From the NCBI GenBank assembly GCA_046538105.1, contig JBKHJO010000001.1, positions 29,707 through 93,706 of the forward strand: a stretch of DNA of 64,000 nucleotides, read 5' to 3'. Positions 1 through 64,000 of the stretch are shown in pieces (within the stretch, counting starts at the first letter, position 1; the number at the start of each line of letters is the position of its first letter). This DNA comes from Anaerolineales bacterium (lineage in GTDB: Bacteria > Chloroflexota > Anaerolineae > UBA1429). Made by a program: the position numbers and the translations under genes. The notes under the pieces are model-generated. The model was given only the letters and a program-made list of their open reading frames with translations, made no database searches and was not told where the DNA came from.

Positions 1-330
1 GCTGGCTCTTTGTGAGGCGGGGAATACGCGGTTGCCCCGTTCGGTGATGGTGGGCACACCCAAGTTCTCAAAGAAGGCAAGGAGGTCGTCGACGAAAAAG
101 CGCGCAAAGGCATTGTGCATAAAAGCACCATTGGGCCCCAAATGTTGCATGAACTCGTTGATGGGGCCATTATTCGTCAGGTTGCAGCGTCCCTTGCCCG
201 TGATGCGCAATTTACTTCCCAGGCGGCGCGTCTTTTCGAACAGCAGGACATCCGCACCCATCTCTGCCGCCCTACCGGCAGCCATGAGTCCCGCTGCGCC
301 ACCTCCTATAACGATGATCTTTTCTGACAT
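1..330 (-). CDS. NAD(P)/FAD-dependent oxidoreductase (HI0933/BaiN-like flavoprotein), N-terminal part; gene runs off the window start
   Basis: Minus-strand ATG at 330, reading MSEKIIVIGGGAAGLMAAGRAAEMGADVLLFEKTRRLGSKLRITGKGRCNLTN... with a GxGxxG dinucleotide-binding motif. It has no stop in the window, so it is absent from the ORF track. Confidence 0.7.
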   Translation of the reverse strand, partial: MSEKIIVIGGGAAGLMAAGRAAEMGADVLLFEKTRRLGSKLRITGKGRCNLTNNGPINEFMQHLGPNGAFMHNAFARFFVDDLLAFFENLGVPTITERGNRVFPASQRAS

Positions 331-343
331 ACGTTTCCGTTCA

Positions 344-378
344 AGGGCAAAAAAAGAGGCGGGTTTTCCGTGCAACCC
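344..378 (-). terminator. Rho-independent terminator downstream of SRP RNA
   Basis: Minus-strand hairpin GGGUUGCACGGAAAACCC followed by GCCUCUUUUUUUGCCC. Confidence 0.7.
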
Positions 379-394
379 ACCCTGACACAAAAAA

Positions 395-665
395 GTGTCG
401 TGCACCCTCCCTTGTTATGATTTCGGCAATACCTCCTGACCAGCCAGCTCCGGACAAGCGCCCCCGCGTCGCCCGAAGGGAACTGCTTACCGCTGCTTCC
501 TCCCGGACCTGACGGGGTTCGCAGGCCTTCGCCGCACGGGACTCATCCTTCATCGCCACTTTGTCAGGAGCCTTTTGCCTAAGACCATCCCGCAGGAGGG
601 AATTCGACCCCGCTATAGCGGTTTGCGGGTACAGAGCACCGCTAGCTCTCCGTCTAGCACGACAA
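395..665 (-). ncRNA. ffs: Signal recognition particle RNA, long Bacillus-type (Alu domain plus S domain)
   Basis: Minus-strand transcript begins ..GUGCUAGACGGAGAGCUAGCGGUGCUCUGUACCCGCAAACCGCUAUAGCGGGGUCGAAUUCCCU (matches the 5' Alu-domain of B. subtilis scRNA as recalled). It contains the helix-8 motif GUCAGGUCCGGGAGGAAGCAGC (E. coli 4.5S: GUCAGGUCCGGAAGGAAGCAGC) and ends ..GGGUGCACGAC. It is flanked by its own promoter and terminator. The ends are approximate. Confidence 0.7.
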
Positions 666-670
666 ATTAT

Positions 671-699
671 ATGATACTTGAAAGGGGAAATCCTGTCAA
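671..699 (-). promoter_or_regulatory. sigma70-like promoter for SRP RNA
   Basis: Minus strand: TTGACA, 17-nt spacer, TATCAT, about 7 nt upstream of the inferred RNA 5' end. Confidence 0.55.
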
Positions 700-708
700 A
701 AGAAGAGG

Positions 709-794
709 CGGAGAGGGCGGGATTTGAACCCGCGAGGCTTATCACCTACACGATTTCCAATCGTGCGCACTAAACCAGACTATGCGACCTCTCC
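709..794 (-). tRNA. tRNA-Ser (anticodon GGA)
   Basis: Hand-folded cloverleaf: acceptor GGAGAGG/CCUCUCC, anticodon loop UUGGAAA (GGA), long variable arm, T-arm GCGGG-UUCAAAU-CCCGC, discriminator G. CCA is not encoded. Confidence 0.85.
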
Positions 795-801
795 ATGGCG
801 A

Positions 802-829
802 ATTATACCATATCCGGGCACATCCTCAA
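802..829 (-). promoter_or_regulatory. sigma70-like promoter for tRNA-Ser
   Basis: Minus strand: TTGAGG, 16-nt spacer, TATAAT, then 7 nt to the tRNA 5' end. Confidence 0.6.
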
Positions 830-944
830 AAAATCGCCTCACAGGATAGCTAATTTGAGGTAAACCTTGTGCTCAGTGATCCAGAAAATGGGTTCGTTTC
901 GTAATTCCTGTATCAACAGTGTTTACGTATCGCCCATTGCATCA

Positions 945-974
945 GAAGCAGGGACACCATACAGCGTCCCTGCT
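945..974. terminator. Stem-loop between the tRNA-Ser region and the convergent enolase-superfamily gene; possible terminator
   Basis: 10-bp stem AAGCAGGGAC/GUCCCUGCUU with a 10-nt loop. The U-tract is weak. Confidence 0.35.
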
Positions 975-1010
975 TGGCGTGTATATGGTTTCTAGGAACC
1001 CTTCCCTGGT

Positions 1011-2174
1011 CTAATCGAAATAGGTGTCGCCTCCCCAGAGCAGGGATTTCGCCACATCGTCGTTGAGTTCGACGCCGATGCCGGGGCGTTCGCCCAGTTC
1101 CACCCATCCGTCGCGAACCATGGGCTTGTCCCCCTCATACAGGTCCTCAAACCAGGGAATCTCGCGCCCATGGAACTCGAGTACCATAAAGTTCGGTACC
1201 GTGGCCATGAGATGACAGGCGGCCATCATTCCCAGGGGAGAGGAGACATTGTGAGGCGCGATGGGGATATAGTAGGCATCGGCCAGGTCCGCGATGCGCT
1301 TCCCCTCCATCAGGCCTCCCGCCTTGGCCAGGTCGGGCATGATGATGTCCACGGCGCGTTTCTCAAACAGTTCGACATAATCGAAGCGGGTATAAAGATT
1401 CTCTCCCGTGCATATCAGGGTGCTGGTCGAGTCCCTGACCTGGGCCATGGCATCCACATTCTCTGCGGGGACAGGCTCTTCCAACCACATCAGGCGCAGA
1501 TCCTCCACAGCGTGGGCCAGGGTGATGGCCGAGCCCATATCGAATTGCCCATGGCAGTCGATGGCCAGATCCACCTCATACCCTATAGCCTCTCGCGTGG
1601 TGGCGATGATGTCCACGATGTGACTCATCTCCTGCGCGGTCAGGCTGCGGTTGTAGCGATCGAGTTTGCCCGGGCTGACGTTATCCACGTCGAACTTGAG
1701 AGCCGTATACCCCTCTTCCAATACCTCCAGTGCCTTCTCGGCGTATGCCTGCGGATCATGGGTCTCGCCGGCATGACAGTCGGCATAGAGGCGTATCCTA
1801 TCACGGAACTCGCCCCCCAGGAGTTGATACACCGGCACGCCCAGGGCCTTGCCCACGATGTCGTACAGGGCGTTCTCGATGCCCGTCAGGGCAAAGATCG
1901 TGGGCGGGGAGTTGGCGCCGGCGTAGCGGCAATGGCGCCGCATCGTCTCGTACAGGGGACCAGTGCGGAAGGGATCCTCATCAATCAAAAAAGGCTTTAG
2001 GGCCAGTACGGCCTCTTTGGTGGCAAAGCCGTTGGAAAAGGGGCCCGCCGAGTTGCATTCGCCGGTGCCCACAATACCTTTGTCGGTATATACCCGTACA
2101 AAGGTCCAGATGGAACCTCCGCTGTGAGGCACCGACTCGCCCACCACACAGGCCTGTACGTCCGTTATTTTCAT
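1011..2174 (-). CDS. Enolase-superfamily enzyme (mandelate racemase/muconate lactonizing family; likely sugar-acid dehydratase)
   Basis: MKITDVQACVVGES...KFDVD...DCHGQF...EEP. Start chosen at the internal ATG (2174) preceded by AGGAGG. Confidence 0.75.
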   Translation of the reverse strand: MKITDVQACVVGESVPHSGGSIWTFVRVYTDKGIVGTGECNSAGPFSNGFATKEAVLALKPFLIDEDPFRTGPLYETMRRHCRYAGANSPPTIFALTGIENALYDIVGKALGVPVYQLLGGEFRDRIRLYADCHAGETHDPQAYAEKALEVLEEGYTALKFDVDNVSPGKLDRYNRSLTAQEMSHIVDIIATTREAIGYEVDLAIDCHGQFDMGSAITLAHAVEDLRLMWLEEPVPAENVDAMAQVRDSTSTLICTGENLYTRFDYVELFEKRAVDIIMPDLAKAGGLMEGKRIADLADAYYIPIAPHNVSSPLGMMAACHLMATVPNFMVLEFHGREIPWFEDLYEGDKPMVRDGWVELGERPGIGVELNDDVAKSLLWGGDTYFD

Positions 2175-2275
2175 GGATCTATCCTCCTGTAGAAAAAAGA
2201 TCAGGTATTTTGATGTCCCAAGTATAACGGACACGCATCCTGCAGCCAACTGGACTGTCCGCATAAAGGAGTATC

Positions 2276-2593
2276 TTAGATGGTATGTCTGCCCCTGCCG
2301 CCTCCCTCGGCGTGGACGACCTTTAACTTGCCGTCCGTATCCAGGGAGCGTTTTTCCTTCGCTTTTCCTTTAGCCGCTCTCAGCCGCCCTTTTGGGTCCT
2401 GTTCCAGTCTCAATTTCCTGTATTGATAGTGATGTCGTAGCAGTCGTAAGGCGAAGGTTCCTGCCGGGGCCAGAAACAGCAACCAGGCCACCAGGATACC
2501 CCGCCAGGGCTGGGGCACCTGATATATGGCGAGGGCCAGTACGATACCCACTATGGAGAGATTCATCAGAAACAGTCCTTTTATCGCTACCAT
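2276..2593 (-). CDS. Small hypothetical membrane protein (2 predicted TM helices, basic C-terminus)
   Basis: ORF with hydrophobic segments LFLMNLSIVGIVLALAIY and ILVAWLLFLAPAGTFAL. It lies 84 nt downstream of the FtsK-like gene on the same strand. Start is uncertain. Confidence 0.4.
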   Translation of the reverse strand: MVAIKGLFLMNLSIVGIVLALAIYQVPQPWRGILVAWLLFLAPAGTFALRLLRHHYQYRKLRLEQDPKGRLRAAKGKAKEKRSLDTDGKLKVVHAEGGGRGRHTI

Positions 2594-2677
2594 CTTTTCT
2601 TCCTTTCTTTTTCCAATCTTTTCGCCTCTGATCCTATCAAGTCGGTGGCGCGAATTTCAGAAGGGATTCCCCTCGTG

Positions 2678-4018
2678 TTACTCTATGGCCATGGCGATGG
2701 CCCGCCGTGCTTTGTCGCGATTGAATCCCCCGGCGGGTAGAGTTTCTTTGGTGAGACGATAGACCCAGTTTAGCGAGGGGGGGGCTCCATGTTCGTCCGT
2801 ATAGTCCTGGATCGCCCGAATCACCTGTGGAGGAATGGGATCCGGTGGTCGGCCGGGGGATTCTTTTGTCGAGCTGTCAAGCGTTCTCTCCTTTTGGCCC
2901 CTTTGTCGGTTCTTGGGCCTGACGGGCACGCGGGGAGGTCGGGGAGGATAGCGCTGTGCCCATGCGCGCAGCGTCTGCTGCTGAATGAGCGCCGCCTGAA
3001 AGTGGCGTACCTTACTACCATTCACAACAAGAAAGTCTCCTTTGCCCAAGAGTTTCCATGCTCCCGTATCGCTCCGTCCGGTGGCATTGTAGGCTGCCGT
3101 GCGGTCGGCAACTCGGCCCACCAGCCGTACCGCCACGTTGCGCATGGTCACAGGGCCCAGGTCAGTGGAAAGGGGGTGCTGTGCTCCCAGAATCAGATGT
3201 ACTCCCGCGTGCCGTCCGGCCTGCGCCAGCCGTGCCAGGTGATTCTTGATGGCTGGTTGTTGCATGATCAATTCGGGTACCTCATCGACAAAGACGTAGG
3301 TCAACGTTCCCCTTTCGCATCCGATGGATTGGGCCAGGGCCTCCAGGCCGCGTTCGCATTCATCAGGGGTATAAAAGAGCCCTCCTCGCCATACCGACGG
3401 GTGGCCGGACAAGGGGCGGAAACCACCGCTGGGATCGAATAGGGCGACCCGAACGCCGCCGATCATCTGGGCTGACAGGATCATGGTACGCATGAGAGTA
3501 GATTTCCCGCTTCCCGTCATTCCTATGGCGGCGGCGTGGACATTCATGGGAGAGGTTAACTCCACCACAAGCTGATGATGATCGTCATCTATACCCAGTA
3601 GGACGCTGCCCAAAGCTATGTCCGGCGCGATGGACCACGCCCGCTGGAAGGTGACGATCTCCTCTCTGTTGCCACCTGCGCGCGGCACGCGGACATAGAC
3701 AACGTTTCCATCGACCTCCACGTCCGCCTCTGCCACGTTCAGAGCATAAGCGAACTGGGGAGCCATACGCTTAAGTTTAGGCAATACGCGAGGATTCACT
3801 CTGAGGGCATACTTTTCGTGGCGTGGCGTGATCAGAACGTTTCCCGCTGGTTCGACGTCGTCAATGCGCCGCCTCTCCACCATGCCGTTACCGTAGGTGA
3901 TCTGTTCCTCATGCCATAGGATGCCGCAATCTTTGCACACACTCAGAACGCGATGGATACGGTCAGAGTAGTGTGTGCCGTGCCGCTTGTGATCCAAAAG
4001 AGATCTCAACACTTGCAT
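2678..4018 (-). CDS. Soluble FtsK/SpoIIIE-family DNA-translocase-like ATPase with a C-terminal winged-helix-like region
   Basis: Walker A GMTGSGKST and Walker B FVDEV. There are no TM segments. N-terminal CxxC (CKDCG). C-terminal region IRAIQDY...NWVYRLTKETL. Confidence 0.75.
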   Translation of the reverse strand: MQVLRSLLDHKRHGTHYSDRIHRVLSVCKDCGILWHEEQITYGNGMVERRRIDDVEPAGNVLITPRHEKYALRVNPRVLPKLKRMAPQFAYALNVAEADVEVDGNVVYVRVPRAGGNREEIVTFQRAWSIAPDIALGSVLLGIDDDHHQLVVELTSPMNVHAAAIGMTGSGKSTLMRTMILSAQMIGGVRVALFDPSGGFRPLSGHPSVWRGGLFYTPDECERGLEALAQSIGCERGTLTYVFVDEVPELIMQQPAIKNHLARLAQAGRHAGVHLILGAQHPLSTDLGPVTMRNVAVRLVGRVADRTAAYNATGRSDTGAWKLLGKGDFLVVNGSKVRHFQAALIQQQTLRAWAQRYPPRPPRVPVRPKNRQRGQKERTLDSSTKESPGRPPDPIPPQVIRAIQDYTDEHGAPPSLNWVYRLTKETLPAGGFNRDKARRAIAMAIE

Positions 4019-4346
4019 CTCAAAAACCCTTCCCGGATAGTGGTATAGAACATTTGTTCTACCATATTATAATCCACAGGTATTGCTTTGTCAAGTTTTC
4101 ATGCTCTTTTCTTTTTCCTTTACCATTGTATTGTGATATTTGGGATAAAAGTTTTCTCTTTGGGATAATGACTTGAAGGCTTTGTTCATTTTGCTTTGGG
4201 ATGCGGAGATGCTGTGTGAGGAATCTGATCTATGGCTTGTCGAAAAAGGGGTTTTGTGATATCCTCTATGTAAGCGACGCGAAGAATGGTTTCTCACGTT
4301 GCTTGGTTTTGTGTAGATCAGATATATTGAGGAGTAGGGTTCTTCT
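4019..4346. promoter_or_regulatory. AT-rich (~38% GC) divergent intergenic regulatory region
   Basis: Composition is strongly below the ~60% window average. TTTGGGAT is repeated three times. A candidate plus-strand promoter TTGCTT, 18 nt, TATATT precedes the GAGGAG RBS of the topoisomerase gene. Confidence 0.5.
4066..4094 (-). promoter_or_regulatory. Consensus sigma70 promoter for the FtsK-like gene
   Basis: Minus strand: TTGACA, 17 nt, TATAAT (the -10 lies within the palindromic ATTATAAT), ~40-nt leader with a GGGAAGGG RBS. Confidence 0.6.
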
Positions 4347-6593
4347 GTGTTGGAGCAATTTGTTCATAATGGTGTTATCGTGCCCAAGCCATCGGATCTT
4401 CCCGGACTCTTTATCGTGGTGCAGGGAGAGGAGATAGAACTCACCCCCAAACAGGAAGAGATGGCTCTGGCCTGGGCGCGGAAGAAGGATACAAAATATG
4501 TGCAAGATGAGGTCTTTGTCAGGAACTTTTTCGAGGATTTCAGCAAGGCTTTGGGCGTTGAACCTCCCTTGACCCCGGAGGAGGTGGATTTTACCGCCTA
4601 TTATGCTTATCTGGAGGCCCAGCAAGAGGCAAAAGAGGAGATGAGCAAGGAGGAGCGTAAGGCGGATCGCGAGGCGCGCAAGGCGGAACGAGAAAGGCTA
4701 AAGGCCAAATATGGCTATGCTATCGTGGATGGCCAGCGCGTTGAACTGGGCACTTATATGGTCGAGCCCAGCAGCATATTTGTGGGACGCGGCAAACATC
4801 CGCTGCGGGGCCGCTGGAAGGAGGGGGCCGAACGCTCCGATATCACCCTCAATCTGAGTCCTGACGCGTCTCTGGACCGGGATGGCTGGGACGAGATCGT
4901 ATGGCAGCCCGATTCCATGTGGGTGGCTCGTTGGAAAGACAAGCTCTCTGGGAAACTCAAGTATGTCTGGCTGGGAGATACGGCGCCGATCAAGCAGGAG
5001 CGAGAAGCGGAAAAGTTCGACAAGGGTCGCCGCCTGGGGAGAAAGCTGGGGGAGGTGAGGGAGCAGATCTCGGGGGATCTGACCTCCGATGATGCCCAAC
5101 GACGCATGGTGGCGACGGCCTGTTATCTGATCGACCATCTATGTCTGCGCGCGGGCGATGAAAAGGATGCCGACGAAGCCGATACGGTGGGGGCCACCAC
5201 GCTGCGTCCGGAGCACGTGACCTTCCACGAGGAAGATAGGATAGTGGAATTCAACTTTTTGGGGAAGGATGCCGTGGAGTGGCATCGAGAACTCGAGGCC
5301 CCCGAGGACGTGTGGGCGAATCTGGTGGAGTTGGTAGAGAGTGCGCAGCCTTCACATTCGCCTGCCGAAGGTGGGGGGGGACACCCCGTGCGGAATCTGC
5401 CCCAGTTGTTCCACGATATCGACAGCCGGGACGTGAATGCTTACTTGTCGGCCATATTGCCGGGATTGACGGCCAAGGTCTTTCGCACCTACCATGCGAC
5501 GGCGGCCGTGCGGAAGCATCTGGCGGCATCGGACGTAAAGCCGGAGGATCCCGAGCATGTGAAATGGAAGGTGGCCAGCGAGGCCAACCTTGAGGCTGCC
5601 CGGTTGTGCAATCACACAAAAGAGTATCAGGGCGATTGGGAGAAGGCGCGTGAACGCTATGAGAGCCGCCGGGAGAGGGCCGAGGAACGCATAGCGCGAT
5701 ATGAGGAGCAGGTGGCGGAGCGCGAGGAAAGACTTGCCGCTTTGGAAAAAGAGGTCGCCGAAGAAGAGGCGGAAGCCGAAACGCCGGAGGCGCAGAAGGA
5801 GATTCGTGAGCGATATGTAGAGCGCCTCGATAAGGCACATGAGCGCATCGAGGCCTCCAGGGAGCGCTTGGAGCGAGCCAGGGTTGCGCTGGATAAAATC
5901 GATACCCAATTCATGATAAGAAAGCAGAAGCGCGACTGGAATACGGGTACCAGTCTCAAGTCCTACATCGATCCTCGCGTTTACTATCGCTGGGGGGAAA
6001 AGGTGGACTATGACGTATTGAACGCATACTATCCGGCGAAACTGCGGCGAAATTTCGCCTGGGTGCGGACGGCGGCCTATGGCGACTATGATGAATTCGA
6101 AGAGGAACATGGCATCACGCTGCGTACATGCATGCACGCTGATCTACGGAGTGTGGCCGAATTTCTTGACGAGGTAGCCGAGAGATATCCCGACGCCGAT
6201 CTACCCCTCGATCCGGAGGAGATAGCCGATAGGTACTTGCCCTCTCTGTACGAGGAATGGCGGGAGGCATTTATCGTCCTGGATAATGATGAGAAGATCA
6301 TCGCCTTTGTCGCGGTGGGACCTGTATGGAACAGCAACGGGGCGGAACTTCTCGATGTTTTTGGTGTGGTTGCCTCCGAATGGGATCGTGCAGATTTCGC
6401 CGGGCTTTTGGAGGCGGAGGTGAGGCGTCGCACCCAATTCTACAAGGTGCAGCATCCCAAGAAGGACTTTGCTCTTTGCCCCTGTGATGAGTCCTGTCTG
6501 GAGCATGCTCGCGCATTGAGGGCGGCTCTGGACATCGTCAAGGCACCCCAAGAGGGAGAGGTTTCAGAGGGTAAAGGGGATAGCGAGGAGTAA
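4347..6593 (+). CDS. Type IB DNA topoisomerase, eukaryote-like large form, with an extra 164-aa C-terminal domain
   Basis: GTG start after GAGGAG. N-terminal core LTPKQEEMALAWARKK..EVFVRNFFEDF (compare human TOP1 LSPKAEEVATFFAKML..EIFRKNFFKDW as recalled). Catalytic residues TTLRPEH, VEFNFLGKD, AKVFRTYHAT and LCNH are present. Coiled-coil linker. Active-site SLKSYIDPRVYYRW. Canonical end ..DYDEF, then an extension to 748 aa. Confidence 0.85.
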   Translation: MLEQFVHNGVIVPKPSDLPGLFIVVQGEEIELTPKQEEMALAWARKKDTKYVQDEVFVRNFFEDFSKALGVEPPLTPEEVDFTAYYAYLEAQQEAKEEMSKEERKADREARKAERERLKAKYGYAIVDGQRVELGTYMVEPSSIFVGRGKHPLRGRWKEGAERSDITLNLSPDASLDRDGWDEIVWQPDSMWVARWKDKLSGKLKYVWLGDTAPIKQEREAEKFDKGRRLGRKLGEVREQISGDLTSDDAQRRMVATACYLIDHLCLRAGDEKDADEADTVGATTLRPEHVTFHEEDRIVEFNFLGKDAVEWHRELEAPEDVWANLVELVESAQPSHSPAEGGGGHPVRNLPQLFHDIDSRDVNAYLSAILPGLTAKVFRTYHATAAVRKHLAASDVKPEDPEHVKWKVASEANLEAARLCNHTKEYQGDWEKARERYESRRERAEERIARYEEQVAEREERLAALEKEVAEEEAEAETPEAQKEIRERYVERLDKAHERIEASRERLERARVALDKIDTQFMIRKQKRDWNTGTSLKSYIDPRVYYRWGEKVDYDVLNAYYPAKLRRNFAWVRTAAYGDYDEFEEEHGITLRTCMHADLRSVAEFLDEVAERYPDADLPLDPEEIADRYLPSLYEEWREAFIVLDNDEKIIAFVAVGPVWNSNGAELLDVFGVVASEWDRADFAGLLEAEVRRRTQFYKVQHPKKDFALCPCDESCLEHARALRAALDIVKAPQEGEVSEGKGDSEE

Positions 6594-6655
6594 AAGGCTC
6601 TTGTCGAGAAAGGGTAGCGGTCTTTTCACAGGGGTGTTCAGTAAAGGGGGCATCG

Positions 6656-7675
6656 ATGCGGGCTGATGACGAGCGCATCTATCCTCTGACCTTTGAGCCC
6701 GTGTTTCGGGACTATATCTGGGGAGGGCGCCATCTAGAGACCCTCTTTGGCCGGAAACTGCCACCGGGCATCGTGGCCGAGAGTTGGGATATCTCTGGTC
6801 ATCCCAGTTCGCCCACCAAAATCGCTTCGGGCTATTGGCAGGGACGTACATTAAACGAAGTACAGGAGGAATTGGGGACTGATCTGGTGGGCACCCGTTC
6901 CTCCGAGATGCTGGCCCGGAACAAGTTTCCCCTTCTCGTCAAGCTACTGGATGCCAACGCTGCGCTGTCTGTACAGGTCCACCCCGATGATGCCTATGCC
7001 CGGGCGCACGAGGACGGCGAATTGGGCAAGAGCGAGATGTGGTATGTGTTGCACGCGACGCGTAATGCGGAACTGATCTATGGTCTCGCTTCCGGGGTGA
7101 CGCCGGAGAGTTTTCGGCGGGCCGTCGAGGACGGCACTCTCGGGGATCTGCTTCATCGTGTATCCATCGAGAGGGGCGATTGTATCCATATTCCCCCGGG
7201 CACCGTACATTCCCTCCTGGCAGGCGCGGTGGTGGCAGAGATACAGCAGAACTCGGATACCACTTATCGCGTCTACGATTGGGGGCGCGTGGGGGAGGAC
7301 GGGAAACCTCGGCCCTTGCACGTGGACAAAGCGCTGGAGGTGATCGATTGGCAGTGTGTGGAGCCGGACAAAGCCGAAGTCATTCCCATCGCCAAAGACG
7401 AGGGGATGGAGCGCTCGCTGCTGGTCAGCGAGCCGAACTTTGTGGTGGAGCGCCTGGTCATGGAGGAAGGGGCTACCTTCTCGGGAGCCTGCGATGGAAC
7501 GACCTTTGAGATATGGGGTTGCCTGGAGGGCGCGGGGCGCGTGTGCTGGACCGATGAGGCACTGCCGATGGAAGCCGTTCGCTTTGCGCTGCTTCCCGCC
7601 GCGCTGGGAAAGTACATGATTCAGGCCGAGGAATCGGGCACGTTCCTTCGTGTGTATGTGGATGGCAACTCCTAG
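6656..7675 (+). CDS. manA: Mannose-6-phosphate isomerase, class I (cupin type)
   Basis: YPLTFEPVFRDYIWGG, QVHPDD and HSL motifs. RBS AAGGGGG. Confidence 0.8.
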   Translation: MRADDERIYPLTFEPVFRDYIWGGRHLETLFGRKLPPGIVAESWDISGHPSSPTKIASGYWQGRTLNEVQEELGTDLVGTRSSEMLARNKFPLLVKLLDANAALSVQVHPDDAYARAHEDGELGKSEMWYVLHATRNAELIYGLASGVTPESFRRAVEDGTLGDLLHRVSIERGDCIHIPPGTVHSLLAGAVVAEIQQNSDTTYRVYDWGRVGEDGKPRPLHVDKALEVIDWQCVEPDKAEVIPIAKDEGMERSLLVSEPNFVVERLVMEEGATFSGACDGTTFEIWGCLEGAGRVCWTDEALPMEAVRFALLPAALGKYMIQAEESGTFLRVYVDGNS

Positions 7676-7702
7676 TCCTTACAGATAAACGTGAAAGTGA
7701 TG

Positions 7703-7733
7703 GGCGGTGGACGATATACGAATGTCCACCGCC
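7703..7733. terminator. Bidirectional intrinsic terminator between convergent manA and cfa
   Basis: 10-bp stem GGCGGUGGAC/GUCCACCGCC with U-rich flanks on both strands. Confidence 0.6.
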
Positions 7734-7776
7734 GATTGTTATCTCACTGTGCAAAGCCGCGGAGGGAAACTTTTCT

Positions 7777-9078
7777 CTATTGCTGTTTCACGATCTCTAT
7801 CGTTTCTTCCTCTTGATACCAATCCCTGCGGCTCAGAGGCAGGTGGCTTGCACCACGGGCATCTGGCTTGACGAGCAGCGTCTGATACACGTTAAGGTCA
7901 CCGGTGGCGAAGCCATAGGCCGATGCGGACATGAACAGCCGCCACACGCGGTAGGTGGGCTCGTTCACGAACTGCAGGGCCTCCTGGTGATGCTTCTCCA
8001 ATCGCCGTACCCAATGGCGCAGGGTGAGGGCATAGTGCTCTCGCAGACTCTCCACGTCGCGTACCCTAAAGTGTGCCCCCTCGGCGACGCGTAGCGTTGT
8101 GGAGATGGGGACCAGTTCGCCGTCCGGGAAGACATAGGTGTCGGAAAATCTCCTCCCCGGTCGCTTTTCCTGGTCGGCGTGCACGGCGATGCCGTGGTTG
8201 AGAAAGACACCTGTTGGTCTCAAGAGATCCCATGCCCGTTCAAAGTATACAGGCAGCAGGGCCTCGCCCACGTGCTCGAACATGCCCACGCTGGCCAAGG
8301 CATCGTAGGATTCGGTCTCGTCCATCGCACGATAATCGCGTATCTGTACCCGGCAGTGATCCTCCAGCCCCGCCTCGGCGATGCGTGCGTTGGCCAGATC
8401 GGCTTGGGGTTGACTAAGGGTGATCCCCGTGGCGTCCACCCCGTAATGCTGCGCGGCGTGTATAATCAGCCCGCCCCATCCGCAGCCGATATCCAGCAGG
8501 CGTTGGCCGGGTTTCAGGCGCAGTTTGCGGGCGATATAGTCCAGTTTGCGGGCCTGGGCGGTGTCCAGATCCTCGTCTGGCGAGATAAAATAGGCACAGG
8601 AATAGACCATGCGGCTGTCCAACCACAACTGATAAAAGTCGTTGGAGACGTCATAATGGTAGGCGATAGCCTGACGATCGCGGTCGATAGAGTGTTGCCG
8701 ACCCCTCATCTGGGCCCGTCCTCGGGGAGCCACTTCCATTTGGCGTTTTGTGGGCAGGCGTAAGAGTTTCAGGGCCGACCCCAATCGGGTGCGCCAGTTC
8801 AGCCCGTCCTCGAGCAGGGGGTGTGCTGCCTGGAAGGCCGCTTCCACATCGCCCTCGATATCAAAGTCATCGTAGAGGTAGGCCTCGCCCATATTCACCT
8901 CGGTGGGCGGCAGGAGCATGGCGCGCAGGGCCCCCGGATGCTTGAGCACCACCGTCGCCTCGCGCGGGCTATTGTTTGGCCACCAGGTTCCGTTCCACAG
9001 GCGAAAGCCTATTTGGGGATTTTTCCCAAAAACCGTCTCCAATACCTCTTGGGTGATGCGTACTGTATTGTTTGTCAT
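7777..9078 (-). CDS. cfa: Cyclopropane-fatty-acyl-phospholipid synthase family SAM methyltransferase
   Basis: LDIGCGWGG SAM motif; YDVSNDFYQLWLD. Start at MTNNTV behind GGGAGGGG. Confidence 0.8.
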   Translation of the reverse strand: MTNNTVRITQEVLETVFGKNPQIGFRLWNGTWWPNNSPREATVVLKHPGALRAMLLPPTEVNMGEAYLYDDFDIEGDVEAAFQAAHPLLEDGLNWRTRLGSALKLLRLPTKRQMEVAPRGRAQMRGRQHSIDRDRQAIAYHYDVSNDFYQLWLDSRMVYSCAYFISPDEDLDTAQARKLDYIARKLRLKPGQRLLDIGCGWGGLIIHAAQHYGVDATGITLSQPQADLANARIAEAGLEDHCRVQIRDYRAMDETESYDALASVGMFEHVGEALLPVYFERAWDLLRPTGVFLNHGIAVHADQEKRPGRRFSDTYVFPDGELVPISTTLRVAEGAHFRVRDVESLREHYALTLRHWVRRLEKHHQEALQFVNEPTYRVWRLFMSASAYGFATGDLNVYQTLLVKPDARGASHLPLSRRDWYQEEETIEIVKQQ

Positions 9079-9240
9079 AGTATCGCCCCTCCCATGCGGT
9101 TTCTGCTCGCTTATCATAATACACGCCATAAATAGTCAGCGTCAAGCCGCCTGTCAAACTGTAGAAGACCAAGGTTTTGACGCACCCTCTCCTTGCGTCT
9201 ATGATACGTAGGAATGATATGTTACGAAAGGGGGAAGCCC

Positions 9241-10578
9241 ATGAGTGAGTTATTGCAATTCCCCGACGATTTCCTCTGGGGAACGGCTACGGCGTCCTAC
9301 CAGATTGAGGGGGGCATTGAAGATCGGGGGCGCGCCATCTGGGATGACTTTTGCCGCTGGCCGGGCAAAGTGCGTGATGACGACACAGGGGATGTGGCCG
9401 ACGATCATTACCATCGTTATACGGAGGATGTGGCACTCATGGCCGACCTGGGCATGGATGCCTACCGCTTTTCTATCTCCTGGCCTCGCGTCTTTCCTGA
9501 GGGGATCGGTGAGGTCAACGAGAAAGGACTGGGTTTTTACGAGCGTCTGGTGGACGAGTTGCTGGAGGTGGGCATCACACCCTTTGTCACGCTGTATCAC
9601 TGGGATCTGCCCTCCGCTTTGCAGCGTGTAGGGGGGTGGGCGGCGCGGGACACGGCCTATCATTACGCCGACTATGCCGCAGTGGTTGCCGAGCGCCTGG
9701 GAGATCGCGTCCACCACTGGATAACACATAACGAGCCCTGGGTGGCAGCCTTTGTGGGACATCGGCAGGGGCGGCATGCGCCGGGGTGGGAGGACCCTGG
9801 ACTGGCCCTGCAAGTGGCCCATCATCTTCTGTTATCTCATGGCCTGGCCGTGCTCCCGTTGCGTGAGGCAGGCGATGAGGCCACGGAGGTGGGGATCACT
9901 CTCAACTTTAGCCCCTCCTATCCGGCCAGCGAGGAGCCTCGGGACGTGGCCGCGGCGCGACGACACGATGGCTATGCCAATCGCTGGTTCATGGATCCCC
10001 TTTTCAAAGGGCATTATCCTGAGGATGCGGAAGATCTCTTTGGCTATCTGTTGCCACGGGTGGCTCCCGGCGATATGGACGTTATCGCCCAACCCATCGA
10101 CTTTGTGGGCGTCAACTACTATTCTCGGGCGGTCGTGGAGGACACCCCCGGTGAATTCCTGGATTACAGGACGCTGCAGCCAGAGGGGGAATACACGGCC
10201 ATGGGCTGGGAGGTTTATCCGCAGGGATTGACGGATCTCCTGGTGCGTCTGTCACAGGACTATGGCTCGCCAACCATGTATATCACGGAGAACGGCTGTG
10301 CCTACGAGGATGTGCTGACGCCAGAGGGTGAGGTGCATGACGAGAAGCGCATCGCATATCTGAAAGATCATTTCTGCGCGGCACACCGGGCCCTGGAGGA
10401 GGGCGTACCTTTGCGAGGATATTTCGTATGGTCGCTCATGGATAATTTCGAGTGGGCGCTGGGCTATTCCCGGCGTTTTGGTATCGTATACGTGGACTAT
10501 GGGACGTTGGAGCGCATTCCCAAAGACAGCGCCATGTATTATGCCTCGGTGGCGGCGGCGAATGCCGTAGAGTGCTGA
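9241..10578 (+). CDS. GH1 beta-glucosidase
   Basis: FLWGTATASYQIEGG, ITENG, TLYHWDLP. Start MSELL behind GGGGGAAG. Confidence 0.85.
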   Translation: MSELLQFPDDFLWGTATASYQIEGGIEDRGRAIWDDFCRWPGKVRDDDTGDVADDHYHRYTEDVALMADLGMDAYRFSISWPRVFPEGIGEVNEKGLGFYERLVDELLEVGITPFVTLYHWDLPSALQRVGGWAARDTAYHYADYAAVVAERLGDRVHHWITHNEPWVAAFVGHRQGRHAPGWEDPGLALQVAHHLLLSHGLAVLPLREAGDEATEVGITLNFSPSYPASEEPRDVAAARRHDGYANRWFMDPLFKGHYPEDAEDLFGYLLPRVAPGDMDVIAQPIDFVGVNYYSRAVVEDTPGEFLDYRTLQPEGEYTAMGWEVYPQGLTDLLVRLSQDYGSPTMYITENGCAYEDVLTPEGEVHDEKRIAYLKDHFCAAHRALEEGVPLRGYFVWSLMDNFEWALGYSRRFGIVYVDYGTLERIPKDSAMYYASVAAANAVEC

Positions 10579-10606
10579 TGGAACATTGAAGTGGAGGTAA
10601 AGAAAC

Positions 10607-11953
10607 GTGGTCGATGTAGCGGAACTGAAGGGTCGGGTCTGTCAGGTTATCGATAACCATCGCAAGGAGATCATCGCCCTAGGGGAGGACATTCGTGTTC
10701 ATCCCGAACTGGGGTTTAAGGAGTTTCGCACGGCGGATCTAGTCGAGGACAGGATGGTTGCCCTAGGCATACCGCACCAGACGGGGATTGCTATCACGGG
10801 GGTGAAGGGCATGCTGGAGGGTGCGGGGAATGGCCCGACTGTGGCCTATATGGGGGAACTGGACTCTGTGTTGGTGCCCGATCATCGCGATGCCGATCCC
10901 GAAACGGGCGCGGCCCATGCCTGCGGTCACAACGCCCAGGTTGCCAATTTGGTCGCCCTGGCCTATGGCTTGGTGGAGAGCGGCGTTATGAGGGCGCTGG
11001 ACGGAAATGTGGCTCTCATCGCCGTGCCCGCAGAAGAGTATGTGGAGGTGGAATACCGTCTGGGATTGAAAGAGGAGGGCGAACTGGAGTTCTTGGGCGG
11101 AAAGCCGGAGATGATCAGACTGGGGGCTCTGGATGATATTGACATAACTTTTATGACTCACCAGGCGAATCGCGAGGAGAGGGGGATCCTTGGTGTAGGG
11201 GGGCCTTCGAACGGTTGTGTGGTCAAGCAGATTCGCTACCAGGGGCGGGCGGCCCATGCTGGCGGATCGCCCCATCGGGGCATAAACGCCCTGAAAGCGG
11301 CCACCCTTGGATTACAGTGCATCGATGCCAATCGCGAGACCTTTCGGGATGAGGATCACATTCGCGTTCATCCCATCATCACCAAAGGGGGCGATTTGGT
11401 AAACGTGGTGCCGGCCGACGTTCGTATGGAGACCTATGTGCGGGGAGCAAGCGTAGAGGCTATTCTGGAGGCTGCGGCCAAGGTCGACCGTTCGTTGAAA
11501 GCGGGCGCCATGGCCATGGGCGCCACGCTGCACCTGACCACGCTGCCGGGATATTTGCCACGTGTCCTGGCTGATGACCTGGCCCAGGTTTATAGACGGA
11601 ATGCTGTGAGTTTGGTCGGTGAGGAAGAGTGGAACGAGCCAGAGTTTGGGGCGGGCTCGACTGACATGGGGGATGTGAGCCACATCATGCCGGCCATCGA
11701 GGCCCAGGCCGGCGGTGCGTGTGGCACCGGTCACGGCGCCGACTATGCGATCTGTGATGAGGAGGCCGCCTATATCCTCCCCCCCAAGGCCGCAGCGATG
11801 ACCATCATCGACCTCTTGGTCGACGGTGCCAAAGAAGCGCGCGGGGTCATCGATGGTTTTGAGCCTCCCATGAGTAAGGAGAGTTACCTGGCCTTTATGC
11901 GCGATCTGAGCGAAGATATCGTCTGGTCCGGGGAAGTGGAGGAGGAAGCCTAA
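10607..11953 (+). CDS. M20-family metallo-amidohydrolase (aminoacylase/hippurate hydrolase-like)
   Basis: GTG start behind GGAGG. ACGHNA and GGxxxG motifs typical of M20D. Confidence 0.7.
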   Translation: MVDVAELKGRVCQVIDNHRKEIIALGEDIRVHPELGFKEFRTADLVEDRMVALGIPHQTGIAITGVKGMLEGAGNGPTVAYMGELDSVLVPDHRDADPETGAAHACGHNAQVANLVALAYGLVESGVMRALDGNVALIAVPAEEYVEVEYRLGLKEEGELEFLGGKPEMIRLGALDDIDITFMTHQANREERGILGVGGPSNGCVVKQIRYQGRAAHAGGSPHRGINALKAATLGLQCIDANRETFRDEDHIRVHPIITKGGDLVNVVPADVRMETYVRGASVEAILEAAAKVDRSLKAGAMAMGATLHLTTLPGYLPRVLADDLAQVYRRNAVSLVGEEEWNEPEFGAGSTDMGDVSHIMPAIEAQAGGACGTGHGADYAICDEEAAYILPPKAAAMTIIDLLVDGAKEARGVIDGFEPPMSKESYLAFMRDLSEDIVWSGEVEEEA

Positions 11954-11965
11954 CGATGTTTTAGG

Positions 11966-11997
11966 CGAGGGGGCTGATGCGACTTGTAGCCCCCTCG
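11966..11997. terminator. Stem-loop between convergent genes; putative terminator
   Basis: 10-bp stem CGAGGGGGCU/AGCCCCCUCG with a 12-nt loop. The U-tract is poor. Confidence 0.4.
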
Positions 11998-12016
11998 TCC
12001 GCAGCCAAAAGGGAAA

Positions 12017-12508
12017 TCATAGTTTGTATCCGATGGTGCGCAGGAGGTTCTTACGCCACGTAATATCATCAGTTTTCTCCACGCCTTTGGGCGTAAAGCC
12101 ATCGACGACGCCCAGCACGCCTCGTCCCTGTTCCGTCTTGGCGACGATGACCTGGGTGGGGTTCGCCGTGGCGCAAAAGACGCGGCAGACTTCTGGCACG
12201 TTTTTGATGGCATTCAGTACGTTGATGGGATAGAATCCCTCCCCCAAAAATATGATAAAGACGTGTCCCGCGCCGACGTCCAAAGCGTTTCTTTCGGCCA
12301 ACTCGATGAGGGTTTCACTCGTGCCGCTGGAGCGCACCAAACGTTCTCCCGATGCCTCGCAAAAGGCCAGGCCAAAATCTATGCCTGGCACGGCAGTCAC
12401 CATGGCTTCATGAAGATCCTCGACGCTTTTGATGAAATGGGTCTGCCCCAGGATAAAGTTCAGGTCCTCCGGTTTTTCAATGGATACGAGTTCCAGTTCC
12501 AGGGCCAT
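12017..12508 (-). CDS. Adenosine-specific kinase family (PF04008-like) small protein
   Basis: MALELELVSIEKPEDLNFILGQTHFIKSVEDL...AFCEASG...VLGVVDG resembles Adenosine_kin family members from memory. Start behind AGGAGG. Confidence 0.5.
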   Translation of the reverse strand: MALELELVSIEKPEDLNFILGQTHFIKSVEDLHEAMVTAVPGIDFGLAFCEASGERLVRSSGTSETLIELAERNALDVGAGHVFIIFLGEGFYPINVLNAIKNVPEVCRVFCATANPTQVIVAKTEQGRGVLGVVDGFTPKGVEKTDDITWRKNLLRTIGYKL

Positions 12509-12608
12509 GAGTTGCCTCCTCATATTTTTTCACCAGGTTGCCATCTGACCGCCATTATAGGCACTGCTCTGTTCGCCGTCAATTTGTCCCGCTGATGAGG
12601 GGGGCGGA

Positions 12609-13697
12609 TCATTCTCGCGTGCGGATGGATATCCACGTCGTGGCGCCAGTCTCCACCGAGAATCTTTTGGTGTAAAGTTCTCCTTTGTGATAGAGTTCGG
12701 CCAGCCATTCTCCCGCCTCCAGGTCTCCCGTGGCAAAGTTCTCGCTCCAAAGGGGATCGGGATTGACCCCTTTGTCGGGATAGGTCATCACTTCGCGCAC
12801 GGGGGCACTAGATTGGTCTGGCCGAGACAGGACGAGACTGACCTCAGGCAGTGGTTCGCCTGCGGGTGATAGAACCTGGCCGGCCAGCGTTCCCATACCT
12901 TCCTTTGGTGTCAGCCACAGTTCAGGATTTACCGTCTTGCCATAATCGTTCTCGCCGTAGCGTACCTCAAAGTGGATGTGAGGCCCCTCGGCCACCCCTG
13001 TCATACCCACCAGGCCTATGCGCTCTCCCGTTTCCACATGTTGGTCCACCTCCACATCCACCTGTGAGAGGTGGCCGTACAACACATAGACGGGATCCCC
13101 GTCATAGCGTCTATCCAGTTCCAGGATCACCAAAAGGCCGTAAAAGCCTGTTCTGGCCCCATAGACCTGGGTCGAGTCATCGCCGGCCACGATGACGGTG
13201 CCCGGGGCTACTGCCAGAGCAGGCGTTCCTGAGTCGTTGACGAACTCGACGCCGTGATGGATAGGATAGGAGCCGTCTGCACGGGAAGCGTAATCGTAGA
13301 AGCGGGCCACCCTGTCGTTCCCTGTCGGTGCGATAGGCCGCTGCAGCCAGTAATGGTCGGATGGGGCTGAGGTGGGGCTAGGACTTGGGCTTGGCGTATG
13401 GGTCGCCGTTGATGATGGTATCGAAGAAGGAGTACTAGTGGGGGTGACCTGAGGTGTATCCGTCAGGGTGGGAGAAGATGTTCGCGTCGATGTGGCGGTG
13501 ACGTGTGGCGTTTGGGAGGGGGGAGTCCCTTCGCTTTCCTTTGGAGTTGGTGTCAGAACGGGATTCTGGCCGGTTCGCCTAGCAGATCCAGGGGCAAATC
13601 CAAAGACGATAGAGGCCGCCAAGGCGCCCAGAATGAGCACCATGGCAAGCACGAACCATATCTGTCGCGGATAAGGATGTAGAGGTTGCGGATCCAA
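12609..13697 (-). CDS. M23-family (LytM) peptidase with an N-terminal TM anchor and Pro/Ser/Thr-rich linker
   Basis: HHGVEF...D and GPHIHFEV zinc-ligand motifs. TM segment [23 protein letters not shown]-rich low-complexity region. Confidence 0.75.
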
Positions 13698-13816
13698 AGA
13701 GGTCTCCCCTTTTGACTTTGCTCGCCTCAGATTATATTATGCTTTGTTCGCATGTACCAATCTGTGACATGTTCTTAATGGCGATGATAAACAATGTGGG
13801 AGGAAAAAGTCGTCCT

Positions 13817-14587
13817 ATGCATTTTCATATTCTAACGCTCTTTCCCGAGTTATTCGACAGCGTCTTTGAGTACAGCATCATCAAGCGCGCTCTGGAGATG
13901 GATCGCATATCTATCGACATTTACAACATTCGCGACTTTGCGGAGGATAAGCACCAGGTAACCGACGAACCTCCTTATGGTGGGGGAGGGGGCATGGTGA
14001 TGAAAGCGGGGCCCATCGTGCGCGCCGTGGAGGATGTGCTCGCCCGGATAGCCGCGAAAGGGGATATCGATGTGCAGGAGGTGCCCGTCGTCCTGCTGAC
14101 GCCGGTGGGACGTACCTTCACCCAGGCGGTCGCCCGTGAGTATGAGCGTCGCGAACATGTCGTGCTCATCTGTGGCCGCTACGAGGGTGTGGACGAGCGG
14201 GTGCGCGAACTGGTGGTCACGGACGAGATTTCCATAGGGGACTATGTGCTTTCGGGGGGAGAGATCCCAGCGATGGTCTTTGTGGAGGCCGTCACCCGTC
14301 TGGTTCCCGGGGTGTTGGGCGACATGCGTGCCACCATCAAGGATTCATACGCCAGAGGCCTGTTGGAACATCCCCATTATACGCGTCCTGCCGAGTATCG
14401 GGGACTGTGCGTTCCCGACATTCTCCTTTCTGGAGACCACGCCAGGATCGCCCGCTGGCGTCGCACGGAAGCCCTGCGACGTACGTGGAAGCGACGTCCG
14501 GATTTGCTGGAAAAGGCGGATTTGACGGATGCGGATCGTCACTTTCTGGCTTCTCTGCACAAGAAAAACCAGGGGGATGTGGATTGA
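13817..14587 (+). CDS. trmD: tRNA (guanine37-N1)-methyltransferase
   Basis: [13 protein letters not shown]...[11 protein letters not shown]...GRYEGVDER. Start at the internal ATG behind GGGAGG. Confidence 0.85.
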
Positions 14588-14625
14588 TCTGTCGCCAGCA
14601 GGTCTGGTTCAGAAAGATATGCCTT

Positions 14626-15630
14626 TTATGAGCTGGTCTCCAGGGAGCGTTGAAGGAGGGGGAGGTGGTGAAGGCCTTGCTCAGCCCCCAGCGCCGTACA
14701 GAGCATGGGGTTCTCTGCCAGGTGACAGGGGATTCCCGTCTCCTCGGTCAGGAAGCGGTCCATGTTGCGCAAGAGGCTTCCCCCGCCTGTCATCACCATT
14801 CCCCGATCGATGATATCGGAGACGAGTTCGGGGGGCGTCTTTTCCAGGACAGCCCTGGCGGAGGCTGCAATATTGGCCAATTCCTCAGTAATGGCCTCGG
14901 TAATCTCTTCCGAGTTGATCTCAATGGTGCGCGGTTTGCCCGCGACCTGATCGCGGCCTCGCACTTCTATGCTCAGTTCCTCTTCCAGAGGGGTGGCACT
15001 GCCCACAGCCACTTTGGCCTTCTCTGCCGTATCGTCGCCGATAATCAGATTGTATTTGCGCCGTACATAACTGGAGATGGCATCGTCCAAGCGGTTTCCC
15101 GCCACGCGCACCGAACTGGAGACCACGATGCCGAACATGGAGATGACGGCGGCCTCGCTGGCTCCGCCCCCGATATTCATGATCATGTTGCCAGAGGGAG
15201 TTCCAACCGGCATGTCGGCGCCCATGGCGGCGGCGAGGGGTTCGGGAATGAGGTGGGCCACGCGCGCTCCGGCCTGTATGGCTGCATCGCGCACGGCGCG
15301 ACTTTCCACGGTGGTCACACCGACAGGAACGCTGAGCATGATCTCGGGACGGCGCTCAAAGCGACTGCAGGCCTTGGAAATAAAGTAACGGAGCATGGCC
15401 TCGGTCACCACGTAATCGGCGATGACGCCATCTCGCATGGGACGCGCCACCTCGATAGTCTCCGGGGTACGTCCCAGCATGGCCCGTGCTTCGTTGCCCA
15501 CGGCCAGGATACGGTTATCGTTACGCGAAATCGCCACTACGGAGGGTTCGTTCAAGACGATGCCCTTGCCGCTCACACAGACGATGACATTGACCGTTCC
15601 AAGATCTATACCTATTTGCTTGCCGAACAT
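14626..15630 (-). CDS. mreB: Rod-shape-determining actin homolog MreB
   Basis: [12 protein letters not shown]...; actin-fold motifs throughout. Confidence 0.9.
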
Positions 15631-15693
15631 GCCCCCTCCTGGTTCAAAACGAATTTGTAAAGGAATGATAACACGAAAGGTGGAATCCTACAA

Positions 15694-17025
15694 TCAACTG
15701 GAGGCTATAGAAGGCGTTCCCCATTCCAGGGGCTCGCTGCACTCTGCCTCGGGAGAGAAGTGCTTCGATTCCTCCACCCGAGAGATTACAGCGCCCAGGG
15801 ATTGCAGTTTTTCTGCGATGTCCTGATACCCTCGGTCGATGTATATCACGTTGCTTATCTCCGTGACACCCTCGGCGGCCAGGCCCGCCAGTATCATGGC
15901 AGCGCCGGAGCGTATATCCAGGGCACGGACATCTGCTCCATGCAGGGGTGTGGGACCGTGAACCATGGCTATGCGTCCCGAGCCCGACATGTCGATGTGG
16001 GCTCCCATCTTGTCCAGTTCCTTGACATAGGCCAGTCGGCCATCGTACATGGTCTCATAGATGGAACTGTTTCCCTCGGCCTGGGTCAGCATGGTGGCAA
16101 AGGGGGCCTGCAGGTCCGTGGGAAAACCCGGATAGGGATACGTCTGGATGTCGGTGGCCTTGATTCGCTCTGGGGCGCGGACTCGATATATATTGTGGTC
16201 AGTCTCGATGGTGGCCCCCGCCTCACGCATCTTGTTTGTGACCGCGCCCAACCATCTTGTCACGGCGCCGCCCATGGATACGTCTCCTCCGCTGATCAGT
16301 GCCCCCAGAGCAAATGTCCCGGCCTCCATGCGATCGGGCATGATGCGATATATCGTGCCGTGCAGTCGCCTCGTCCCTTCCACCTGAATGGTGTTCGTGC
16401 CCACACCATGGATTCGCGCCCCCATGGAGGACAGAAAATTGGCCAGATCGACTGCCTCAGGTTCCACAGAAGCATTCTCTATATACGTGACGCCGTCCGC
16501 GAGGCAGGCGGCCATGAGCAAGTTCTCTGTGCCCGTATGGCTGGGATAATCAAGGATGAGTTTCTCGCCCCGAAGGCGGGGTGTTTTGACAGTATATCCC
16601 TTTTCTCGTCTATGGATCTCTGCTCCCATATGCTGGAATCCTTTAAGATCCACACTAACCGGTCGTGTCCCTATGGCGCAACCGCCCGGATGGGGTGCCT
16701 CGGCCTGTCCAAAGCGGCTGAGGAGAGGGCCAACTGTCAAAAAGCTTGCCCGCATCTTTTTGGCAAGGGCAAAGGGTACGTTGGCTTTGGAGATACGCGT
16801 GGCCTTGACACGCAGGGTGTTGGGCCCCTCAAAACGTGCCGCTACACCCAGGTGATGTAAAAGCTTGACCATATTGCGAATATCCTCGATATAGGGCACA
16901 TTCTCCAACAGACATTCATCGTCGGTGAGGAGAGTAGCGGCAATAATGGGCAATGCCGCGTTCTTGGCTCCTCCGATTCTGACCTGACCTTCCAATTTGT
17001 GTTGACCTTCTATCACTAATGGCAT
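15694..17025 (-). CDS. murA: UDP-N-acetylglucosamine 1-carboxyvinyltransferase
   Basis: MPLVIEGQHKLEGQVRIGGAKNAALPI... EPT-fold motifs; catalytic region CAIGTRP. Confidence 0.9.
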   Translation of the reverse strand: MPLVIEGQHKLEGQVRIGGAKNAALPIIAATLLTDDECLLENVPYIEDIRNMVKLLHHLGVAARFEGPNTLRVKATRISKANVPFALAKKMRASFLTVGPLLSRFGQAEAPHPGGCAIGTRPVSVDLKGFQHMGAEIHRREKGYTVKTPRLRGEKLILDYPSHTGTENLLMAACLADGVTYIENASVEPEAVDLANFLSSMGARIHGVGTNTIQVEGTRRLHGTIYRIMPDRMEAGTFALGALISGGDVSMGGAVTRWLGAVTNKMREAGATIETDHNIYRVRAPERIKATDIQTYPYPGFPTDLQAPFATMLTQAEGNSSIYETMYDGRLAYVKELDKMGAHIDMSGSGRIAMVHGPTPLHGADVRALDIRSGAAMILAGLAAEGVTEISNVIYIDRGYQDIAEKLQSLGAVISRVEESKHFSPEAECSEPLEWGTPSIASS

Positions 17026-17321
17026 AATTCATCTATCCTTAGGCTGTTATTTTTCAAGAGTTCTCATTATCGGATCGACTTTTCGAAGGGAAACGCCGTT
17101 TATGTCACGCCGGTTCCATTGAAGGGCCTGTTCGGCCGCCTTCTATCTTGTCATAATATCAGTTCCGTATCATAAAGCAGTGCAAACTGGAGCATGGCCG
17201 AATGATCGACCGGGCCCTCAAGATCCGACAGGGTGATTTATTCTGCTAACTCATTATATACATGACTGTGCAGTGTGACAAAGGAAATGTGAGGGCTGCT
17301 TTTTCATCCAAGTGGGTGTTT

Positions 17322-18272
17322 TTATCGTCGTAAAGATCGACCCTCACTGGAATTCTCGATCAGTTCCAATGCTTCTTCCCATATGGGCTGGCCGTTAAAA
17401 CCGCCCAGCGCCGTGGTCGTCATGGCACCGCAGGCTGCACCGAAGGAGAGGCAGCGCTCCAGGGGTTCTCCTTTGAGCCATGCGGCTACAAAGCCCCCGT
17501 CAAAGCTATCGCCGGCGCCGGTTGTGTCGATTGCTTTGACCGGGAAGGCAGGCACGTCGACGCGCCGATGCTTGTGGATGGCCAGGGCCCCCTTTACGCC
17601 CCGTTTGACCGCCAAAAGGGGCACGCGGTCCGCCATCTCAGACATGGCGGGCTCCAGGCTTTTCCGTCCGGTGATGGCCTGTACCTCCTGCTCGTTGGGT
17701 AAAAATATGTCCAGGTGGTCGAAAAAGCCCTCCAACTCCCATCGTTGTGTCGGGTCCCAGTTGGTGTCAAGGGAGACAGTCATGCCCGCCCCTTTGGCGG
17801 CGCGCATCATTTGGGGCATCATGGGACGCAATTCTTTTAGTAAAAACGGGCTAACCACGTGGAGGTGGCGGGCCAGTTCGTAGCACGTGGGGTCCACGTC
17901 GTCGGCGGTCACGGCGGCGATGGACCCGAGATAGGTAAGCATGGCACGATCGACGCCTGTGGAGAGGGCGATGCTTGCACCCGTCTTGGTGGTGGGATCG
18001 ATCTGCACGCGGGAGGTGTCCACACCTGCTTTCTTTAATCGCTCCAGCGCAAAATGTCCAAAGAGATCATCTCCCACTCTACTCACATAGAGGACGTGCA
18101 TTCCCATTCTGGCCGCGCTGGCAGCAAAGATGCCTCCCGAACTCCCGGCATAGACGGAGAGATCGTCGACCAGTTTTTCCACCTGACCGAACTCGGGTCG
18201 CACGTCTCCACGAACGATGATATCCACGTTGAGTTCTCCCGCCACGAGGATATCGTAGGATTGGGAACTCAC
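17322..18272 (-). CDS. PfkB-family carbohydrate kinase
   Basis: DTTGAGDSF and GG ribokinase-family signatures. Start overlaps the stop of the upstream SIS gene. Confidence 0.75.
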   Translation of the reverse strand: MSSQSYDILVAGELNVDIIVRGDVRPEFGQVEKLVDDLSVYAGSSGGIFAASAARMGMHVLYVSRVGDDLFGHFALERLKKAGVDTSRVQIDPTTKTGASIALSTGVDRAMLTYLGSIAAVTADDVDPTCYELARHLHVVSPFLLKELRPMMPQMMRAAKGAGMTVSLDTNWDPTQRWELEGFFDHLDIFLPNEQEVQAITGRKSLEPAMSEMADRVPLLAVKRGVKGALAIHKHRRVDVPAFPVKAIDTTGAGDSFDGGFVAAWLKGEPLERCLSFGAACGAMTTTALGGFNGQPIWEEALELIENSSEGRSLRR

Positions 18273-19336
18273 TCGGTCATCTCCGTTCCTTCCAGTCGGA
18301 TGGCCATGGACACGTTTCGTGGACGATCAGGATTCAGTTCCCGTCCTATGGCCCTGAAGTAAGCCATAAACTGCAGGAAGGGGAGATAGAGGACGGGACG
18401 TGCTCGCTCCGGCAAGTCAGCGTTCAATGTAAACACCGTATCGAACTCCTGGCTCAGTCCTCGATCCTCGTTGGCGACGACCACGATGGATCCTCCGCGC
18501 TCTCGCAGATTTTGCAGTACAGCCACCTCATAGTCCCGTGTTCTCTCGGAGACCAATCCCACGATGAGATGCTCCCTATCCAACAGCGACATGGGGCCGT
18601 GACGAAATTCCATGAAATGGTAGGCCTCGGCCAGCGACAGGGACATCTCTTTCATCTTGATCGTGCCCTCGTTGGCCAGGCCGTAGAGGGGGCCGGAGCC
18701 CAGATAGGAGATACGCTTATAGTTCTCGTTGGTGCCAATTTCCTTCGCTACGGGCTTGGCGCGCGTGATGAGTGCGTCCGCTTTGGAGGGAAGGGCCCTT
18801 ATTTCCTGCAGGAAGGCATCATCATCGACGGTGACGGCGGCCAGAGTCTGCACAGCTATCAACATGGCGGCAAAGGAGCCCGTCTGGGCAAAACTTTTTT
18901 CTTGGGCCTCGGGAATGCTGATCGTCGAAGAGGCGACGGAAGCCAGCCCCGTGTCCCGGTAGCAACTGACGGCCAACGCCTCGCTGCTTCGGGCGCGCAT
19001 CTCCTGGACGGCCTTGATGGTCTCGCTGGTTCTCCCAGAGCGGGAAAGGGCTACCACCAGAGGCGTTTCGTCCTCACGGAGAAAAGTATCCGGATTCAGG
19101 AACACCTCCGAGGAGGGGGTGCTTTTGCAGGAAAGGCCCGTGATACGTTGAAAGAAGGGGGCTGAGAACTGGGCCAAATAGTGTGTGGATCCACAGCCCA
19201 TGAAAAGGAGTCCCTGTTCTGCATTGCGCTCGACCATGGATAGTAGTTTCTCCTTTTGGGCCAACACCACCTGGCTTCCCGCCTGCCAGCCCTGGGCCTG
19301 GTTCGATATCTCCTGAAATGAGTATTCGCCTCGCAT
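18269..19336 (-). CDS. SIS-domain sugar-phosphate isomerase/deglycase (GlmS C-terminal-like, FrlB/AgaS-like)
   Basis: Two SIS repeats (FMGCGSTHY...; YLGSGPLYG). Start MRGEYSF behind GAGGAGG. There is no glutaminase domain. Confidence 0.7.
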   Translation of the reverse strand: MRGEYSFQEISNQAQGWQAGSQVVLAQKEKLLSMVERNAEQGLLFMGCGSTHYLAQFSAPFFQRITGLSCKSTPSSEVFLNPDTFLREDETPLVVALSRSGRTSETIKAVQEMRARSSEALAVSCYRDTGLASVASSTISIPEAQEKSFAQTGSFAAMLIAVQTLAAVTVDDDAFLQEIRALPSKADALITRAKPVAKEIGTNENYKRISYLGSGPLYGLANEGTIKMKEMSLSLAEAYHFMEFRHGPMSLLDREHLIVGLVSERTRDYEVAVLQNLRERGGSIVVVANEDRGLSQEFDTVFTLNADLPERARPVLYLPFLQFMAYFRAIGRELNPDRPRNVSMAIRLEGTEMTE

Positions 19337-19450
19337 TTTCTCTGTCCTCCTCAGAAAGCATTCTCTGCCTCCGTCACAACTTGACGTGAAAGTCTCTTTA
19401 TGATACAACGTGCGCAGTTGACAACGCCGTGTGGTGAGGGAGAAATTGGG

Positions 19451-20317
19451 ATGATCATCGATGCACACATTCACCTCTGGAACCCCCTTCATGGTAAGGA
19501 TTTGGGGATCGATCGTCAAGCGCTGGGTTGGGGAAAGGCCCGGGAGGGGCACAGGACATACTATGCCACGCCGCCGGCCTTTGAGGACAGCCAGAGCACG
19601 TACGAGCGGGCTCTGGCGCATATGGAGTGGCTCAACATCGACCGCGCCGTGGTATTGCAGGAGTTCGCCGATGGCAAGCAGGACGATTATCTGGCCGAGG
19701 TACGCAGGGCCGAGCCTACGCGCTTTTCCTGTACCGCCCTCTTTGATCAGCATTACTATGAGGATCCCCTGGGATGCTTTCGAGAAGCCATCGAGAAAAA
19801 GGGGCTGCAGGGTTTTCTCGTCAAGAGCCCCGATCCCCTTTCAGAGATCGCCGTGCCCGAGTTAATGCCCCTTTGGGAGCGGTGCGCCGAACAGGGACTG
19901 CCGGTGGTGTGTAAGAATGGCGCTCCGGACGATATTCGCAAGTTGATAGCGGCCGTGCCAGAGCTCAAGGTAGTTCTGTCTCACTTTGCGGGGTCTTTTG
20001 GTCCGGAGGAGGAATATCAGGAGCGGATCGAGATCGTGGCGTCGTCGCCCAACGTCTATGTGGACAGCGGCGCTCTCACGTTTCGTAAGCGCTATCCCTT
20101 CTCTGAGGCCAAAGAGCGGCTGCACGAGGCTGTGGAGATCGTGGGTGCGGAAAAGATCGCCTGGGGTTCCGATTACCCGCGCCCGGGGTTGGTGGCCGAT
20201 GCCAGTTACAAACAGCAGTTGGAGTTCATCACCGTGGAGTGCGATTTTCTGAGCAAGGAGCAGCAGGAGCAGATCCTGGGCGGGACGGCCCTTCAGGTTT
20301 ACAAATGGGACGAGTAG
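19451..20317 (+). CDS. Amidohydrolase-2 family TIM-barrel metal-dependent hydrolase
   Basis: MIIDAHIHLW... and GSDYP motifs. Internal ATG start behind GGGAG. Confidence 0.7.
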   Translation: MIIDAHIHLWNPLHGKDLGIDRQALGWGKAREGHRTYYATPPAFEDSQSTYERALAHMEWLNIDRAVVLQEFADGKQDDYLAEVRRAEPTRFSCTALFDQHYYEDPLGCFREAIEKKGLQGFLVKSPDPLSEIAVPELMPLWERCAEQGLPVVCKNGAPDDIRKLIAAVPELKVVLSHFAGSFGPEEEYQERIEIVASSPNVYVDSGALTFRKRYPFSEAKERLHEAVEIVGAEKIAWGSDYPRPGLVADASYKQQLEFITVECDFLSKEQQEQILGGTALQVYKWDE

Positions 20318-20415
20318 AGGTCAGCGAATCTGGTGGGCCACCGTAAATGGCCTTGGAGAGAGTAAAGCAATTCCTCAGCGTGTGGATTACCATGATGGCT
20401 TTTGTGTCCACTGGT

Positions 20416-20455
20416 GTAGAGACGCAAGATCTTGCGTCTCTACATTTTCGTTTTG
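20416..20455 (+). terminator. Intrinsic terminator (perfect 28-bp palindrome plus U-rich tail)
   Basis: GTAGAGACGCAAGATCTTGCGTCTCTAC followed by ATTTTCGTTTTGG. Confidence 0.6.
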
Positions 20456-20522
20456 GGGGAGTGCCGCTGCACCCCCTGTGGTCATATCAAAAGGTATGCC
20501 TTTTGTCAGAAGAGTCAGGATT

Positions 20523-21788
20523 TCAATCCTCATCACCCTCAGGCTCGTCGACGCCGAGCGCCTCTTTGAGAGATTCTCCCTGTGGAAAGTGGTCGTACCC
20601 CTCGGCTGATACAGAGTCCGTGCGAACGGCCCAGGGTACAGTGTCCAATTCGGAAAAGGTGCATCCCGATTCGTAGGCTTTTTGGAGGATCTCTTCCATC
20701 TGCCGTATGCCCACTGTCTCTGAGCCATCCTCCGCCTGGATCGGATAGGTGTACTCATCTGGCACCGGATGGATGCCGCCGCTGGATTCGAAGGTCAGGT
20801 TGATACTCAGCACATGGGGTGTTGCTTCTGCCAACCCGCAGAGGGGCGCCTCTTCCTCGCCAGCCGCCACGCGGGCGATCTGACGGAACGGATGGAGATG
20901 ATTCTCTTCCCGCTGGGCGTTGACGTATTTTTCTCGGCTCCCGTCGTTGTATGAGACAATCACTGTATCCGTGTCTGCATACCAATCGACGATCCCTTTC
21001 TCACATATAAGACGCGTTCTGGGATTGAACGTCTCGGTGAGGGCGTGACTGACCAGGTGTAGGGCGCGAGTGCCATCCACATCGACCGCTATACATGAAG
21101 TGTCGTAACTTTCGATGGGTTTCGCGGCATAGAGTTCGCCCTGTATGCTCGTGATGGGGATCTCCCCCTTTTGGACGCCTATGAGGTAGAATATATTGGT
21201 GAGATAGTGGGCGGTGGCGTTGGTGGCTGGGCCGTCGAGAATCCAGTGTCCCGGCTCTCCCAGGCGCCCGGCCCAGCCATTGCGCGCATAGTAATTCTCA
21301 TCGCGAGGCCAGCCGATCATGGTGCGTCCTTCGAGGATCCTGCCCAGGCTGCCGTCCGATACCTTTTCCCTGAGCCATCTCATGGTCGGTCCGTATATCC
21401 ACTGGTAACCCACGGCGCACCAGCGCCCGGTGCGTTGCTCACATTCCTGCAGCTCGTGCGCCTCCTGGATAGTGGCTGTCACAGGTTTTTCAACGAGTAC
21501 GTTGTATCCGGCTTCCATGGCCTGGATGGCCATGGGGGCGTGGTAGGGGGTGCCTGTCGGCACGCCCACCACGTCGATCCGACCCTGACCGTCTTCCAGC
21601 ATCTCTTCCAGTGTTTCATAGATGATACAATCTCGTTCTTCCAACGTCTGTACCTGGGATTGGTATTTCTCTCGATTGCGCACCACTGCTGCGCCAAGGT
21701 GGGCCACGTCCCGCTTCTCCAATATGCGAAGGCTCTCCACCCATGTGGCGGCGAATCCTCCTATGCCCACGATACCGTATATGATCAT
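20523..21788 (-). CDS. Gfo/Idh/MocA-family NAD(P)-dependent oxidoreductase with a C-terminal extension
   Basis: MIIYGIVGIGGFA Rossmann N-terminus; EKP motif. Start behind GGGAGG. Confidence 0.75.
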   Translation of the reverse strand: MIIYGIVGIGGFAATWVESLRILEKRDVAHLGAAVVRNREKYQSQVQTLEERDCIIYETLEEMLEDGQGRIDVVGVPTGTPYHAPMAIQAMEAGYNVLVEKPVTATIQEAHELQECEQRTGRWCAVGYQWIYGPTMRWLREKVSDGSLGRILEGRTMIGWPRDENYYARNGWAGRLGEPGHWILDGPATNATAHYLTNIFYLIGVQKGEIPITSIQGELYAAKPIESYDTSCIAVDVDGTRALHLVSHALTETFNPRTRLICEKGIVDWYADTDTVIVSYNDGSREKYVNAQREENHLHPFRQIARVAAGEEEAPLCGLAEATPHVLSINLTFESSGGIHPVPDEYTYPIQAEDGSETVGIRQMEEILQKAYESGCTFSELDTVPWAVRTDSVSAEGYDHFPQGESLKEALGVDEPEGDED

Positions 21789-21951
21789 CGCGTTAGCCTC
21801 CCTTTTCTCTTCCATCCATGGCAAGTGTACCCTTTTCCGGAGGTGGCTGTCAACAGGCGAGGGACGCTTGACGGGACGGGGCGCAGGGCCTATTCTCCTA
21901 TTTGCTATGCGTTTCGCTGGCCATTTTATGAGTTGAGGGAGGGCGATTACT

Positions 21952-23424
21952 ATGAGTCATTCATCCGAACTGAGAACCCTGTACACTCTGCGTAACCCCG
22001 AGGGAAAGCCCACAGCCTACCGTGTGAGTCATCCTAACATCCTGTTTATCATGTCCGACCAACACCGCTTTGACTGGCTGGGCTCTCGCGGAATGGAGGA
22101 TTTGCACACGCCCCATCTGGATCGCCTAGCCGAGGAGGGAGTCATGTTCTCCCAGGCTACGTGTAACAGTCCCCTATGTGCCCCCTCGCGGGCTGCATTG
22201 GCGACGGGCCTGCGGCCGCCTCACTGCCACGTGTTGGACAACAGTTACAGTCTGTCCCCAGACGCCTGGACTATCTATCGTCATCTGCGGCGTTACGGGT
22301 ATCGCACCGCCCTCTTTGGTAAGCTGGATTTACACAAGCCCCAGTTCTATAACGGGCTTGGAGATCTGCCCATCGTCTATCAACTTGGCTTTACGGATCC
22401 TCTGGAGGCAGAGGGAAAACAACATGGCGCGCAGCGCATCTTTGTGGAGGGGGAAGATGGGACCCGCGAATGCCTACTGATCGGGCCATATCAGCGGTAT
22501 CTACATGACAGGGGATTGCTGGAGTCCTTTTGTGCGGACTATATTTATCGCTACAGGCAGCACGCCCACTATGCCGCGCCGTCCATACTGTCCTGTAAAG
22601 ACTTTGAGGATGCATGGATCGGAGAGAAGGCCTGCCAGTATCTACGTGAGGTGAATGACGATTCTCCCTGGTTCGCCTTTGTCAGTTTTGTGGGGCCCCA
22701 CAATCCCTGGGACGCGCCGGAGGAATACCTGCAGCGGTATAAGGACGTGCCCATGCCTGATCCCGTGATGGACCCGGGGGCGGATCGCGCGGCGTGGGTG
22801 CAGCAAAAACAGGAAGAGATGATGCGCGGCACAGACGAGACCACGGCGCAGGAGATGCGTCGGAACTATTCCGGTATGGTCACCCTCATTGACGACTATG
22901 TCGGGGAGATGGTCGATATTCTGGAGGCGCGCGATCTCTTGGAGGATACCATCATCGTCTACACGTCAGACCACGGCGAGATGCTGGGGGACCTGGGACT
23001 GGTGCACAAGTCGGTGCAGTATGAGCCTGCGCTACGCGTGCCCCTGATCCTCTCGGGCTGGGGTATCCCGCGTCTGGGCACCTCCGACGCCCTCGTGGAA
23101 CTCTTTGATGTGACGCCCACTCTGTTGGATCTGGTGGATCTGCCGGTACCTCCCAACCTTGATGCGCACTCGTTCGCGCCTTTGTTGCAAGGAGAGACGA
23201 AAGTCCATCGTCGTTATCAGATCGCTCAACTTCCCTTTACCACCTGCATTCGCGATGGGGCCTTTAAGGCTATCGTCAATCCCAACGACCGTCCCGAACT
23301 GTACGATCTTGGGGGCGATCCCTGGGAGAGGGAAAATGTCTATGGGCAACACGAGGAGCGCTATCGACGTCTGATGCAGAGGCTTGACGAGCATGTGACG
23401 GGTGGGCTGGATCTGAACGCCTGA
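21952..23424 (+). CDS. Formylglycine-dependent sulfatase (arylsulfatase family)
   Basis: ILFIMSDQHR and CAPSRAALATG (C-x-P-x-R) signatures. Confidence 0.85.
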   Translation: MSHSSELRTLYTLRNPEGKPTAYRVSHPNILFIMSDQHRFDWLGSRGMEDLHTPHLDRLAEEGVMFSQATCNSPLCAPSRAALATGLRPPHCHVLDNSYSLSPDAWTIYRHLRRYGYRTALFGKLDLHKPQFYNGLGDLPIVYQLGFTDPLEAEGKQHGAQRIFVEGEDGTRECLLIGPYQRYLHDRGLLESFCADYIYRYRQHAHYAAPSILSCKDFEDAWIGEKACQYLREVNDDSPWFAFVSFVGPHNPWDAPEEYLQRYKDVPMPDPVMDPGADRAAWVQQKQEEMMRGTDETTAQEMRRNYSGMVTLIDDYVGEMVDILEARDLLEDTIIVYTSDHGEMLGDLGLVHKSVQYEPALRVPLILSGWGIPRLGTSDALVELFDVTPTLLDLVDLPVPPNLDAHSFAPLLQGETKVHRRYQIAQLPFTTCIRDGAFKAIVNPNDRPELYDLGGDPWERENVYGQHEERYRRLMQRLDEHVTGGLDLNA

Positions 23425-23428
23425 TATC

Positions 23429-24223
23429 TCAGCGGCGGACGATCGAGCGCCCGAGGAGTTTGCCCACCAATTTCTCCAACATCCACAGCGCACCGCCGAC
23501 GGAGAGGTCGACGAGAAGAGTATAGATGAAGGCGAGGGTCAGGGAGCGCACCACATTTTCCACCAGGACCGCCGCACGGCGGGCAGGGGGGCTGGCGAGG
23601 AGTTTGGGCAGTATGCCCGTCATCCCCAGCCCGAGCGCCGCCGTACTCAGCAAAATTCCCATATAGATACCCATGGCCAACCATGGGCGCCGATCAGAGC
23701 GGCTGGGGAACATGCTATTTCCTATGACCAGCAAGAGATAGAGCCAGAGCCAGGATCTCTGGAGTGCCGGCAGGTGGCCGATCCCTGGAATCCCTCCTTC
23801 TGCGCTTGCCGTCAGGATCGTCACGCCCAGCCCCCATTGCACGAGGCTCACCAACAGGACGCTACCCGCCAACAGCGGCGCCAGTCCGATCAGGCTGGCA
23901 CGCACGGTGTCCGTCTCTCCGACCTGCATGGTGCCCAGGGTCATCGAATTCCCATCATCGGAAACCTGGGGCACAAGGGAGATTCTGCCCGTTCTCACTC
24001 CCAGTACCTTGGCGGCGAAAAAGTGGCTCAGTTCGTGGATCAGGGTTCCCGGCAGCATCAGAATGGCATACAGACACGTTGCCGCTGTCCCGTTTCCGAA
24101 AATGAGAAGGGATAGCCCCTGAACACGGCGACTGAACCAGCGGTTCACGGGAATCAGAAATGTTGCCATGACAAGCAGCAAAAGAAAGGATTCCCACCTC
24201 ATAGTCGTCCGGTCTTTTTCCAA
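23429..24223 (-). CDS. Polytopic membrane protein with an HExxH motif (putative membrane-embedded zinc metalloprotease)
   Basis: LIHELSHFFAAKVLG sits within a run of hydrophobic helices. Confidence 0.45.
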   Translation of the reverse strand: MEKDRTTMRWESFLLLLVMATFLIPVNRWFSRRVQGLSLLIFGNGTAATCLYAILMLPGTLIHELSHFFAAKVLGVRTGRISLVPQVSDDGNSMTLGTMQVGETDTVRASLIGLAPLLAGSVLLVSLVQWGLGVTILTASAEGGIPGIGHLPALQRSWLWLYLLLVIGNSMFPSRSDRRPWLAMGIYMGILLSTAALGLGMTGILPKLLASPPARRAAVLVENVVRSLTLAFIYTLLVDLSVGGALWMLEKLVGKLLGRSIVRR

Positions 24224-24253
24224 TCCTCCGCTTTTTGTTTCATGCCAGGATGT

Positions 24254-25027
24254 TTACAAGAGTCCTTTGGCCTTGGCTGTGAGGCGAATTATCTCCACAA
24301 AATCCTCGGACTGGAGGCTGGCTCCGCCCACGAGGCCGCCGTCAATATTCGGCTGGGACATCAGTTCCTCGGCATTGTGGGGTTTGATGCTTCCCCCGTA
24401 CTGGATGCGTACCGCCTCTGCCGTGTCCTGATCATAGAGTTCCTTGATCGTGGCGCGAATCACGGGGCCGCAGACGGCCTCGGCTTGCTCCGCCGTGGCA
24501 GCCAGTCCTGTGCCAATGGCCCAAATGGGCTCGTAGGCTAGGATTAGACGGGCCACCTGCTCTCCTGTAAGACCGTTCAAGGCTTTCGTGACCTGATCCT
24601 TTATCCAGGGTTCCGTCCTGCCCGATTCTCGAAGTTCCTGGGTCTCTCCAACGCACACGATGGGCGTCAGTTCGTGACCAAAGGCCGCCTTGACCTTGCG
24701 ATTTACCGTCTCATCGGTCTCGTCAAAGTACTCTCGCCTTTCCGAGTGGCCGATGATGACGTACGTGCAGAACTCCTGAAGCATCAGTGGAGAGATCTCT
24801 CCCGTATAGGCACCGCTCTCCTTCCAGTGCATATCCTGGGCTCCCACGCCAATGTCGGTATCGACGAGGGTGCGGGCCACATCGGGGATAGCCAGGAAAG
24901 ATGGACAGACCACTTTTTCTACCTCGGTAATGGAGGAGGCAGGGTCTTCTATCTTTTCGACGAGGGCTTTGCCCTGGGCAGCCGTCTTGTGCATCTTCCA
25001 GTTGCCGGCCAGTATCGGTTTTCGCAT
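24254..25027 (-). CDS. tpiA: Triose-phosphate isomerase
   Basis: MRKPILAGNWKMHKT...; start behind GGGAGG. Confidence 0.9.
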   Translation of the reverse strand: MRKPILAGNWKMHKTAAQGKALVEKIEDPASSITEVEKVVCPSFLAIPDVARTLVDTDIGVGAQDMHWKESGAYTGEISPLMLQEFCTYVIIGHSERREYFDETDETVNRKVKAAFGHELTPIVCVGETQELRESGRTEPWIKDQVTKALNGLTGEQVARLILAYEPIWAIGTGLAATAEQAEAVCGPVIRATIKELYDQDTAEAVRIQYGGSIKPHNAEELMSQPNIDGGLVGGASLQSEDFVEIIRLTAKAKGLL

Positions 25028-25240
25028 GGCAATTCCTCCCTTTTCTATTATATGTATAGATGACATTGCTCAGACGTTCGTACTCTACCATGGACAAGCC
25101 TATCACAGGAGGCGCCGTCTGCCAAGCAAAGGGAGCAGTGTTTTCACTTGACGTGAGGTATCTTTCGACCTAGATTATAGGCGCACGGTGAATGTAGGAT
25201 CGGCAGCAAGTTTTCATGTGGGCAGGGATGGGGAGGAATT

Positions 25241-26089
25241 ATGATGGTACGAGATGTGGATGCACTGCGTCGATTGGCAGTCGAATTGCGCGTTCACGTG
25301 GTGCGGATGATGGGGGCCAACAAAAACCATCATTTTGGAGGTTCCATGTCCGCGGCTGACATTGTGACGGGGCTGTACTTTTACAAGATGCGTTATGATC
25401 CCGACGATCCAGAGTGGCCCGAGCGAGATCGCTTTATCATGAGCAAGGGACATTGCGTGCCTGCCCAGTATGCCGCCCTGGCCATGTTGGGGGTGCTGCC
25501 CGTGGAGGAATTGCCTCAGTTAAAAGAGATGGGCAGTCGCCTGCAGGGACATCCGGCCGCTCATCTGGTGCCCGGGCTAGAGGGTTGTACCGGATCTCTG
25601 GGGCAGGGACTGTCCTTTGCCAACGGTATGGCCCTGGCCGCGCGGATTCAGCAGCGGGACTATGACGTGTACTGTCTGATAGGGGATGGTGAGATCCAGG
25701 AGGGGCAGATTTGGGAGGCGGCCATGACCTCTTCTAAACAATCTCTGGGTAATCTCACGGCGATTATCGACCGTAACGGGCTCAAGGCTATGGACGAGGC
25801 GTCGTCCTCCAAAACTATGGATCCCTTGACTGACCGCTGGAAGTCCTTTGGTTGGTCCGTGTGTGAAATTGACGGGCATGAGATGGCCGAGATCTGTGAG
25901 GCGCTGGATTGGGCGGGGGAAAACGTGGAGACGCCCTCGATGATCATCGCCCACACGGTGAAGGGCAAGGGGATTCCCTTTATCGAGGGGCGGCCCGAGT
26001 TTCACAACGCTGCTCTGACGGAAGAGCAGGTCGAGAAAGCGTTAACAGGACTCGAAGAGCAGTTGGAAAAGTGGGAGGGGGGGAAATGA
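25241..26089 (+). CDS. Transketolase, N-terminal (TPP-binding) subunit of a split enzyme
   Basis: GHCVPAQYAALA and GDGEIQEGQIWEA motifs. Confidence 0.85.
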   Translation: MMVRDVDALRRLAVELRVHVVRMMGANKNHHFGGSMSAADIVTGLYFYKMRYDPDDPEWPERDRFIMSKGHCVPAQYAALAMLGVLPVEELPQLKEMGSRLQGHPAAHLVPGLEGCTGSLGQGLSFANGMALAARIQQRDYDVYCLIGDGEIQEGQIWEAAMTSSKQSLGNLTAIIDRNGLKAMDEASSSKTMDPLTDRWKSFGWSVCEIDGHEMAEICEALDWAGENVETPSMIIAHTVKGKGIPFIEGRPEFHNAALTEEQVEKALTGLEEQLEKWEGGK

Positions 26090-27027
26090 CGGAGATGACG
26101 GAGACCCGGTACGCGTACGGCGAGGCACTTTTGGAAGCGGGCAAGTTGTACCCCGAAGTGGCCGTCCTGGACGCCGACCTATATAGTTCGACGCGTACGA
26201 TCCTTTTTCGCGATGCTTTTCCCGAGCGCTTTATCGATGTGGGCATCGCCGAGGCCGATATGGTCAGCACGGCGGCGGGTATGGCCGCTTCGGGATTGAT
26301 CCCCTATGCTAATTCCTTTGCCATCTTTTTGACTGCCCACTGTTATGATCAGATTCGCATCCAGATCGCCTATCCCAATCTACATGTGATTCTGGCGGGC
26401 TCCAGCGCGGGCCTGACGCAGGGACCGGATGGGGCCAGCCATCAATCACTGGAGGATGTGGCCCTCATGCGTGAATTACCCCACATGCGGGTGCTGGTGC
26501 CGGCCGACAGTGTGGAAGCGCGGGCCATGACCATGGCCGCGGCTCGAGACATAGACGGGCCGGTGTATATTCGCCTGGGACGCTATCCCGTACCCGAGGT
26601 ACTGGATGACGATTATCGTTTCGAGTTGGGGAGGGGCACCATCCTGCGTCAGGGAGAAGAGGTCACCCTGATGGCCTGCGGTCATATGGTCAACGTGGCC
26701 CTGGAGGCTGCCAGGCTGCTGGCCAATCGTCAGATAAGCGCGGCAGTGATTAACATGTCCACCATCAAGCCCATCGACAGGGAGATGGCCGAATGGGCCA
26801 TGGGCAACATGCCTCTTTTGGTGACCATCGAGGAACACAGCGTTTATGGGGGATTGGGCAGCGCCGTGGCGGAGGTCATGGCCGAGGATGGATGCGGCGC
26901 CCGCCTGATCCGTCTGGGCACGCGAGACGTGTTTGGAGAGTCGGGGACGGCTGACGAATTGCTGGAGAAGCATGGTTTGACGCCTTCCGCGGTCGCCAAG
27001 AGAGTTAGTAAAGAGTTTGGCAGGTAG
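26086..27027 (+). CDS. Transketolase, C-terminal (pyrimidine-binding) subunit
   Basis: ATG overlaps the previous stop. FIDVGIAEADMVSTAAG motif. Confidence 0.85.
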   Translation: MTEMTETRYAYGEALLEAGKLYPEVAVLDADLYSSTRTILFRDAFPERFIDVGIAEADMVSTAAGMAASGLIPYANSFAIFLTAHCYDQIRIQIAYPNLHVILAGSSAGLTQGPDGASHQSLEDVALMRELPHMRVLVPADSVEARAMTMAAARDIDGPVYIRLGRYPVPEVLDDDYRFELGRGTILRQGEEVTLMACGHMVNVALEAARLLANRQISAAVINMSTIKPIDREMAEWAMGNMPLLVTIEEHSVYGGLGSAVAEVMAEDGCGARLIRLGTRDVFGESGTADELLEKHGLTPSAVAKRVSKEFGR

Positions 27028-27479
27028 AGGCGTGGGTTTGCATGAGAAGGGATTCTGGCTTGTCCTCTGTCCTTGCTGATATGCGTGCAGTTAGGCCAGC
27101 GACTTTTTATCGAGTCGTTTGAAGCGTAGCCCGATGTGTATGATCGGGTTCGAATCGAGGTGCACCGCCATGGCCAGGCGGCGCCGATTCGCCCTCTCGT
27201 GTCTAGGCCTATACGTGGAGCAGAAAATCATTCCGGCCCTTGTGGAGTGGCCAGGAGGCATAGTGTTTTCAGGAGCCTGGAGATCCGGGCTCCTCTCCTT
27301 TTGGCCCTTACCCCCGAGCATCGCAGCACAAGACGCCGGAGGTCTCTTTTTTCCTACACTCGGCGTTTCTCATATAGGGTAGGATCCCGCTCCGCACATT
27401 GGGCACTCCTCTCCGGCTTGTCAAGAGTGGGACACGATGCTACACTAGATCCAAGTAGGTTGCTGAACGGGACATTATC

Positions 27480-29282
27480 ATGCCCACACAGGCTCTCTAC
27501 AACAAATGGCGCAGTCAGACCTTTGACGAAATTCTGGGCCAGGAGCATGTCACGCAGACCCTGCGCAACCAGATCCGGGCCGGACGAGTCGGTCATGCCT
27601 ATCTGTTCACTGGGATGCGCGGCACAGGAAAGACGACCACGGCTCGGGTTCTGGCCAAGGCGATTAACTGCGTGGGAGGTACGGATGATCCTCCCTGCAA
27701 TACCTGTCACATCTGCAAAAGTCTGGCCAGTGGGAGATCTCTGGATCTCATCGAGATCGATGCTGCCTCGAACAGGGGCATAGATGAGATACGCGATCTG
27801 CGCGATCGGGTTTCCTTTGCCCCTCACGAATGCCGCTATAAGGTGTATGTCATCGATGAGGTACACATGCTCACGACGGAGGCTTTTAACGCTCTGCTGA
27901 AGACTCTGGAGGAGCCGCCTTCCCACGTGATCTTTGTCCTCTGCACCACGGAACCCCACCGTTTGCCCGATACCATACTCTCTCGTTGCCAGCGTTTCGA
28001 CTTTCGACGTGGAAGCGTGTCCCTCCTGGTGGAAAAGTTGAAAAGGGTTTGTGAGGGGGAGGGGCTCCAGATCTCGTCTGAGGCCCTGGATTTGGTGGCC
28101 AGGAGGGCTGCGGGGAGTTTTCGCGATGCGGAGAGTCTGTTGGATCAGTTGGCAGCCTATGACACGGACGAGATAACGGTGGATCTGGTGCGTGACGTCC
28201 TGGGATCCGCGCCCTCTGTGCTCATCTCGGATCTTGTGGAATGCATGCTGGTCAGCGACGTGTCCCAGGGGCTGCATCTTATCAACGAGGCCCTTGAGGG
28301 AGGGGCGGAGCCACGGCAGTTCCTGAGTGATATACTGGACCATCTGCGGGCCATACTGCTCCTGAGCGTGGGAGGGGATGAGGGGCTCGATCAATTAAGT
28401 CCCCAGGCCCTCGATCACATGCGGCGACTGGCCCGGGACAGAGATTTTTCCCTGAAGGCGCTCGTGAGGGCCATCCGCCTATTCAACGAGGCCGGAGCGG
28501 GGCTGCGGAATGCCGTTCGTCCCCAATTACCCCTGGAACTGGCCCTGATAGAGACGGCGCTCTCGATGAATGGAGAGAAGGACTTGACGTCCGAGCCCGA
28601 GACCGCTGATGTGGCGATGGAGGCGGAGGAAGCGGGCCGTGAAAGTGGGGATGAGGATGCCCCGCCGACCAGGCGCGTCGCCGAAGCGGCTCCCTCTGAG
28701 GAACCGGAGGCTGCTGGAGGGGAGGAGGCTGTCGAGGTCGCCGAGGAGGCGGTGGAAGGGGAGTCGCCCGAGGCATCGGCGGAAGAAGCGCCCTCTGAAC
28801 TTGAAGAGGAGGAGCCTCCTTCTCAGAATCTGACCCTGGATTGGGTGTGTGGCAATTGGGATTTGATGTTGATGAAGATCAAACCCAAGAGTTATCAGGT
28901 GCGGGCGCTCCTCAACTCGGCCTATCCCATATCTGTAAAGGATGACCTTGTCACCCTTGGATGTAAGGCGGAGTTCCATCGCGAAAAACTTGCGGAGGAT
29001 AGACGACGTGGGCTGGTCGAGGATGTCCTGTCCCAGGTTTTGGGCGTGCCGTGTCGGGTTCAATGTGTCGTCGATGGGGAAGCGGAGGAGAAGGCGCGTG
29101 CCCGGATCCAGTCGTCCCATAGCGATTCGGGGGATCTATTCAGCAGCAATGGTCGGGCCGAGGCGCCTTCCGGTGAGGATGTTCGCGATGAATTGCTCAA
29201 TCATCCGGTCGTCAAGATATTGAAGGAGCGGGGCGGGCGTGTGTCAAAAGTTACGCTGAATAATCGAGATAGAGGAGGTTGA
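27480..29282 (+). CDS. dnaX: DNA polymerase III subunit gamma/tau
   Basis: GQEHV...YLFTGMRGTGKTT AAA+ clamp-loader motifs. Acidic low-complexity linker. Confidence 0.9.
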   Translation: MPTQALYNKWRSQTFDEILGQEHVTQTLRNQIRAGRVGHAYLFTGMRGTGKTTTARVLAKAINCVGGTDDPPCNTCHICKSLASGRSLDLIEIDAASNRGIDEIRDLRDRVSFAPHECRYKVYVIDEVHMLTTEAFNALLKTLEEPPSHVIFVLCTTEPHRLPDTILSRCQRFDFRRGSVSLLVEKLKRVCEGEGLQISSEALDLVARRAAGSFRDAESLLDQLAAYDTDEITVDLVRDVLGSAPSVLISDLVECMLVSDVSQGLHLINEALEGGAEPRQFLSDILDHLRAILLLSVGGDEGLDQLSPQALDHMRRLARDRDFSLKALVRAIRLFNEAGAGLRNAVRPQLPLELALIETALSMNGEKDLTSEPETADVAMEAEEAGRESGDEDAPPTRRVAEAAPSEEPEAAGGEEAVEVAEEAVEGESPEASAEEAPSELEEEEPPSQNLTLDWVCGNWDLMLMKIKPKSYQVRALLNSAYPISVKDDLVTLGCKAEFHREKLAEDRRRGLVEDVLSQVLGVPCRVQCVVDGEAEEKARARIQSSHSDSGDLFSSNGRAEAPSGEDVRDELLNHPVVKILKERGGRVSKVTLNNRDRGG

Positions 29283-29288
29283 AAATCA

Positions 29289-29630
29289 ATGGCCCGTAAA
29301 GGAAGAAGTCAGTTTGGACGTCCCCAGCGGGGCGATATGATGAAGAGGTTACAGGAGTTGCAGGATCAGATGGCCGAAGCCCAAGCATCCCTGGAAGAGG
29401 AGGTGGTGGAGGCCTCGGTAGGAGGGGGGGCAGTCACGGTAGAGATGACGGGTGCGCAGGAACTCCGATCCATCACCATAAAGCCAGAAGTGGTCGATCC
29501 CGACGACGTGGAGATGCTGCAGGATTTGATCCTGGCCGCTTTCAAAGAGGCACAGGAGAAATCTCAAAGACTGGCCGCGGATAAATTGGGGCCCCTGGCT
29601 GGAGGGGTGGACATCCCCGGTCTGGCGTAA
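29289..29630 (+). CDS. ybaB: YbaB/EbfC nucleoid-associated protein
   Basis: Position between dnaX and recR; MMKRLQELQDQMAEAQ... The true start may be the internal MMK. Confidence 0.8.
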   Translation: MARKGRSQFGRPQRGDMMKRLQELQDQMAEAQASLEEEVVEASVGGGAVTVEMTGAQELRSITIKPEVVDPDDVEMLQDLILAAFKEAQEKSQRLAADKLGPLAGGVDIPGLA

Positions 29631-30229
29631 TGGCTACTGTCCCCAAGGTAGTCGATCGTCTCATCGATGCGTTCAGCCGCCTGCCCGGCATCGGCCCCAA
29701 GACAGCCTCGCGATTGACGTACTATCTTTTGCGTGCGGGAGAGGAGGACGCCTTGGCGCTGGCCAAGGCGTTAACCGCCTTACATAAAGAGACGGTGCTC
29801 TGTTCTACATGCTGCAATATCAGCGAAGAGGATCCCTGTCCCATCTGTGCCGACATGACGCGTGAGCGAGACGTCATCTGTGTGGTGGAGGAGCCGTTGG
29901 ACGTTCTGGCCATCGAAAAGACGGGGCGTTTTGATGGTCTATATCATGTGTTACACGGACATATATCGCCTATGGAGCGGATCGGTCCCGAAGATCTTCG
30001 CATCAAGGATCTTGAGGAGAGAGTGGATAATGCACCGATCCGCGAACTCATTGTGGCCACGAATCCCGATATGGAAGGGGACGCTACGGCAGTGTACCTC
30101 TCTCGTCTCATGGCTCCCAGGGGCATCAAAGTGACGCGTCTCGCCCTTGGGCTGCCCCGAGGAGGCGATTTGGAGTATGCCGATCAGACCACCCTGGCGG
30201 AGGCCCTGGCGGGACGCAGGGAGATCTAG
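29630..30229 (+). CDS. recR: Recombination protein RecR
   Basis: C4 zinc finger CSTCCN...CPIC; Toprim domain. Confidence 0.9.
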   Translation: MATVPKVVDRLIDAFSRLPGIGPKTASRLTYYLLRAGEEDALALAKALTALHKETVLCSTCCNISEEDPCPICADMTRERDVICVVEEPLDVLAIEKTGRFDGLYHVLHGHISPMERIGPEDLRIKDLEERVDNAPIRELIVATNPDMEGDATAVYLSRLMAPRGIKVTRLALGLPRGGDLEYADQTTLAEALAGRREI

Positions 30230-30282
30230 CGTGCTGCGTGATATTGGGGTAATTCGCTGACATGGTAAAGGAGAGATGATCT

Positions 30283-31479
30283 GTGCGCGTTCTGATGCTC
30301 AGTTGGGAATATCGTCCTCACATCGTGGGAGGGTTGGGCAAGCACGTGACGGAACTACTGCCCTCACTTGTTGAACAGGGGGTTGAGGTGCATCTGGTGA
30401 CGCCCCTTTGCTCCGGTGCGGAAAAGATGGAAAAGGATGGCAAACTGACCGTTCGCCGCGTGGTATTGCCTCCGCGCACCGCAGCCAGTTTCGGCGAGGG
30501 CGTGGGCCGGGCCAATGAGACCATCAAAGAGGCGTGTGATGCGATCATCGAAGGGGAGGGACCCTTTGATCTCATCCATAACCACGATTGGTTGACCTCC
30601 TTTGCCGCTATCCAACTGAAGCACGAATACAAAGTCCCTCTATTGACCACCATTCATGCCACCGAGCGGGGGCGGGGACGAGGGGATCTGATCAGCCCCG
30701 ACGCACAGAGGATAAACGACGCCGAATGGCGACTGACCTTTGAGGCCTGGCGTGTGATCTGCTGTACGCATTATATGGCGCGTGAGTTACAGGCCTATTT
30801 TTACACGCCTTTCGACAAGATTGAGGTGATACCTAACGGCATCGATCCCGAACCTTTGGCAGAGTTGTCATCCCAGGATCTGGGGGATTTTCGCGCCCGA
30901 TATGCACAACCAGAGGAAAGCCTTGTCTTCTCGGTGGGGCGCATCGTCCGTGAGAAGGGCATGGAAATCCTGGTGCGTGCGGCGCCCAAAGTGCTGGCGG
31001 CTTTTCCCCAGACAAAATTCGTGATCGCGGGCAAGGGGCCAGAACTGGGGAATCTGCGCAACCTCGTAGAGGAGATGAATCTGGAGGAAAATGTATCGCT
31101 TCCGGGATTCATCAGCGATGGGGATCGGGATAGACTCTACTGTGTAGCCGATTGTGCGGTATTTCCCAGTCTCTATGAGCCGTTCGGTATCGTTGCCCTG
31201 GAGGCCATGGCCGCACGTACGCCGGTAGTGGTCAGCGAGGTGGGAGGGCTTGAAGAAGTGGTGGAGCACGCCGAGACGGGGATCAGCATCCAGCCCAACG
31301 ATGTGGATTCCTGCGCCTGGGGCATCCTTCATACTCTGCAGTATCCCGATTGGGCTGCTCAGCGTGTGGAGAACGCTTATCAGAAGGTTCTCACCGTCTA
31401 CGGTTGGGACAACATTGCGAAGCAGACCAAAAGCGTATATGCGCAGATCATAGAGGAGCGCGCACAGACGGACTGGTAG
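30283..31479 (+). CDS. GT4-family glycosyltransferase (GlgA/GlgM-like alpha-glucan synthase type)
   Basis: GTG start. N-terminal MRVLMLSWEYRPHIVGGLGKHV and C-terminal E-x7-E region. Confidence 0.7.
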   Translation: MRVLMLSWEYRPHIVGGLGKHVTELLPSLVEQGVEVHLVTPLCSGAEKMEKDGKLTVRRVVLPPRTAASFGEGVGRANETIKEACDAIIEGEGPFDLIHNHDWLTSFAAIQLKHEYKVPLLTTIHATERGRGRGDLISPDAQRINDAEWRLTFEAWRVICCTHYMARELQAYFYTPFDKIEVIPNGIDPEPLAELSSQDLGDFRARYAQPEESLVFSVGRIVREKGMEILVRAAPKVLAAFPQTKFVIAGKGPELGNLRNLVEEMNLEENVSLPGFISDGDRDRLYCVADCAVFPSLYEPFGIVALEAMAARTPVVVSEVGGLEEVVEHAETGISIQPNDVDSCAWGILHTLQYPDWAAQRVENAYQKVLTVYGWDNIAKQTKSVYAQIIEERAQTDW

Positions 31480-31494
31480 TCATCGTGTCTCACG

Positions 31495-32823
31495 CTAAGT
31501 ATTCGCATTCGCGGGGTTTTCACGTATCGTCTCATATGTCAAGGGCGGTCGCGGAACAGAACTGTCCGACCAGGTGTAGGCTCCCAGCAAGCGCGAGCGC
31601 GCCTCTTTCAGGCTTTTGCCGTCGCGTGCGTGAATGGTAAATAGCGTTTCGCCTTCTTTGATGCGATCTCCAACCTTTGGTCTCAGGACGATGCCCACGG
31701 CGTGATCGATTTCCTCTTCTTTTTGGCGCCGCCCCGCCCCCAGATCCACGGCGGTCAACCCCACCTCTTTGGCGTTCAATTTTTTTATAAATCCGCCGCG
31801 GGGAGAAGGTACTTTTTCTTTTATTGGAGCCTGGGGTAGTAGCGAGGGATCCTCTATCACCTGCGGGTCCCCGCCCTGACCATCGATCAGGGTGTAGAAC
31901 TTTTGCATGGCGCGACCATTCTCAATGGTCCGGACGAGTATGGACCGAGCCTCTTGAGGTGTATCGGCCCTGTTTCCGAGGAGCAGCATTTCGCCACCGA
32001 TGGTAAGACAGTGCTCGGTGAAATCCCGGGGGCCATTTCCTTTCAAGGTATCGATGGCCTCTCGCATTTCTAGAGCGTTGCCCACGGCCCTTCCCAGGGG
32101 TTGATCCATGTTCGAGAGCACAGCCGTCACGCGTCGGCCCATGTCATCCCCGATCTGGATCATCCTTTGAGCCAGCGTTCGCGCCCGCTTCAGCGTCGCC
32201 ATAAAGGCCCCTGTGCCTACCTTGACGTCCAATACGATGGCGCGGGCGCCTCCGGCGATCTTTTTGCTCATGATGGAACTGGCGATGAGGGCGATGCTGG
32301 GTATCGTCGCCGTCACGTCGCGCAGAGCGTAAAGCTTACCGTCGGCAGGCACCAACTCGGCCGTCTGGCCGGCTATGACGATGTTGTTTTTCCTCACATT
32401 GGCGAGGAATTCCTCGAGGGTGAGAGACACCTGAAAGTTCGGGATGGATTCCAGTTTGTCCAGCGTGCCTCCCGAGAAGCCCAGGCCCCTTCCGGACATT
32501 TTGGCCACGGGAAGGCCGGCCGCTGCGACCATGGGTGTCACGGCGAGGGTCGTCTTGTCACCCACACCGCCGGTGGAGTGTTTGTCTACGACGAGGGGCG
32601 CCGCGTCGCTCAGATCGATGGTTTTGCCTGAGTCGACCATGGCGCGAGTCAGGGCCGTAGTTTCCTCTGACGTCATGCCCTGCAGGAGCACGGCCATGGC
32701 CCACGCGGCGACCTGATAGTCGGGAATGGTGTCATCGGCGTAACCCTGGATAAAGAAACGGATTTCCTTGGGGCTCAGGGCCAGTCCGTCCCTCTTTTTG
32801 GCGATGATGTCGATGGCTTGCAT
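31495..32823 (-). CDS. pdp: Thymidine/pyrimidine-nucleoside phosphorylase
   Basis: DKHSTGGVGDKT motif. Start MQAID behind AGGAG. Confidence 0.85.
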   Translation of the reverse strand: MQAIDIIAKKRDGLALSPKEIRFFIQGYADDTIPDYQVAAWAMAVLLQGMTSEETTALTRAMVDSGKTIDLSDAAPLVVDKHSTGGVGDKTTLAVTPMVAAAGLPVAKMSGRGLGFSGGTLDKLESIPNFQVSLTLEEFLANVRKNNIVIAGQTAELVPADGKLYALRDVTATIPSIALIASSIMSKKIAGGARAIVLDVKVGTGAFMATLKRARTLAQRMIQIGDDMGRRVTAVLSNMDQPLGRAVGNALEMREAIDTLKGNGPRDFTEHCLTIGGEMLLLGNRADTPQEARSILVRTIENGRAMQKFYTLIDGQGGDPQVIEDPSLLPQAPIKEKVPSPRGGFIKKLNAKEVGLTAVDLGAGRRQKEEEIDHAVGIVLRPKVGDRIKEGETLFTIHARDGKSLKEARSRLLGAYTWSDSSVPRPPLTYETIRENPANANT

Positions 32824-32960
32824 CTTTTTTCTCCTATTTGGTTGCCTAATCTGTTCACGTCGCGACATAGATATCAAGGAATTGGAAGATCTACTATGGG
32901 GCGAGAATTACAATTTGACAAAGGGGACGTTTATGCTATAGTATTTTGTATATTCAAAGT

Positions 32961-33034
32961 GCCGCATTCGTCTAGAGGCCCAGGACACCTCCCTCTCAAG
33001 GAGGAGATCGGGGGTTCGAATCCCCCATGCGGTA
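32961..33034 (+). tRNA. tRNA-Glu (anticodon CUC)
   Basis: Hand-folded: acceptor GCCGCAU/AUGCGGU, anticodon loop CUCUCAA, T-arm GGGGG-UUCGAAU-CCCCC, discriminator A. Confidence 0.8.
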
Positions 33035-33040
33035 CCTTAG

Positions 33041-33076
33041 GGGAGCCAACGTCATGCGTTGGCTCCCTTTTTTTTC
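33041..33076 (+). terminator. Rho-independent terminator after tRNA-Glu
   Basis: GGGAGCCAACG-UCAUG-CGUUGGCUCCC followed by U9. Confidence 0.8.
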
Positions 33077-33096
33077 TTTCTACTAGAGGTCTCGTA

Positions 33097-34701
<1,605 letters not shown>

Positions 34702-34948
34702 CTATGCCCTCCCAGGTACTGTATGGAACAATCAACCTGGGATTACAGTATAACACTGACGCCATGCGTCACCAAACATGTGCAGCCCAGGGGTCTTGAA
34801 AAGTCGGCTTGAAATCGGCGGCAGTACTATATGTAGTGGTTGAGGCGATAAGTGTGCCCACATCTAGGGCCTTTTCAAGCAAATGATGCGTTTTTTAACA
34901 CCCTCTGTAACCCCACCTTATGAAAACCGCAATGTGAGATCAGCCGGT

Positions 34949-35731
34949 TCAGTTCCCGACGGCCCTCAGCAGGGCCTCCTCCGCGCTCTCGGTCAGGCCC
35001 AAGGCGTCCAGATCGCGTTGTAGGGATGCCCGCGTCCCGTATCCGCCCAGGTATCCGTTCACGCGCGTGGCGGCCGTGGACCCGACAAAGTCCTCCATAT
35101 CAGGATACATACGCTGAAAGTTGGTCATGATGATTTTTTTCTGTTGTAACATGTACTTTTGATGGTAATCCTCGGCCAGGTAGAATCGGGAAAGGGAGAC
35201 AATCTCTGTGACGATCTCGCCCCCGCGTTGGGCAGCCTCTCGTTCTTTTGTCTCTTGGGCCAGTCTTTTTTGTTTCTCGTTATGGGCAAAGATGACGGAC
35301 ATATATTGTCGTGATGGGGGACGGCGGGTTGGGTTGTGCGCCTTCCAAAAGACGGCTAACAACTCCTCATAGGAGATCTTGGTGGGGTCATAATCGATCT
35401 GCACTGTCTCGCTATGGTTACCAAGGTTGTAGTAGGTGGGATCTTTTTTCTCTCCCCCGGAGTACCCAACCCGCGTGCGCACCACGCCATCGAGAATCCC
35501 GAACCGGGATTCGGCGCCCCAGAATCAGCCCAGAGCAAAGCTCGCCGTCTCTGTTCTCTCTGGGGTTTGGGCATCGATGGGGGGCGTAGGTAGGGGAGAA
35601 GACTTTGAGGTGGAAGGCGGCGTATTGCGCTTTTCCGGCAACGCCAAAAGTGCGCCGATACCGGAAGCCACAAGGGCTACAAGCAGGGCGATGATCAGCA
35701 ATGGTTTTTTTCTGTCACTTTTTTCGCTCAT
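34949..35731 (-). CDS. msrA: Peptide-methionine (S)-S-oxide reductase MsrA, membrane-anchored, with an in-frame TGA at the catalytic Cys position (putative selenocysteine)
   Basis: Track ORFs 35525..35731 and 34949..35485 are in the same frame and separated only by TGA (35525-35527). Read through, the sequence gives ...ASFALG-U-FWGAESRFGILDGVVRTRVGYSGGEKKDPTYYNLGNHSETVQIDYDP..., the MsrA GCFWG.E motif. N-terminal TM/signal LLIIALLVALVASGIGALLA. RBS GGGAGGA precedes the ATG at 35731. Confidence 0.65.
35494..35512 (-). other. SECIS-like hairpin 13 nt downstream of the in-frame UGA
   Basis: GAAUCCCG-GUU-CGGGAUUC (8-bp stem) with a possible outer stem CGCC/GGCG. Position and shape are compatible with a bacterial SECIS. 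Confidence 0.4.
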
Positions 35732-35749
35732 CCTTTGATCCTCCCACTT

Positions 35750-37402
35750 TTACTCTTTGGTAAACCTGGCCGCGATGGGCATCCTGCGTCCTGTGCCAAA
35801 GGCTTTGGTGGTCACCCGTAGGCCCGGCGCTGCCTGCCGGCGTTTGTACTCGTTGCCATCCACCCTTTCGATGACCCACCGCACCGTCTCCTCCTCGAAT
35901 CCCAGATCGAGGATCTCCTCTGTGGAGTAACCCTCCTCGATATAGCACTTGAGTATCTCGTCCAGGATGGGATAGGGGGGTAGGGTGTCCTGATCGACCT
36001 GGTCGGGTTTCAACTCTGCCGAGGGGGGCTTATCGATGGAGGCGCGGGGGATGACATCACCCGCGCGATTCGCGTATTGTGCCAGTTCATACACCATGGT
36101 CTTGGGCACGTCGGATATGACGGCCAGACCCCCGCTCATATCTCCATACAGAGTGCAGTATCCTACCGCCAACTCACTCTTGTTTCCCGTGGAGAGGACC
36201 AGGTATCCGAACTTGTTGGAGAGGGCCATGAGGATGTTTCCCCTGATCCTGGCCTGTATATTCTCCTCTGTGATGTCGACCTCCGTGCCCGCCAGAGGTT
36301 GACTGAGACCATCGAGATAGGCCCGAAAGATGCTCGATATGGAAATCTTACGAAAGTCGATGCCCAAGTTCTTGGCCAATTGTTGGGCGTCTTGCACGCT
36401 TCCCAAGGAAGAGTAGGGGCCGGGCATGGACACCCCCAGGACATTCTCCGCTCCCAGAGCCTGGGTGGCCAGATAGCAGGTCAGGGCCGAATCGATCCCG
36501 CCCGACAAGCCGACGATGGCCCTCGAGAAGCCGCATTTCTGCATATAGTCTCGTAACCCCAGAATCAAGGCTTTATGCACCGCTGCCACGTCGTCCATGG
36601 GAGCGTAGGGGGTGGCAGCCCCCGGTTGCCCCGTCTCTATGATCTCCACATGCTCTCGAAATGGGGGAAGGACGGCGATGGTGCGCCCTTGGGAATCTAG
36701 GGCCAGGCTGTGGCCATCGAATATGAGTTCGTCGTTACCGCCGATTTGATTGACATAAAGGAAGGGAACTTGGTGCTTCTGGACGTGTTTTCGGAGGAGG
36801 GCATGGCGAATTCTCTCCTTCCCGGCGTGGAAGGGGGAAGCCGATATGTTGATGAACAATGTGGCTCCCTTACTGGCCAGGGTTTCCAGAGGATTTTTTC
36901 TGTAGGGCATGCACTTGCCCCAAAAGGCGGGATCCGCCCAGGCATCCTCGCATACGTGGATGCCCAGGATCTCTTTTTTAAAGGGCACAGGCGTTGTCCT
37001 GGGTGCTGGCTCAAAGTAGCGCACCTCGTCAAAGATATCATAACTGGGAAGTAAGGACTTGGGACAGGTAGCCGCAATCTCGCCGCGATGTGCCAGCATG
37101 GCAGCGTTGTATAAGGGTTTGCCAATCTTTAGATTTGTGGGGACGGGCGACCCGAACAGGATACCGGTGCCTGGATAGTCGAGGGACAGTTCCCTGATTT
37201 CCTCTATACCCTGCAGTACACGACCGATGAACCAGTCGCGTTCCAGCAGGTCTCTGGGTGGATAGCCCGTCAAGAACAACTCGGGAAAGATCGCCAGGTC
37301 CGGCACTTTGTGATGACAGGACTGCATCGTCTGTACGATTCGCCGCACGTTGCCGCGTATGTCACCCACTGTGGGGTCAAGTTGGGCCATCAGCACACGC
37401 AT
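35750..37402 (-). CDS. nadE: Glutamine-dependent NAD+ synthetase (CN-hydrolase plus NAD synthase domains)
   Basis: N-terminal nitrilase-like domain; SGGIDS PP-loop. Start MRVLMAQL behind GAGGAG. Confidence 0.9.
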   Translation of the reverse strand: MRVLMAQLDPTVGDIRGNVRRIVQTMQSCHHKVPDLAIFPELFLTGYPPRDLLERDWFIGRVLQGIEEIRELSLDYPGTGILFGSPVPTNLKIGKPLYNAAMLAHRGEIAATCPKSLLPSYDIFDEVRYFEPAPRTTPVPFKKEILGIHVCEDAWADPAFWGKCMPYRKNPLETLASKGATLFINISASPFHAGKERIRHALLRKHVQKHQVPFLYVNQIGGNDELIFDGHSLALDSQGRTIAVLPPFREHVEIIETGQPGAATPYAPMDDVAAVHKALILGLRDYMQKCGFSRAIVGLSGGIDSALTCYLATQALGAENVLGVSMPGPYSSLGSVQDAQQLAKNLGIDFRKISISSIFRAYLDGLSQPLAGTEVDITEENIQARIRGNILMALSNKFGYLVLSTGNKSELAVGYCTLYGDMSGGLAVISDVPKTMVYELAQYANRAGDVIPRASIDKPPSAELKPDQVDQDTLPPYPILDEILKCYIEEGYSTEEILDLGFEEETVRWVIERVDGNEYKRRQAAPGLRVTTKAFGTGRRMPIAARFTKE

Positions 37403-37406
37403 CTGT

Positions 37407-37937
37407 CTATTCGCTCCTCGGTTTGTAGATCTCTTCCAGGACTGTTTGATAGATATTATACGTGCGGTCGCCATAGCAGACGAGGAGGACGCGGTTCGGT
37501 GTGCTGTTCTCCTTGAGAAACTCCAGAACCTCTACAACGGCTATCCTGGCTGCTCGCTCCATGGGGAAGCGATAGGCCCCCGTGCTGATGGCCGGGAAGG
37601 CGATGGTCTCGATATGATATTCCCGGGCCAGGTTCAGGCTGTTACGGTAGCATTGGGCCAGAAGATCGTCCTCGCTCGCGTCTCCTCCCTGCCACACGGG
37701 TCCCACCGTGTGGATGACCCAGTTCGCTTTCAGATCATATCCGCCGGTGATTTTGGCCTGTCCCGTCTCACAGCCGCCGAGGGTGCGACATTCCGCCAGC
37801 AGTTCCGGGCCTGCGGCGCGATGGATAGCCCCATCCACACCGCCGCCGCCGAGGAGTGACCTGTTGGCGGCGTTCACGATGGCGTCCACGGCGAGTGCGG
37901 TGATATCGCCCTTGATGATAGCAAGTCTATCTTTCAT
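37407..37937 (-). CDS. Macro-domain protein (O-acetyl-ADP-ribose deacetylase/YmdB-like)
   Basis: [19 protein letters not shown]...[14 protein letters not shown]...AFPAISTG. Confidence 0.85.
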
Positions 37938-38147
37938 GATCTCCCTCCTATGGTCCCGGACAGCATATGGATTCTACCTCTCGGCGCATCAAGATACAAG
38001 GGCGAATTCCTTTCTCGCGCCGGTTGCTTTCACTTGCATTCTCTACAGGATCGGTTCATACTAGATGCATGGTTAATCGTCAGGTGGGACAGGAGTCTTG
38101 TGACATTGTCGCAGCCCTTTCCCCATTTTGTAGAACAGGGAGGTAGC

Positions 38148-39110
38148 ATGAAGGTCTTGATAGGGCCCAATCCGATGGGTTTGGAAGAAGCCATCCCATA
38201 TTTCCGCGGGGAGTATCCGGAGATCGAGTTTGTGCATTGTGAGGAGCGGGAGAATCTGAAAGATGCGATCGAGGATGCCGACGTGTTTGTAGGGTGGTTC
38301 GATCGCGAGGTGTTCCTGAGCGCCAAGAAACTCAAGTGGGTACAGTCTCCGAGTTCGGGGATCAACTACTATCTGGCCATTCCCGAGTTCGTGGAGAGCG
38401 ACGTGTTCCTGACCAGCGCTCGGGGCACGCACGGTGCCTGTCTGGCCGAGAGCGTATTTGGCATGATCTTTGCTTTTACGCGTCAGATCAAGGATTTTGT
38501 GCTGGATCAGCAGGAGCATCAGTGGCGGGGATATGGTTCTCGGGGCGAGATGCGCGAACTGACAGAGAGCACCATGGGTATCGTCGGCTTTGGTACCGTG
38601 GGGCGCGCTGTGGCCAAGCGGGCACAGGCCTTCGATATGTCCATCGTGGCCGTGGATATGTTCCCCGAGAACAAGCCCGATTACGTACAGGCCCTGTGGG
38701 GTACGGACCGTCTTGAGGAGCTCCTGAGGACTTCGGATTATGTGGTGGTCACGGTGCCCTATACGGAAGAGACGGAGGGTATGATCGGGGCCGACGAGAT
38801 CGGCATGTTGAAGGAGGATGCCATGCTGGTGGGCATCTCTCGGGGCAAGATCATCGATGAGGAGGCCCTGGCGCGTGCTCTGCAGGAGGGCGAGTTGTAT
38901 GCTGCCGCCCTTGACGTCTTTGCCGAGGAACCTTTGCCCGAGGATAGCCCCCTGTGGGACATGGATAACCTGCTGATCACGCCCCACGCGGCGGGGGGCA
39001 CCCAATATGAGGGGGAGCGCGTCCTCGAAATTCTCAAGGAGAACATGCAGCGTTTTACTGAGGGAGATCTTCCTCTGAGGAATCAGATCGATAAGGAGCA
39101 GGGCTTCTAG
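38148..39110 (+). CDS. D-isomer-specific 2-hydroxyacid dehydrogenase (PGDH-like)
   Basis: GIVGFGTVGRAVAKRA NAD-binding motif; catalytic R/E/H pattern. Start behind GGGAGG. Confidence 0.8.
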   Translation: MKVLIGPNPMGLEEAIPYFRGEYPEIEFVHCEERENLKDAIEDADVFVGWFDREVFLSAKKLKWVQSPSSGINYYLAIPEFVESDVFLTSARGTHGACLAESVFGMIFAFTRQIKDFVLDQQEHQWRGYGSRGEMRELTESTMGIVGFGTVGRAVAKRAQAFDMSIVAVDMFPENKPDYVQALWGTDRLEELLRTSDYVVVTVPYTEETEGMIGADEIGMLKEDAMLVGISRGKIIDEEALARALQEGELYAAALDVFAEEPLPEDSPLWDMDNLLITPHAAGGTQYEGERVLEILKENMQRFTEGDLPLRNQIDKEQGF

Positions 39111-39144
39111 CGTCCTTATATCCCTGGTCGGGATCGGTTCCATG

Positions 39145-39185
39145 AAGCGATCTCCCCCGTCGAAATACGATGGGGGAGATCGCTT
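39145..39185 (+). terminator. Intrinsic terminator (14-bp stem) between convergent genes
   Basis: AAGCGAUCUCCCCC / GGGGGAGAUCGCUU, followed by UAUAUUCGUUAUUAUCUC. Confidence 0.7.
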
Positions 39186-39203
39186 GGTATATTCGTTATT
39201 ATC

Positions 39204-40283
39204 TCATGGAACCAAGACCTTTAGGCAGACGGGCATGGAGACTATGGCCTGGTGTCCCGTCGGCGTGAGTTTGCCTGTATCCTGGTCGATGCGGAAAGTG
39301 ACGATGTTATCCGTATCCTGGTTGGCGGCCAGCAAGAAATTGCCGCTCGGATCTATACAAAAGTTACGTGGTGTCTCGCCCTGGGTCGACTCGTGGTCCA
39401 CATACGCGAGTTTGCCTGTCTCCTCATCGATGGAGAAGATCACGATGCTGTCGTGGCCACGGTTTGAGCCGTACAGGAATTTGCCAGAGGGCAGGATGTG
39501 TATATCCGCGCAATAGCTGGTTTCATCAAAGTCTTTGGGAAGGGCGGAGACCGTCTGTATTTCATCCAATACGCCCCTGTCCTCATCATAGGAGAATGCA
39601 ACTATCGTATTGGCCAGTTCGGTGATGACGTAGACGTACTCGCCATTAGGATGGAAGGCAAAGTGTCGTGGCCCCGCTCCCGGTGCCAGTTCGGCCCATG
39701 GCTGGTCGTTGGGCTCCAGCTTGCCCGTGGCGAGATCGAGCTTGTAGATCATGAGTTTGTCCAATCCCAGGTCAGCGGCAAAGGCGTAGCGGTTTGTGGG
39801 GTCCGGTTGGATGGAATGGGCGTGGGGTCCCGCCTGGCGTTGGGGGTTGACGCTGGAGCCAAAATGTTGGACAAAATCGCTGGCGGGGGCCAACCTTCCG
39901 TCTTTCTCGATGGGCAGGATGGTCACGCTGCCTCCCGCGTAATTGGCCACAAGGGCGAACCTGCCCGTCTGGTCTACACTGATGTAGCAGGGTCCCGGTC
40001 CTTCCGAAGATTGCTGATTTATCAGGGTCAGTGTGCCTGTCTCGGGATCCAGCGCGAAGGCAGTTACCCCGCCGGCCTCTCCCTCGCCAAAATCGGCGAC
40101 CTCGTTAATGGCGTAGAGGTAGTTGTCCTGGGGATGCGGCGTCAGGTAGGTGGGGTTATCTATGCCGGTGAACTCGGTGACCGGCTCAAGGGCGCCAGTA
40201 TCACCATCCAGGCTGTAAACATAGATCCCCTCACTCTCGCCGACGGTGCGCGTACCTACGTAGACCAACATGTCTTTTGCCAT
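39204..40283 (-). CDS. Beta-propeller lactonase (6-phosphogluconolactonase-type, PF10282-like)
   Basis: MAKDMLVYVGTRT..., repeated lactonase blade motifs. Start behind GGGAGG. Confidence 0.7.
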   Translation of the reverse strand: MAKDMLVYVGTRTVGESEGIYVYSLDGDTGALEPVTEFTGIDNPTYLTPHPQDNYLYAINEVADFGEGEAGGVTAFALDPETGTLTLINQQSSEGPGPCYISVDQTGRFALVANYAGGSVTILPIEKDGRLAPASDFVQHFGSSVNPQRQAGPHAHSIQPDPTNRYAFAADLGLDKLMIYKLDLATGKLEPNDQPWAELAPGAGPRHFAFHPNGEYVYVITELANTIVAFSYDEDRGVLDEIQTVSALPKDFDETSYCADIHILPSGKFLYGSNRGHDSIVIFSIDEETGKLAYVDHESTQGETPRNFCIDPSGNFLLAANQDTDNIVTFRIDQDTGKLTPTGHQAIVSMPVCLKVLVP

Positions 40284-40391
40284 AATTATGCCTCCCTTTT
40301 ATTTTTCCTACAGTCTTTCTATCGAAACTATTATGCCCCAACTATGTGGTGACTGCAAGCGCTTGTGCTAGTCTTTGGCGCTCTACTGACT

Positions 40392-40419
40392 GGTCAAGGA
40401 GCGGGGCTTGTGCTATAAT
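40392..40419 (+). promoter_or_regulatory. Candidate sigma70 promoter upstream of alaX-like gene
   Basis: GGTCAA, 16 nt, TATAAT, about 38 nt upstream of the ATG. Confidence 0.35.
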
Positions 40420-40457
40420 CTGTCAGGTACAACGTGATCTGAAGGAGTTCTTATCTC

Positions 40458-41657
40458 ATGGAGACGGAACGCTTGTATTGGGCGGACCCTTATAGACGCG
40501 GATTCGATGCCGCGGTGGTGAGGAGGCTCTCAGTTGAGGGAAAGCCCGCTGTTGTACTGGACAGGACCTGTTTCTATCCCACGTCCGGGGGACAGCCCCA
40601 TGACACGGGTATGTTGAACGACGTTCCCGTTGCAGATGTTGTAGAAAAGGGAGAGGAGATCGTTCACCTACTGGCCGCGCCCCTGGAGGCGGAGAGGGTT
40701 CACGGGGAGATAGATTGGGATCGGCGCTACGATCACATGCAGCAGCATACGGGACAGCACATTCTCTCCCAGGCTTTTGAGCGGGAATTGGGAGGCAGTA
40801 CTCTGTCTTTCCATCTGGGGGATGAGGAAAGTACCATCGATGTGACCGCTTTGGCATTGAGGATGGAAGAAATCGAATGCGTTGAGGAGGCGGCCAACAC
40901 GCTGGTCCTGACGAACTGTGCCATTCAGGTTCGCGAATATGGGCGGGAGGAGGCCCGCTCCCTGGCCCGGCGCGGCATTCCCGAGGGTCTGGAGCGGGTG
41001 CGTATCGTGCATATAGGGGACTATGATTGCTCTGCCTGCGGCGGCACCCATCTGCGTTCCACAGGGGAACTGGGATTGGTGCATATCACAGGATGGCAGT
41101 CGCACGGCGACCATACGCGGGTGACTTTTGTCTGTGGCCGGCGCGCCCTCTCTGATTATTTCTTCAAGGACAGGATCTGTCAGGAGGTGGCCAACCATCT
41201 CAGCGTGGCAGTGGAAGAGATGCCGGAGGCCGTGGTGCGCCTGGAGAAGGCTGAGGGGGAGGCCCGACGCGAGGCGCGGGATCTGCGTACGCGAGTGCTG
41301 GACCTGGAATTATCCGGGCTGCTCGACGAGGCGGAGGCCGTCGGTGATGTGAAGGTTCTTTATCGGTTGCTGGAAGGTCACGACGGAGATAATATGCGGT
41401 ACGTTGCCAGGGGCCTTGTGGAGGAGCGGCAGGGTGTGATCGCCCTGCTGGCCGTCACGGATCCGGCTCCCCAGATATGCTTCGCCCGTTCGGGCGATGT
41501 CGGCGTCGATATGCCCGGTCTCTTGCGAGACGCTGCGGCACCCTATGGCGGGAGAGGAGGGGGAGAGCCTCACCTGGCCCAGGGAGGAGGTATGGCTGCG
41601 GAGGATATCCCTCACGTTCTGTCCCGTGCCAGGGAAGAGGTTGTCTCAAGAATATAG
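40458..41657 (+). CDS. Alanyl-tRNA-synthetase-related editing protein (AlaX-like)
   Basis: HTGQHILSQAF and downstream CxxC...GGTH zinc motif of the AlaRS editing domain. Confidence 0.75.
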   Translation: METERLYWADPYRRGFDAAVVRRLSVEGKPAVVLDRTCFYPTSGGQPHDTGMLNDVPVADVVEKGEEIVHLLAAPLEAERVHGEIDWDRRYDHMQQHTGQHILSQAFERELGGSTLSFHLGDEESTIDVTALALRMEEIECVEEAANTLVLTNCAIQVREYGREEARSLARRGIPEGLERVRIVHIGDYDCSACGGTHLRSTGELGLVHITGWQSHGDHTRVTFVCGRRALSDYFFKDRICQEVANHLSVAVEEMPEAVVRLEKAEGEARREARDLRTRVLDLELSGLLDEAEAVGDVKVLYRLLEGHDGDNMRYVARGLVEERQGVIALLAVTDPAPQICFARSGDVGVDMPGLLRDAAAPYGGRGGGEPHLAQGGGMAAEDIPHVLSRAREEVVSRI

Positions 41658-41675
41658 GTGAATCAGGAGGTAGGT

Positions 41676-42518
41676 GTGCTCAACGAGCTTGCAGATGGTG
41701 TCTATGTGGAGGACGATTTCGAGGGTGGTAATGTAGGGCTCGTCATCGGCGATGAAAAAGTTCTGCTTGTGGATACGCCCATGTTGCCCCCCGATGCGCG
41801 GCAGTGGCAACTGAGCCTGATACAGATGAATATCGCCAAGATATACGGTATTGTGAATACCGATTATCATCCGGAACATTTTGCGGGGAACACCTTCTTT
41901 TTGCCCACCATCACGTTTGGGAACAACCTTGCTGAAAAGACCCTCTCAAGGTATGATAGCCTCCTCGAGGAGGTGAGCGAGCGCTACCGCGACGAGGATC
42001 CAGCATTGGCCGAGGAGATACTGCGCATCGAGATACATCCTCCTCAGATCTCTGTCGACGAGCGTGTGACCGTCTACCTTGGGGATCGCCAGGCCAAGGT
42101 TCTTCACCTGCCCGGCCACACGCCCGCCTCACTGGGCCTTTATCTTCCCGCCTCTCGCATCCTCTTTGCGGGGGACAACATTGTCAATAATGAGCATCCC
42201 GCCATGTTCGATGCCGATTCTTTGGCCTGGCTGGACACGCTGGAGCGTATAAAAGAGATGGACGTGGAGACCATTGTGCCGGGGAATGGCGAGGTCTGCG
42301 GCAAGGAGGTCATCGACCCCTTATACGCGTATATCGTGGAGATGCGCAGGCGCACAAAGGCGTTGTATGAGGAAGGAGCCAGCCGCCGCGAATGCGTGGA
42401 TAAAGTGGGGATGCTCGACTGGTTTCCCGTCCCGGAGGATGAAGCATCGCGTATAAGGGAACGTCGCCGCCATAGCGTAGAGCAGGTCTATACCGAGATT
42501 CGCCTGGCGAGCGGATGA
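41676..42518 (+). CDS. MBL-fold metallo-hydrolase
   Basis: HLPGHTPASLGLYL and DTP motifs. GTG start behind AGGAGG. An alternative GTG at 41658 abuts the alaX stop. Confidence 0.7.
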   Translation: MLNELADGVYVEDDFEGGNVGLVIGDEKVLLVDTPMLPPDARQWQLSLIQMNIAKIYGIVNTDYHPEHFAGNTFFLPTITFGNNLAEKTLSRYDSLLEEVSERYRDEDPALAEEILRIEIHPPQISVDERVTVYLGDRQAKVLHLPGHTPASLGLYLPASRILFAGDNIVNNEHPAMFDADSLAWLDTLERIKEMDVETIVPGNGEVCGKEVIDPLYAYIVEMRRRTKALYEEGASRRECVDKVGMLDWFPVPEDEASRIRERRRHSVEQVYTEIRLASG

Positions 42519-42567
42519 GGTTCTTGGGGAGGATTACAGGGTTCCCCATTTTGTAGCAAACAAAAGG

Positions 42568-42601
42568 CAACGTGCGTTGAGGAGATCCTTAACGCACGTT
42601 G
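42568..42601. terminator. Stem-loop terminator between convergent MBL and CpXC genes
   Basis: 11-bp stem CAACGUGCGUU/AACGCACGUUG. The minus-strand side is followed by CCUUUUGUUUGCU. Confidence 0.55.
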
Positions 42602-42609
42602 CTGTGTAT

Positions 42610-43926
42610 CTATGAGCGGAGGATCGTCTTTTTGGCCACGACCTGCTCTCGTATCTCCTGCAGGTGCTCGACGGCTTCCTGGGCTCCCTGCTGTTCAAAC
42701 CTACTGATATAGTTGTCGTAGGAGTCGAGAAACTCGTCGCTCAAGAGACCACGATGTTCCTCCAGGATCTGATCCGTTTCATCGGGATATTCGGCACGCA
42801 GGAGTCTGTTGATGAGTCTGGCTTCGGGGGGAAGCCGTTCTTCCAGGGCTTTTTGAGCGGCGTCTATGATAGCATCCAGTTTCTCCACGCGTTCCGTGTC
42901 GCCTTCTTTTTCTGCAGTCTCCCGGTAGCGGCTCAGGAGCACAAAAAAGACCGTATCCAGTTCATCCCTATGCTCGCGCACGGACGCTTCCAGATCGTCG
43001 GCCTCAGAGAGCCTCATGAGCAGCAGGGCTGCCCTATCCTGTGCCTCCTGGACCATGCGGTCCTGTTCCTCGATCTCTTCCAGGATGCGTTCTCGCAGGG
43101 ATGTCAGTTCCTGCACCGCCTCGTCATCATCGGTGTTCTTTGCGGCATCGATCTTTGTGGTGAGATTCTGGAAGAAGCCATAGTCCAGTCGTGAACGGTT
43201 GATGGCGACGGCCTGCCGAAAGGCCTCGTCGTCCTCTGTTTTCCGAAGCATCTGGATGAGGTCGTCGTAGGATGCGCTGTCGGAAGCGGCCGAAGGGATA
43301 CTGATGTCCACGCGCTCAAGGAGAGCCTCGCGAAGTTTCTGGACGTGTTGGGCTTCCTCCCCCTCGTATCCCTCGGCGAGATTACTTAACGTCAAAAAGA
43401 ACTCGTAGTCAAGTTGCTCCCTGTTTTCCTCCACCAGTCTATCGAGTTCTTGTTCATCTTCTCTGACGGCCATCAACCGATCGATGAGCCGTACCCGCTC
43501 GCGGTGTGCTTTTAGAACTTCTCTGCTTATCCCATCTGCCTCCAGAATCATGTCGTAGAAGCTTTCGAGGCTCAATGCCGTCTGGGGCTGAAAGAAATAG
43601 CCCTTGCGTTCCTCTTCGGGCAGATTGTTCATGACGGAGTTTATCAGATGACCGACAAGTTCCTCTCGCTCGTCAGTCGACATATCGAGTTGTGGCGGGA
43701 TAAAGGATATGAGTAACTCTTTTTCGGGGTCGTGATAGAGCAGGGGCGTGCTTATGACGCCGCCCGCTCCACAGTCCGGGCATTCGGCATAGTTGAGTTC
43801 CCCTCTGAGAAGTTTTTCCTTGAGTTCGGGCTCCTCGCCCACGTCTATGATCGTCTGTATGGAGACCACAAAATTGCGGTTACACTGAGGACAAGTAACC
43901 TGGGTTGGCATAGCAGGATAGGGCAT
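42610..43926 (-). CDS. CpXC-domain (double CxxC zinc-ribbon) protein fused to four tandem acidic helical repeats
   Basis: CPQCN...CPDCG N-terminal domain, then four ~70-aa repeats each containing R..LDY.FF. RBS AAGGAG. Confidence 0.6.
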   Translation of the reverse strand: MPYPAMPTQVTCPQCNRNFVVSIQTIIDVGEEPELKEKLLRGELNYAECPDCGAGGVISTPLLYHDPEKELLISFIPPQLDMSTDEREELVGHLINSVMNNLPEEERKGYFFQPQTALSLESFYDMILEADGISREVLKAHRERVRLIDRLMAVREDEQELDRLVEENREQLDYEFFLTLSNLAEGYEGEEAQHVQKLREALLERVDISIPSAASDSASYDDLIQMLRKTEDDEAFRQAVAINRSRLDYGFFQNLTTKIDAAKNTDDDEAVQELTSLRERILEEIEEQDRMVQEAQDRAALLLMRLSEADDLEASVREHRDELDTVFFVLLSRYRETAEKEGDTERVEKLDAIIDAAQKALEERLPPEARLINRLLRAEYPDETDQILEEHRGLLSDEFLDSYDNYISRFEQQGAQEAVEHLQEIREQVVAKKTILRS

Positions 43927-43963
43927 GTGTCTACTCCTTGTACACTATGAATAATGCTATCTA

Positions 43964-44647
43964 TCACGTCCGTCCTGTCCCAATCCGAGATAACAACGCA
44001 TGCGGGTTCGTATACAGGGCGGAAAGAATTTCTTGTTCCCGGAGGCCAGCGCCCCTGGCCACCTGCGTGGCGAATTCGACGGTCACCAGATCGTCGGGGG
44101 CGTGGGCGTCGGTGTTGACGAGCATCTTGGCGCCTGCCCGTTGGCATATACGTGCCACGTGGCCGTTGGTCAGGGAATGGCCCCTGCGCGTCGTTATCTC
44201 TATGAAGCAGTCGCGCTCCACCGCTGCTCGTGCCTCCTCTAGTGTCAGGAAGCCAGGATGAGCGAGAATATCCACCGCTGATGATGTCACGGCGGCCTCG
44301 TTCGTGCCCGGAGCCACGGGCTCCACGATGGTCTCGCCATGCACCACGACGATCTCGGCGCCACAGTCCTTGGCCCGTCGAGCCAGTCGGTCGATGCTCT
44401 CGGGTGCCACGTGGGTCAATTCCACACCGACCACCAACTTGGTGGCAAAGTCCTCGCTTTGTTGGCGCTGCAGCCTCAAAAGTCCGTCAAGCACGAAATC
44501 CATGTTGCTGGCATCGACATGGTCCGTTATGGCCAACGCCTCGTAGCCCAGGGCCGAAACTCTGCGCAGCAGTTCGGAGGGCAACAAGACACCGTCGCTG
44601 AAAAAGGAATGCGTATGAAAATCTATCCTCTTGATTTTATTCATCAC
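43964..44647 (-). CDS. PHP-domain phosphoesterase (histidinol-phosphatase family)
   Basis: RIDFHTHSFFSDG and ITDHVD motifs. Confidence 0.75.
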   Translation of the reverse strand: MMNKIKRIDFHTHSFFSDGVLLPSELLRRVSALGYEALAITDHVDASNMDFVLDGLLRLQRQQSEDFATKLVVGVELTHVAPESIDRLARRAKDCGAEIVVVHGETIVEPVAPGTNEAAVTSSAVDILAHPGFLTLEEARAAVERDCFIEITTRRGHSLTNGHVARICQRAGAKMLVNTDAHAPDDLVTVEFATQVARGAGLREQEILSALYTNPHALLSRIGTGRT

Positions 44648-44823
44648 AGCAAGTAGTATATCGAAGCTCGATCTGTTGTCAATGACAGCAACCCGTTCGC
44701 ACAGGATTATGAGGAGGACGACGGGATGGATGCGGATCGCCTCCTGCTGTCTTGATTTGTGTTATCATCGACTTTTGGTTATCGTGTACTCTAGAATGGG
44801 TTATACTGGAGGGAGGGAAAGGG

Positions 44824-45594
44824 ATGTTGGAGAACGTTGTTGGGGCCCAACTCTATACAGTGCGGGATTTCACCAAGGATATCGAAGGAGTGAGGAAGAC
44901 CCTGGAAAAGGTGGCCGATATCGGTTACAGCGCCATACAGATATCGGGATTCGGACCCGTGGATGCCAAAGAGGTGGCCAAGATTGTGGAGGACAATGGG
45001 CTCACGGTGGCCTCCACCCATACGAACTGGGATCGATTTCTGAACGATCTGGATGGGGTGATCGAGGAGCATCGCCTGTGGGAGTGCGATCACCCGGCCA
45101 TTGGTGGGCTTTCCGCCTCGTATCGCAGTCTGGAGGGCCTGAATCGCTTTGTGGATGAACTGGCCCCCATTGCGGAGAGATTGGCCGAGGCTGGCATGGA
45201 CTTTTCCTATCACAATCACAACCACGAGTTTACCAGGTACGGCGACAAGACGTGGTTGGAGATGCTGTGTGAGCGGACGGATCCCGATATGCTCAAGATG
45301 GAACTGGACGTCTACTGGGTCCAGGCTGGCGGCGCAGACCCCGCGCTGTGGGTGAGGAAATGCGGTGGACGGGAGCCCCTTTTGCATCTTAAGGATATGA
45401 TCGTCACGCCGGAGCGTGAGCAGCGCTTTGCGGAGATTGGTGAAGGAAACCTGAACTGGCCGGCGATTCTGGAGGCGGCGGAAGAAGGGGGTGTGGAATG
45501 GTACCTGGTAGAACAGGATCAGACCTATGATCGGGATCCCTTTGAGTCCCTGGCCATCAGTTACAGGAATCTGCAAGCCATGGGACTGAGCTAG
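44824..45594 (+). CDS. Sugar-phosphate isomerase/epimerase (xylose-isomerase-like TIM barrel)
   Basis: Start MLENV behind GGAGG. Typical AP-endonuclease-2/TIM-barrel motifs (HNH..E, E.GEG). Confidence 0.7.
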   Translation: MLENVVGAQLYTVRDFTKDIEGVRKTLEKVADIGYSAIQISGFGPVDAKEVAKIVEDNGLTVASTHTNWDRFLNDLDGVIEEHRLWECDHPAIGGLSASYRSLEGLNRFVDELAPIAERLAEAGMDFSYHNHNHEFTRYGDKTWLEMLCERTDPDMLKMELDVYWVQAGGADPALWVRKCGGREPLLHLKDMIVTPEREQRFAEIGEGNLNWPAILEAAEEGGVEWYLVEQDQTYDRDPFESLAISYRNLQAMGLS

Positions 45595-45657
45595 ACAAAG
45601 ACGATAAGAGTTTTGCAGCCTTTTTCCGGCCCCAGGCTGTTCTGGGGGTAGGTGACA

Positions 45658-45694
45658 GAGCCATGGGAGCAGGCCAAGTCTGTTCCCATGGCTC
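45658..45694. terminator. Stem-loop between convergent genes; putative terminator
   Basis: 11-bp stem GAGCCAUGGGA/UCCCAUGGCUC. The U-tract is weak. Confidence 0.4.
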
Positions 45695-45701
45695 CGTGGG
45701 T

Positions 45702-46454
45702 TCAGGGCTTGAGGTTCACCGTCACCGAAGCCAGATGCTCAATGGCGCCGTCGCGGGGACTGATATTGTAGACGGCGACGCGACCAAGTTGCTCCGAATC
45801 GGGGGGTGTGAAGGTGACAGTTCCTGTAAAAGGGCCATCCTGTCCGAACTCGGCGTCCACCATCACGTTGCCCTGGCCGATTGCGTTGCCTTCCTGATCA
45901 AGTATGTCCACAGCCAGGTTGTTCTCAAAGCCGCTGCCCCAGCCGGTCACTGTTACGGGCGAGGTGATCTCGTGGTTCATAGTGGGGGCGGTGATGATGA
46001 TGGTTTCCCGAACGTCTGGTCGGCTGTCGGGAGGCTCTGGAATTCCATCGCCTCCACCGGGAACGATGAGCGTGTCTCCGACAAAGACCAGATTGATATT
46101 CCGTATCCCGTTGCGTCGAGCGATATCCCACACGCCTACATCGTAACTGGCCGCGATGGTAAACAATGTCTCTCCCGGCTGTACGATGTGTTCCACATAG
46201 TCCCCTTGAGATATTCCGGGTATGGTCAGTTCCTGGCCCGCATACATCAAGTCTCGATTCGTCAAGTTATTGGCGTTCACGATATCCTGTAGGGCGACGT
46301 CGTATTTCCAGGATATCTGGGATAGGGTTTCACCATATTTGACAGTATGCGTGATGGGCGTGTCAGCGGCGATGTCCAGAATGAGGTTTCCGACCATCAT
46401 GGTGTAAAGCAGCATGACAGCCACGAGCATGATGGTAAACCTTTTCTTCCACAT
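45702..46454 (-). CDS. Secreted protein with two LysM domains and a C-terminal Ig-like (Gmad2-type) domain
   Basis: Signal peptide; YTVKYGETLSQIS and HIVQPGETLFTIA LysM motifs. RBS AGGAGG. Confidence 0.7.
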   Translation of the reverse strand: MWKKRFTIMLVAVMLLYTMMVGNLILDIAADTPITHTVKYGETLSQISWKYDVALQDIVNANNLTNRDLMYAGQELTIPGISQGDYVEHIVQPGETLFTIAASYDVGVWDIARRNGIRNINLVFVGDTLIVPGGGDGIPEPPDSRPDVRETIIITAPTMNHEITSPVTVTGWGSGFENNLAVDILDQEGNAIGQGNVMVDAEFGQDGPFTGTVTFTPPDSEQLGRVAVYNISPRDGAIEHLASVTVNLKP

Positions 46455-46607
46455 GAGAACCTCCTACAGACTGTGGGCTGCTTATCTTTCTCGGCCAGTA
46501 TAACACACTCCCACGCGGGCGGCAATGACGTTTACATTTGAAGGAACACGCACGCACACACGCCGTCACGAGCAAACACGTCTGCCTTTCAGATGTCTGG
46601 AGGAGGT

Positions 46608-47696
46608 TTATCTCCTGGGGCGCCTCATGATCTGTTGCAGGATGACGAGCGCGGCGATGATAGTCACCAGCGTTATGGCCTGAGGGGAGGGGCGCGCGAG
46701 CACCAGCCAGGCTAACACGGCCGTCAGCAGGAGGGCGATGATGACGTAGCGTCCCTCTCTGCTGAGCCATATTATCTTACAGCGCGCTACGATGCTGTCC
46801 AGGGGACGCAGTCCCCTGTCGAGGGCCTGGCGATACTGTGAGACGGCCCCTTCCCGCTCGCCCGATTTGGCTAGGGCTATCCCATAAGCATAGCGGATGG
46901 CACCATCAGCATCGGGAGTGAGATCGAGAACCTTTTCCAGCACCTCGACGGCTCGCGCATGCCGATTCCGAATCAGCAGCACTCGTCCAAGCACGCCGCC
47001 AGCGCGATAGAAATAAGGATTCAGGCGAAAAGCCTTTTCCAGGTGCTCAATGGCCTGTTCATAGCGGCGTTTTCGCGCCTCAAGGATTCCCAGGTTCGCA
47101 TAGGCCAGACAGGAGGCATGTGGATTTGCCCCTTCCAGGGCGGTGGTCTCCTCGGCAAGTTCCATGGCCTTTTCGTCGTTGCCCTGGGCAAGGTTCATGT
47201 AAGTTCTGGCATGTAGCGCCATGGCGTGGAGTGATTTACGTCTCTGCTGTTGCGGGATCTGTTCGATCAGTTCCCGGGCTCTTTTTAGTTCATTTTCGGC
47301 ATCCTGGGTGCGTCCCAGATCTGCATATACCTGGGCCAGTGTCAGATGGGGCTCGGGGCATTGGGCATCCAGTTCGATGGCTCGCTCCAGGGCCTCGCGC
47401 GCCTGGTCATTTTGATCGGCGAGGAAAAGGAGCGTCCCCAGTATGGTATGCCCCTCGGAGCGCTGGGGAGCCAGTTCGAGGGCTTGATGGGTTGCGGCCA
47501 ATGCCTTTTCCTGGCGACGCATGCGGGTAAAAGTCTTGGCCAGTCCCAGATGCACGGCAAAGGATTCTGGCTGCAAGCGTCCGGCTTTTTGGTAAAGGTC
47601 CAGGGCCTCTTCCAGACGAAGAGCCTGATAGGCTTTTTCAGCCTCATGCAGCAGTTCCTCAATCTCCTCTGATGTTTTTTCCCGTTGGTCTGTCAT
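46608..47696 (-). CDS. Tetratricopeptide-repeat protein with a C-terminal TM anchor
   Basis: Multiple 34-aa TPR units (A..Y..AL.L.P); C-terminal hydrophobic segment. Confidence 0.7.
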   Translation of the reverse strand: MTDQREKTSEEIEELLHEAEKAYQALRLEEALDLYQKAGRLQPESFAVHLGLAKTFTRMRRQEKALAATHQALELAPQRSEGHTILGTLLFLADQNDQAREALERAIELDAQCPEPHLTLAQVYADLGRTQDAENELKRARELIEQIPQQQRRKSLHAMALHARTYMNLAQGNDEKAMELAEETTALEGANPHASCLAYANLGILEARKRRYEQAIEHLEKAFRLNPYFYRAGGVLGRVLLIRNRHARAVEVLEKVLDLTPDADGAIRYAYGIALAKSGEREGAVSQYRQALDRGLRPLDSIVARCKIIWLSREGRYVIIALLLTAVLAWLVLARPSPQAITLVTIIAALVILQQIMRRPRR

Positions 47697-47758
47697 CTTT
47701 GGTTATTTCTATCCATTCTCAATGGGGGATCGTTGTCGTCCTGTTCTTTGGGAAGGAA

Positions 47759-49006
47759 TCAGGCTGTTTTCAGGAGGTGTCTGCGCACCAGATCCATGGC
47801 CAGATGGAGCAGCCAGCCGCGGCCGGCGGGACCTGCTCTACCCTGATGCGATGTGCCAGGCACTATTCTGTCCGCAAGAGCAAGACTGAAGTAGACAGGA
47901 GGGGCATCTGCTGCAGTGGGATCTTGGGGTCCGATGACGGCCAGACCCATATCCGCTTGGTACATGGTGCGTGTCGAACGTGCTGCGGCATCGGCAACGG
48001 CCTGACTGGGGAATCCATATTCGTCAAAGAGATGGCGGTCCAGATTCAGCACTTTTTGCAGGTTCTTTTGAGAAGAAAAAACACTACCTCCTGCAAACAC
48101 CCCGGTACCCTTACTGGCCCGGCTCAGACGCTGGGCCAGTTCGCCCTCGGTGACATTCTCGGCCAAGGATAGCCGCAATCCCCTTTCAGTCAAGAGCGCG
48201 GTTACCACGTCGGCCAGGGTCTCCTCATCGGCGCCGAATATACAATCACCCAAGCGAGCGCGGATATCGGTCTCTATGGGCTCTATGAGGGCGTTTGCTT
48301 CCCGGATGTTGTCCGCCTTGGCGGTGATACAGACATCGGTTTGTCCAGGATGGGCTCGAGTGCCCACGGTGGGATTGCTCAACTTCATCAGATCCCCGAT
48401 CTTGGAACCCACCGTGCTTTCCCCAATACCGCACGTGTGGAGAAAATGGCTGCGGATTACGCCTTTCAGGTTATAGCGCTCTCTCAGATAGGGTAACACC
48501 TCCTTTTCCATCAGGTATTCCATCTCGTGGGGCACACCTGGGAGGGAGATGATGAGATGGTCGTTCTGCTCCACGGCAAAGGCTGGTGCTGTGCCCACGG
48601 GATTGTGTATGATCCGGGCCCCTTTGGGCACATAAGCCTGGCGACGATTGTTCTCCGACATGGTGTGACGGCGCTGGGCAAAGAAGGCCTGTATCTCCTC
48701 CAGCAGTTGTTCGTCCAGTATCAACTCGCGGCTCGTTGCTGCTGCCACGGCTTCCCGTGTCAGATCGTCGACGGTGGGGCCCAAGCCTCCCGTAGTAACG
48801 ACCACGTCCGAGCGTCCAAAGCTCTGCTCAAGCGTCTGGGTGATACGCTGGAGGTTGTCCCCCACTGTGTATTTGTAATATAGATTCAGGCCGATGGTGG
48901 TCAGACGCTGGGCGATCCAGGCGGAATTGGTATCCACGATCTCTCCCAGCAATAGTTCTGTGCCGATGGTGACGATTTCTGCCTGCAACGAATCTTGATC
49001 CTTCAC
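47759..49006 (-). CDS. cinA: Competence/damage-inducible protein CinA (MoCF-binding plus CinA C-terminal domains)
   Basis: MKDQDSLQAEIVTIGTELLLGEIVDTNS... canonical CinA N-terminus. Confidence 0.85.
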   Translation of the reverse strand: MKDQDSLQAEIVTIGTELLLGEIVDTNSAWIAQRLTTIGLNLYYKYTVGDNLQRITQTLEQSFGRSDVVVTTGGLGPTVDDLTREAVAAATSRELILDEQLLEEIQAFFAQRRHTMSENNRRQAYVPKGARIIHNPVGTAPAFAVEQNDHLIISLPGVPHEMEYLMEKEVLPYLRERYNLKGVIRSHFLHTCGIGESTVGSKIGDLMKLSNPTVGTRAHPGQTDVCITAKADNIREANALIEPIETDIRARLGDCIFGADEETLADVVTALLTERGLRLSLAENVTEGELAQRLSRASKGTGVFAGGSVFSSQKNLQKVLNLDRHLFDEYGFPSQAVADAAARSTRTMYQADMGLAVIGPQDPTAADAPPVYFSLALADRIVPGTSHQGRAGPAGRGWLLHLAMDLVRRHLLKTA

Positions 49007-50100
49007 AGATATTCTTCCAATCCCTGTGCATCTAGTTTATCCACCAGCGTGCCGACCTCTTGGGCCCGCTCTTTGGGAAGGATTAGAAGGGCGTCCGGCG
49101 TGTTGACGATGACCATGCCTTCCAGTCCGATGGTGGCCACCAATTTGCCCTTGCTATGGATCAGGCAGTTCTTGGTATCCATTCCCACGTGTTGTTCGTC
49201 CATGAGTATCACATTGCCGTTCTCGTCCTTTTCCAAAATCTCGTGCAGGGTGGCCCAGTTCCCAACATCGCTCCAGCCCATATCGCAGGGTACGACGGCA
49301 ACCTTTCTGGCCTGTTCCATGATGCCCACGTCGATGGTCACGGGCTGGATTTGATGCCACAGGGTATCCACGATCTCTGTGGAGATCCTTCCCGTCATGG
49401 TATCCAGACGCGCATACATCTCGGGTAAAAGGCGTTGAAACTCTTCGAGGAGATTGTCAAGCGTCCAGGCAAAGTAGCCGGCATTCCAGTAGAATCGGCC
49501 ACTTTTTACAAACTCGCGGGCCTGCTCCAAGGGAGGTTTCTCTCGAAAACGTGCCACCCGGTAGATGCTGATTCCCTGCTCCTCAAACAGAGCACTGCCT
49601 CGCTCAATATAGCCAAAACCCGCCTCTGGATGCGTGGGGACGATGCCCACCGTGACCAGGTGTCCCTTGCGTGCCGTGGCCGCTGCCGCACGCAGAGCGT
49701 CGCGAAAACGTCCCTCGTGTCTGATGGCGTGATCGGCATGCAGGGAGATCATGATGCTTTTTCCGCCATGTTTTTGTCGCAGCCGCATGGCTGCCAGCCC
49801 CAGGCAGGGAGCCGTGCCTCGGGGTGAGGGCTCGATAAAGATGTTTTCATCGGGTAGTTGGGGTAACTGTGCAGCGATGGGATCGGCGTGATCGGGGCCG
49901 GTGAGAATGTAAATGTGTTCAAAGGGTGCGAGGGGGAGGATGCGCTGCACCGTCTGTTGTAGCATAGATTTCTCATCGTCCACCAGATTGAGGAGTTGTT
50001 TGGGATTCTTAACCCGACTCTGTGGCCACAGGCGGGTGCCGCTTCCCCCGGCCAGGATGGCGACGTGTACATTGTTCATTTCTAATGGCGTCATATTCAC
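49003..50100 (-). CDS. manC: Mannose-1-phosphate guanylyltransferase
   Basis: VAILAGGSGTRLWP nucleotidyltransferase motif. Confidence 0.8.
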   Translation of the reverse strand: MNMTPLEMNNVHVAILAGGSGTRLWPQSRVKNPKQLLNLVDDEKSMLQQTVQRILPLAPFEHIYILTGPDHADPIAAQLPQLPDENIFIEPSPRGTAPCLGLAAMRLRQKHGGKSIMISLHADHAIRHEGRFRDALRAAAATARKGHLVTVGIVPTHPEAGFGYIERGSALFEEQGISIYRVARFREKPPLEQAREFVKSGRFYWNAGYFAWTLDNLLEEFQRLLPEMYARLDTMTGRISTEIVDTLWHQIQPVTIDVGIMEQARKVAVVPCDMGWSDVGNWATLHEILEKDENGNVILMDEQHVGMDTKNCLIHSKGKLVATIGLEGMVIVNTPDALLILPKERAQEVGTLVDKLDAQGLEEYL

Positions 50101-50104
50101 CTTT

Positions 50105-51190
50105 CTAGTGGGCCAACACGTAGCACATGTTATCCACCCGCCGTACCATGCCCTTGAGTTCCATCATGCACAGGGTGCTCGAAACGATGGATGTGGTAAG
50201 TTCCGAGTTTTGCACGATGTCGTCTATATGTACCGGTTCTATACTCAAACAAGATAGGAGTGTTTCCTCCGTCGCCGTCTCGGGAACGATCTCGCGCATC
50301 TGCGTTTGCTCCACCACCATGGAGAGATTCAGTTCTTCAAGGATATCCCTGACGCAAGTGACGAGCTTGGCCTCGCCTCGTTGAATTGCGCCATTGCTCC
50401 CGGCGTAGGAACGTGCATAGATGTTGCCCGGTACGGCAAAGGTCTCGCGACCCTGCTCCAAAGCATAGCGTAAGGTGATGAGGGAGCCGCTATTTGCGCC
50501 GGCTTCCACCACAACCGTGCCCAGAGAAAGACCACTAATGAGGCGGTTACGGGGAGGAAAGTTTCGGGCCTCTGGTTTCGTTCCCAGAGGATAATCGGAG
50601 ATCAGCGCACCGGCCTGACAGATCTGTTGAGCCAGACCACGATGTCGGGCTGGATATACGGTATCCAGACTGCAGCCAAAAACCGCCAGGGTGCGTCCCC
50701 CAGCCTCCAGGGCGGTGCGATGGGCCACTCCGTCGATGCCCAGGGCAAGACCACTAACGACCGTCACGCCATTCTGTGTCAGGCCCGTTGCCAGGCGTCG
50801 TGTTACTTCCTTACCGTAGGTAGTAGCGTTTCGGGTGCCGACCATGGCCACCGCCCATTCGTCCGTGGGAAGTAGTTCACCTTTGATGTAGAGCAGAGGA
50901 GGCGAATCGTCGATGTGGCGCAACAGGGAAGGATAGTCGTCGCTATTCCAGGTGACCACTTTTAGGCCCAGATCCCGGATCCTGGACGTCTCCATTTCCA
51001 GATCTATGCGGTCGCGCCAGTAAAGGAGGCTTTCCAGGGCGTCTTTGGGGAGTCGGGCGGCCCGAAGTGCCCCTGGGCTGCTCTTCCAGGCCGTCTCCAG
51101 GTCTCCGAACGTCTCCAAAAGGTGTCCCAGACGAACAGGACCGATATGGGGGACGCGGTTGAAGCCGATCCAGTAGCGAATATCACTCAT
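50105..51190 (-). CDS. dprA: DNA-processing protein DprA (Smf)
   Basis: Rossmann-like DprA core (GLALGIDG); C-terminal winged helix. Confidence 0.85.
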   Translation of the reverse strand: MSDIRYWIGFNRVPHIGPVRLGHLLETFGDLETAWKSSPGALRAARLPKDALESLLYWRDRIDLEMETSRIRDLGLKVVTWNSDDYPSLLRHIDDSPPLLYIKGELLPTDEWAVAMVGTRNATTYGKEVTRRLATGLTQNGVTVVSGLALGIDGVAHRTALEAGGRTLAVFGCSLDTVYPARHRGLAQQICQAGALISDYPLGTKPEARNFPPRNRLISGLSLGTVVVEAGANSGSLITLRYALEQGRETFAVPGNIYARSYAGSNGAIQRGEAKLVTCVRDILEELNLSMVVEQTQMREIVPETATEETLLSCLSIEPVHIDDIVQNSELTTSIVSSTLCMMELKGMVRRVDNMCYVLAH

Positions 51191-51209
51191 CGTGCAGTTC
51201 TCATGGCAC

Positions 51210-51743
51210 CTAACAAAGGCCGTCGGGCACTTTGACGATAATCTTTCCTTTCTCGATATCGATTTCCCGTATCACGCCCCTGATAACGGGTAGCAGGATC
51301 TCAGTTTGTCCGCCCCGGATCACGTACACGTCGTTCGATCCCGTTCGCAGTATCTCTGCCACGTAGCCAAGTTCTTCCCCCTCGATGGTTAAGACGGGAA
51401 GCCCCTCTATCTGATGATAGTAGAACTGATCCTTACCCAAAGGAAGGGCGTCCTCTATGGCGACATAGACGGGAGTATTTCGGAGTCTCTCGGCCTGGTT
51501 TCTGTTTTCGATGCCCTTTAACTGTAAGAGAGCCTGACTCTTGAAGAGTCGAGCGCGTTCCACCTCAAAGGGGGTCAGTGTATCCCCCAGGTAGACTCTA
51601 TCCAGGGCGTAGAAGCGCTCGGGGTCGTCTGTCTCTATCTTTACTTTGACCTCCCCGTGGACGCCTCTGGGGGCAACGATCTCACCGATTTGGAGATGGG
51701 CCAGATCGTCTTCTCTATTCCTGTTGGCTGTTGTGGTTTCCAT
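51210..51743 (-). CDS. rimM: 16S rRNA processing protein RimM
   Basis: IGEIVAPRGVHGEVKV PRC-barrel/RimM motifs. Start METTT chosen so it does not overlap the upstream KH gene; the track ORF extends further. Confidence 0.75.
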   Translation of the reverse strand: METTTANRNREDDLAHLQIGEIVAPRGVHGEVKVKIETDDPERFYALDRVYLGDTLTPFEVERARLFKSQALLQLKGIENRNQAERLRNTPVYVAIEDALPLGKDQFYYHQIEGLPVLTIEGEELGYVAEILRTGSNDVYVIRGGQTEILLPVIRGVIREIDIEKGKIIVKVPDGLC

Positions 51744-51795
51744 GAGCGGGGCCTCGTTCGACTCTTTGATCCTGGTGGGTTGTAAGAACGGTCGC

Positions 51796-52026
51796 CTAGA
51801 CGATGTCGAGTATGACGTGCGGTTTATCTTGGATGGTGGAAGCCACATTGAGCAGCGTCCGCGTCGCGTTGGCCACTCGCCCGTTCCTGCCAATGACCCA
51901 TCCCTTGTCATCGGGAGCCACGTAAAGCTTCAGGATGATGGCGTTATGCCCGCGCACCGTCTCGACTCTGACCTTATCCGGTTCGTTGACCAAGGACTTG
52001 GCGATATATTCTACAAGATCATCCAT
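51796..52026 (-). CDS. KH-domain RNA-binding protein (YlqC/UPF0109)
   Basis: VIGRNGRVANATRTLL KH motif; conserved position between rpsP and rimM. Confidence 0.8.
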   Translation of the reverse strand: MDDLVEYIAKSLVNEPDKVRVETVRGHNAIILKLYVAPDDKGWVIGRNGRVANATRTLLNVASTIQDKPHVILDIV

Positions 52027-52046
52027 GCGGGGTCTTTGCCCTCCCT

Positions 52047-52415
52047 TTACGCGTCCTCAGTTTGATCTTCTGTTTCTTCCTCGCCCGTATCACTTTCGAC
52101 TTGCTCTTCGGAGACCGCTTCCTTTTCTGCTTCGGCCTCCGTTTTCTCTTCTGCTCCTGTGACGGTGTCACCATCGCCAAGAAGGCCCATATTCTCAAGC
52201 ATGCGGGCAACGGCTTTACTTGGCCTGGCCCCCACCGATAGCCAGTATTTGGCCCTTTCCTCATCTATCTTTACTGTGGGAGGATCGGTCCGCGGATTAT
52301 AGTGCCCGATGTTCTCAATAAAGCGGCCGTCACGCGCGGTTCGCTGATCGGCCACTACGACACGGTAACTAGGCTGTTTCTTTGCGCCTACTCGGCGAAG
52401 TCGGATTCTTACCAT
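52047..52415 (-). CDS. rpsP: 30S ribosomal protein S16 with an acidic C-terminal tail
   Basis: [23 protein letters not shown]... Confidence 0.9.
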
Positions 52416-52468
52416 ACGCTCTGTTTCACCTTCTTTAATTCTGTTAAAAAGACTGGTCGACTTGATGC

Positions 52469-53791
52469 CTAACGTGACCAGGGCATCGTATTGGGCATGC
52501 GCCCTTTTTGTACCTGTTTCATCATCTGTTGCATCTGCTTGAACTGTCTGAGGAGCTGATTCACCTCCTGCACCGAGGTGCCGCTGCCCTTGGCGATGCG
52601 GCGTTTGCGGCTGCCATTGATGATTCCGGGATTACGGCGTTCTTTGACAGTCATGGAGTTAATGATGGCCTCCGTGGCATCTAGCGTCTTGTCCGTGGCA
52701 TCTGTGGGCAGTTTTCCTTTTATCTGCTGGAACCCGGGAATCATGCCCATCAGTTCCTCAAGGGGGCCCATCTCCCGGACAGCGCCCAACTGTTCCTGAA
52801 AGTCCTCCAGGGTGAACTGGGCGCCGCGGAGCTTTTTCTCCATCTCGCGGGCCTGTTCTTCCGTTATGGTAGACTCGGCGCGCTCGACGAGGGTGAGGAT
52901 GTCTCCCATACCCAGGATACGAGAGGCCAGCCGATCGGGGTGGAACTGCTCCAGGGCAGATAGCCTTTCCCCGACACCCAAAAACTTGATGGGTACGCCC
53001 GTGACAGAGCGTACAGAGATGGCAGCGCCGCCCCTGGCATCGCCATCCACCTTGGTCAAGATCAACCCGGTAAGGCCGAGCCGGTTATTGAACTCGTCGG
53101 CCACCGACACGGCCTCCTGGCCTGTCATGGCGTCCACGATGAGGAGTATCTCGCGCGGCTTGACGGTCTCTTGGATCTCTTCCAGTTCTCGCATCATCTC
53201 CTGGTCGATCTGGAGGCGGCCGGCCGTATCCAGTATGAGGACGGTATGCCCTTCCCTATTGGCTCGCTTGACGGCCCGGGTGCAGATTTCGGGTGGTGAG
53301 ACCCCCTCTTTCTCGGTGTGAACGGGAACGTTGATCTGCTCACCCAGCGTCTGCAACTGCTGAATCGCCGCTGGACGATAGACATCTGCTGCGACGAGGA
53401 GGGGGCGCTCTCCGCGCTTTTGTAGATCGAGAGCCAACTTGGCTGCTGTGGTCGTCTTGCCAGACCCCTGCAGGCCGATGAGCATGACGACGGCGGGGAG
53501 TTGACCGCCTAGATCGAGCCGGACGGGGTCTCCCAAGAGATCGATGAGTTCCTTATGTACGATCTTGACGATCGTCTGGGCAGGGGTCAAGGACTTGCCG
53601 ACCTCGGAGCCAACAGTGGCCTCGCCGATACGCTCCGTGAACTCTTTGACGACGCGGTAGTTCACGTCCGCCTCTAGCAGGGCGAGGCGCACCTCCCGCA
53701 AGGTGCGTTCCACGTCCGATTCGGATACGCGCCCCTTCCGTGACAGTTCTTGAAAAGTATCCTGTATTTTGCCCGAAATATCTTCAAACAT
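52469..53791 (-). CDS. ffh: Signal recognition particle protein Ffh
   Basis: NG domain [10 protein letters not shown]; Met-rich M domain. Confidence 0.95.
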
Positions 53792-53979
53792 TTTATTCGC
53801 TATCTATCAGCAATGGCTATTCTGAGAGAGCGATAGCCAAAGAAAAATATAACCGCTACACTATGATGTGGATATGCAACAGTCACCTTATTTTATAGGG
53901 AAAAGCCGCATTCGTCAAAAGCCCACATTTCTTTTGATTCGCCTACGGGATGCCAGCTGTGTGGGTGAGGGAGCGTTTC

Positions 53980-55236
53980 TTACGGGGCAGGGGAGGACTT
54001 TTGCTGGAGCAGAGCCTGCTGGGAAACGCCTGTATGTACGATAACCTCGTGAAAAACGCGCGCATCCGGCCACTCTTCGGAAACCACGATGGCGGCTACC
54101 TTCCATATCACTTGCCCCTCTTTTGTAGCGAAGGTGGGACGGCATTGACCGGGGATATCCAGGTTGAAGCGGTAGGTGATGGGCTCGGCCAGATCAAAGT
54201 GGAGATCCTGGCCCAGGTCGACCTCGTCTTCCAGCCAGACATATGTGGTGCCCTCATCGCCAGGGCGTATCCTTCCCTGAAATCGCCCCGACTCGGGATC
54301 CCAGGCGCTCATATAGACGATCTCCCCAGATCCCTCATGGGTACTCTCGATTCTGAGCAAAAGCGCCCGCACCTCGGTGGCCTCAAAGTCTTCAAGAGGA
54401 GAAACGCGGAGAATGCCCTCAATGCTCTTTCCCTCCGCGCAGACCACCCGGGGCAGGGTGAGGGTGAGTTGGCAGTTTTCCATCTCTCGAACTGATTTGT
54501 ACGTTCTCTGGTTGAGAGCAGGGGGAACAGACTCGATTATCAATTCCCGATATGTTCTGGTGTTTGCTGTGTCCGGCATGTCCAGTGTTGCATAAAGACT
54601 CCAGCGAACGGAGCAGGCGTGCCCGTGGTGCGTGGGGAGGGCGTCCTCGGGGATCTCGGCCTGGAAGGTGTAGGTGGGGAATGAAGCGGGGCGAAGAACT
54701 CTTGAGGGCACGCTGCAGAGCCGTTGCACGGCATAGAGATGAGGGGTGCGCACGAAATCGGAGTCGTCGGATACCTCCTCTCCCTCTTTATGGTGGATAT
54801 ATATGCCACGGCACAAAAGATAGACCTCGCCCCCCGATATATTGAGCGTGTTCTGGGAAGAAAATTTCATCTCTCCTTCTATAATCTGGCCGGGAGTATA
54901 GCACTCCTGTTCGTCGGCCAGATCTATGGCGAGGGAGACATCTATCTGGGAGGGGAGTGTGAGTTTTCCGACGAGGGCGCCCCCAATGCCTCCCAGCAAA
55001 AGCCCCAACAGGGCACCGGCCAGGGCGCCGATCATGGCGCCGGGAATCTGGCGGTTAATACCCCCGAACAACATGCCCAACAGGAGGCATGTAGAAGAAG
55101 TAATCCACATGCCGAACCACATGCCCCGGCGTGTGCCGTATCCTAGTGGTGCAAGCAGTCCCATGCCCTGGAATCTTTCCCAGAGTCGTTCGTGCCATTG
55201 CTTAATGCGTTCCATAGTCATGTACCCCGTACCCAT
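53980..55236 (-). CDS. Hypothetical membrane-anchored protein with a glycine-zipper TM and tandem beta-sandwich (arrestin/Spo0M-like) domains
   Basis: GAMIGALAGALLGLLLGGIGGALVG TM segment; two repeated beta-rich halves. The family assignment is tentative. Confidence 0.4.
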   Translation of the reverse strand: MGTGYMTMERIKQWHERLWERFQGMGLLAPLGYGTRRGMWFGMWITSSTCLLLGMLFGGINRQIPGAMIGALAGALLGLLLGGIGGALVGKLTLPSQIDVSLAIDLADEQECYTPGQIIEGEMKFSSQNTLNISGGEVYLLCRGIYIHHKEGEEVSDDSDFVRTPHLYAVQRLCSVPSRVLRPASFPTYTFQAEIPEDALPTHHGHACSVRWSLYATLDMPDTANTRTYRELIIESVPPALNQRTYKSVREMENCQLTLTLPRVVCAEGKSIEGILRVSPLEDFEATEVRALLLRIESTHEGSGEIVYMSAWDPESGRFQGRIRPGDEGTTYVWLEDEVDLGQDLHFDLAEPITYRFNLDIPGQCRPTFATKEGQVIWKVAAIVVSEEWPDARVFHEVIVHTGVSQQALLQQKSSPAP

Positions 55237-55423
55237 CTGGAATCTGGAAAAGATTATAACACGAGTATAAGGATGTGGAAAGCGATTCTTTTAATTTTCA
55301 ACGGGACTGTCATGTTTGGGAGCGTCCGCCTTGGATGGAAGGAATATGTAGGATAGGCGGTACGTAAACGTGGAGGGATCCTTCCCTCACCGTGACGACT
55401 TCCATCAGGAGCAAAGTCCGTTT

Positions 55424-55452
55424 TTGTCAATGGTGGGGCAGTGTGCTATACT
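55424..55452 (+). promoter_or_regulatory. sigma70-like promoter for tRNA-Pro
   Basis: TTGTCA, 17 nt, TATACT, about 11 nt upstream of the tRNA 5' end. Confidence 0.55.
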
Positions 55453-55463
55453 AGTTCTGTGAG

Positions 55464-55572
<109 letters not shown>

Positions 55573-55638
55573 TGTGCGTTGTGCAACCTTTTCTTTTTTG
55601 TAGATGGAGAGCATCGCATGATTGCCTCCCATCGGAGA

Positions 55639-56715
55639 TCAATAGGGATTCTCTTGCGCCACCTCGCTCAGCACGAGAAAGGCCTTTATCCAGGCGGGAC
55701 GATAGATACCCGCGTCGGTGCCGCTTAGGATATATCCACCGCCCTCGGCAGCCGCGTCGATGCACCGCTGTGCCGCTTTCCTGATGGTCTTCTCGTCTTC
55801 TATCATAAGGAAGGCCATGTCGTCCAGATTGCCCTTGAGGCAGATGCGATCCCCCACCTTTTCCTTGACCTCGGCCAGGGTCACGTCTCCGCGCAGGCCT
55901 GTCTCGATGGGGCTCATGATATCTATGCCTATTTCTGCAATATCGTCCAGTATGGCGCGCAGTTTGCCGTGGGTGTGGTAATTTACCAGGGCGTCGTGGT
56001 CGTGCATGAGGCGGACGATCCCTTTGTCGTAGCGGGTGACAAGTTGGGTAAAGGTGTGGGGATGCACCACGCCGGGGCCGCAGTGTTCGGAGCCGCCCAT
56101 CCAGAAAGACTTGACGCCCTTTTCGCAGCATCGCTCCACAAAATCCTCCACGCGGGGAGCAAAGGCGGCCACGATCTCCTCCACCACGCCCACGTCTTCG
56201 GCCATCTGCATATAAAGATTCTGGGAGCCCAAAACACCAAGCGCGAGCCGGAAAGGCGAGGGCATGGCAAGGGCTACAAGGCCCTCTTTGTCAATTCTCT
56301 CTGTCCACTCATGGTATGCTGTCGGTTCCGGATTCGGCGGGACGTAGGGGATGGAGAGGAGCTTTTCCACGTCCTTTTTCGTCTTTACCAGGTACTCTGT
56401 GGTCCAGGAAGCGTCTCGAGTGATGCGTCGCTCCGCTGTCAGCGTGCCTTTCGGCGTCCGAATCGTCTCCTTGAGTGTATCTTCCTGGCGCTCAATGTGG
56501 CGTATTCGCTTGCGGGCTGCGCCGCAGAATATCTCTATGTCGCTCAGGGCGCCCACGGATAGCGTGATATCGGTATGCTGAAGAAAGGTATGCCACTCCT
56601 CGTCGGACATCTGCTCCACCATGGCGGGAGAAATGTGAGGGGCGACGGGGACTCTGTCCGCCTCCTGATGTTGAATGGCCATGAGCAGTCGCTTCCTGGA
56701 CGTCATCTTGCCCAT
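55639..56715 (-). CDS. Uroporphyrinogen-decarboxylase-family protein (URO-D/MtaA-like putative methyltransferase)
   Basis: Start MGKMTSRKRLLMAIQHQEADRVP behind AGGAGAG; URO-D fold motifs. Confidence 0.65.
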   Translation of the reverse strand: MGKMTSRKRLLMAIQHQEADRVPVAPHISPAMVEQMSDEEWHTFLQHTDITLSVGALSDIEIFCGAARKRIRHIERQEDTLKETIRTPKGTLTAERRITRDASWTTEYLVKTKKDVEKLLSIPYVPPNPEPTAYHEWTERIDKEGLVALAMPSPFRLALGVLGSQNLYMQMAEDVGVVEEIVAAFAPRVEDFVERCCEKGVKSFWMGGSEHCGPGVVHPHTFTQLVTRYDKGIVRLMHDHDALVNYHTHGKLRAILDDIAEIGIDIMSPIETGLRGDVTLAEVKEKVGDRICLKGNLDDMAFLMIEDEKTIRKAAQRCIDAAAEGGGYILSGTDAGIYRPAWIKAFLVLSEVAQENPY

Positions 56716-57014
56716 CGTCTCTCCTTTAGCCGCGCGTTTCCGATCGCCTATCTGATCCCTGTTAGGTAGCCTACATTTGCGATCTGTTCCTGTCAAGTGC
56801 ATTTTCCCTCTACAATAGCGAGGGAACTCCCCAAAGTTGACCACGCTGCCACTTTGTATTAACATTCTTCAGAGCTTGAGACATTTTCCCAGAATTGTTC
56901 CTCGCACAATGTCTGTGTCTTCTTCACAACGTATGTGAACCTTTCTCCCGATGTAGTGGATGGGGTGACCGCTCAAGCCCAAGGTGGATTATTCTTTTTC
57001 GGAAAGGAGATAGT

Positions 57015-58604
57015 ATGCCGAATCTAGAACAGCCTAATGCCAATGAGGCACTAAGCCGGACGCGCAATCGCTCCCAGGATGTGGTGCCCAGTTCGGGAAT
57101 ATGTTCGCGTTGTATCGATGGGTGTACGGGCAACTGTGTGGTCTGGCAGACCACTTTTCGGGGACGCGAGCTACTGTATCCCGATCCCTTTGGTTCGCTG
57201 ACTGCGGGAGGCGACAAGGATTACCCCGTGGACTATTCTCATCTGAATATCCAGGGATATGCACAGGGGGCCAAGGGGCTAAAAGAGGAACCGACACCAG
57301 ATAACACTCTCTTTACCATGGTGGACACTGAGCTTGAGATAGGTACCGAAAACAAAGAGAAACTATGTATGCCTATCATCAGCGGCGCGCTAGGATCTAC
57401 AGAGATCGCCCGAGTAAACTGGGACCATTTCGCCGTGGGGGCGGCCATCTCGGGGGTGGTATTGACCTGTGGGGAGAACGTGTGTGGCATCGACCCCGAA
57501 CTGGAGTTGGGAGAGAATGGTCGGGTTATAGACTCACCGGAGCTTCGCCGCCGCGTGGAGGTGTATCGCCGCTGGTATGAAGGATATGGCGGAATCCACG
57601 TGCAGATGAACGTGGAGGATACAAACTTTGGTGTCGCTGAATACGCCGTCGGCGAACTGGAAGTGGACGCCGTCGAACTCAAGTGGGGCCAGGGCGCCAA
57701 GTGCATCGGTGGCGAGATCAAGGTGGATTCCTTGGAGCGGGCTTTGGAGCTCCAGAGCCGCGGTTATCTGGTGACACCGAATCCCTCTAACCCGGCCGTT
57801 CAAAGAGCGTACGGGGATGGGGCACTTCAGGAATTTGAGCGTCATTCACGCCTTGGATTCATCGACAAGGAATCGTTTGCAGGGGAGGTCGAGAGATTGC
57901 GCGGTCTCGGAGCCAAGCGGGTGACCCTCAAGACGGGTGCCTATCCCATGCGCGAATTGGCCCAAGCCCTCAAGTGGTCTTCCGATCTGGAATTGGACCT
58001 GGTGACCATCGACGGCGCTGGCGGCGGCACGGGGATGAGTCCCTGGCGTATGATGTGTGAGTGGGGCGTGCCGACGATCTATCTGGAGGCCATGACCTAC
58101 GATCTGTGCCAGATGCTGGACGAGCAAGGAGCCTATATCCCCGATATCGCCATAGGTGGTGGACTTTCCACCGAGGATCACATCTTTAAGGTGCTGGCCA
58201 TGGGTGCTCCCTATGTGGACGCCGTTTGCCTGGGCCGCGCCATCATGATTCCGGGAATGGTGGGCAAGAACGCCGAGACCTGGCTTGAGGAGGATAGGCT
58301 TCCACGGAGGCTGTCCTCGTATGGTGATTCGGTGGAGGAGATCTTTGTGAACTATGAGGAACTTAAGGAAAAGTACGGATCTGAAGTGGACGATCTTCCC
58401 CTTGGTGCCATCGGGATGTATTCCTATGTGGACAAACTAAAAGTTGGACTTCAGCAGTTGATGGCAGGAAGCCGCAACTTTAGCCTGGATACCATCTCGC
58501 GCAGGGACGTCATGGCCCTCACGCGGGAGGCTGAGGATGTGACCGGCCTTGACTATGTGATGGATGCCTACAGGGCAGAGGCGGAGGAGATAATAAAGGG
58601 ATAG
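57015..58604 (+). CDS. Glutamate-synthase-domain-2-related FMN protein (PF01645-like) with an N-terminal Cys cluster
   Basis: CSRCIDGCTGNC cluster; GltS FMN-binding region GGTGMSP...GG. Start MPNLEQ behind GGAAAGGAGA. Confidence 0.65.
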   Translation: MPNLEQPNANEALSRTRNRSQDVVPSSGICSRCIDGCTGNCVVWQTTFRGRELLYPDPFGSLTAGGDKDYPVDYSHLNIQGYAQGAKGLKEEPTPDNTLFTMVDTELEIGTENKEKLCMPIISGALGSTEIARVNWDHFAVGAAISGVVLTCGENVCGIDPELELGENGRVIDSPELRRRVEVYRRWYEGYGGIHVQMNVEDTNFGVAEYAVGELEVDAVELKWGQGAKCIGGEIKVDSLERALELQSRGYLVTPNPSNPAVQRAYGDGALQEFERHSRLGFIDKESFAGEVERLRGLGAKRVTLKTGAYPMRELAQALKWSSDLELDLVTIDGAGGGTGMSPWRMMCEWGVPTIYLEAMTYDLCQMLDEQGAYIPDIAIGGGLSTEDHIFKVLAMGAPYVDAVCLGRAIMIPGMVGKNAETWLEEDRLPRRLSSYGDSVEEIFVNYEELKEKYGSEVDDLPLGAIGMYSYVDKLKVGLQQLMAGSRNFSLDTISRRDVMALTREAEDVTGLDYVMDAYRAEAEEIIKG

Positions 58605-58626
58605 CGTCCCCTCTGTATGTAAGTGG

Positions 58627-58658
58627 AGAGCCGCTCTTGGCCAAGAGCGGCTCTTTTG
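58627..58658 (+). terminator. Intrinsic terminator (perfect 28-nt palindrome plus UUUUG)
   Basis: AGAGCCGCUCUUGG|CCAAGAGCGGCUCU followed by UUUUG. Confidence 0.7.
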
Positions 58659-58689
58659 ACTGCACGATGGAGCGCCCATCCTCGGCGAT

Positions 58690-60138
58690 TCACGTATCTT
58701 TTCGAGTCTCCAATTGTTCGCGAAGGATCTGGCGTACGAGCTGCACATTGGCCTGGCCCTGGGTGGCCTGCATCACCTGGCCGATAAAGAAGCCAAACAC
58801 CTCTTCTTTACCTTCCAGATATTGTTGTAACGGTCCGGGATTCTCATCGAGTACATCTTCTACGATCGATTTCAGTTTCTCCTGATCGCTGATCTGAGTC
58901 AGACCCTCGCGCTCCACGATGGCCTCCGGCGGCTCACCGGTCTCAAACATCTCATCCAGGACGTCCTTGGCCACCGTGGCGTTGATGGCATCCTCGGCCA
59001 AGAGGTCCAGGAGTTCGGCCACGTGCTGAGGTTCGATGGCCAACTCGTCGATATCGACGGTATGCTCGTGCATCAGGCGGAATACCTCTCCCACAACCCA
59101 GTTCGCCACTGTCTGTGGTTCGACCTCCTCTTCCAGTTCTAGGAGCACGGCCTCAAAGTAATTGGCCACTGCGCTATCCTCGACAAGCAGGGCGGCATCC
59201 TCGGATTTTATGTCATACTCTGCTACAAAGCGCTCGCGCTTTTCGTCGGGCAGTTCGGGCAGGCGCTCGCGCATTTGCTCGACGAATTGGTCGTCGAGAT
59301 CCAAGGGCGGAAGATCCGGTTCTGGAAAGTAGCGATAGTCCTCGGCGAACTCTTTTGAGCGCTGGAACACGGTGCGGTGCGCGGCCTCGTCCCATCCCAT
59401 GGTCACCTGTTGCACTCGTTCGCCCTTTGTTAAAAGTTCAGCCTGACGCTCTATTTCGTAGGCGATGGCCTGACGCACGGCGCGGAAGGAATTGAGATTT
59501 TTCACCTCCACTTTGGTGCCGAATTCTGTCGCTCCTGCGGGACGAATAGAGACGTTGGCCTCACAGCGCATGGCTCCCTCAGCCATATTTCCCGTGCTCA
59601 CACCCAGGTAGCGCAAAATGGTGCGCAGTTTTGTGAGATAAGCGTGGGCCTGTTCGGCATTGGTCATGTCTGCCTCGGAGACGATCTCCATCAGGGGCAC
59701 CCCGGCGCGGTTAAAGTCGATCAGGCTGCTGTCGTGCTCGTGAATCAACTTGGCCGTGTCCTCTTCCAGGTGTACACGGCGGATGCGTATGGTTTTGGTC
59801 TCCCCATTGGATGTGATATCCAGATGGCCGTCGACGCAGAGGGGGAAATCGTACTGGGAGATCTGGTATCCTTTGGGCAGATCAGGATAGGGATAGTTCT
59901 TGCGATCGAATTTGCTGAATTCGGGAATGTGGCAGTGGAGAGCCAGGCCGGTCAGAATGGTGGCCTCGACGGCAGCCTGGTTAATGACTGGCAGCGCGCC
60001 GGGCATGCTGAGGCATACGGGACATACCCGTGTGTTAGGTGGGGCGGCAGCATAGTCAGCGGCGCAGCCACAGAACATCTTGGACTTGGTAAGTAACTGG
60101 GCATGAACCTCCATGCCGATTACCGTCTCGTATTCCAT
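58690..60138 (-). CDS. gatB: Asp-tRNA(Asn)/Glu-tRNA(Gln) amidotransferase subunit B
   Basis: [15 protein letters not shown]... Confidence 0.95.
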
Positions 60139-60214
60139 CCTCTTCCCTCTTTTTTTCTATCCCAATCGACTTTTCATCATAACGAACAGAACGATCTATT
60201 TCTTGATACCCGTG

Positions 60215-61300
60215 TCAATACTGGCCGTACTGATCCAGGGTCTCAAAGACTGCTGCCAGGTTCTCCCAGGGGATATCTGGTGTCACGCCGTTCCCCGGCG
60301 AGGCCATCCAGCCGCCTCCGGGCATGAGGCCCTCACATTGCTCCCGAATCATACGCCGTACGTCGTCGGGGGTGCCGTGCTTGAGGTCGCGCTGGAGGCC
60401 GATGGTGCCCTCCATGGCGATGCGATCGCCAAAGCGTCGCTTGATATCATAGATATCCATGCTCTCGGCCTGTACCGTGATGAGGGAGGAGACCCCGATA
60501 TCGATCAGGTCTGGTATGATGGGCACATAGTAGCCGTCGGAGTGATAGCGGAAATGGATGTCAGGGTCCACCTCCTTGATGGCCTCGATGACGGCGGCCA
60601 TACGGGGCTTGAGCCACTCCCTCCACATGTCCGGTCCGAGTATCATGCTTTTCTGGCTGCCCACATCGTCGTTCATGGCGATCATGTCAACCCCCGCCTT
60701 GGCGAAACGGATTGCCTGGGCGATACGGATGTCGGTGATCCTGGTGAGGAGGGCGTCGGCGAATTCCTCATGGACATAAAAATCCTCAAATAATTTGACT
60801 TCCGAACGTAACGTCCAGGCGGTCTGAAAGATCCACCCCAGGTGGGCGCTGACGGGATACCCCGCCTCCTGAAGTTTCCGGATCTCTCCTTCCAGGTGGT
60901 CGTGGCGCCACTCGCCCACATAGTCGGGAAAGGGATAGTTCTCTATCTCTTCCACGGCGGAAAAGTCGCGCATGGGTGAGAGGGGGGCGGACAGGTGGTG
61001 AAGATGAGCCGGGCGCATGGCCACGCCCCATTCGGAATGGTAGGGATTGGACCACTCCAGGCTCCATTCCACATCCAGATCCTGGAAATATCGCCCAAAG
61101 CGCTCCTCCAGGTTAGGCAGGGGGTCGGGGCGCCGAAAGCCGACGCTGGCCAGGTCCCAATCCCAGTACGCCGCCGGATCCTCGTGGCCAGTTTGGGCAC
61201 GGAATTCCTCAAGCACGTCCGGCGTGAGATTGGCAAAGCGGGGCACGCGGTCCGGCTCCTCGTGCTGCAGCGTGGTCAACACGCGCTCGCGATGATTCAT
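60215..61300 (-). CDS. Uroporphyrinogen-decarboxylase-family protein (second URO-D/MtaA-like paralog)
   Basis: MNHRERVLTTLQHEEPDRVP N-terminus parallel to the paralog at 55639..56715. Confidence 0.65.
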   Translation of the reverse strand: MNHRERVLTTLQHEEPDRVPRFANLTPDVLEEFRAQTGHEDPAAYWDWDLASVGFRRPDPLPNLEERFGRYFQDLDVEWSLEWSNPYHSEWGVAMRPAHLHHLSAPLSPMRDFSAVEEIENYPFPDYVGEWRHDHLEGEIRKLQEAGYPVSAHLGWIFQTAWTLRSEVKLFEDFYVHEEFADALLTRITDIRIAQAIRFAKAGVDMIAMNDDVGSQKSMILGPDMWREWLKPRMAAVIEAIKEVDPDIHFRYHSDGYYVPIIPDLIDIGVSSLITVQAESMDIYDIKRRFGDRIAMEGTIGLQRDLKHGTPDDVRRMIREQCEGLMPGGGWMASPGNGVTPDIPWENLAAVFETLDQYGQY

Positions 61301-61331
61301 GTGTGATTTCTCCTTGCAAGCCCAAATAGGG

Positions 61332-62561
61332 TTAGTCCAGTTCTTCCGGTGGCCAGGGATCCAGCGTGGCGCCCGAGGGATGGGGTCCTATGGGACGGAA
61401 GGGTACCTTCTCTACAGGCGCGTATTCGATGGCCAGATGGGGCGTGTACAGTTTGACGTGGTCGCAATGGCGTGAGACCATGGCCGTGGCCAAAATGCCG
61501 GTGGTGAGCAGGGTGCGCTCCACGGGATAGGTGGGCTGGCCCGTCAGGAACATCTCCTCGACGTTCAGGCTCAGGTAGCTAAAGTGCGCGTGGGGCCCAC
61601 CGCTTTGCAGGTGGAATTCGCAGGTCTCTATGGTGCCCTCGGCCCGACCGGCAAAGGCGAAACTGGTGCTGTATCCATTGAGCATGAGGACGGCGGCGCA
61701 CAGTCCGTCCCGATAGGTCAGGAGAAAGGCTACGGGTTCCTCGACAAGTTCGGGGGCTTTTTTCCAGGGGCCCTCGGTTTCCTCGATAGCCCCGCCCGCC
61801 GCCTTGGCGAGGGCGGCATGTTGGGGATTTTTCTCCAGCCAGCGCCAAACATCGTTTCCCTCCAGGCATTGTACGCTCTCCACACCCGTCTCGCCTCCCT
61901 GTCGACGTTCCACCATGCACTGCAGTGTCTCCAGGGCATGGAAACCGTATGATTCTGTGGGCCCGTACCCTATGGCCACCGCCGCTTCCATGGGCGTCCC
62001 CAGGGGATATTCCAGATGCGGTTTCCTCCAGCAGACGGGCAGGGAGGAGCCGGCCATAAAGGGGATATGCAGTTCGTCGGCGCGGGCGTACATCCATTTG
62101 GCGTCGTGCCAATTATAAGACAGGTGCTTGTCGCTGAAGACGGGCACACTCTCACCCGTAGAGCTGAGGGTGCCAGAAACCTGCTCGAAAAAGTGACGGC
62201 GGGGATAGAGTTTTTGCCCCTTCTCGTTCAACGGATAATCGCCATGCTCGCCGACGATGAGCACGCTGTCCACGGCCAGATCCTCGCCACCCAGGGTCAA
62301 GGCGCTACGGATGCTGGGATAGATGGGCACGTCAAAGGCTTTTGCCGTCTCCACGCCCGTATCGGTCTCGTTGATCTGATCGAGATACATGGAGGCGATC
62401 TCCACACGGGGAGCATGGAGCCCCTCATCGGTCGGAAATCCACGCAGGAATTTTCCCACGATAACGTCGGCGTGGGAGCGAGGACGATATTCGGTCACGA
62501 TGGCGGCTATTTTTTTCTCGGTCAAGGTGTCCTCCTTTATGGTTCGCAGCATATACGGCAA
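61332..62561 (-). CDS. Conserved hypothetical protein (409 aa), family not recognised
   Basis: Long ORF with a good coding look. It sits 31 nt downstream of the URO-D paralog on the same strand. Confidence 0.5.
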   Translation of the reverse strand: MPYMLRTIKEDTLTEKKIAAIVTEYRPRSHADVIVGKFLRGFPTDEGLHAPRVEIASMYLDQINETDTGVETAKAFDVPIYPSIRSALTLGGEDLAVDSVLIVGEHGDYPLNEKGQKLYPRRHFFEQVSGTLSSTGESVPVFSDKHLSYNWHDAKWMYARADELHIPFMAGSSLPVCWRKPHLEYPLGTPMEAAVAIGYGPTESYGFHALETLQCMVERRQGGETGVESVQCLEGNDVWRWLEKNPQHAALAKAAGGAIEETEGPWKKAPELVEEPVAFLLTYRDGLCAAVLMLNGYSTSFAFAGRAEGTIETCEFHLQSGGPHAHFSYLSLNVEEMFLTGQPTYPVERTLLTTGILATAMVSRHCDHVKLYTPHLAIEYAPVEKVPFRPIGPHPSGATLDPWPPEELD

Positions 62562-62589
62562 TCTGGCCTGGGATTATCGCCGGAGATGC

Positions 62590-63465
62590 TTAATCGACGA
62601 AACGGTGGTGCAGTGCCTCCAGATCGATTCTGGCATCCAAGTCATCGGAGATGGCGTCGTTGATCTCTACAAAGCGGGGTTGGCGCATGCCGATGAGGGC
62701 CACATCCACATAGGGATCGGAGAGGACATAGTTGAGTAAGAGTTCTCCCACCTCCAACGGCGGTATCTCTGGAAAGCGATCGGCCATCAGCCGTTGGAAA
62801 ACGCCGCTGGTCATGGGTCGCATGAGGACGATGCCCATCTCCTGTGCTTCCGCCTCGCGGATAATGCCCTCATCGTTCTCAAAATCGGAGGGGTGTTGAT
62901 ACATGAGATTGTAGCGCACCTGCATCACGTCAAAGGCGCCGGAGGCGATCAATCTCTCCACCCCGCCCGAGGGCCCTTCGCAGGTGAATCCCAGGAAGCG
63001 CACTTTTTTCTCCTCGCGCAGCGCCCGCAGCGCGTCCAGCCCTCTCTGATTGAGGATCTCGTCGGCTTCTCCCTTGTTGTGCCAGCCGCCGTGAAACTGG
63101 ATCACGTCGATGACATCTGTTTGCAGACGGCGCAGGCTATCCTCCACGCTTTGGCGGATGGTTGTCGGCGACGACCAGCGGCCCTCTCCCCCGCTGATCT
63201 TGGTGGCCAGGATCACGTCGTCGCGGTGCCCCTTGAGGGCGTTGCCCACCATCTCCTCGCTGCGGCCGTCGCCATAGGCCGGTGCCGTATCGAAGTAGTT
63301 GTAACCCAGTTCCAGAGCCCGATGGATAGTTGCTGTCGTGGCCCGCTGTGCCTCACGGGAAAAGGGATCCCATTTCCCCATATAGTTGGGGATGCCGAAC
63401 TGGGCCCCGCCTACTCCTACCTCGGATACTTTTAGGCCCGTTCTGCCAAGTGTTCGATATCGCAT
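62590..63465 (-). CDS. Aldo/keto reductase
   Basis: MRYRTLGRTGLKVSEVGVGGAQFG and IDTAPAYGDGRSEE AKR motifs. Confidence 0.85.
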   Translation of the reverse strand: MRYRTLGRTGLKVSEVGVGGAQFGIPNYMGKWDPFSREAQRATTATIHRALELGYNYFDTAPAYGDGRSEEMVGNALKGHRDDVILATKISGGEGRWSSPTTIRQSVEDSLRRLQTDVIDVIQFHGGWHNKGEADEILNQRGLDALRALREEKKVRFLGFTCEGPSGGVERLIASGAFDVMQVRYNLMYQHPSDFENDEGIIREAEAQEMGIVLMRPMTSGVFQRLMADRFPEIPPLEVGELLLNYVLSDPYVDVALIGMRQPRFVEINDAISDDLDARIDLEALHHRFVD

Positions 63466-63503
63466 AGTATCTCCTGATATGTCACATGGAAAATCTTGAC
63501 GTG

Positions 63504-64000
63504 CTAGATCACGGCCCCTCGCGGCGTGCCGGACATGAGATCGGCCGTCCTATAGTACTGGGCGCGGGCCCTCACACAGGCGCGGGGATCCAGTTCATAT
63601 AGTTCTTCAAGGGTCATGGTACGGATCTCCTGATCCTCGAAATCGTCGGTGACATAGGTTTCGGCCTGCTCTCTGTCTGGCGTGGCCAGCCATTTGCCCT
63701 CGTTATCCCGAAAGACGTAGAGGGTGCTGTCCTCGCGTATGGCGATCTCTCCCTCCGTACATCGCTTTGCCTCTCCATCCTTTCGGAAGGGAGCTATGCC
63801 CGCCTCCGGGGCCCCGTGTGCCTCCAGGAACTGGATCAGGATGCTGTGCATCTGCTCTGCGATGTCCTGACGTTCGGCGATGAGGTTCTCGGTCTGTGTG
63901 GGATCTTCCTGCAGATCGTACAGCTCAGACAGCATATCGTAGGGGGCGCAGATGTAGCTCCATCGCTCGTTGGTCACCGTGCGGGCGCACACCTCGCTGC
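63504..64000 (-). CDS. Sulfatase, C-terminal part; gene runs off the window end
   Basis: The ELYDLQEDPTQTENL motif is typical of arylsulfatase C-termini. The frame is still open at the window edge. Confidence 0.55.
   Translation of the reverse strand, partial: SEVCARTVTNERWSYICAPYDMLSELYDLQEDPTQTENLIAERQDIAEQMHSILIQFLEAHGAPEAGIAPFRKDGEAKRCTEGEIAIREDSTLYVFRDNEGKWLATPDREQAETYVTDDFEDQEIRTMTLEELYELDPRACVRARAQYYRTADLMSGTPRGAVI

Follow-up and report, generated by a model that had tools for sequence, protein, structure and literature searches.

The 64-kb stretch of DNA analysed here, referred to throughout as the window, carries on its minus strand a locus that we are highly confident, going by its sequence, is one gene for a membrane-anchored, selenocysteine-containing MsrA of the 1-Cys/1-Sec type, in which an internal TGA would be decoded by means of a SECIS element. 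Selenoprotein MsrA is an established and experimentally characterised family (PMC4333827, PMC13188914, PMC1794560), and the msrA gene of the window is a further member of it, from Anaerolineae. What is known of Sec decoding and of MsrA chemistry is unchanged by this finding; the sole less-described aspect of the gene is its N-terminal signal, anchor or lipoprotein leader, a feature that is common to most of its relatives.

Reading frame and internal TGA codon

The following features define the gene.

34949..35731, minus strand: complete coding sequence of msrA, 260 codons including the predicted Sec69, with the terminating TGA at 34951-34949 (translation, Pfam PMSR, identity to the Clostridium oremlandii enzyme CoMsrA).
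35740..35745, minus strand: GGGAGG, the ribosome-binding site, with 8 nt between it and the ATG at 35731-35729 (read directly from the sequence).
35525..35527, minus strand: in-frame UGA, predicted to encode selenocysteine as residue 69, the catalytic residue within GUFWG (translation, CoMsrA alignment, related loci).

Translation gives a single frame of 260 codons running from 35731 to 34949 on the minus strand, in which the TGA at 35527-35525 is the sole internal stop and no frameshifts are found; for window:34946-35731 it reads MSEKSDRKKPLLIIALLVALVASGIGALLALPEKRNTPPSTSKSSPLPTPPIDAQTPERTETASFALG*FWGAESRFGILDGVVRTRVGYSGG..., and the TGA falls at the catalytic Cys position of MsrA enzymes, as FALG-U-FWG. 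In the mechanical ORF list the same frame appears as two ORFs, 35525-35731 (68 aa) and 34949-35485 (178 aa). The first-pass annotation had held that these are parted only by a TGA at the catalytic Cys codon, that the upstream part has its own ribosome-binding site and ATG, and that the downstream domain lacks Cys, and all three statements stand: the translation bears out the first, a GGGAGG ahead of an ATG that lies 18 nt past the nadE stop codon bears out the second, and the whole 260-aa product contains no Cys, so that a resolving Cys is absent.

From such a locus gene callers yield a 68-aa orphan and a 178-aa "MsrA" without the catalytic residue, and others translate the TGA as Trp. Correct annotation is predicted to restore a functional repair enzyme, and it points to an organism that probably uses selenium. 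A gene of its own for the downstream part, beginning at the GTG at 35485, was rejected, as the GUFWG active site would be missing from it. Reassignment of TGA (code 4/25) was also rejected, because TGA terminates 19 of the 44 long ORFs in the window and is its commonest ordinary stop codon. Apart from msrA no TGA-split pair of same-frame ORFs was found in the window, the remaining candidate pairs having been dismissed as shadow frames or neighbouring genes.

Relationship to selenoprotein MsrA

Two domains make up the greater part of the read-through protein.

35135..35545, minus strand: PMSR catalytic domain, aa 63-199 (Pfam; Y100, E108, Q142, Y143, H190 and Y193 conserved).
34952..35140, minus strand: helical domain at the C-terminus (aa about 198-260), a typical trait of selenoprotein MsrA of the 1-Cys/1-Sec type (gapless alignment to CoMsrA up to residue 255-257).

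The match to Pfam PF01625 (PMSR) has an E-value of 2.1e-43 (148.7 bits against a cutoff of 23.7), and the best solved-structure matches are the entries for the selenoprotein MsrA of C. oremlandii (E 1.7e-55). With this crystallised protein of Clostridium (Alkaliphilus) oremlandii, CoMsrA, the read-through protein shares 47% identity over 200 aa with no gaps, and the match also covers the unusual C-terminal helical domain of CoMsrA; Pfam PF20939 ("Selenoprotein MsrA helical domain") scores 22.9 bits, slightly below its cutoff of 23.7. Alignment to known Sec-MsrA and to Cys homologues, which the first-pass annotation had put forward as a check, sets the TGA against the catalytic Cys16 of CoMsrA, as numbered in the crystal constructs, which pairs with Sec69 of the window protein; full-length homologues likewise have a Cys aligned at the TGA position. 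The active-site residues of CoMsrA are Tyr47, Glu55, Gln89, Tyr90, His137 and Tyr140 (PMC4333827), and these six correspond to Y100, E108, Q142, Y143, H190 and Y193 of the window protein, all of which are invariant or at least 90% conserved in the family alignment (A1).

The window protein thus resembles CoMsrA (C. oremlandii OhILAs; PDB 4LWJ-4LWM, 4U66, 4W8C, 7C13) in the Sec of its GUFWG motif, in its active-site residues, in having no other Cys and in its C-terminal helical domain, which is essential for the activity of CoMsrA (PMC4333827). CoMsrA, however, comes from Clostridia, starts 15 residues before its Sec, is cytoplasmic and is recycled by a (seleno)glutaredoxin, whereas the window protein comes from Chloroflexota and has an extra N-terminus of 55 residues consisting of a basic stretch, a 22-residue hydrophobic segment and a P/S/T linker with PPID. 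Replacement of the catalytic Cys by Sec within a GUFWG/H motif also marks the Sec-MsrA predicted for Deltaproteobacteria (e.g. Syntrophobacter fumaroxidans), such enzymes being recorded in surveys of prokaryotic selenoproteomes (PMC1794560, PMC13188914), and the Sec-MsrA of Chlamydomonas; in the bacterial genes the SECIS lies directly 3' of the UGA, as it appears to here, whereas the Chlamydomonas enzyme has a eukaryotic SECIS in the 3'-UTR.

On the model of the homologous enzyme from C. oremlandii, the selenolate would attack Met-S-O sulfoxide, releasing Met and forming a selenenic acid, and because the protein is without any Cys an external thiol or selenol reductant would regenerate the Sec directly; the C-terminal helical domain would serve to keep the active site in shape.

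N-terminal leader and topology

Upstream of the catalytic domain two further segments can be recognised.

35639..35704, minus strand: N-terminal hydrophobic segment, aa 10-31, PLLIIALLVALVASGIGALLAL, with KSDRKK before it (best 17-aa Kyte-Doolittle mean 2.74).
35567..35638, minus strand: Pro/Ser/Thr-rich linker, aa 32-55, with a conserved PPID motif at its end (consensus of full-length relatives).

The hydrophobic segment is predicted to act either as a signal anchor or as a signal peptide that stays uncleaved. That this upstream part, transmembrane segment and linker together, is genuine had already been suggested from the sequence, and the suggestion is well supported, as it has homologous counterparts at the N-termini of full-length relatives, with which the window protein has in common the consensus IPPIDAxAPxxTETATFALG, and as comparison with the two closest orthologues gives it a dN/dS of 0.18-0.31. 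An equivalent leader is present in at least 51 of 72 relatives, about 20 with a lipobox, and these leaders include classical cleavable signals of the AxA type and Tat-like or twin-arginine motifs as well as the lipoboxes.

A basic stretch, a 22-residue hydrophobic segment and a Pro/Ser/Thr linker in this order would most likely insert into the membrane with the N-terminus inside. Judged by charge and hydrophobicity rules and by the leaders of the homologues, the anchor probably places the MsrA outside the cytoplasm; the catalytic domain would then be kept by its tether at the outside of the cytoplasmic membrane, in a position to repair oxidised Met of envelope or secreted proteins. The converse, in which the catalytic domain faces the cytoplasm or translation starts downstream of the segment and the enzyme is recycled by glutaredoxin or thioredoxin as in C. 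oremlandii, seems unlikely, albeit the most serious of the alternatives considered here. It would be in keeping with the characterised homologue, which is cytoplasmic and glutaredoxin-reduced (PMC4333827), with the short N-termini of about 15 relatives in which no leader is apparent, with a charge bias across the hydrophobic segment that is modest (about +2 before and about +1 after it) and with the fact that no gene for an extracytoplasmic reductant was found nearby, either among the window ORFs or as a recurrent neighbour at 71 related loci. It would, however, leave unexplained the strong ribosome-binding site before the ATG at 35731, a leader region that is conserved and under selection, the lipoboxes, AxA-type cleavable signals and twin-arginine motifs that homologues have at the same place, and a Pro/Ser/Thr linker of the kind typical of tethered exported domains.

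The export signals on most relatives of CoMsrA point to selenium-dependent Met repair in the cell envelope of anaerobes, and an exported 1-Sec enzyme poses the question of its reductant. Scanning the window ORFs revealed neither a thioredoxin-like/CcdA (DsbD) reductant module nor an MsrB beside msrA. We would tentatively suggest, as a fair way from certain and somewhat on the doubtful side, that the window MsrA is one of a large and uncharacterised clade of exported Sec-MsrA, spanning anaerobic Chloroflexota, Desulfobacterota, Nitrospirota and others and bearing Sec-pathway, Tat or lipoprotein leaders, whose members use a single Sec, lack a resolving Cys and act extracytoplasmically with some extracytoplasmic reductant. 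A separate reductant of this sort is proposed since the neighbouring genes include no thioredoxin-like or CcdA partner; if the clade is real, it might be a further exported oxidoreductase of the (seleno)thiol type, or else sulfide or thiols from the environment.

Exported or anchored MsrA domains that serve envelope repair are known from PilB of Neisseria, MsrAB2 of Streptococcus with CcdA/Etrx and the periplasmic MsrAB of Haemophilus (PMC7034828, PMC9404787). These are Cys-based and fused to or beside MsrB and thioredoxin-like/CcdA modules, whereas the window MsrA is predicted to be Sec-based and is stand-alone, with no such neighbour. Surveys of prokaryotic selenoproteomes (PMC1794560, PMC13188914), in the parts available, describe neither N-terminal export signals nor members from Anaerolineae.

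Candidate SECIS hairpin

35494..35512, minus strand: candidate SECIS hairpin, in which 35512-35505 pairs with 35501-35494 to form an 8-bp stem, topped by a GUU loop at 35504-35502 (bSECIS criteria, conservation, covariation).

The hairpin, GAAUCCCG-GUU-CGGGAUUC (35512-35494), has its first base 12 nt and its loop 20 nt from the UGA. The bSECIS model, as quoted in PMC13188914, asks for a loop of 3-9 nt, a stem of 4-16 bp, a distance of 16-37 nt from the UGA, an MFE of -7.5 kcal/mol or lower and a G in the first two loop positions, and the hairpin agrees with it on every count, with a 3-nt GUU loop, an 8-bp stem, a spacing of 20 nt and a folding energy of -10.4 kcal/mol. Of the 1830 TGA triplets that the window contains, 5 (0.3%) are followed by a hairpin with a perfect stem of 8 bp or longer whose spacing and loop would suit a SECIS. 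For its composition, the 53-nt stretch folds with an ordinary energy (z = 0.22 against shuffles), a measure that is uninformative in this G+C-rich coding sequence; as the energy is not unusual, the significance of the hairpin rests on its position and its conservation. It is built with codons that are in the minority in the genome, namely CGG (17%) and GGG (22%).

The hairpin is kept and covarying in Sec forms and mostly decayed in Cys forms. RNAalifold, run on a 67-sequence alignment, missed it and gave another, very weak structure (-2 kcal/mol), and pairing and covariation were therefore scored on the explicitly named structure. Across 65 distinct Sec-form sequences pairing is seen in 78.5% of cells, against 22-63% in slid registers, and covariation is 0.200 against 0.103 in shuffles, with none of 500 shuffles reaching the observed value, although this covariation stems in part from amino-acid changes and related sequences and independence is not given for every pair. 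The loop-closing pair shows compensatory G:C to A:U changes, one of which separates the window from its closest orthologues, and the synonymous Phe codon UUU occurs only alongside CAG (10 cases), UUC being found alongside CGG (47 cases). Among the Sec forms 65 of 67 have a GUU loop, and among the Cys forms 3 of 11 (Fisher p = 3e-7), while the full hairpin with a G-first loop is seen in 42/67 and 1/11 respectively (p = 0.002); the exact register is absent in 25 of the 67 Sec forms. The 8-bp-stem SECIS-like hairpin that the first-pass annotation placed at 35494-35512 is thus upheld, by the bSECIS model as well as by compensatory and synonymous-site conservation.

Neither a gathering-threshold scan of the whole window with Rfam nor a permissive scan of 35300-35750 gave a match to a SECIS family; the Rfam matches that were seen are an SRP RNA, three tRNAs and two chance snoRNA matches.

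Like the fdhF-type SECIS of E. coli, the element is a hairpin that lies within the CDS, directly 3' of the UGA, and has an apical loop that is small and starts G-U and a spacing within 16-37 nt, but its sequence is unrelated and the perfect 8-bp stem below its GUU triloop lacks a bulged U, and binding by SelB is putative. In the mechanism that we propose, translation would begin at the ATG at 35731, and at the UGA (35527-35525) the hairpin, with its GUU loop 20 nt downstream, would act as a bacterial SECIS element to which SelB-GTP and Sec-tRNA(Sec) are recruited, such that selenocysteine is inserted without termination, and the resulting protein of 260 residues would carry Sec69 in its GUFWG active site.

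Conservation of the TGA codon and alternatives to selenocysteine

Related loci were compared from 71 species-level genomes of Anaerolineae, Dehalococcoidia, Desulfobacterota, Nitrospirota, Firmicutes and others; the homologous codon is TGA in 66 and TGC or TGT in five of the 71, and the protein sequence is conserved on either side of it. The TGA is present in both of the closest orthologues (L001 and L002), and against these two, at a dS of 0.7-1.3, dN/dS is 0.14-0.17 downstream of the TGA, to be set beside the upstream values given above. Both sides of the TGA are under purifying selection. Together with its retention in relatives, this favours the original proposal that the codon stands for selenocysteine and does not mark a dead pseudogene.

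It would seem very unlikely that a Sec-form architecture persists here without Sec decoding, the trait having been lost or selenium being limiting, with the UGA terminating translation or being read through at a low level as Cys or Trp. The 64 kb do lack a second selenoprotein gene, and fossil SECIS hairpins remain in one Cys form (L085) and one Ser form (L083), so that a hairpin can outlive the use of Sec. In such a case, however, the UGA would be a null allele, which is at odds with strong purifying selection on both halves and on the loop G, and the lineages that gave up Sec switched the codon to TGC, TGT or TCA.

Less probable still is a recent nonsense mutation from a Cys codon to TGA, which would leave a dead gene and only a 68-aa membrane peptide. 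The split of the locus by gene callers into ORFs of 68 and 178 aa is what such a mutation would produce, and the Sec machinery is absent from the window: family scans of the ORFs and an Rfam/tRNA scan found no selA, selB, selD or tRNA-Sec within the 64 kb, in agreement with the first reading of the sequence. Conservation nevertheless effectively refutes it, with TGA at this codon in 66 of the 71 related species, purifying selection on both halves at a dS of about 1, neither frameshifts nor other stops, and a SECIS hairpin upheld through compensatory and synonymous changes. A sequencing or assembly error, the true codon being TGC or TGT, is the least credible of all, given that the independent Logan assembly SRR21542050 has an identical msrA sequence, TGA included, that the TGA recurs in L001, L002 and 64 other species, and that the loop of the hairpin begins with G, as is typical of Sec forms.

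With selenocysteine as the preferred reading, we infer a Sec trait for the source organism. One relative (L036) has a tRNA-SeC(tca) 5 kb from its Sec-msrA, and sel genes are not among the genes around that tRNA.

Genomic neighbourhood

Two genes precede msrA on the same strand.

35750..37402, minus strand: nadE, glutamine-dependent NAD+ synthetase, 550 aa from the second ATG (CN_hydrolase and NAD_synthase; synteny).
37407..37937, minus strand: macro-domain protein gene, the first in the putative macro-nadE-msrA operon (Pfam Macro, E 1e-48).

The gaps are 4 nt between the macro gene and nadE and 18 nt between nadE and msrA, and nadE is probably co-transcribed with msrA. The order macro-nadE-msrA, with msrA as the last cistron as initially annotated, is kept in the two closest genomes and an independent assembly (L001, L002 and L081). 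In the window the neighbours of msrA are nadE, the macro-domain gene and pyrG. Neighbour clustering across the 71 loci found no recurrent msrA neighbour; a sensor histidine kinase was seen at 12 loci and a pyridine-nucleotide disulfide oxidoreductase at 5, and some Cys-form relatives sit in msrB-msrA pairs.

The msrA reading frame

The frame of msrA holds a sole internal stop, a TGA at 35527-35525 in the context ...TETASFALG-TGA-FWGAESRFGILDGVVRTRVGYSGG..., and its translation contains no cysteine. GGGAGG is found 8 nt 5' of the ATG (35731), 18 nt past the stop of the preceding gene. The features concerned are as follows.

37937-37407, minus strand: macro-domain gene, 4-nt gap to nadE
37402-35750, minus strand: nadE, 18-nt gap to msrA
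35731-34949, minus strand: msrA, Sec-containing, 260 sense codons and one internal stop
35525-35731, minus strand: 5' half ORF of 68 aa, from a mechanical ORF list, in the frame common to both halves
34949-35485, minus strand: 3' half ORF of 178 aa with an internal GTG start, same list and frame
35512-35494, minus strand: SECIS-type hairpin GAAUCCCG-GUU-CGGGAUUC, 8-bp stem and GUU loop

The first-pass annotation had described a TGA exactly at the catalytic Cys codon between two ORFs of one frame, an upstream part with its own ribosome-binding site and ATG, a downstream domain without cysteine and a hairpin just 3' of the UGA; translation and the ORF list bear this out, the observation was correct in all details and its interpretation as a selenoprotein is supported.

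The TGA as a probable selenocysteine codon

Database proteins closest to the product (65-99% identity) are without exception 178-181 aa long, truncated just past the TGA, whereas full-length proteins that have both an N-terminal leader and GCFWG appear among the more distant matches. In 80 related loci fetched from a one-genome-per-species collection the homologous codon was read, and it proved to be TGA in 66, TGC in three and TGT in two, with the flanking protein sequence conserved on both sides. Carriers of the TGA include Anaerolineae, Dehalococcoidia, Desulfobacterota, Nitrospirota, Syntrophomonadaceae, Desulforamulus, Planctomycetota and Coriobacteriia.

As to an alternative genetic code, TGA is the terminator of 19 of the 44 long ORFs of the window, msrA itself among these, and so is not reassigned. 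Against a sequencing error, the independent Logan assembly SRR21542050 is identical across msrA, TGA included. A dead pseudogene, already argued against in the first-pass annotation, sits badly with the 66 related loci that share the codon and with dN/dS, which against two syntenic orthologues from Anaerolineae MAGs (L001 and L002, dS 0.7-1.3) is 0.31 and 0.18 5' of the TGA and 0.17 and 0.14 3' of it; the values are low on both sides, therefore both halves have long been translated. Together, codon conservation, dN/dS, the second assembly and the use of TGA as a stop rule out all three, and the window gene is very probably a genuine msrA decoded with selenocysteine.

In three JGI protein records (P0006, P0007 and P0011) the motif reads GWFWG, with Trp as the catalytic residue; in the case of P0011 this is an annotation artefact, a TGA in the DNA (L082:501-1379, JGI 3300076654) having been translated as Trp. 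Two separate Sec-msrA paralogues, each with TGA and hairpin, share contig CAVZNY010000007.1 (L011 and L015), and another such pair shares the MAG MFD03726.bin.2.26 (L006 and L064).

The SECIS-type hairpin

The consensus bacterial SECIS (bSECIS) model has an apical loop of 3-9 nt on a stem of 4-16 bp, a G at loop position 1 or 2 usually followed by G or U, a UGA-to-loop spacing of 16-37 nt and an MFE <= -7.5 kcal/mol (PMC13188914). The window hairpin, which begins 12 nt past the UGA, fits this with its GUU loop, 8-bp stem, 20-nt UGA-to-loop spacing and -10.4 kcal/mol, and a comparable element follows only 5 of the 1830 TGA triplets of the window. Folding energy by itself is not significant in such G+C-rich sequence (z = 0.22) and RNAalifold unaided did not recover the hairpin; as neither was informative, the named hairpin was tested directly in an alignment of 67 Sec-form sequences. 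Paired cells make up 78.5% in the hairpin register against 22-63% in slid registers, and covariation scores 0.200, compared with 0.103 for shuffles, none of 500 reaching 0.200. Compensatory types occur at three stem pairs, the loop-closing pair (G:C 46, A:U 10) and two others (C:G 33, A:U 8, U:A 3; U:A 40, G:C 6), and the window itself differs from its closest orthologues by a compensatory double change (CCCG...CGGG vs CCCA...UGGG). The covariation extends to synonymous sites, Phe UUU being found only after CAG (10 cases) and UUC after CGG (47); CGG and GGG are minority codons in the window's genome.

Six further Cys-form genes encoding the DSRFG peptide served as control, giving 11 Cys forms in total. 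The GUU loop triplet is present in 3 of these as against 65 of the 67 Sec forms (p = 3e-7), and the whole hairpin, its loop starting with G, in 1 as against 42 (p = 0.002); the commonest change among Cys forms, CGG to CGC, loses the loop G. The element thus behaves like a functional SECIS, decaying after a lineage abandons Sec.

Two metagenomic Cys-form genes, L085:301-1110 and L086:301-1095, keep the full hairpin, with loops GUU and CUU respectively, which suggests that Sec-to-Cys conversion comes first and SECIS decay later, the loop G going first. A further homologue (L083:3001-3804; GCA_975972275.1, CDLURE010000004.1) has GSFWE in place of GUFWG, its catalytic codon being the Ser codon UCA, a single base away from UGA, and retains a perfect SECIS-type hairpin with GUU loop, GACUCCCGGUUCGGGAGUC. 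The gene appears to have undergone a UGA-to-UCA change recently, leaving the SECIS as a fossil, and the encoded protein has probably lost its catalytic activity or taken on another role.

Protein family and proposed mechanism

With the stop replaced by Cys, the product matches PMSR in Pfam (E 2e-43) and, slightly under threshold, the C-terminal PF20939 (Selenoprotein methionine sulfoxide reductase A, helical domain). Its top solved-structure matches are seven entries (E 1.7e-55) for MsrA of Clostridium oremlandii (CoMsrA), a native selenoprotein crystallised as the Sec16Cys form (PMC4333827). The two align without gaps over 200 residues at 47% identity, the window stop falling on Cys16, and the CoMsrA active-site residues Tyr47, Glu55, Gln89, Tyr90, His137 and Tyr140 (PMC4333827) correspond to Y100, E108, Q142, Y143, H190 and Y193, all invariant or near-invariant in the family alignment. 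Like CoMsrA, the window protein has no other Cys and is thus a "1-Cys/1-Sec" MsrA.

Selenoprotein MsrA is an established family: that of Clostridium sp. OhILAs was characterised by experiment and, in work cited in PMC4333827, is given an activity ~20-fold above that of its Cys mutant, Sec-MsrA has been predicted in Syntrophobacter (PMC1794560), and a 2026 review lists it with the motif GUFWG/H (PMC13188914). Judged by all the sequence-level criteria of that family the window gene is a member, a clean example of a known recoding event that is useful mainly for annotation.

The sequence data show the recoding signals, their conservation and the homology to a characterised selenoenzyme with its full catalytic residue set; the mechanism proposed on top of these follows established knowledge of CoMsrA and of recoding by SelB (PMC4333827, PMC13188914). 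SelB with Sec-tRNA(Sec) would bind the GUU-loop hairpin and decode the UGA; Sec69 would attack Met-S-sulfoxide, giving a selenenic acid, within an active site that the helical domain would keep in shape; and, since there is no resolving Cys, an external reductant would be needed to regenerate the enzyme. That this reductant is extracytoplasmic is speculative.

The N-terminal leader

Residues 1-68 are not junk: the segment PPIDAQTPERTETASFALG matches the family consensus IPPIDAxAPxxTETATFALG. Before it, KSDRKK and a hydrophobic stretch of 22 residues lead into a Pro/Ser/Thr linker. Of 72 related loci, at least 51 have a strongly hydrophobic leader in the equivalent region, ~20 of them with a lipobox, several with classical cleavable signals (e.g. 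...GRLADA|Q) and a few with twin-arginine motifs; a leader is apparently absent in ~15, as in CoMsrA. From sequence rules and homologues we infer that the enzyme is extracytoplasmic, with a signal anchor or possibly a cleaved signal, and it is likely that the catalytic domain lies outside the cytoplasm. Twin-arginine-like leaders 5' of the TGA in L005, L015 and L080 (e.g. KRRAFVRGLG, RRSFMKLLGC) suggest Tat export of a folded selenoprotein.

No description of export signals on most Sec-MsrA relatives was found in the searchable literature, and the window gene points to an under-studied exported subgroup. Extracytoplasmic Msr systems, in the published accounts available, are Cys-based and linked to thioredoxin-like or CcdA modules, whereas no thioredoxin/CcdA-type gene was found among the window ORFs scanned.

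Gene neighbourhood

The first-pass annotation placed msrA last in a macro-nadE-msrA operon; gene order and final position stand, and the operon itself is putative, on the strength of spacing and synteny. The order macro-nadE-msrA-pyrG is kept in L001, L002 and L081, whose PyrG is ~90% identical to that of the window, so that the window stems from an Anaerolineae bacterium related to those MAGs; 3' of msrA come a 247-nt gap, pyrG and then tRNA-Glu. A pattern scan within the unit gave no convincing promoter or terminator, and among 71 loci no recurrent msrA neighbour of the nadE/macro kind was seen in other lineages. The longest nadE ORF (35750-37474, minus strand, 574 aa) runs into the end of the macro-domain gene; ATG 37402, chosen in an independent gene call (550 aa, 4-nt gap), is the more likely start.

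As previously noted, the window has no sel genes (no selA, selB or selD among the ORFs scanned, and no tRNA-Sec), nor does it hold a second TGA-containing gene. In a Desulfomonile tiedjei MAG a tRNA-SeC (anticodon tca; L036:15423-15520) lies 5 kb 3' of Sec-msrA, beside genes for a radical SAM protein, a GTPase and RNase E/G and no sel genes. An msrB (SelR) is directly 5' of, or fused to, msrA in five Cys forms (L084-L086, L088, L089) and one Sec form (L082) from metagenome assemblies, and L084 also adjoins a 683-aa thioredoxin-domain (DsbH-like) gene; msrA of the window has neither neighbour. A sensor histidine kinase ~1.7 kb 5' of msrA in 12 of 71 related loci (e.g. L027:14769-15764) possibly reflects envelope-stress regulation.

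Elsewhere in the window, 53983-55236, 55642-56865 and 60218-61300 (minus strand) and 4347-6590 (plus strand) jointly account for an Arrestin_N-domain bacterial protein, two URO-D-family (methyltransferase-like) genes and a 748-aa ORF without NCBIfam match. A large-type bacterial SRP RNA (398-662, minus strand; Rfam RF01854, 186 bits) adjoins tRNA-Ser(gga).
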